From assembly GCA_964534625.1 (NCBI GenBank), contig CAZHRF010000026.1, forward strand, positions 3,013 to 21,168: a stretch of 18,156 nt of DNA, written 5' to 3'. Of this stretch, positions 1 to 18,156 are shown in pieces. This DNA comes from an uncultured archaeon (lineage in GTDB: Archaea; Asgardarchaeota; Heimdallarchaeia; Heimdallarchaeales; Heimdallarchaeaceae). Numbering within the stretch: position 1 is the stretch's first letter; every line of letters starts with the position of its first letter. The notes beneath the pieces were generated by a model. That model searched no databases. It was not told the DNA's origin and was given only the letters and a program-made list of their open reading frames with translations. A program made the position numbers and the translations under genes.

Positions 1-240
1 AGTAAACCTCTATTCTATTTACATAGGACGAATAGGTAAGTCTAAACGAAGTCTATCAATATCCCAATTTTCTTCGCTATTCAATTAAATCAGACAAGTA
101 TTACCTTGTTAGTTTGTTTCTATTTTCTACTAGTTCTATTCTATTATTGCAAAGCCCATTACTATTATTCTCTATTTTATTCTCGCTGAGAGTTTAGAAT
201 AGTTTTAATATTTGTTTCATGATGTTATATTGGTATTAAA

Positions 241-2817
241 TTGAGCAGCAATTTACCTCTTGAAATTGATGATTTAATTGATCGTGAGGAAATCGACCAA
301 GCCATGCTTAAAATTGAAGAATTACGTGCTTGTTTAGACAAAGATGATCCTCTCTGTCTTAAATATCAAATCTTGAAGTGTAAAATGCTTAATGAGAAAG
401 GGAGATATAAAGAGACTATTCTCTGTGCTCAAGAGGTTATTAAATACCACAAAAGTCATGATCCTTCTTTTATTACCATTGATGCCTATCTTGAGATAGG
501 TAAATCTCTTTGGAGATTAGGCAAGTTAGATGAATCTTTGCAGATTATCACTAACGCCCAAAAAATACTCAATGTTTTAACAGTTGAAAAGAACCTTAAA
601 ATTGAGCGTGAAGCATATATTTTCAAACTTTTCGGTGTTGTTAACTGGACTCGTGGTAATCTTAATGCTTCTTTGAACTATTCTAGTAAAGCTTTAGAAG
701 GATTTGAAACTGTCGGTAATAAAGAAGAAATTGCCCATGTTATTAACAACTTGGGCGTGGTTTATCAGGATCAAGGAGAGTATGATCTTGCTCTTGAGCA
801 TTATGAGAAGAGCCTTAAGATTCGCCAGCAAATTGGGAAAAAAATTGGCATTGCTATTGCACTTAATAATTTGGGTGTTGTTTATCAAGAAAAAGGTCAG
901 CTTGACAAGGCTTTAGATTATTACCAACAGAGTCTTAAGATCCGCCAAGAGTTAGGTAATGAAAACTTTATTTCCACCAGCCTTAACAACATTGGTGAAA
1001 TTTATCAGCTTAAGGGGCAGATTAATGTCGCTTTAGATTACTATACTCGTAGTTTAGAGTTAAGAGAAAAACTTGGTAACAGTCAACTAATAGCTTTTTC
1101 TCTTTTGAGTATTGGCTCTGCTATGCTTGTTCAGGGCAAACTTAATGATGCTTTTGAAAAATTTCAACGTTCTCTAAAATTACTCAAGGAAGTAGGTAAT
1201 GATATTAATATCTCCGAGAGTCTTTTTCAGTTAGTTCTTCTTGCTGAAGAAAAGAGAGATTACTCTCAGATGCGTGCTTACTACCAAGATCTTGTTTCTA
1301 TCTACAAAAATAACCGTAATTTACTTATCAAACAAAGATATGAGATTTCACGAGGTGTTTTATTAAAAAATCAGCGTCGGATCAAATTTTTATCTGAAGC
1401 TGAACAGATCTTTACTCGTACAATTGAAAATGAACATCTTAGCAATCAGCTTAGAGTTCTCACAATGACTCATCTTTTTGAGCTCTTTCTTTTTGAATTA
1501 AGTGTCTTAAATGATCCTGATATCATTCAAGATATTTCTTTTCTTGCCAATCAGCTTCTAGGTATTGCTAAGATCCAGAATTCTCCTTCAATTATTGTTG
1601 AGACCTATATTCTCTTAGCCAAATTAGAGTTACTGGAATTGAATGTTCGACGGGCAGAATATTTGTTAAGCCAAGCCAATTATTATGCTGAAGAGATGAG
1701 GGCTACTTATTTGGTCACCAAAGTTATTCAAGAACAAGAATTACTCAATTCTCGCAGAGAACTTTGGAACAAATTACGCGAGAGGAGTGCTTCTATTAGA
1801 GAACGTTTGGAATTTATTGATTTACAAAAAACTATTAATGTCATCCAGGCTGCCAATCCTACTTTAGCGATGGGTTCTAAACCCCCTCGACTAGATATTG
1901 ATCAGATTAAAAGTGAAGGTATCACCAGATATCAGATTGAACAAATCTGTAAACTTATTTCCACCATGTTATCCCTTATGAAAAAACAATTATCTAATTA
2001 TGCCATGGACGCCAAGTTTAGAGAGATAAACACCAAGATTAAAACTCTCAAATTGGGCAAATTTTTTCAATATAATCACAACCGTTATACTCTTCAACTT
2101 CTTAAAATCAGAGAATTAGACCACACAAAGCCCGATGATTTATTGGATACATTGGTTTCTTTTTATTCCAAAGTTGAAAAAATAATTATAGACTGTCTTC
2201 CTAGCAACTGGCTTTCTTTTCTCTTTGAAGTGTATAAAGAATTACAAAACAAGTATCAAAAGATTACTAAGGATTTTAAATGGTTTATCTTTTTATCTTC
2301 CCAGTTACAGCCTTCCACCTTCACTTATGCTTTTCAACAGACTCAAAATATTACTGACGAGAGATTTCTTTTTGAGCAACGTTTAATGGCTCTTTATTCT
2401 TTTAAGATGGGTGACCTTGGTGTAGAACCTATTGCTCATATTGGTTCTCCTATTTTAGATGAAACTTCTGTTTACAAGCATGGTACGTTTATCATCACTT
2501 CTTTAGGTCTGGGATCTGAATATCACACGGGCTTATTTGGCCCTTTACCTGTAACTGGTGATTCTCGCTACGAAAGCCTTCATTTTGCTATGATTCTTAA
2601 AGATATCAAGAATAAAGATCCCCGATTGCAAGAACGTAATTATTCTATTATCTCTGTTATTTATCACAAAAGTCTTTCTAAGATGTTTTTACATTTTCGA
2701 GATAGTGTAGAGAAAATTATCATCAAGCATTTAAAGGGTTTAGAGCAAGCTGATGAAGTTAAAATGACTATTCTCAAAGCGATATTTGATGACATACGTC
2801 AAGATATCAATCAATAG
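241..2817 (+). CDS. Tetratricopeptide-repeat protein with helical middle region and a C-terminal alpha/beta domain (possibly longin/uDENN-like)
   Basis: 858-aa ORF, TTG start. Successive ~40-aa TPR units with NNLGVVY..G.Y..AL..Y..SL.IR..LG consensus (aa ~120-330). C-terminal ~140 aa contain FKMGDLGVEP...GLFGPLPV...DPRL. Confidence 0.9.
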   Translation: MSSNLPLEIDDLIDREEIDQAMLKIEELRACLDKDDPLCLKYQILKCKMLNEKGRYKETILCAQEVIKYHKSHDPSFITIDAYLEIGKSLWRLGKLDESLQIITNAQKILNVLTVEKNLKIEREAYIFKLFGVVNWTRGNLNASLNYSSKALEGFETVGNKEEIAHVINNLGVVYQDQGEYDLALEHYEKSLKIRQQIGKKIGIAIALNNLGVVYQEKGQLDKALDYYQQSLKIRQELGNENFISTSLNNIGEIYQLKGQINVALDYYTRSLELREKLGNSQLIAFSLLSIGSAMLVQGKLNDAFEKFQRSLKLLKEVGNDINISESLFQLVLLAEEKRDYSQMRAYYQDLVSIYKNNRNLLIKQRYEISRGVLLKNQRRIKFLSEAEQIFTRTIENEHLSNQLRVLTMTHLFELFLFELSVLNDPDIIQDISFLANQLLGIAKIQNSPSIIVETYILLAKLELLELNVRRAEYLLSQANYYAEEMRATYLVTKVIQEQELLNSRRELWNKLRERSASIRERLEFIDLQKTINVIQAANPTLAMGSKPPRLDIDQIKSEGITRYQIEQICKLISTMLSLMKKQLSNYAMDAKFREINTKIKTLKLGKFFQYNHNRYTLQLLKIRELDHTKPDDLLDTLVSFYSKVEKIIIDCLPSNWLSFLFEVYKELQNKYQKITKDFKWFIFLSSQLQPSTFTYAFQQTQNITDERFLFEQRLMALYSFKMGDLGVEPIAHIGSPILDETSVYKHGTFIITSLGLGSEYHTGLFGPLPVTGDSRYESLHFAMILKDIKNKDPRLQERNYSIISVIYHKSLSKMFLHFRDSVEKIIIKHLKGLEQADEVKMTILKAIFDDIRQDINQ

Positions 2818-3039
2818 GTCCTATTTGACTGCATTTTCAAATTTATTTTAATGATTATTTTCTCGCATTATACTCAATTAAATTAGCCACTCTACACGTC
2901 AAAGTCAGAAAGATATATTTGCCTTTTTCTTACTCAAAATGATGGTTGTCTGAACTCATTCATGTGGGTGGTTGGTGGTTGGTAATTGGTTCTATTTTGT
3001 TTATAAAACTTAATAAACTTATACCCAGAAACGACATAT

Positions 3040-4416
3040 ATGAAAAGGATTCTCTCTCTTGATCTATTAAGAGGTGCTTCAATTTTTTTTATGGTGGTCG
3101 TACACACGTGGATGAATGTCTACGATATGTCCCCTCTCTACTCTATTGACATTAGTGATATTAATCCTTTTTTATTAGTTTTTGGAGCTTTACTTTTCAT
3201 TCTTGGTCATTTCCGTTCTTTTTTCCTGCTTATCAGTATGACCATCCATTCATATGCTATGGATAAAGCCTTCAATAATGGGACTAAACCCGAACATATC
3301 CTCAAGAAGAAGGTGCTTGTTGGGTTGCTCATTTATTTTGCTGGTGTTTTTAGAGAAGCTTTTCTCAATCCCTGGGGTATACTTAATGATTTGCACATTC
3401 AAGGAACCATTAATCCGCATAGTTTACGTATGGCTTATCTTTTTGAAACTTTAAGTATGATAGGTTTGGGGTTAATTATTTTGAGTTTTGTTAATTATTG
3501 CATGATGAAAAAGGGTTACATGACTTTAAAAACCCGTATTATTATTTATTCTCTCCTCTCTATTATCGTTATTGTTTCTACTCCTTTTGTTCATTCAGCT
3601 ATTGATAATTATTTTGGTATTGACTTTGAGTATCAAGGTTATTTGGTTACTGGTTCGTTTTGGTCTTACCTTGCCCGTTTTTTCTGGGTGGCTTTAGCTG
3701 GGAAAGATGAACCTTTATTTCCTTTTCTTGTCATTGTTTTCATTGGAGCAATCGTAGGTGCTTCTCTAAGCCAACCTAAACCCACCAAAAAAATATGCTA
3801 CATAGGCATCTCTGCTGGCTTATTTTTAGTTATTTTTGGTATTTTTTATTGGGTTTTTATTGAAAATATGACTTTTAATTTATTCTTCAACATTCATCCT
3901 TTATGGTATTTTATATTTAATGCTGGATTACAGCTTATTCTTCTCTATTTCTTCTTTTTAAAAATAGAGTTTAACCACAAGTTGAATATGGATGATTTTA
4001 TGCGTTGGACACAATTTTTCCGCCGTTGGTCTATGGTTTCTTTGAGTATTTATATGCTCCAAGTCATAGATATTTTACCCAGAGAACTATTTTATCATTT
4101 ACTCGGTGTAGATTTTCATAATCGAAATCAAGTTAATTTTACATGGAGTCTCTTTATGATCTTGGTTATGATTGTTTTTTGGGATGTTACTATTCGGCTA
4201 TGGGAAAAAGTAGATTTTACTGGTTCTTTCGAGTGGATGCTTATTAAACTGGGCCAGATTTTCCTTAATGGTAAAAATATTTCAAAAACGCGCTTAAGGG
4301 TAGTCAATGTTTTATATAATCCCGAACCTATTGTTTTTCATAATAAACAAAGGGGTGAAGAGACTAAAATATCAGGAGACTTCACTATCATTCCCGTCAA
4401 AGATAAAAAGGACTAA
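3040..4416 (+). CDS. Multi-pass membrane protein, DUF1624 / heparan-alpha-glucosaminide N-acetyltransferase-like (acyltransferase-3 clan)
   Basis: N-terminal RILSLDLLRG...MVVVH motif, many hydrophobic segments, PLFPFL motif, SLSIYM and GSFEWM (DUF418-like) motifs near the C-terminus. Confidence 0.8.
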   Translation: MKRILSLDLLRGASIFFMVVVHTWMNVYDMSPLYSIDISDINPFLLVFGALLFILGHFRSFFLLISMTIHSYAMDKAFNNGTKPEHILKKKVLVGLLIYFAGVFREAFLNPWGILNDLHIQGTINPHSLRMAYLFETLSMIGLGLIILSFVNYCMMKKGYMTLKTRIIIYSLLSIIVIVSTPFVHSAIDNYFGIDFEYQGYLVTGSFWSYLARFFWVALAGKDEPLFPFLVIVFIGAIVGASLSQPKPTKKICYIGISAGLFLVIFGIFYWVFIENMTFNLFFNIHPLWYFIFNAGLQLILLYFFFLKIEFNHKLNMDDFMRWTQFFRRWSMVSLSIYMLQVIDILPRELFYHLLGVDFHNRNQVNFTWSLFMILVMIVFWDVTIRLWEKVDFTGSFEWMLIKLGQIFLNGKNISKTRLRVVNVLYNPEPIVFHNKQRGEETKISGDFTIIPVKDKKD

Positions 4417-4419
4417 AAC

Positions 4420-4549
4420 TATATTTTGGTTCTTGTTCTTGTTTTTCAGACAAAGAAAACGATCGAGACTAAAAAATGAGATGGAACAAAAAAGGAGAGA
4501 GGAATAAATAACCTAAAGAAAGGAGAGAAAGGGTTATCTGGCTTTCTTT
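4420..4549. terminator. Bidirectional oligo-T terminator region between convergent genes
   Basis: T-rich tract on + just after the 4416 stop (tattttggttcttgttcttgtttttc). Purine-rich + strand at 4470-4535 gives T/C tracts on - downstream of the 4550 stop. Confidence 0.45.
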
Positions 4550-5926
4550 CTATTCATTTTTCGTAATCACTTCTAATACTGGTTCTTGATGCACATTTTC
4601 ATCTTTTTGTATTGTCTTACCTTTAACAAAACTTATTGGTTCTACGTTGTATATTATTCCTTTTATATTCAATGGATCATCAACTGGTGTTTCTTTCATT
4701 GACAATATGGTTCTTATCTTCACCATTATCCATTCCCATGTTCCTATGAATTTTCCTTTTTCCCATAGTCTTACTATTCCTTCAAACATTAATACAAAGA
4801 CTATTGTGTACAATAATGTCCACCCAAATCCTACTGAATATCTTTCATTCAAGTCTATTGGAAATATCCATGTAAATATGTTTCTTGGGATAAAATCTAA
4901 TATTTGATACATGAATATTGTCAAAGATACCAGTCCCCATCTTCTAAAGTATCTTGAAAAATTCAGCCATCTCTCTACATTTAGGTTTTCATTAAACTCT
5001 ACCTTTCTTATTACAACTAGTATTCCGATTAGCTGTAACCCCGAATTTAGAAGTACAAACCAAGTTGGATGTACATGAAATCCTGGATCAAGATTCTCTA
5101 GTCCCGTTATGAACACCAAATGAAGTCCCCCATAGATGATCATTACTGCACCAGCTAGCATAGCATAGCTTGTGTGTTCCTTCTTAGGTTGTTTTTGAAT
5201 AATTATTTGTCCAATTGCTACCCCTATGAAACTTATTCCCAGCATTGGGAAAAGCGGCGCTTCTCTTCCCCCCAGCAGTACTAATATTAACCTCAAGATT
5301 GGTTGTTCATTTGCTGTATCCATAAAATAATCTGATCTGGTTAAATCTCCCCCTGCTAACTGGGATACTCCTTGTTGGACCAACGGTGACACAAATATTA
5401 TAGTTAGACCAATAGCCCCATAGATGGCTATATTTCTCCCCATTTTATACATACCATCATTTTTGGATAGGAAGTAGAAGAATATACTTGCAACTATTAC
5501 TCCCCAAGCTATATCTTGTAATGCTTCTGCAAAATATACAAAACGCAGATGTTCCCAATTCCATCCTTCTCCACGGCCCCATTTGTCTATTATACCCCAT
5601 GTTGTGAAGAATGCTGAGTATATTCTACCTACAATAATTAGTAGTAAGCCACTAAAGAGTTGTTTTATCAGTATGTTTTTTCTGGATACTCCCCGTTTAT
5701 AATCTTTGCTCATTACATATGTATGAACTACAGCTGAAACCATAATAAACACGCCTCTCCAATGCACAAGTATTATCAAGAATCCAGCCACTATTAGCAT
5801 TATTGGTCCAAATTCACTTATATCTCGGACAGCAATAAGGTTCCATACACTAAGCAATGCATGTACTACCGTCATTAAGAGTATAGCAAATCCTCTCAAA
5901 AAATCTAATGATGTTATTCTTTTCAT
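4550..5926 (-). CDS. Multi-pass membrane protein, DUF1624 / HGSNAT-like; paralogue of 3040..4416
   Basis: RITSLDFLRG...MTVVH, PLFPML, HPTWF, FRRWGLVSLTIFM and GTWEWI motifs are collinear with the neighbouring gene. Confidence 0.8.
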   Translation of the reverse strand: MKRITSLDFLRGFAILLMTVVHALLSVWNLIAVRDISEFGPIMLIVAGFLIILVHWRGVFIMVSAVVHTYVMSKDYKRGVSRKNILIKQLFSGLLLIIVGRIYSAFFTTWGIIDKWGRGEGWNWEHLRFVYFAEALQDIAWGVIVASIFFYFLSKNDGMYKMGRNIAIYGAIGLTIIFVSPLVQQGVSQLAGGDLTRSDYFMDTANEQPILRLILVLLGGREAPLFPMLGISFIGVAIGQIIIQKQPKKEHTSYAMLAGAVMIIYGGLHLVFITGLENLDPGFHVHPTWFVLLNSGLQLIGILVVIRKVEFNENLNVERWLNFSRYFRRWGLVSLTIFMYQILDFIPRNIFTWIFPIDLNERYSVGFGWTLLYTIVFVLMFEGIVRLWEKGKFIGTWEWIMVKIRTILSMKETPVDDPLNIKGIIYNVEPISFVKGKTIQKDENVHQEPVLEVITKNE

Positions 5927-6149
5927 ATGGTTTGCTTTATGGTTTCTTTAAAAACCTTTTTGGCAAACAATATGTATATTCTTTTATTCCAAAATGCTAA
6001 ATTTATTGAATATTTTTCAGGATAAATTCTTTTCTTTACATCAAGAGATCAAAAAAGATACGCAAAGTTTTATTGCACCACTATTTCAAAATACTTTGCT
6101 TTGTTTTGCTTTCTTCTTCCCCTTTTGATACAGCTAAGTCTTTCTAAAT

Positions 6150-7148
6150 TTATTTTAAATCTTTTTCAAATCTTTTTAATGAATCAGGTACGCCTTCTTC
6201 CTTTATCACTTTTGCGAATTCTTCTCCTGCTACTGTAATTAACCTTTCTCTATCCTTTTCATCTATCTTCATGTAGAAAAATCTTCCATTGGGGAATTCT
6301 TTAGCTATACGTGGATAATAGTCAGCTTCATGGATTTGATCTGCTACTCCATGGATTATATATACTGTTTTCTCTATCTTTTGTATATTTTCATTTCCCA
6401 ATATTTCAAATTCTGCTGCTTGTTCTGCTGATTTTTTCCATTTCCAAGTGTCACCCGATTTTATAAACTCTTCAAACCTTTCTTTTTGGGCTTTTTGTTC
6501 CATTTTACCCATTTTTATCCATTTAAGTATGGGTTTTAATAGGTTCAATACAGCTACTGGTAACATTTTTGATACATATTTTAGAAAGAATTTTGAAAAG
6601 ATCAGTCTATTCATTGGATCATATAACACTATTGTTGGCGATTTTTCTATCCCACTCTGGTCTAGTAAGCCTTGAATGATTAGTGATGCTCCCCAACAAG
6701 AACCTAGTACTACATGATCTTTCTTATCTAACCCCAAATATTTCATGGCTTCTACCACATCTTTTATTTTCTGGCTCATATCCATACGGGCATTTTTCCT
6801 ATCTAGTACACTTGATGCTTTTTCCCTAGTTTCAATGTAATAAGTTTCTATTCTTTCATGTATACCTTCATAAAATAATTGATATCCTTTGGGTGTTCCT
6901 CCCCATCCAGGTATAAAAACGAGTGGTCTTTTTGATATAGGATTTTCAGGTTTAATATGTACTGCTCTTATTTCTGCATTTTCTACGGGTATAATATGTA
7001 CCTCATTTCCTTCATAATCTAAGAAATTAGGTATATCCTCCCTGTATGTCTTTTGGATCATTTGATCTACTATTTCTGCTTTTTCTTCATCAATAGTTAA
7101 TGCTTTTTTTATCCATCCTTCAGTATCAATACTCTCATTCTTTGTCAT
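6150..7148 (-). CDS. Alpha/beta-fold hydrolase with Cys at the nucleophile elbow
   Basis: LVFIPGWGG oxyanion motif, LGSCWGA elbow (G-x-C-x-G), IIHGVADQI acid motif. Start moved from 7160 (TTG) to the ATG at 7148 because GGTGAT (7158-7153) is a canonical archaeal RBS. Confidence 0.8.
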   Translation of the reverse strand: MTKNESIDTEGWIKKALTIDEEKAEIVDQMIQKTYREDIPNFLDYEGNEVHIIPVENAEIRAVHIKPENPISKRPLVFIPGWGGTPKGYQLFYEGIHERIETYYIETREKASSVLDRKNARMDMSQKIKDVVEAMKYLGLDKKDHVVLGSCWGASLIIQGLLDQSGIEKSPTIVLYDPMNRLIFSKFFLKYVSKMLPVAVLNLLKPILKWIKMGKMEQKAQKERFEEFIKSGDTWKWKKSAEQAAEFEILGNENIQKIEKTVYIIHGVADQIHEADYYPRIAKEFPNGRFFYMKIDEKDRERLITVAGEEFAKVIKEEGVPDSLKRFEKDLK

Positions 7149-7176
7149 AATTATCACCAAATTAAGTAAATTGCAC

Positions 7177-7288
7177 TCAAGTCAAAACGAAAACCACTAA
7201 AATATAAACCTTACACTTGTACGATATTTTCGTTAGGATCAACCTAACAGATATAAGAAAAAATGGGATTCTTTTAGCTTTGACTTGA
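7177..7288. promoter_or_regulatory. Divergent promoter region with symmetric inverted repeats
   Basis: TCAAGTCAAA (7177-7186) and TTTGACTTGA (7279-7288) form a perfect inverted pair. Central GTTAGG-N5-CCTAAC (7232-7248). TATA-like boxes near 7200-7208 and 7251-7257. Confidence 0.5.
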
Positions 7289-7379
7289 AATCAACTAATA
7301 ACTTTTTTTCAGTTTAATTTTCTATTTAAAAATCGCTATATCCTCCACTTACCACTATCCGATTTTTTAAAAACTCCGT

Positions 7380-10300
7380 ATGTTTCTTCTTCAAGAGAGA
7401 GATCTTTTTATGGTTGAACGATATCCTATACCTGATGATTTAAGGCAATATATTAAAAAATATGAAGAAGATGCATATGGCAAAGTTGTACGTTATCTTA
7501 CCAGTAGTTTTGGCTTAACACGCGGGAAGGCTCAAGAACCTGCCAATCAGATTATTAATCAAGTTTTAACTGAAGACCAACCATCTTCTTCTGAAAGTAG
7601 CGCAAAAAGCGATTCTAATACTGATACCCATGTTTATCTTTCAAAAGAGCATATCATCAGCCATCTACTCGAGACGGAACGTTTTGCTAATTTTGACTAC
7701 GACTTTTTCGATATTTTCGTAGACATTTACACTAAAGCAAACCAAGAACAACCAGGTTTAGGTAAAGAAGAGATAACAGCCATTATTTATCGTAAATGTT
7801 TATTCAATCATACATTACGGGATCTTGTTCCCGAGGATGAAAATCTTCGTTCTCTTATACCTAAAATCGTTGCTGAAATCCAGCATCTTTTCACTCTTAG
7901 TCAAAAAACACATCAAGAAATTGACCTTAAACCTAGAAATATTTCTTTTCTTGAACGTTACATTCTTACCAATGTTGGCAAAATCTATCCCGACAATTCT
8001 TTTTTCTTTAATATCCTTCTCCACCAAATACAAACCAACGAACCTTTTTTTCCTTCTTTACTTTTAGCCATGGATTCTGTTCTCAATCATATTCTAACAG
8101 GAGATGATAGATTTGATACTTTGCAACAAGATATACGCCAGTCTGGTTTTGGTAAAGCAAAAAATTTTTTCCAAGCCCCTGCTATTTTTCCTATACAACA
8201 GAAAGCATCTGAAAAGAAAGCAAACCGAGGGCTACTTGTTTCTTTGGAATCTACTATTAAATCACTTTTAGGAGAGCCAAATAGATCCCATTCAGTTTTA
8301 TTCAAGAAGAAATTTTTATTAGGATCTATTATTACTGCCCTTATTGCTCAAAAAATCAATCTTTTTCTCAAAGAACAGAATTATGAGATTAAAGGCACTT
8401 TAGATAATCAAATACATAGAGCTACCGCCCATTCTTTTCTAGATTTACTTGATCTTTCTGAAGATTTGAAAAAACATTCACTTTTAGAACCATTTGGTGA
8501 TACTCTTTCAACCTTTATTCATTTGTTCAATTATAAATCCGTTTCTGGAAAACATATATTTGGAGAAAGATCTACTACTGACCTCTCTGAACGAGAGATC
8601 TCTATGGAGTTAGAACGTTTGTCCTCTAATAATTCATATTGGCAAAAATTACTTGTACTCTTAAAACGCGTTTCTGATCGTGATAGTAGGTTTTATTCTT
8701 TTCTTTGTACCTTGCTTTATGGTATTATTCCTGATATGTATTCAAAACCCCCCAACACTTTAGAATTTTATAATCTCGAAAATATTGACCATTTTATTGA
8801 AGAGTTGATAGCTTATAAGAATCTCAACCGTTATGATGGTCTCGGTTTTATTACTCTTCAAGATACAATCAATCAATTAGATGTATCCCATATACTTTAT
8901 TTCTCCCCTAGTCAGAATACCTTGTTTAAACTTAATAAACAACAGATTTTCAAATACATAGAGGAGCAACAGCATACTAGCAAAACTCGTTTAGAAACTA
9001 TTATAGGTGATTTATTTCTTTATGTTTTTGACAAGCAAGACGAATATGTCCAGATCGATACTGAAAAAACCGAAACTATTCCTTTAGATGCCTTTTATCG
9101 AATAATATCTGAGGACATCAAAACCCAGCATCCAACTATTTGTAATATTTTTCTTTTCAATAACCAGTTTCATTATATCTCTACCTTAGAATTTTTTGAT
9201 TTCCTTATTCGCTTTATTTCTGGTGAAACATTTATTGAACGTGAGTTAGAAGTAAAGTATAATGATATTGAAGATATTATCCAAAAGCCACTTATTATTA
9301 CTCTCGAAAATATGTTAGGTTATCTTCCTGTTTTCAAAGATCGTTTTCAAGACTTCTTTACTATTTCTGCTTTCTTTATGGTAGGTGAAACCATTGAACT
9401 CACTCATCCCGAAATTTTATCTAAATTTGGTGGTTCTTGTTTTGCAGATATTATCCGCAATTATTCCTTTTATCCGGGTATGGGTTTTCTTAGAATTTCT
9501 GTTATCGGAAAAGATGATGAAGCTTCTTACCTTCCACTTAACTTACTTATGATGTCTTATGGCTTTGAACAGCTTTTTAGTCAAAAAACTACTGAAGGAA
9601 GGATGGTTGTTGAGTTTGGTCAAGCTGATAAATGGTCACTTCCTATTAATGTTGATGAAGCTGTTATCAATAAAATTCAAGTTCCTAGTTTAATTGAAAT
9701 AATTAAACAGTATTCTACTAGGAGATCTAAGCGCCATGTCCAAAGTGATATTCATGCCTTAGAACTAGGTAAATTCAGCCAATATTTTAGAGAGTTTATT
9801 ACTGGGAATAATGTTCTTGACATAAATAATGACAGTTCGATTATTGGCTTAATGCCTGAATACCCTTTATATTTACTTAAAGCGTTTAAAAGCAACTGTA
9901 GTTACTCTTTTGATAAAATCAACCTTACAGAATTTAGTGAAATCATTAAACACGCCTTCATCACCACTTCTCCTTCCACTAACCACAAAACAGAGTTCAA
10001 ACTTTTAAAATCGGAGTTGGAGCAGTTTTATACAGTTAAAACAGAAGTTGAGTGGGATAATCTTTCTTCTCCCCTTAAAAAAATCTGTGAGAGTAATATT
10101 GAAGGAAAACACACTACATCTAAGTTATTACACTTTCTAGATTCTTTAAATGCTCATTCCAAGTACGATGAGACAATTTATCACTTGCAGAAACTTAATA
10201 ATGTAACCAAAGATATTGAGATACAAGTTGAGTCTAACAAACTAATTTTTTACACTAAAATGACTTTAGATGATGTCCAGAAACGCCTACTTGAGAGCCA

Positions 10301-10472
10301 GATTTCAATTGGTGAAGAAGTATCTGGCAACTGGCAACTAAGCTATGATATGAAATTAATTTTTTACAAAGAGATATCTGATAAAATAAAAGACATGCTC
10401 ATGCAAAAAATTGGTGACCAATATGTCTATGAGATTATTATTCCTATCAATAATAAGCAAAATGAATGTTAG
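7380..10472 (+). CDS. Large hypothetical protein (1030 aa; true start may be the second Met, MVERYP)
   Basis: 3.1-kb uninterrupted ORF with the same codon style as other + strand genes. No recognisable catalytic motif, transmembrane segment or repeat. Confidence 0.85.
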   Translation: MFLLQERDLFMVERYPIPDDLRQYIKKYEEDAYGKVVRYLTSSFGLTRGKAQEPANQIINQVLTEDQPSSSESSAKSDSNTDTHVYLSKEHIISHLLETERFANFDYDFFDIFVDIYTKANQEQPGLGKEEITAIIYRKCLFNHTLRDLVPEDENLRSLIPKIVAEIQHLFTLSQKTHQEIDLKPRNISFLERYILTNVGKIYPDNSFFFNILLHQIQTNEPFFPSLLLAMDSVLNHILTGDDRFDTLQQDIRQSGFGKAKNFFQAPAIFPIQQKASEKKANRGLLVSLESTIKSLLGEPNRSHSVLFKKKFLLGSIITALIAQKINLFLKEQNYEIKGTLDNQIHRATAHSFLDLLDLSEDLKKHSLLEPFGDTLSTFIHLFNYKSVSGKHIFGERSTTDLSEREISMELERLSSNNSYWQKLLVLLKRVSDRDSRFYSFLCTLLYGIIPDMYSKPPNTLEFYNLENIDHFIEELIAYKNLNRYDGLGFITLQDTINQLDVSHILYFSPSQNTLFKLNKQQIFKYIEEQQHTSKTRLETIIGDLFLYVFDKQDEYVQIDTEKTETIPLDAFYRIISEDIKTQHPTICNIFLFNNQFHYISTLEFFDFLIRFISGETFIERELEVKYNDIEDIIQKPLIITLENMLGYLPVFKDRFQDFFTISAFFMVGETIELTHPEILSKFGGSCFADIIRNYSFYPGMGFLRISVIGKDDEASYLPLNLLMMSYGFEQLFSQKTTEGRMVVEFGQADKWSLPINVDEAVINKIQVPSLIEIIKQYSTRRSKRHVQSDIHALELGKFSQYFREFITGNNVLDINNDSSIIGLMPEYPLYLLKAFKSNCSYSFDKINLTEFSEIIKHAFITTSPSTNHKTEFKLLKSELEQFYTVKTEVEWDNLSSPLKKICESNIEGKHTTSKLLHFLDSLNAHSKYDETIYHLQKLNNVTKDIEIQVESNKLIFYTKMTLDDVQKRLLESQISIGEEVSGNWQLSYDMKLIFYKEISDKIKDMLMQKIGDQYVYEIIIPINNKQNEC

Positions 10473-10533
10473 CTATTTCATATATTAGTGATGTGTCAAT
10501 TTTTCGACAATTTTTGCTTAATTGATACCAAAC

Positions 10534-11079
10534 TCACACTATTTTTACCTTGAACGAATTGTTAAAGGCAGATTTAAGCACTTTACTATTCTTAAAATCA
10601 TTGTCACATGTTAGAAGAACATCACAATGAAAATTATTGCAGGCTATCAGATGCAAAATATCAAGTAATCCCATATATTTGACAGTAATATAGCCAGCTT
10701 TGTTTCTTTTACTAAATTTAATGCAATTGATAATGCTTTGAATTTTGACTATATCTGAATCATTGCAAAGCACTTTAGATTTTGATTTTACATCATACAA
10801 CTTTTTCAAAATAAACAGATGTTCTTTCACTTGTTCCATTATTTCCTCTCTTTTTTCTGGTGTCAAAGTGGTTTCCGCGGTGTTTTCTAAAATATAGTCG
10901 AGTGTTGCATATTTCAAGCACAAAATAATATACTCATACTCAACAAATTTTGATATGTATAATTCTTGTTTTCTAGTTAGCAAATCATCAATAAATCGTT
11001 TAACTTTTTGATGATGATAATCATTATCATTGAAGTATGCATAAATAATACAAGTATCCATGAAATACTTCTGAGGCAT
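10534..11079 (-). CDS. PIN-domain ribonuclease (VapC-like toxin)
   Basis: YFMDTCII, FVEYE, LLDILHL and LLTCDNDF supply the conserved acidic PIN active-site residues. AGGTG RBS overlaps the upstream stop codon. Confidence 0.88.
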   Translation of the reverse strand: MPQKYFMDTCIIYAYFNDNDYHHQKVKRFIDDLLTRKQELYISKFVEYEYIILCLKYATLDYILENTAETTLTPEKREEIMEQVKEHLFILKKLYDVKSKSKVLCNDSDIVKIQSIINCIKFSKRNKAGYITVKYMGLLDILHLIACNNFHCDVLLTCDNDFKNSKVLKSAFNNSFKVKIV

Positions 11080-11089
11080 ACTATTACAC

Positions 11090-11575
11090 CTAGTCGTTAA
11101 ATGACTGTTTTGATACTGATCCTATTTGTTTCATTCGTTCTTCTACAAATTTGATCTTATCTTCTATTGTCTCAAAACTTTTAGAATATATTTTTTCTAA
11201 TTTATTTGAAATACCTTGATTTGTTTGCTCTTTTATTTCTATTTCTTGTTTTAATGAATCATGGTCAATTTTTTGCAATGAAGTTGAAATTTTCTCGATT
11301 ATAGGAAGGGCTTTTTTTAAATAAATGGCAATTTCCTCAAGGTTATATGATATTTGTTTGATATTTTCAGCCAATTCGTATTTTTGAGAAGAATGTAAAT
11401 CCTTATAATCAATATCAGAAAATAAATCTTTATTTTTTATTGCTACAAGAAGCTCCCACAGATATTCTTTGTAGTTCATTTTTGACCATGAACTATCATA
11501 CATTCTTGATTTGTCTTCTAAATACTCTAAATCAGCATTGTTATAATCATCCTTATAATTATATTCAGCATTCAT
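11090..11575 (-). CDS. Hypothetical acidic/helical protein, candidate antitoxin
   Basis: Start moved to the ATG at 11575 (MNAEY; GAGGAG RBS upstream), overlapping the end of the upstream gene. Stops 10 nt before the PIN gene. Antitoxin role is inferred from position only. Confidence 0.7.
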   Translation of the reverse strand: MNAEYNYKDDYNNADLEYLEDKSRMYDSSWSKMNYKEYLWELLVAIKNKDLFSDIDYKDLHSSQKYELAENIKQISYNLEEIAIYLKKALPIIEKISTSLQKIDHDSLKQEIEIKEQTNQGISNKLEKIYSKSFETIEDKIKFVEERMKQIGSVSKQSFND

Positions 11576-12269
11576 TAATGGTCTTCTCCTCAATAAATAA
11601 TTCTGCTTCTTTAATTAAAGTGGGTAAAAAATCCCCCATATTAATTAAAGAATCTGTATTAAATCTCTTTTCATAGACATAACTAGTGTCTTGGAATACT
11701 ATTTGATACGAAGGTGCATTATCATATTCTTCCTCATTAGTTGGAATAAACTCCATAAATATTCTTTTCATGTTAACTGAGTAATTCGGGATTTTAATAT
11801 CCGTGACTATAAATTTGTTTTTTAATTCTTCAATGGTATTTGGTTTTAATTTAAATACTAATCCTATAAGATTTTTCATTTTTTTACCTAATTTAGGATT
11901 AACCGTTTTCAAAGCTGTATAAAGCGAAACTAGTGCTTGATCAATTTTTGGAACTATTTCTTGAATTTGGATTTCTTTTTGTTTTGGTATTGTACTTCGC
12001 TGACTTGGATAATCAACAGTAATCGAATCATTTTTTATCATAATAGAAAAATTATATGTTTTAGAATATAAATGCACTATTGGCATATCATTTAATATTT
12101 TGTATATGAATTCGTCAGATTTCACGTCTAACATTAAATTCTTTAGTACATCTAGAGAGAGTGATTCAACAAGAGAAACCATATTACTTATATCTTTAGC
12201 TCTTCTTTCATCCAAGATGTTTAATACTATTTTTACATGTAATTGGTCTATCTGATTAATTAAATCCAT
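11565..12269 (-). CDS. Hypothetical alpha/beta protein, loosely TIGR04255-like
   Basis: Start moved to the ATG at 12269 (MDLINQ; GGAG at 12282-12279). The pattern beta strands (VHLYSKTYNFSIMIKNDSITVDY) - long helix - IGLVF recalls TIGR04255 proteins, but the family call is weak. Confidence 0.65.
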   Translation of the reverse strand: MDLINQIDQLHVKIVLNILDERRAKDISNMVSLVESLSLDVLKNLMLDVKSDEFIYKILNDMPIVHLYSKTYNFSIMIKNDSITVDYPSQRSTIPKQKEIQIQEIVPKIDQALVSLYTALKTVNPKLGKKMKNLIGLVFKLKPNTIEELKNKFIVTDIKIPNYSVNMKRIFMEFIPTNEEEYDNAPSYQIVFQDTSYVYEKRFNTDSLINMGDFLPTLIKEAELFIEEKTINEC

Positions 12270-12299
12270 TATTTGAATCTCCAAGTAAAACTGGCTTAT

Positions 12300-12365
12300 G
12301 TACAATATTGAATTTGTACTATCATAACCATTTAATTAACAACTTCAAGGAAGACTTATAACTTT
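12300..12365 (-). promoter_or_regulatory. Putative BRE/TATA promoter and operator for the PIN operon
   Basis: Minus strand reads GAAAAAG-TTATAA around 12356-12368. GTACAA-N8-TTGTAC inverted repeat at 12300-12319 lies between it and the RBS. Confidence 0.4.
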
Positions 12366-12403
12366 TTCTCAATCGAAGCATTACCTCTTTTTGTTAGTGA
12401 TAC

Positions 12404-12641
12404 CATGAGTTTCAAGGTCAATTGTACAATGAATCCTCTTACGGGCGCTAAGGGCGTATTATTTAGCCTTGTCCGTATCACTTGTGCGCCTATCACCACA
12501 TGACCATTATGTCCTTTCGTTCCTGGAGTCTTCTCTTAGACTCCTTTGCGAAAGGTACATCGTGTTCCTCTTCGTCACGTCACCAGATGGGTGAAGTGCC
12601 ACATGTTTAGGAAAGTTCCTAAATCGCCCTAAAAACTCATG
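12404..12641. ncRNA. Candidate structured non-coding RNA or MITE-like element of unknown family
   Basis: 48% GC over 12441-12630 (92/190 counted) versus ~20-30% in the flanks. Nested inverted repeats and several hairpins; no long ORF. Confidence 0.5.
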
Positions 12642-12925
12642 AAAAACCTTTCAATAACCTCACAGAACTTAAAATGCGCATAATATAAGAACAATTCGAT
12701 GAACAATAATCAAGAAAAAAACCATATGTGACTCTTATTTTTCCTTTATAAAAGTTACAGGATCAAATTTTGGTTTATCCAAATCTTATGGAAATTCTTT
12801 CATATTAAGGGTTTGAATTTTTCAAGAAAAAATAAACCATTCAACTACATATGAACAATTAACGAATTAATCTTAATTAAAGAGCATGAATAACCAGAAT
12901 CAATGATAAAAAAAAGAAAGAAAAA

Positions 12926-13060
12926 CTCGCTGGTGACAAGTCACCTATCCCAAAGTAAGCTTTTTTGATCTCAAGAAAATAAAAAAGTTATAAAACCTCG
13001 CTGGTGACAAGTCACCTATCCCAAAGTAAGCTTTTTGATCTCAAGAAAATAAAAAAGTTA
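12926..13060. repeat. Two-copy tandem direct repeat (65/64-bp core, 71-bp period), each copy with a GGTGAC-AA-GTCACC palindrome
   Basis: 12926-12990 and 12997-13060 are identical except for T6 versus T5. Palindromes at 12932-12945 and 13003-13016. Confidence 0.95.
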
Positions 13061-13125
13061 CAAAAAGAGAAATAGTTTTCCGAGTTATATATTCTTTCTT
13101 TAATTCTTTTAAACTATTTACGTAT

Positions 13126-14061
13126 TTATTTCAAATTCACTACTACTGATTTGCCAATTTCACTTGTATGTTGCAGTGTTGGGCATCTAAATTGTAGTTC
13201 TTTCACCCATGTTATTAAATCTATAATTGGAAACTCTAAGGGTATTTCTAATTGTAGCTTAGCTATCCTTTTGTTTTCTGGATTTATTATAGCGAGATTG
13301 ACTATTTTGTTTTGTAACTTATTTGACATTATTGGCCCTTTTATTACTTGTTTTCTCATTAGTAGCCATATTGCAATGAGTAAACCTATACCGCCTAATA
13401 CACCTAAAAACCAACTGGGTAGTATAAAAGCAAGTATAATAAATATTAAACTTAGTATACCCAATCCTATGCCGTATGGTATAAAATTCTTGAGATTTAG
13501 TTTTTGCCTTGCCCAACCAGAGCTGTTTACATCAAACGTTATGCCCAATATATCTGTAAAGACGACAGGGAAATAGGTAATATTTGAATATATTTCATGT
13601 TTTACTTCATGTTCCGAAGTAATTCCGGCGGGTTTAGCTGTTCCTTGTGGTCTTTGAATTTCTTTGATTTTTGGTATTCTTGATTCATTTTTATCCAACA
13701 GTATTAAGCGATGATTGGTGATACTGCCTTCTAATCCATATCTAACTCCCTCTACATCATTGGTAGCCGTGTTTATTATTTTCATCTCTGTAATTGGTAG
13801 CGTCGGGATCGGGATTGTTTCTTCTCCTTTATACATCAACATTTCTTTTAGATTATCAACACGCTCAATATCTTTGAGTTCTCTCATCTTCACGTTTGTT
13901 TGCTGCTCGCAATCAAGTGATGATTCGATTAAGGCATTTTTATATGGAAGATGTGTTACTCTATTTAGCTGTTGTTGGATGTCCGAATGTTGGCGCAGAT
14001 AATTCTCTCGATGAGCTATTTCTTCTTCACTTCGATCAATTTTTGCTTTACTTCTCTCCAT
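13126..14061 (-). CDS. Membrane protein with two adjacent TM helices embedded in a PH/GRAM-like domain
   Basis: ORF track gives a TTG start at 14076; the ATG at 14061 (MERSK) is more likely. GSITNHRLILLD motif, TM hairpin FIPYGIGLG...IAIWLLM, terminal helix DLITWVKELQ. ORF is solid; fold is inference. Confidence 0.7.
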   Translation of the reverse strand: MERSKAKIDRSEEEIAHRENYLRQHSDIQQQLNRVTHLPYKNALIESSLDCEQQTNVKMRELKDIERVDNLKEMLMYKGEETIPIPTLPITEMKIINTATNDVEGVRYGLEGSITNHRLILLDKNESRIPKIKEIQRPQGTAKPAGITSEHEVKHEIYSNITYFPVVFTDILGITFDVNSSGWARQKLNLKNFIPYGIGLGILSLIFIILAFILPSWFLGVLGGIGLLIAIWLLMRKQVIKGPIMSNKLQNKIVNLAIINPENKRIAKLQLEIPLEFPIIDLITWVKELQFRCPTLQHTSEIGKSVVVNLK

Positions 14062-14083
14062 ATTCTTAACTTCCAATTGTTTA

Positions 14084-14130
14084 TGTCAATGATTCAATTG
14101 ACAATAAGTTAACCAATACTCATTTTATAT
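14084..14130 (-). promoter_or_regulatory. Putative TATA box and palindromic operator upstream of the PH-like gene
   Basis: TGTCAAT-N6-ATTGACA (14084-14103). ATATAAAA on the minus strand at 14130-14123. Confidence 0.4.
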
Positions 14131-14579
14131 GTTTTGTGTATTAGGCACATCCAAATAATAGTAAAGCAAATGCAGTTAGTTTCACTAGGTAGAATATCTT
14201 TTCATTAGATGCATATTCATTGTAATACGTGACATAGAACTTACAAAAATAACAAAAAACAAATACATTATGTGTATCATTCATGTTTTTCCCAACTACA
14301 ACTAAAACAACATAGAAGGCAAGAATATAGAGGGATGTGATCACCATCTATCAATAATTTTTTCTTGTAGAGATACTTTTTAATCACTTGAAATTGTGTG
14401 TAAGAGTTAATTTTATATGTGAAAATAACTTTTTATTATAAAGGAACTAAGGTCATATTTCTTTATTCCATAAAACAAAACTCAATCTATAAAACATGTT
14501 GAGGTAGAAAAAAACGATAAAAGTATCTTATAATTGTGCTGAAAAGTTCAATCTTTCTGTTAATGACACACACTATGCT

Positions 14580-15857
14580 ATGTCATTACCCAGTTTTGAC
14601 TCTTTTTCTTTAGCAGACACACTTGGTAACCACTTGTCTTTAATGTATACCTATCATTTGGGTCTTATTCGTAACCAACGTCTCATGTATAATTCTTTTA
14701 TTCCCCGGTTTCAAGCCCAGATTCTTAAAAATATTCTTTACGATCTTCCTTCTTGTTCTACGAATCAACAAGAGATGTCCACTCCTCATCTCCTTAAACT
14801 TCTAGTTAATCTTAAGCCCCAGTATACTTATCCTTACCTCGAAGAAAGTTCTTTTGAATATCCATATGATTCTTTTAATGATAGAGCCACCTTAGCCTTT
14901 TCTTTTGGTAAAGACAGTCTTCTTACGTTATTTTTAGCTCAAGAGTTACACATAGATGTTCAACCTGTTTATATTATCGAACACAGTATGCACTATGAAT
15001 ACAAGAACAAGATTAAATTAATCTCCCAATTCGAAAAAGAGCAAGGTCTAAAAACCCACATTGTTGATAATACACTTTCTCTTCTTCGTGATCCTAATCA
15101 TCTTCATTGTTCAGTTGATCAAGCTGAGTTGTCTTGGGCTACACAAAACACCCAATATTCTTTTCTCCTGCTTACCTATGCTCGTTTACATGGTTCATCT
15201 GAAATTTTATTTGGTAATGAATATACTACTAATACTGTATACATGAATCGAGATGGTTTTGAAGCCAGTCCCTGTTTTGATCAATCTTCTTTATGGACCA
15301 ATGAAATATCAGCTATGACGAAAGAATTTACCCACGATAAAGTTGGTGTTAGTTCGCTCATTGAACCTTTTACTGATATTATTGTCATGGCTACTCTAAC
15401 TCATCGTTATCCTGCTTCCATTAAATACATTATGTCTTGTTTCGGTGGAAATCAGGGTAAATGGTGTCACAATTGTTCTATTTGTACTAAAATGTTTTTA
15501 ATGTTAGTAGCGTCGGGTATTGACCCCAAATTAGCTGGATTTGAAAGAGACTTATTAACAAATCATAATGCTCACTTCTTTTCCATCTTTGGGGGTAGAA
15601 GTGAGTATCAATATCTAAATACAGATACTGCTTTTAATGAGCAACTTTTCATGTTTGAGTTGGCATATAAGAGAGGTAACAGAAGTGATCTTACTCTGAA
15701 AGCTCACGCATTATTCATTAAGGGAGGTTATGATTTCGATTCACTCTATAGTTTTTTCATTCCTTTCAAATCTCCCATAACCTTACAAAAACAAGATCAA
15801 ATCAATCAAATTAAAGAAATTCATCAAGAGATAGAAGACCATGTTTTCAAAATATAA
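14580..15857 (+). CDS. PP-loop (adenine nucleotide alpha-hydrolase) protein, MurL peptide-epimerase / QueC-like
   Basis: AFSFGKDS PP-loop; ILFGNE; SSLIEPFTD; SC-x7-WCHNCSIC Cys cluster followed by MFLML. This order and the protein length match MurL-like proteins (GGKDS...SNE...SLLRP...SC...WCGxCPKC) better than the shorter QueC. Confidence 0.7.
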   Translation: MSLPSFDSFSLADTLGNHLSLMYTYHLGLIRNQRLMYNSFIPRFQAQILKNILYDLPSCSTNQQEMSTPHLLKLLVNLKPQYTYPYLEESSFEYPYDSFNDRATLAFSFGKDSLLTLFLAQELHIDVQPVYIIEHSMHYEYKNKIKLISQFEKEQGLKTHIVDNTLSLLRDPNHLHCSVDQAELSWATQNTQYSFLLLTYARLHGSSEILFGNEYTTNTVYMNRDGFEASPCFDQSSLWTNEISAMTKEFTHDKVGVSSLIEPFTDIIVMATLTHRYPASIKYIMSCFGGNQGKWCHNCSICTKMFLMLVASGIDPKLAGFERDLLTNHNAHFFSIFGGRSEYQYLNTDTAFNEQLFMFELAYKRGNRSDLTLKAHALFIKGGYDFDSLYSFFIPFKSPITLQKQDQINQIKEIHQEIEDHVFKI

Positions 15858-15881
15858 AATACAAAAAGGATGGTATAGCCA

Positions 15882-16985
15882 GTGTTTGTAGACCCAGGAA
15901 ATACACCCTTAATTAAATCCAAACTACTTTCTAGTTTGTTTGCTATCCCTGATTTATACTATAAACTCGAAGGTTCTAACCCAACAGGTACTCACAAAGA
16001 TAGAATCGCTAATGGCATTTGTCGTTATGTTAAAAAGAAAGGTAAAGATACTGTTGCTGTTGCTACTTGTGGTAATTACGGTTTAGCAGTAGCTTATTAT
16101 GCTAAAGCTTACGACTTGAAATGTGAGGTTTATATTCCTGAAGGTTATCACAGCAAGAGGTTAATAGATATTGTTGGATTAGGAGCAAGCATTCATTTTA
16201 TCCCTGGCAAATATGAGCAAGTTGTTAAATATAGTGCAGAAATAAGCGCCAATAATAATTGGTTTAATGCCTCGCCTAATAGTAAAATTGTTCGAGCCAT
16301 ATCTGTTTTTCAGTATAGCAACATTTCAAAAGAACTCATGCAACAGATACCTGATGTAGATTTCATTGCTGTTCCTGTTAGTAATGGTACAACTTTTGCT
16401 GGTATTTATTATGGCTATTACAAAGAATTCAAAAAAGGTAATCTACCTCATCTGCCTGTTTTCATTGCTGTTTCTACTTCGCATGGCAACCCAATTATTT
16501 CTAGTTTAAATAAATCTATAAGTAAGATTGAAGTTTTGGATCCCTTTACTCTCAAAGAATCTCAAGTTAATGAACCTTTAATCAGTTACGAGCCTTTTGA
16601 TGGTCAAGAAGCGTTAGATATTCTCAACTCTACTAAAGGGTTTGCTTTCAAAGTTTCCGATAATCAAATGATTCATCTTTCTAAATTGCTCTATGATGTA
16701 GAAGGATTAAGTGTTCTTCCCGCCTCAGCTAGTTCACTTGGTGCTATTCAGTTATTAACTAAATCCAATCCTAGTTTGAGTAACAAACGCTTTGTTTGTG
16801 TTTTTACTGGTCGAGGGGGAGTTCAAACTCGTGTTTCAAACACTTCTAGAGTACTTTCTGCTATTTTTGAAGGTAGAAATAACATAAATGGTAAAGAAAC
16901 ATCAAAAAATGGTCAACTAACAAAAACTTCCAATGAAGAAGTAAGAACTGCTACGCCCCTATGGGAAAAAAAACTATTACTATAG
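15882..16985 (+). CDS. Fold-type II PLP-dependent enzyme, threonine-synthase-like
   Basis: GNTPL, KLEGSNPTGTHKDR (PLP lysine), ATCGNYG, VPVSNGTTFAG, EGLSVLPASA and VFTGR motifs; GTG start. Confidence 0.88.
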   Translation: MFVDPGNTPLIKSKLLSSLFAIPDLYYKLEGSNPTGTHKDRIANGICRYVKKKGKDTVAVATCGNYGLAVAYYAKAYDLKCEVYIPEGYHSKRLIDIVGLGASIHFIPGKYEQVVKYSAEISANNNWFNASPNSKIVRAISVFQYSNISKELMQQIPDVDFIAVPVSNGTTFAGIYYGYYKEFKKGNLPHLPVFIAVSTSHGNPIISSLNKSISKIEVLDPFTLKESQVNEPLISYEPFDGQEALDILNSTKGFAFKVSDNQMIHLSKLLYDVEGLSVLPASASSLGAIQLLTKSNPSLSNKRFVCVFTGRGGVQTRVSNTSRVLSAIFEGRNNINGKETSKNGQLTKTSNEEVRTATPLWEKKLLL

Positions 16986-17037
16986 AGATTAAAAAACACA
17001 TTCAATTAACAAATAAATATAATTAAAGAGGTTATTC

Positions 17038-18156: not shown

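What the first reader, a model, noticed from the sequence alone, without database searches (positions are those of the whole stretch)
12404..12641. GC-rich, extensively base-paired ~240-nt non-coding element upstream of the PIN operon
Seen: 48% GC against AT-rich flanks. Outer perfect inverted repeat CATGAGTTT/AAACTCATG (12404-12412, 12633-12641). Closing stem AGGGCG-tatt-ATTTAG/CTAAAT-CGCCCT (12451-12466, 12619-12630). A long central hairpin ATGTCCTTTCG/CGAAAGG(T)ACAT (12509-12560) encloses GGAGTCT-N6-AGACTCC. Further hairpins CAC-G-TCACC/GGTGA-A-GTG (12576-12598) and TTTAGGAA/TTCCTAAA (12606-12623). Direct repeat CCACATG at 12496 and 12599. Loops are purine-rich on the minus strand, the strand of the PIN operon. 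Inference: an unannotated ncRNA (RNA antitoxin, guide/scaffold or leader) or a non-autonomous mobile element. I could not match it to SRP, RNase P, tRNA, hammerhead, omega-RNA or attC consensus.
Basis: partly seen in the sequence, partly recalled or inferred. Interest (0 to 1): 0.75.

Follow-up and report, generated by a model that had tools for sequence, protein, structure and literature searches.

The report
Orphan TnpB guide-RNA scaffold repeat
The GC-rich folded element is one of about 20 gene-less copies of the guide-RNA (omega RNA) tail of a TnpB jumping gene in this archaeal genome; it is a new example of a known kind of element and has no specific tie to the neighbouring PIN operon.

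Summary

The element (12404-12640) is a dispersed repeat, not a one-off RNA. This genome holds 7 full-length copies at 83-85% identity. It also holds 6 partial copies that keep the same 3' end, and a diverged sister subfamily. Two copies continue upstream into the C-terminus of a TnpB nuclease gene.

In related genomes of the same archaeal family, intact 490-535 aa tnpB genes are followed by a 180-235 nt structured non-coding region. That region has the same ends (ATGAGT...AACTCAT), the same motifs and the same architecture. A covariance model built only from those foreign regions detects this genome's copies, and 43 of 51 base pairs covary.

So this is a solo copy of the core omega-RNA scaffold and right end of a TnpB transposon. 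It lies on the + strand, opposite to the PIN operon. No intact cognate tnpB and no Y1 transposase was found in this 90%-complete assembly, so it is most likely an orphan relic. Use in trans cannot be excluded.

Stand-alone omega RNAs are already described, and this scan found the same kind elsewhere in this genome. The family has no Rfam model.

The parts
12404..12407 (+). CATG at the 5' junction. It is either the candidate target motif (TAM) or the first bases of the element.
   Evidence: CATG stands immediately at the left junction in 9 of 10 full-length tnpB elements of the closest relatives. It also stands at the 5' junction of every truncation class in this genome: CCATG three times and CAATG once for the 238-nt form, CCATG for the 498-nt form in C1 and C94, and CCATG for the tnpB fragment on C17.
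12405..12640 (+). Core omega-RNA scaffold (solo copy, subfamily A), running from ATGAGT to AACTCAT.
   Evidence: It is 83-85% identical over its full length to 6 other copies. Homologous 178-235 nt regions with the same ends follow tnpB in 17 of 20 loci from related genomes. The covariance model R1, built from foreign loci only, hits sister copies.
12405..12412 (+). 5' strand of the closing stem P1 (AUGAGUUU).
   Evidence: It pairs with 12633-12640. The 6-bp core ATGAGT/ACTCAT is present in all 19 aligned family members and is 100% paired (helix 1).
12440..12477 (+). 5' domain hairpin (UACGGGCG...UGUCCGUA with an inner GGGC/GCCU stem).
   Evidence: Minimum-free-energy fold. It corresponds to helices 4 and 5 of the family model, where all 12 pairs show compensatory changes (alignment).
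12509..12560 (+). Long central hairpin. Its sequence varies between subfamilies.
   Evidence: Subfamily B and the relatives carry a different long hairpin at the same position.
12576..12598 (+). Conserved 3'-domain hairpin (CACGUCACC AGAUG GGUGAAGUG).
   Evidence: This is the most conserved block among the 11 copies aligned. It is shared as CCAGTTGGGTGA(A/G)GTG with subfamily B, and aligns to GGGTTGGGAAGAGTCC or TCTAGGATGAGTCC in relatives.
12605..12624 (+). Subterminal hairpin (GUUUAGGA AAGU UCCUAAAU).
   Evidence: A hairpin of different sequence occupies this position in every group, and all 12 pairs of helix 8 show double changes.
12625..12640 (+). A-rich tail and right end (..CCCTAAAAACTCAT). 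It includes the 3' strand of P1.
   Evidence: All copies and all relatives end in AA(C/T)TCAT, and unrelated sequence starts directly after it.
12641..12660 (+). Predicted guide segment (flanking DNA, GAAAAACCTTTCAATAACCT), if the element is transcribed.
   Evidence: Inference from the established layout of TnpB omega RNAs, where the guide lies just outside the right end (PMC10691335). Sequence after ACTCAT differs in every copy. No transcript data exist.

Best explanation
Window 12404-12640 is a gene-less, 5'-truncated copy of the right end of a TnpB transposon of the IS200/IS605 (OMEGA) kind. It retains exactly the core scaffold of the transposon's guide RNA (omega RNA, also called reRNA) and lies on the + strand. 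In the complete element, tnpB is followed by this structured RNA. Its 3' end, AACTCAT, is the transposon boundary, and read-through into the flank supplies the guide. TnpB loaded with that RNA recognises the empty target site, most likely one next to a CATG-type motif, and so maintains the element. The 238-nt form begins at an internal CCATG. That CCATG overlaps the 5' strand of the closing stem, which also gives the element its apparent terminal inverted repeat. The form exists as several dispersed copies, so it spread, or was generated repeatedly, as a unit. Here it landed about 134 nt upstream of the PIN operon by chance. No intact cognate tnpB and no Y1 transposase is assembled in this genome, so this copy is most likely an orphan relic. 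Shown: the repeat family, homology to regions next to tnpB, the conserved structure with covariation, and the junction motifs. Inferred: transcription, guide use, CATG as the TAM, and the way the truncated forms arose.
For: - Dispersed family. There are 7 full copies, 6 partial copies that keep the 3' end, and subfamily B. Motif scanning found 18 right ends of this family in the genome.
- Link to tnpB in this genome. In C1 and C94 the element continues upstream for 250 nt into a frame reading HADLNGAKNIARR..., the RuvC-III motif. That frame is 59-65% identical to the C-termini of relatives' TnpB.
- TnpB in relatives. In 17 of 31 genomes of the same family, 490-535 aa proteins match guided_TnpB (E 1e-26) and PF07282.
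- Same region after tnpB. In 17 of 20 fetched loci the 190-300 nt after the stop codon ends in AACTCAT. It carries AATGAGT(N)CC..GATGA(A/T)YCC near its start, the same motifs as window 12405-12436.
- Independent model. R1, built only from 5 such foreign regions, hits own subfamily B at 55 bits (E 8e-14) and A copies at 22 and 16 bits. It also hits the region next to tnpB in 15 relatives' loci.
- Covariation. 91% of cells are paired against 38-46% when partners are slid. 43 of 51 pairs have changes on both sides, and 0 of 500 shuffles reach this.
- Strand. It is the same strand as tnpB, z is -6.1 on + against -3.9 on -, and there are many G-U pairs.
- Not coding. Substitutions show no 3-periodicity (25/21/24 variable sites). 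There are stops in 3 of 6 copies. The frame is not kept in subfamily B or the relatives, and there is no Pfam hit.
- Precedent. Stand-alone mobilised omega RNAs are described in the literature (PMC10691335).
Against: - Model R1 does not detect the window copy directly. Its assignment rests on 83-85% identity to sister copies that are detected.
- No Rfam family matches, including the existing IS605-orfB-type families.
- The 238-nt form has no recognisable left-end segment or left hairpin. How it moved is unexplained by the classical Y1 peel-and-paste model, and no Y1 TnpA is found in this genome or in 4 of 5 relatives tested.
- No expression data could be obtained.
- The covariation alignment was fitted to the model, which inflates pairing somewhat.
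Confidence: 0.85

Rival explanations
1. The copy is a working stand-alone omega RNA. It is transcribed from the + strand and loaded in trans by a cognate TnpB encoded elsewhere in this organism, possibly in an assembly gap. It would then add the site 12641-12660 to the set of guarded or targeted sequences.
For: - Stand-alone omega RNAs that work in trans are reported (PMC10691335).
- The complete core scaffold, from P1 to the right end, is retained.
- The 3' ~100 nt is the best conserved part among 11 copies.
- All 6 partial copies keep the 3', guide-proximal part.
- A further tnpB fragment of the cognate clade lies at the very start of contig C17. Six or more contigs break inside the repeat, so a full copy may be unassembled.
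Against: - No intact cognate tnpB is present in the 90%-complete assembly.
- Copies differ by about 15% and carry mismatches in stems. Covariation within the family in this genome is nil.
- No promoter belongs to the unit.
- The guides have no close second target in the genome.
Confidence: 0.25
2. It is a cis- or trans-acting RNA of the PIN operon (RNA antitoxin, leader or scaffold), read on the minus strand.
For: It lies 134 nt upstream of the first gene of the minus-strand PIN module. The minus strand also folds better than shuffles, with z -3.9.
Against: - The other 12 or more copies have unrelated neighbours: ribosomal-protein-like genes, an rRNA operon, a radical-SAM-like gene and contig ends. 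None is next to a PIN gene.
- Homologues in other genomes are tied to tnpB, not to PIN.
- The + strand is the better-folding strand and the one that covaries.
Confidence: 0.03
3. It is a MITE of an unrelated cut-and-paste (DDE or casposase-like) transposon, defined by the terminal inverted repeat CATGAGT/ACTCATG. The resemblance to omega RNA would be secondary.
For: There is a perfect 9-bp terminal inverted repeat in the window copy. There are many copies with sharp ends. No Y1 transposase is present in the genome.
Against: - No target-site duplication flanks any copy.
- The same ATGAGT/ACTCAT pair lies inside the full element of relatives, closing the RNA downstream of tnpB. The left arm is internal there, not a transposon terminus.
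- In C1, C94, C16 and subfamily B, homology runs straight through the left arm.
Confidence: 0.05
4. It is a decayed or small protein-coding gene. The + strand frame starting at ATG 12405 reads MSF/PKV...
For: A roughly 75-codon frame is open in 3 of 6 full copies.
Against: - The window copy has two in-frame stops.
- Substitutions are spread evenly over codon positions (25/21/24, p 0.8).
- The frame ends after 25-31 codons in subfamily B and in the relatives.
- There is no Pfam match.
Confidence: 0.02

Closest known systems
TnpB omega RNA / right-end RNA (reRNA) of OMEGA systems in IS200/IS605-IS607 elements, e.g. ISDra2
   Same: - In relatives, a structured RNA is encoded at and beyond the 3' end of tnpB, on the same strand.
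- The scaffold ends exactly at the transposon's right boundary.
- Variable flank follows directly, as expected for the guide.
- The scaffold is closed by a long-range pairing that involves the bases next to the guide.
   Different: - There is no adjacent tnpB at this locus.
- The scaffold sequence matches no Rfam family.
- The associated TnpB clade is large (490-535 aa). It has Gly at the canonical RuvC-II glutamate and an invariant Glu about 49 residues later.
- Almost all of the core scaffold lies downstream of the stop codon instead of overlapping the ORF.
Stand-alone (effector-less) omega RNAs described by Altae-Tran and colleagues (as summarised in PMC10691335)
   Same: It is a mobilised omega-RNA unit without effector or transposase, present in several copies, each with a different flank or guide.
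   Different: Those were found in genomes that also encode the compatible effector. Here no intact cognate tnpB was found in the assembly, so use in trans is unproven.
PATEs / MITE-like gene-less derivatives of IS200/IS605 (Haloquadratum and others); the ~390-nt subfamily B of this genome
   Same: Gene-less, multi-copy, without target-site duplication, and retaining the right end.
   Different: The 238-nt form has no left-end segment beyond CATG. It looks like a 5' truncation at an internal CCATG, not a fusion of left and right ends.

Membership tests
TnpB omega RNA (reRNA) | Encoded at the 3' end of tnpB on the same strand, reaching the transposon's right end | tested here: met
   Met for the family: 17 of 20 relatives' loci, and the tnpB C-terminal fragments in C1 and C94 directly upstream of the element. 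The window copy itself has no adjacent tnpB, so it is a solo copy.
TnpB omega RNA (reRNA) | Conserved secondary structure supported by covariation | tested here: met
   91% of cells are paired against 38-46% with slid partners. 43 of 51 pairs have changes on both sides. The alignment was fitted to the model, so this is somewhat optimistic.
TnpB omega RNA (reRNA) | The scaffold's 3' end abuts copy-specific flank that serves as the guide | tested here: met
   Sequence after AACTCAT is unrelated in all 13 own copies and in all relatives.
TnpB omega RNA (reRNA) | Transcribed and bound by TnpB, directing TAM-dependent DNA recognition | not testable with these tools
   No RNA run is listed for this organism.
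TnpB omega RNA (reRNA) | Matches a curated omega-RNA-type Rfam model | tested here: not met
   No hit at gathering scores in the window or in 6 loci. Only chance-level hits appeared at E up to 10. The family is uncatalogued.
Stand-alone omega RNA acting in trans | A compatible effector (cognate TnpB) is encoded in the same genome | tested here: not met
   tblastn with five relatives' TnpBs finds only C-terminal or internal fragments on C1, C94 and C17. The assembly is 89.8% complete, with contigs breaking in the repeat, so absence is not proven.
IS200/IS605 gene-less derivative (PATE/MITE) | Both a left end and a right end with subterminal hairpins | tested here: not met
   The right end with a subterminal hairpin is present at 12605-12624. 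No left-end segment exists. The 5' flanks of the copies share nothing but (C)CATG, and a candidate shared 5' motif was no more frequent than a control.
IS200/IS605 gene-less derivative (PATE/MITE) | Insertion next to a short specific motif, without target-site duplication | tested here: met
   CATG stands at the left junction in 9 of 10 relatives and in all own junction classes. No duplication is seen.
IS200/IS605 gene-less derivative (PATE/MITE) | A Y1 (HUH) TnpA is available for mobilisation | tested here: not met
   PF01797 was not found in the own genome. It was found in only 1 of 5 relatives that carry this TnpB clade.

The most novel reading that the evidence does not exclude
The series of 5'-truncated copies may not be random decay. 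The series comprises a tnpB fragment on C17, the 498-nt form, the 238-nt form and shorter pieces. The first three begin right after a CCATG, and all end at the same AACTCAT. The transposition machinery of this Asgard TnpB clade, whose transposase is unknown, may cut at internal CATG sites that mimic the target motif. One such site is created by the omega RNA's own closing stem. The guide-RNA scaffold would then repeatedly bud off as a minimal mobile guide cassette. These cassettes could serve as a trans-acting guide library for a TnpB with a rearranged RuvC-II site.
Probability: 0.15. Interest if true: 0.6.

Novelty: new member of a known kind. Interest (0 to 1): 0.33.

Why it matters
- It removes a candidate novel ncRNA or RNA antitoxin from the list and explains a conspicuous GC island in AT-rich Asgard DNA.
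- It documents an uncatalogued omega-RNA family. The family is 180-240 nt, is closed by ATGAGT/ACTCAT, has well-supported covariation, and is tied to a large TnpB clade with a rearranged RuvC-II site in Heimdall-type archaea. This could seed an Rfam model and help annotate many similar GC islands, including one in this genome that was earlier guessed to be RNase P RNA.
- The candidate CATG junction motif and the clean scaffold-guide boundary would be useful if anyone tests this clade as a programmable nuclease.
- The recurrent truncation at CCATG is a small unexplained point about how these elements move without a Y1 transposase.

Tried and rejected
- Rfam at gathering and at E up to 10, and tRNA/tmRNA search: nothing.
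- BLAST of the extended element against 40 related genomes found only the tnpB coding part in one of them. DNA-level homology does not reach beyond this genome, so a covariance model was needed.
- Model R1 on the window with filters off did not report the window copy.
- mafft X-INS-i and Q-INS-i are not installed. A global MAFFT alignment of all groups gave only the P1 stem.
- Sequencing runs: no RNA holder is listed. Four DNA runs of one microbial-mat study hold the stretch.
- Laying their contigs showed contig breaks inside the repeat, but no joint that skips the element, so no empty-site allele was seen.
- Metagenome scan for the conserved 3' motif gave one further gene-less B-like copy and one chance hit, with no intact parent.
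- Guides: 18-nt flanks searched with up to 4 mismatches gave only the chance hits expected in AT-rich DNA.
- A shared 5' flank motif (TTATAAAACTTTTCAATCA) suggested a short left end, but it is no more frequent than its reversed control, 10 against 17.
- The ~400-aa ORF upstream of tnpB in 6 relatives was considered as a transposase. It is the C-terminus of a ~900-aa Walker-type ATPase-like gene with a 44%-identical homologue in this genome, and has no Pfam or PDB match. Its role is left open.
- The left end of the R19/R23 groups could not be delimited.

Full report
**Observation.** Its GC content is 45.4%, against 27.2% in the 300 nt on either side. As RNA, the + strand folds at -82.6 kcal/mol, against -55.2 +/- 4.5 for dinucleotide shuffles (z -6.1). 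The minus strand gives z -3.9. No shuffle out of 200 did as well on either strand. Rfam has no match at gathering scores and only chance-level hits at E up to 10. There is no tRNA or tmRNA.

**It is a dispersed repeat.** Searching the window's own genome (3.37 Mb, 120 contigs, 89.8% complete) finds 7 full-length copies at 83-85% identity. These are the window copy, two on C27, and one each on C1, C94, C38 and C116. There are also 6 partial copies.

- Every partial copy keeps the + strand 3' end. Three are internal truncations and three are cut by contig ends. Several contigs end inside the repeat.
- An nhmmer profile also finds a diverged sister subfamily B of about 390 nt, with copies on C5, C27, C15, C39, C80 and C20. 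It shares the 3' end ..AAAAGAACTCAT and blocks such as ATGAGTCCCGGG and CCAGTTGGGTGAGGTG.
- Motif scanning finds 18 right ends of the two subfamilies together.
- Neighbouring genes differ at every copy, and none is a PIN gene. Conserved linkage to the PIN operon is therefore rejected.

**Link to TnpB.** In C1 and C94 the homology continues 250 nt further upstream, giving a 498-nt unit at 95% identity. It runs into an open frame reading HADLNGAKNIARRF..., the RuvC-III motif of TnpB. This fragment is 59-65% identical to the C-termini of TnpB proteins from related genomes.

In the same taxonomic family, 17 of 31 genomes carry 490-535 aa proteins of this clade. Complete genomes often hold 13-16 copies. 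The proteins match NCBIfam guided_TnpB (E 1e-26) and Pfam PF07282. Solved TnpB and Cas12f structures are their best PDB matches.

In 17 of 20 loci fetched, the 190-300 nt after the tnpB stop codon ends in AACTCAT, followed by unrelated sequence. Near its start the region carries AATGAGT(N)CC...GATGA(A/T)YCC. These are the motifs of window 12405-12436 and 12635-12640. The stretch from ATGAGT to ACTCAT is 178-235 nt in relatives and 236 nt in the window. The window element is therefore the whole core of this RNA and nothing else.

**Structure and covariation.** Each group folds into the same architecture. The groups are own A, own B, and three groups of relatives.

- A closing stem, ATGAGT/ACTCAT.
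- One or two 5' hairpins.
- A long variable central hairpin.
- A conserved 3' block.
- A subterminal hairpin of variable sequence.
- An A-rich tail.

I built covariance model R1 from five regions next to tnpB in five other genomes only. It hits own subfamily B at 55 bits (E 8e-14). It hits own A copies at 22 bits (E 9e-5) and 16 bits (E 5e-3). It also hits the 3' flank of tnpB in 15 relatives' loci.

On the resulting 19-sequence alignment, 91% of cells are paired, against 38-46% when partners are slid. 43 of 51 pairs have changes on both sides, and 0 of 500 shuffles reach the observed values. The alignment is fitted to the model, so these figures are somewhat optimistic. Helices 2, 4, 5, 6 and 8 covary throughout. 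Many G-U pairs fit only the + strand.

R1 does not report the window copy itself, which is the most divergent A copy. Its membership rests on full-length identity to the A copies that are detected. Within subfamily A the copies are too similar to show covariation. The last ~100 nt are the best conserved part.

**Not coding.** A ~75-codon frame starts at the ATG of ATGAGT and is open in 3 of 6 full copies. The window copy has two stops in it. Variable sites are spread evenly over codon positions (25/21/24, p 0.8). The frame ends after 25-31 codons in subfamily B and in relatives. Pfam finds nothing.

**Junctions.** The right end is always AA(C/T)TCAT. At the left junction of ten full-length elements of the closest relatives' group, CATG stands immediately before the first conserved bases in nine and CAAG in one. 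The upstream flanks are unrelated.

In this genome the 238-nt form begins CCATG|AGT three times and CAATG|AGT once. The 498-nt form begins CCATG|CTGAC in both C1 and C94. A further tnpB fragment at the start of contig C17 begins CCATG|GGCTAC. No target-site duplication is seen.

In the long form and in a variant at the end of C16, the sequence CCACCCATGAGTCCC is internal and contiguous. The parent of the 238-nt form therefore carried an internal CCATG overlapping the 5' strand of the closing stem.

My inference is that CATG is the target-adjacent motif, or the terminal tetranucleotide, of this family. On that reading the truncated forms arose by cutting or joining at internal CATG sites. This would explain both the sharp 5' boundary and the apparent terminal inverted repeat. 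It is not demonstrated. Two shorter internal truncations lack CATG at their junction and look like ordinary deletions.

PF01797 (Y1 TnpA) is absent from this genome's assembly and from four of five relatives tested. The transposase of the family is therefore unknown.

**Function here.** By the established layout of OMEGA systems, the guide lies just outside the right end (PMC10691335). A + strand transcript of this copy would carry the guide GAAAAACCTTTCAATAACCT (12641-12660).

Whether it is made or used is unknown. No RNA run is listed. Contigs of four DNA runs from one microbial-mat study show no allele lacking the element. No intact cognate tnpB is in the assembly, and the guides have no close second target. 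I therefore rate an orphan relic as most likely and use in trans at about one in four. The second option is kept open by the incompleteness of the assembly and by contigs that break in the repeat or inside a tnpB fragment.

**Comparison and novelty.** Stand-alone mobilised omega RNAs that work in trans are already described (PMC10691335). Gene-less IS200/IS605 derivatives (PATEs) are known too.

Earlier notes of this scan reached the same kind of conclusion for other elements of this genome, including the three C27 copies of this subfamily. I derived the reading independently before consulting them. Two older notes that took a GC-rich island between the rRNA genes for RNase P RNA share short words with this element. 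They appear to concern the C1 copy. That locus holds the tnpB C-terminal fragment plus this scaffold, and Rfam finds only the SSU rRNA there.

The finding is a new member of a known kind. The family itself has no Rfam model, and it belongs to a TnpB clade with a rearranged RuvC-II site (PMC10691335).

Noticed in passing
window 12925-13066: A ~71-nt unit (CTCGCTGGTGACAAGTCACCTATCCCAAAGTAAGCTTTTTTGATCTCAAGAAAATAAAAAAGTTATAAAAC) stands twice in tandem in the same intergenic region. It recurs at more than 20 other loci of the genome, often in tandem pairs. Summed contig depth there is 10-30 times the neighbourhood in four DNA runs. It is a second, unrelated short dispersed repeat with an internal palindrome, GGTGACAAGTCACC.
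   Followed up: partly
L019-L038 (relatives' TnpB proteins): In all 18 full-length TnpBs of this clade, the canonical RuvC-II glutamate position reads Gly (V-x-V-G-F/Y-P). An invariant Glu lies about 49 residues later, just before the zinc finger (..G-E-S-W-T-S..C-x-x-C). RuvC-I Asp and RuvC-III Asp are invariant. This fits the RuvC-II-rearranged clades described in PMC10691335.
   Followed up: partly
G000 C1:14976-15478 (L009:1501-2003, minus strand): The 498-nt copy lies about 1 kb from the 3' end of the 16S rRNA gene. Earlier notes of the scan guessed RNase P RNA for a GC-rich island between the rRNA genes. This locus holds a tnpB C-terminal fragment plus the omega-RNA scaffold, and Rfam reports no RNase P there.
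   Followed up: partly
G000 C17:2-109 (minus strand): This fragment of a cognate tnpB covers residues ~336-371 and is 61-69% identical to relatives. It sits at the very start of a contig and is preceded by ..TTGACCATG. It is a further CCATG-bounded 5' truncation, or the edge of an unassembled full copy.
   Followed up: partly
G000 C27:21837-22576: A subfamily B copy is inserted, in opposite orientation, into the 3' end of a tnpB of a different family. That ORF ends ..VVIPLRFL, where intact paralogues on C30 and C7 continue ..YYHLFGH... This is a nested insertion of one OMEGA element into another.
   Followed up: partly
L019:2-1192, L026 and four other relatives' loci; G000 C1:23077-25902: In six relatives, tnpB starts about 300 nt after the stop codon of a large gene with Walker A/B-like motifs (GMVGRGKT, VVLEEA). 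The stop is embedded in ..TTGTCAT|AA. The gene has no Pfam or PDB match. A 44%-identical ~940-codon frame exists once in this genome without tnpB behind it. Whether this gene is cargo of a larger mobile element or a preferred insertion site is open.
   Followed up: partly
G000 C1:15480-15550 and ~25 other loci: The ~70 nt AT-rich stretch just upstream of the C1 copy (..TTATTCATAATTAGCTTTAGTAATAGTACTAATCCGAATTAAGAAAACATTTAAGG..) is itself repeated at about 25 loci at 75-85% identity. This is another short dispersed repeat family.
   Followed up: no
all copies of the family in G000: All six partial copies keep the 3' end and none keeps only the 5' part. Random decay does not explain this one-sided truncation pattern. 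It may reflect the mechanism of spread or selection on the guide-proximal part.
   Followed up: partly
G000 C64, C4, C16, C30, C7, C42, C19: At least two other TnpB families are present. Most are 135-244-codon fragments, and one is an intact 425-codon gene on C42. Their right ends are different (..GGTAGTTCAT, ..TTCATC). The genome is rich in decayed OMEGA elements.
   Followed up: no
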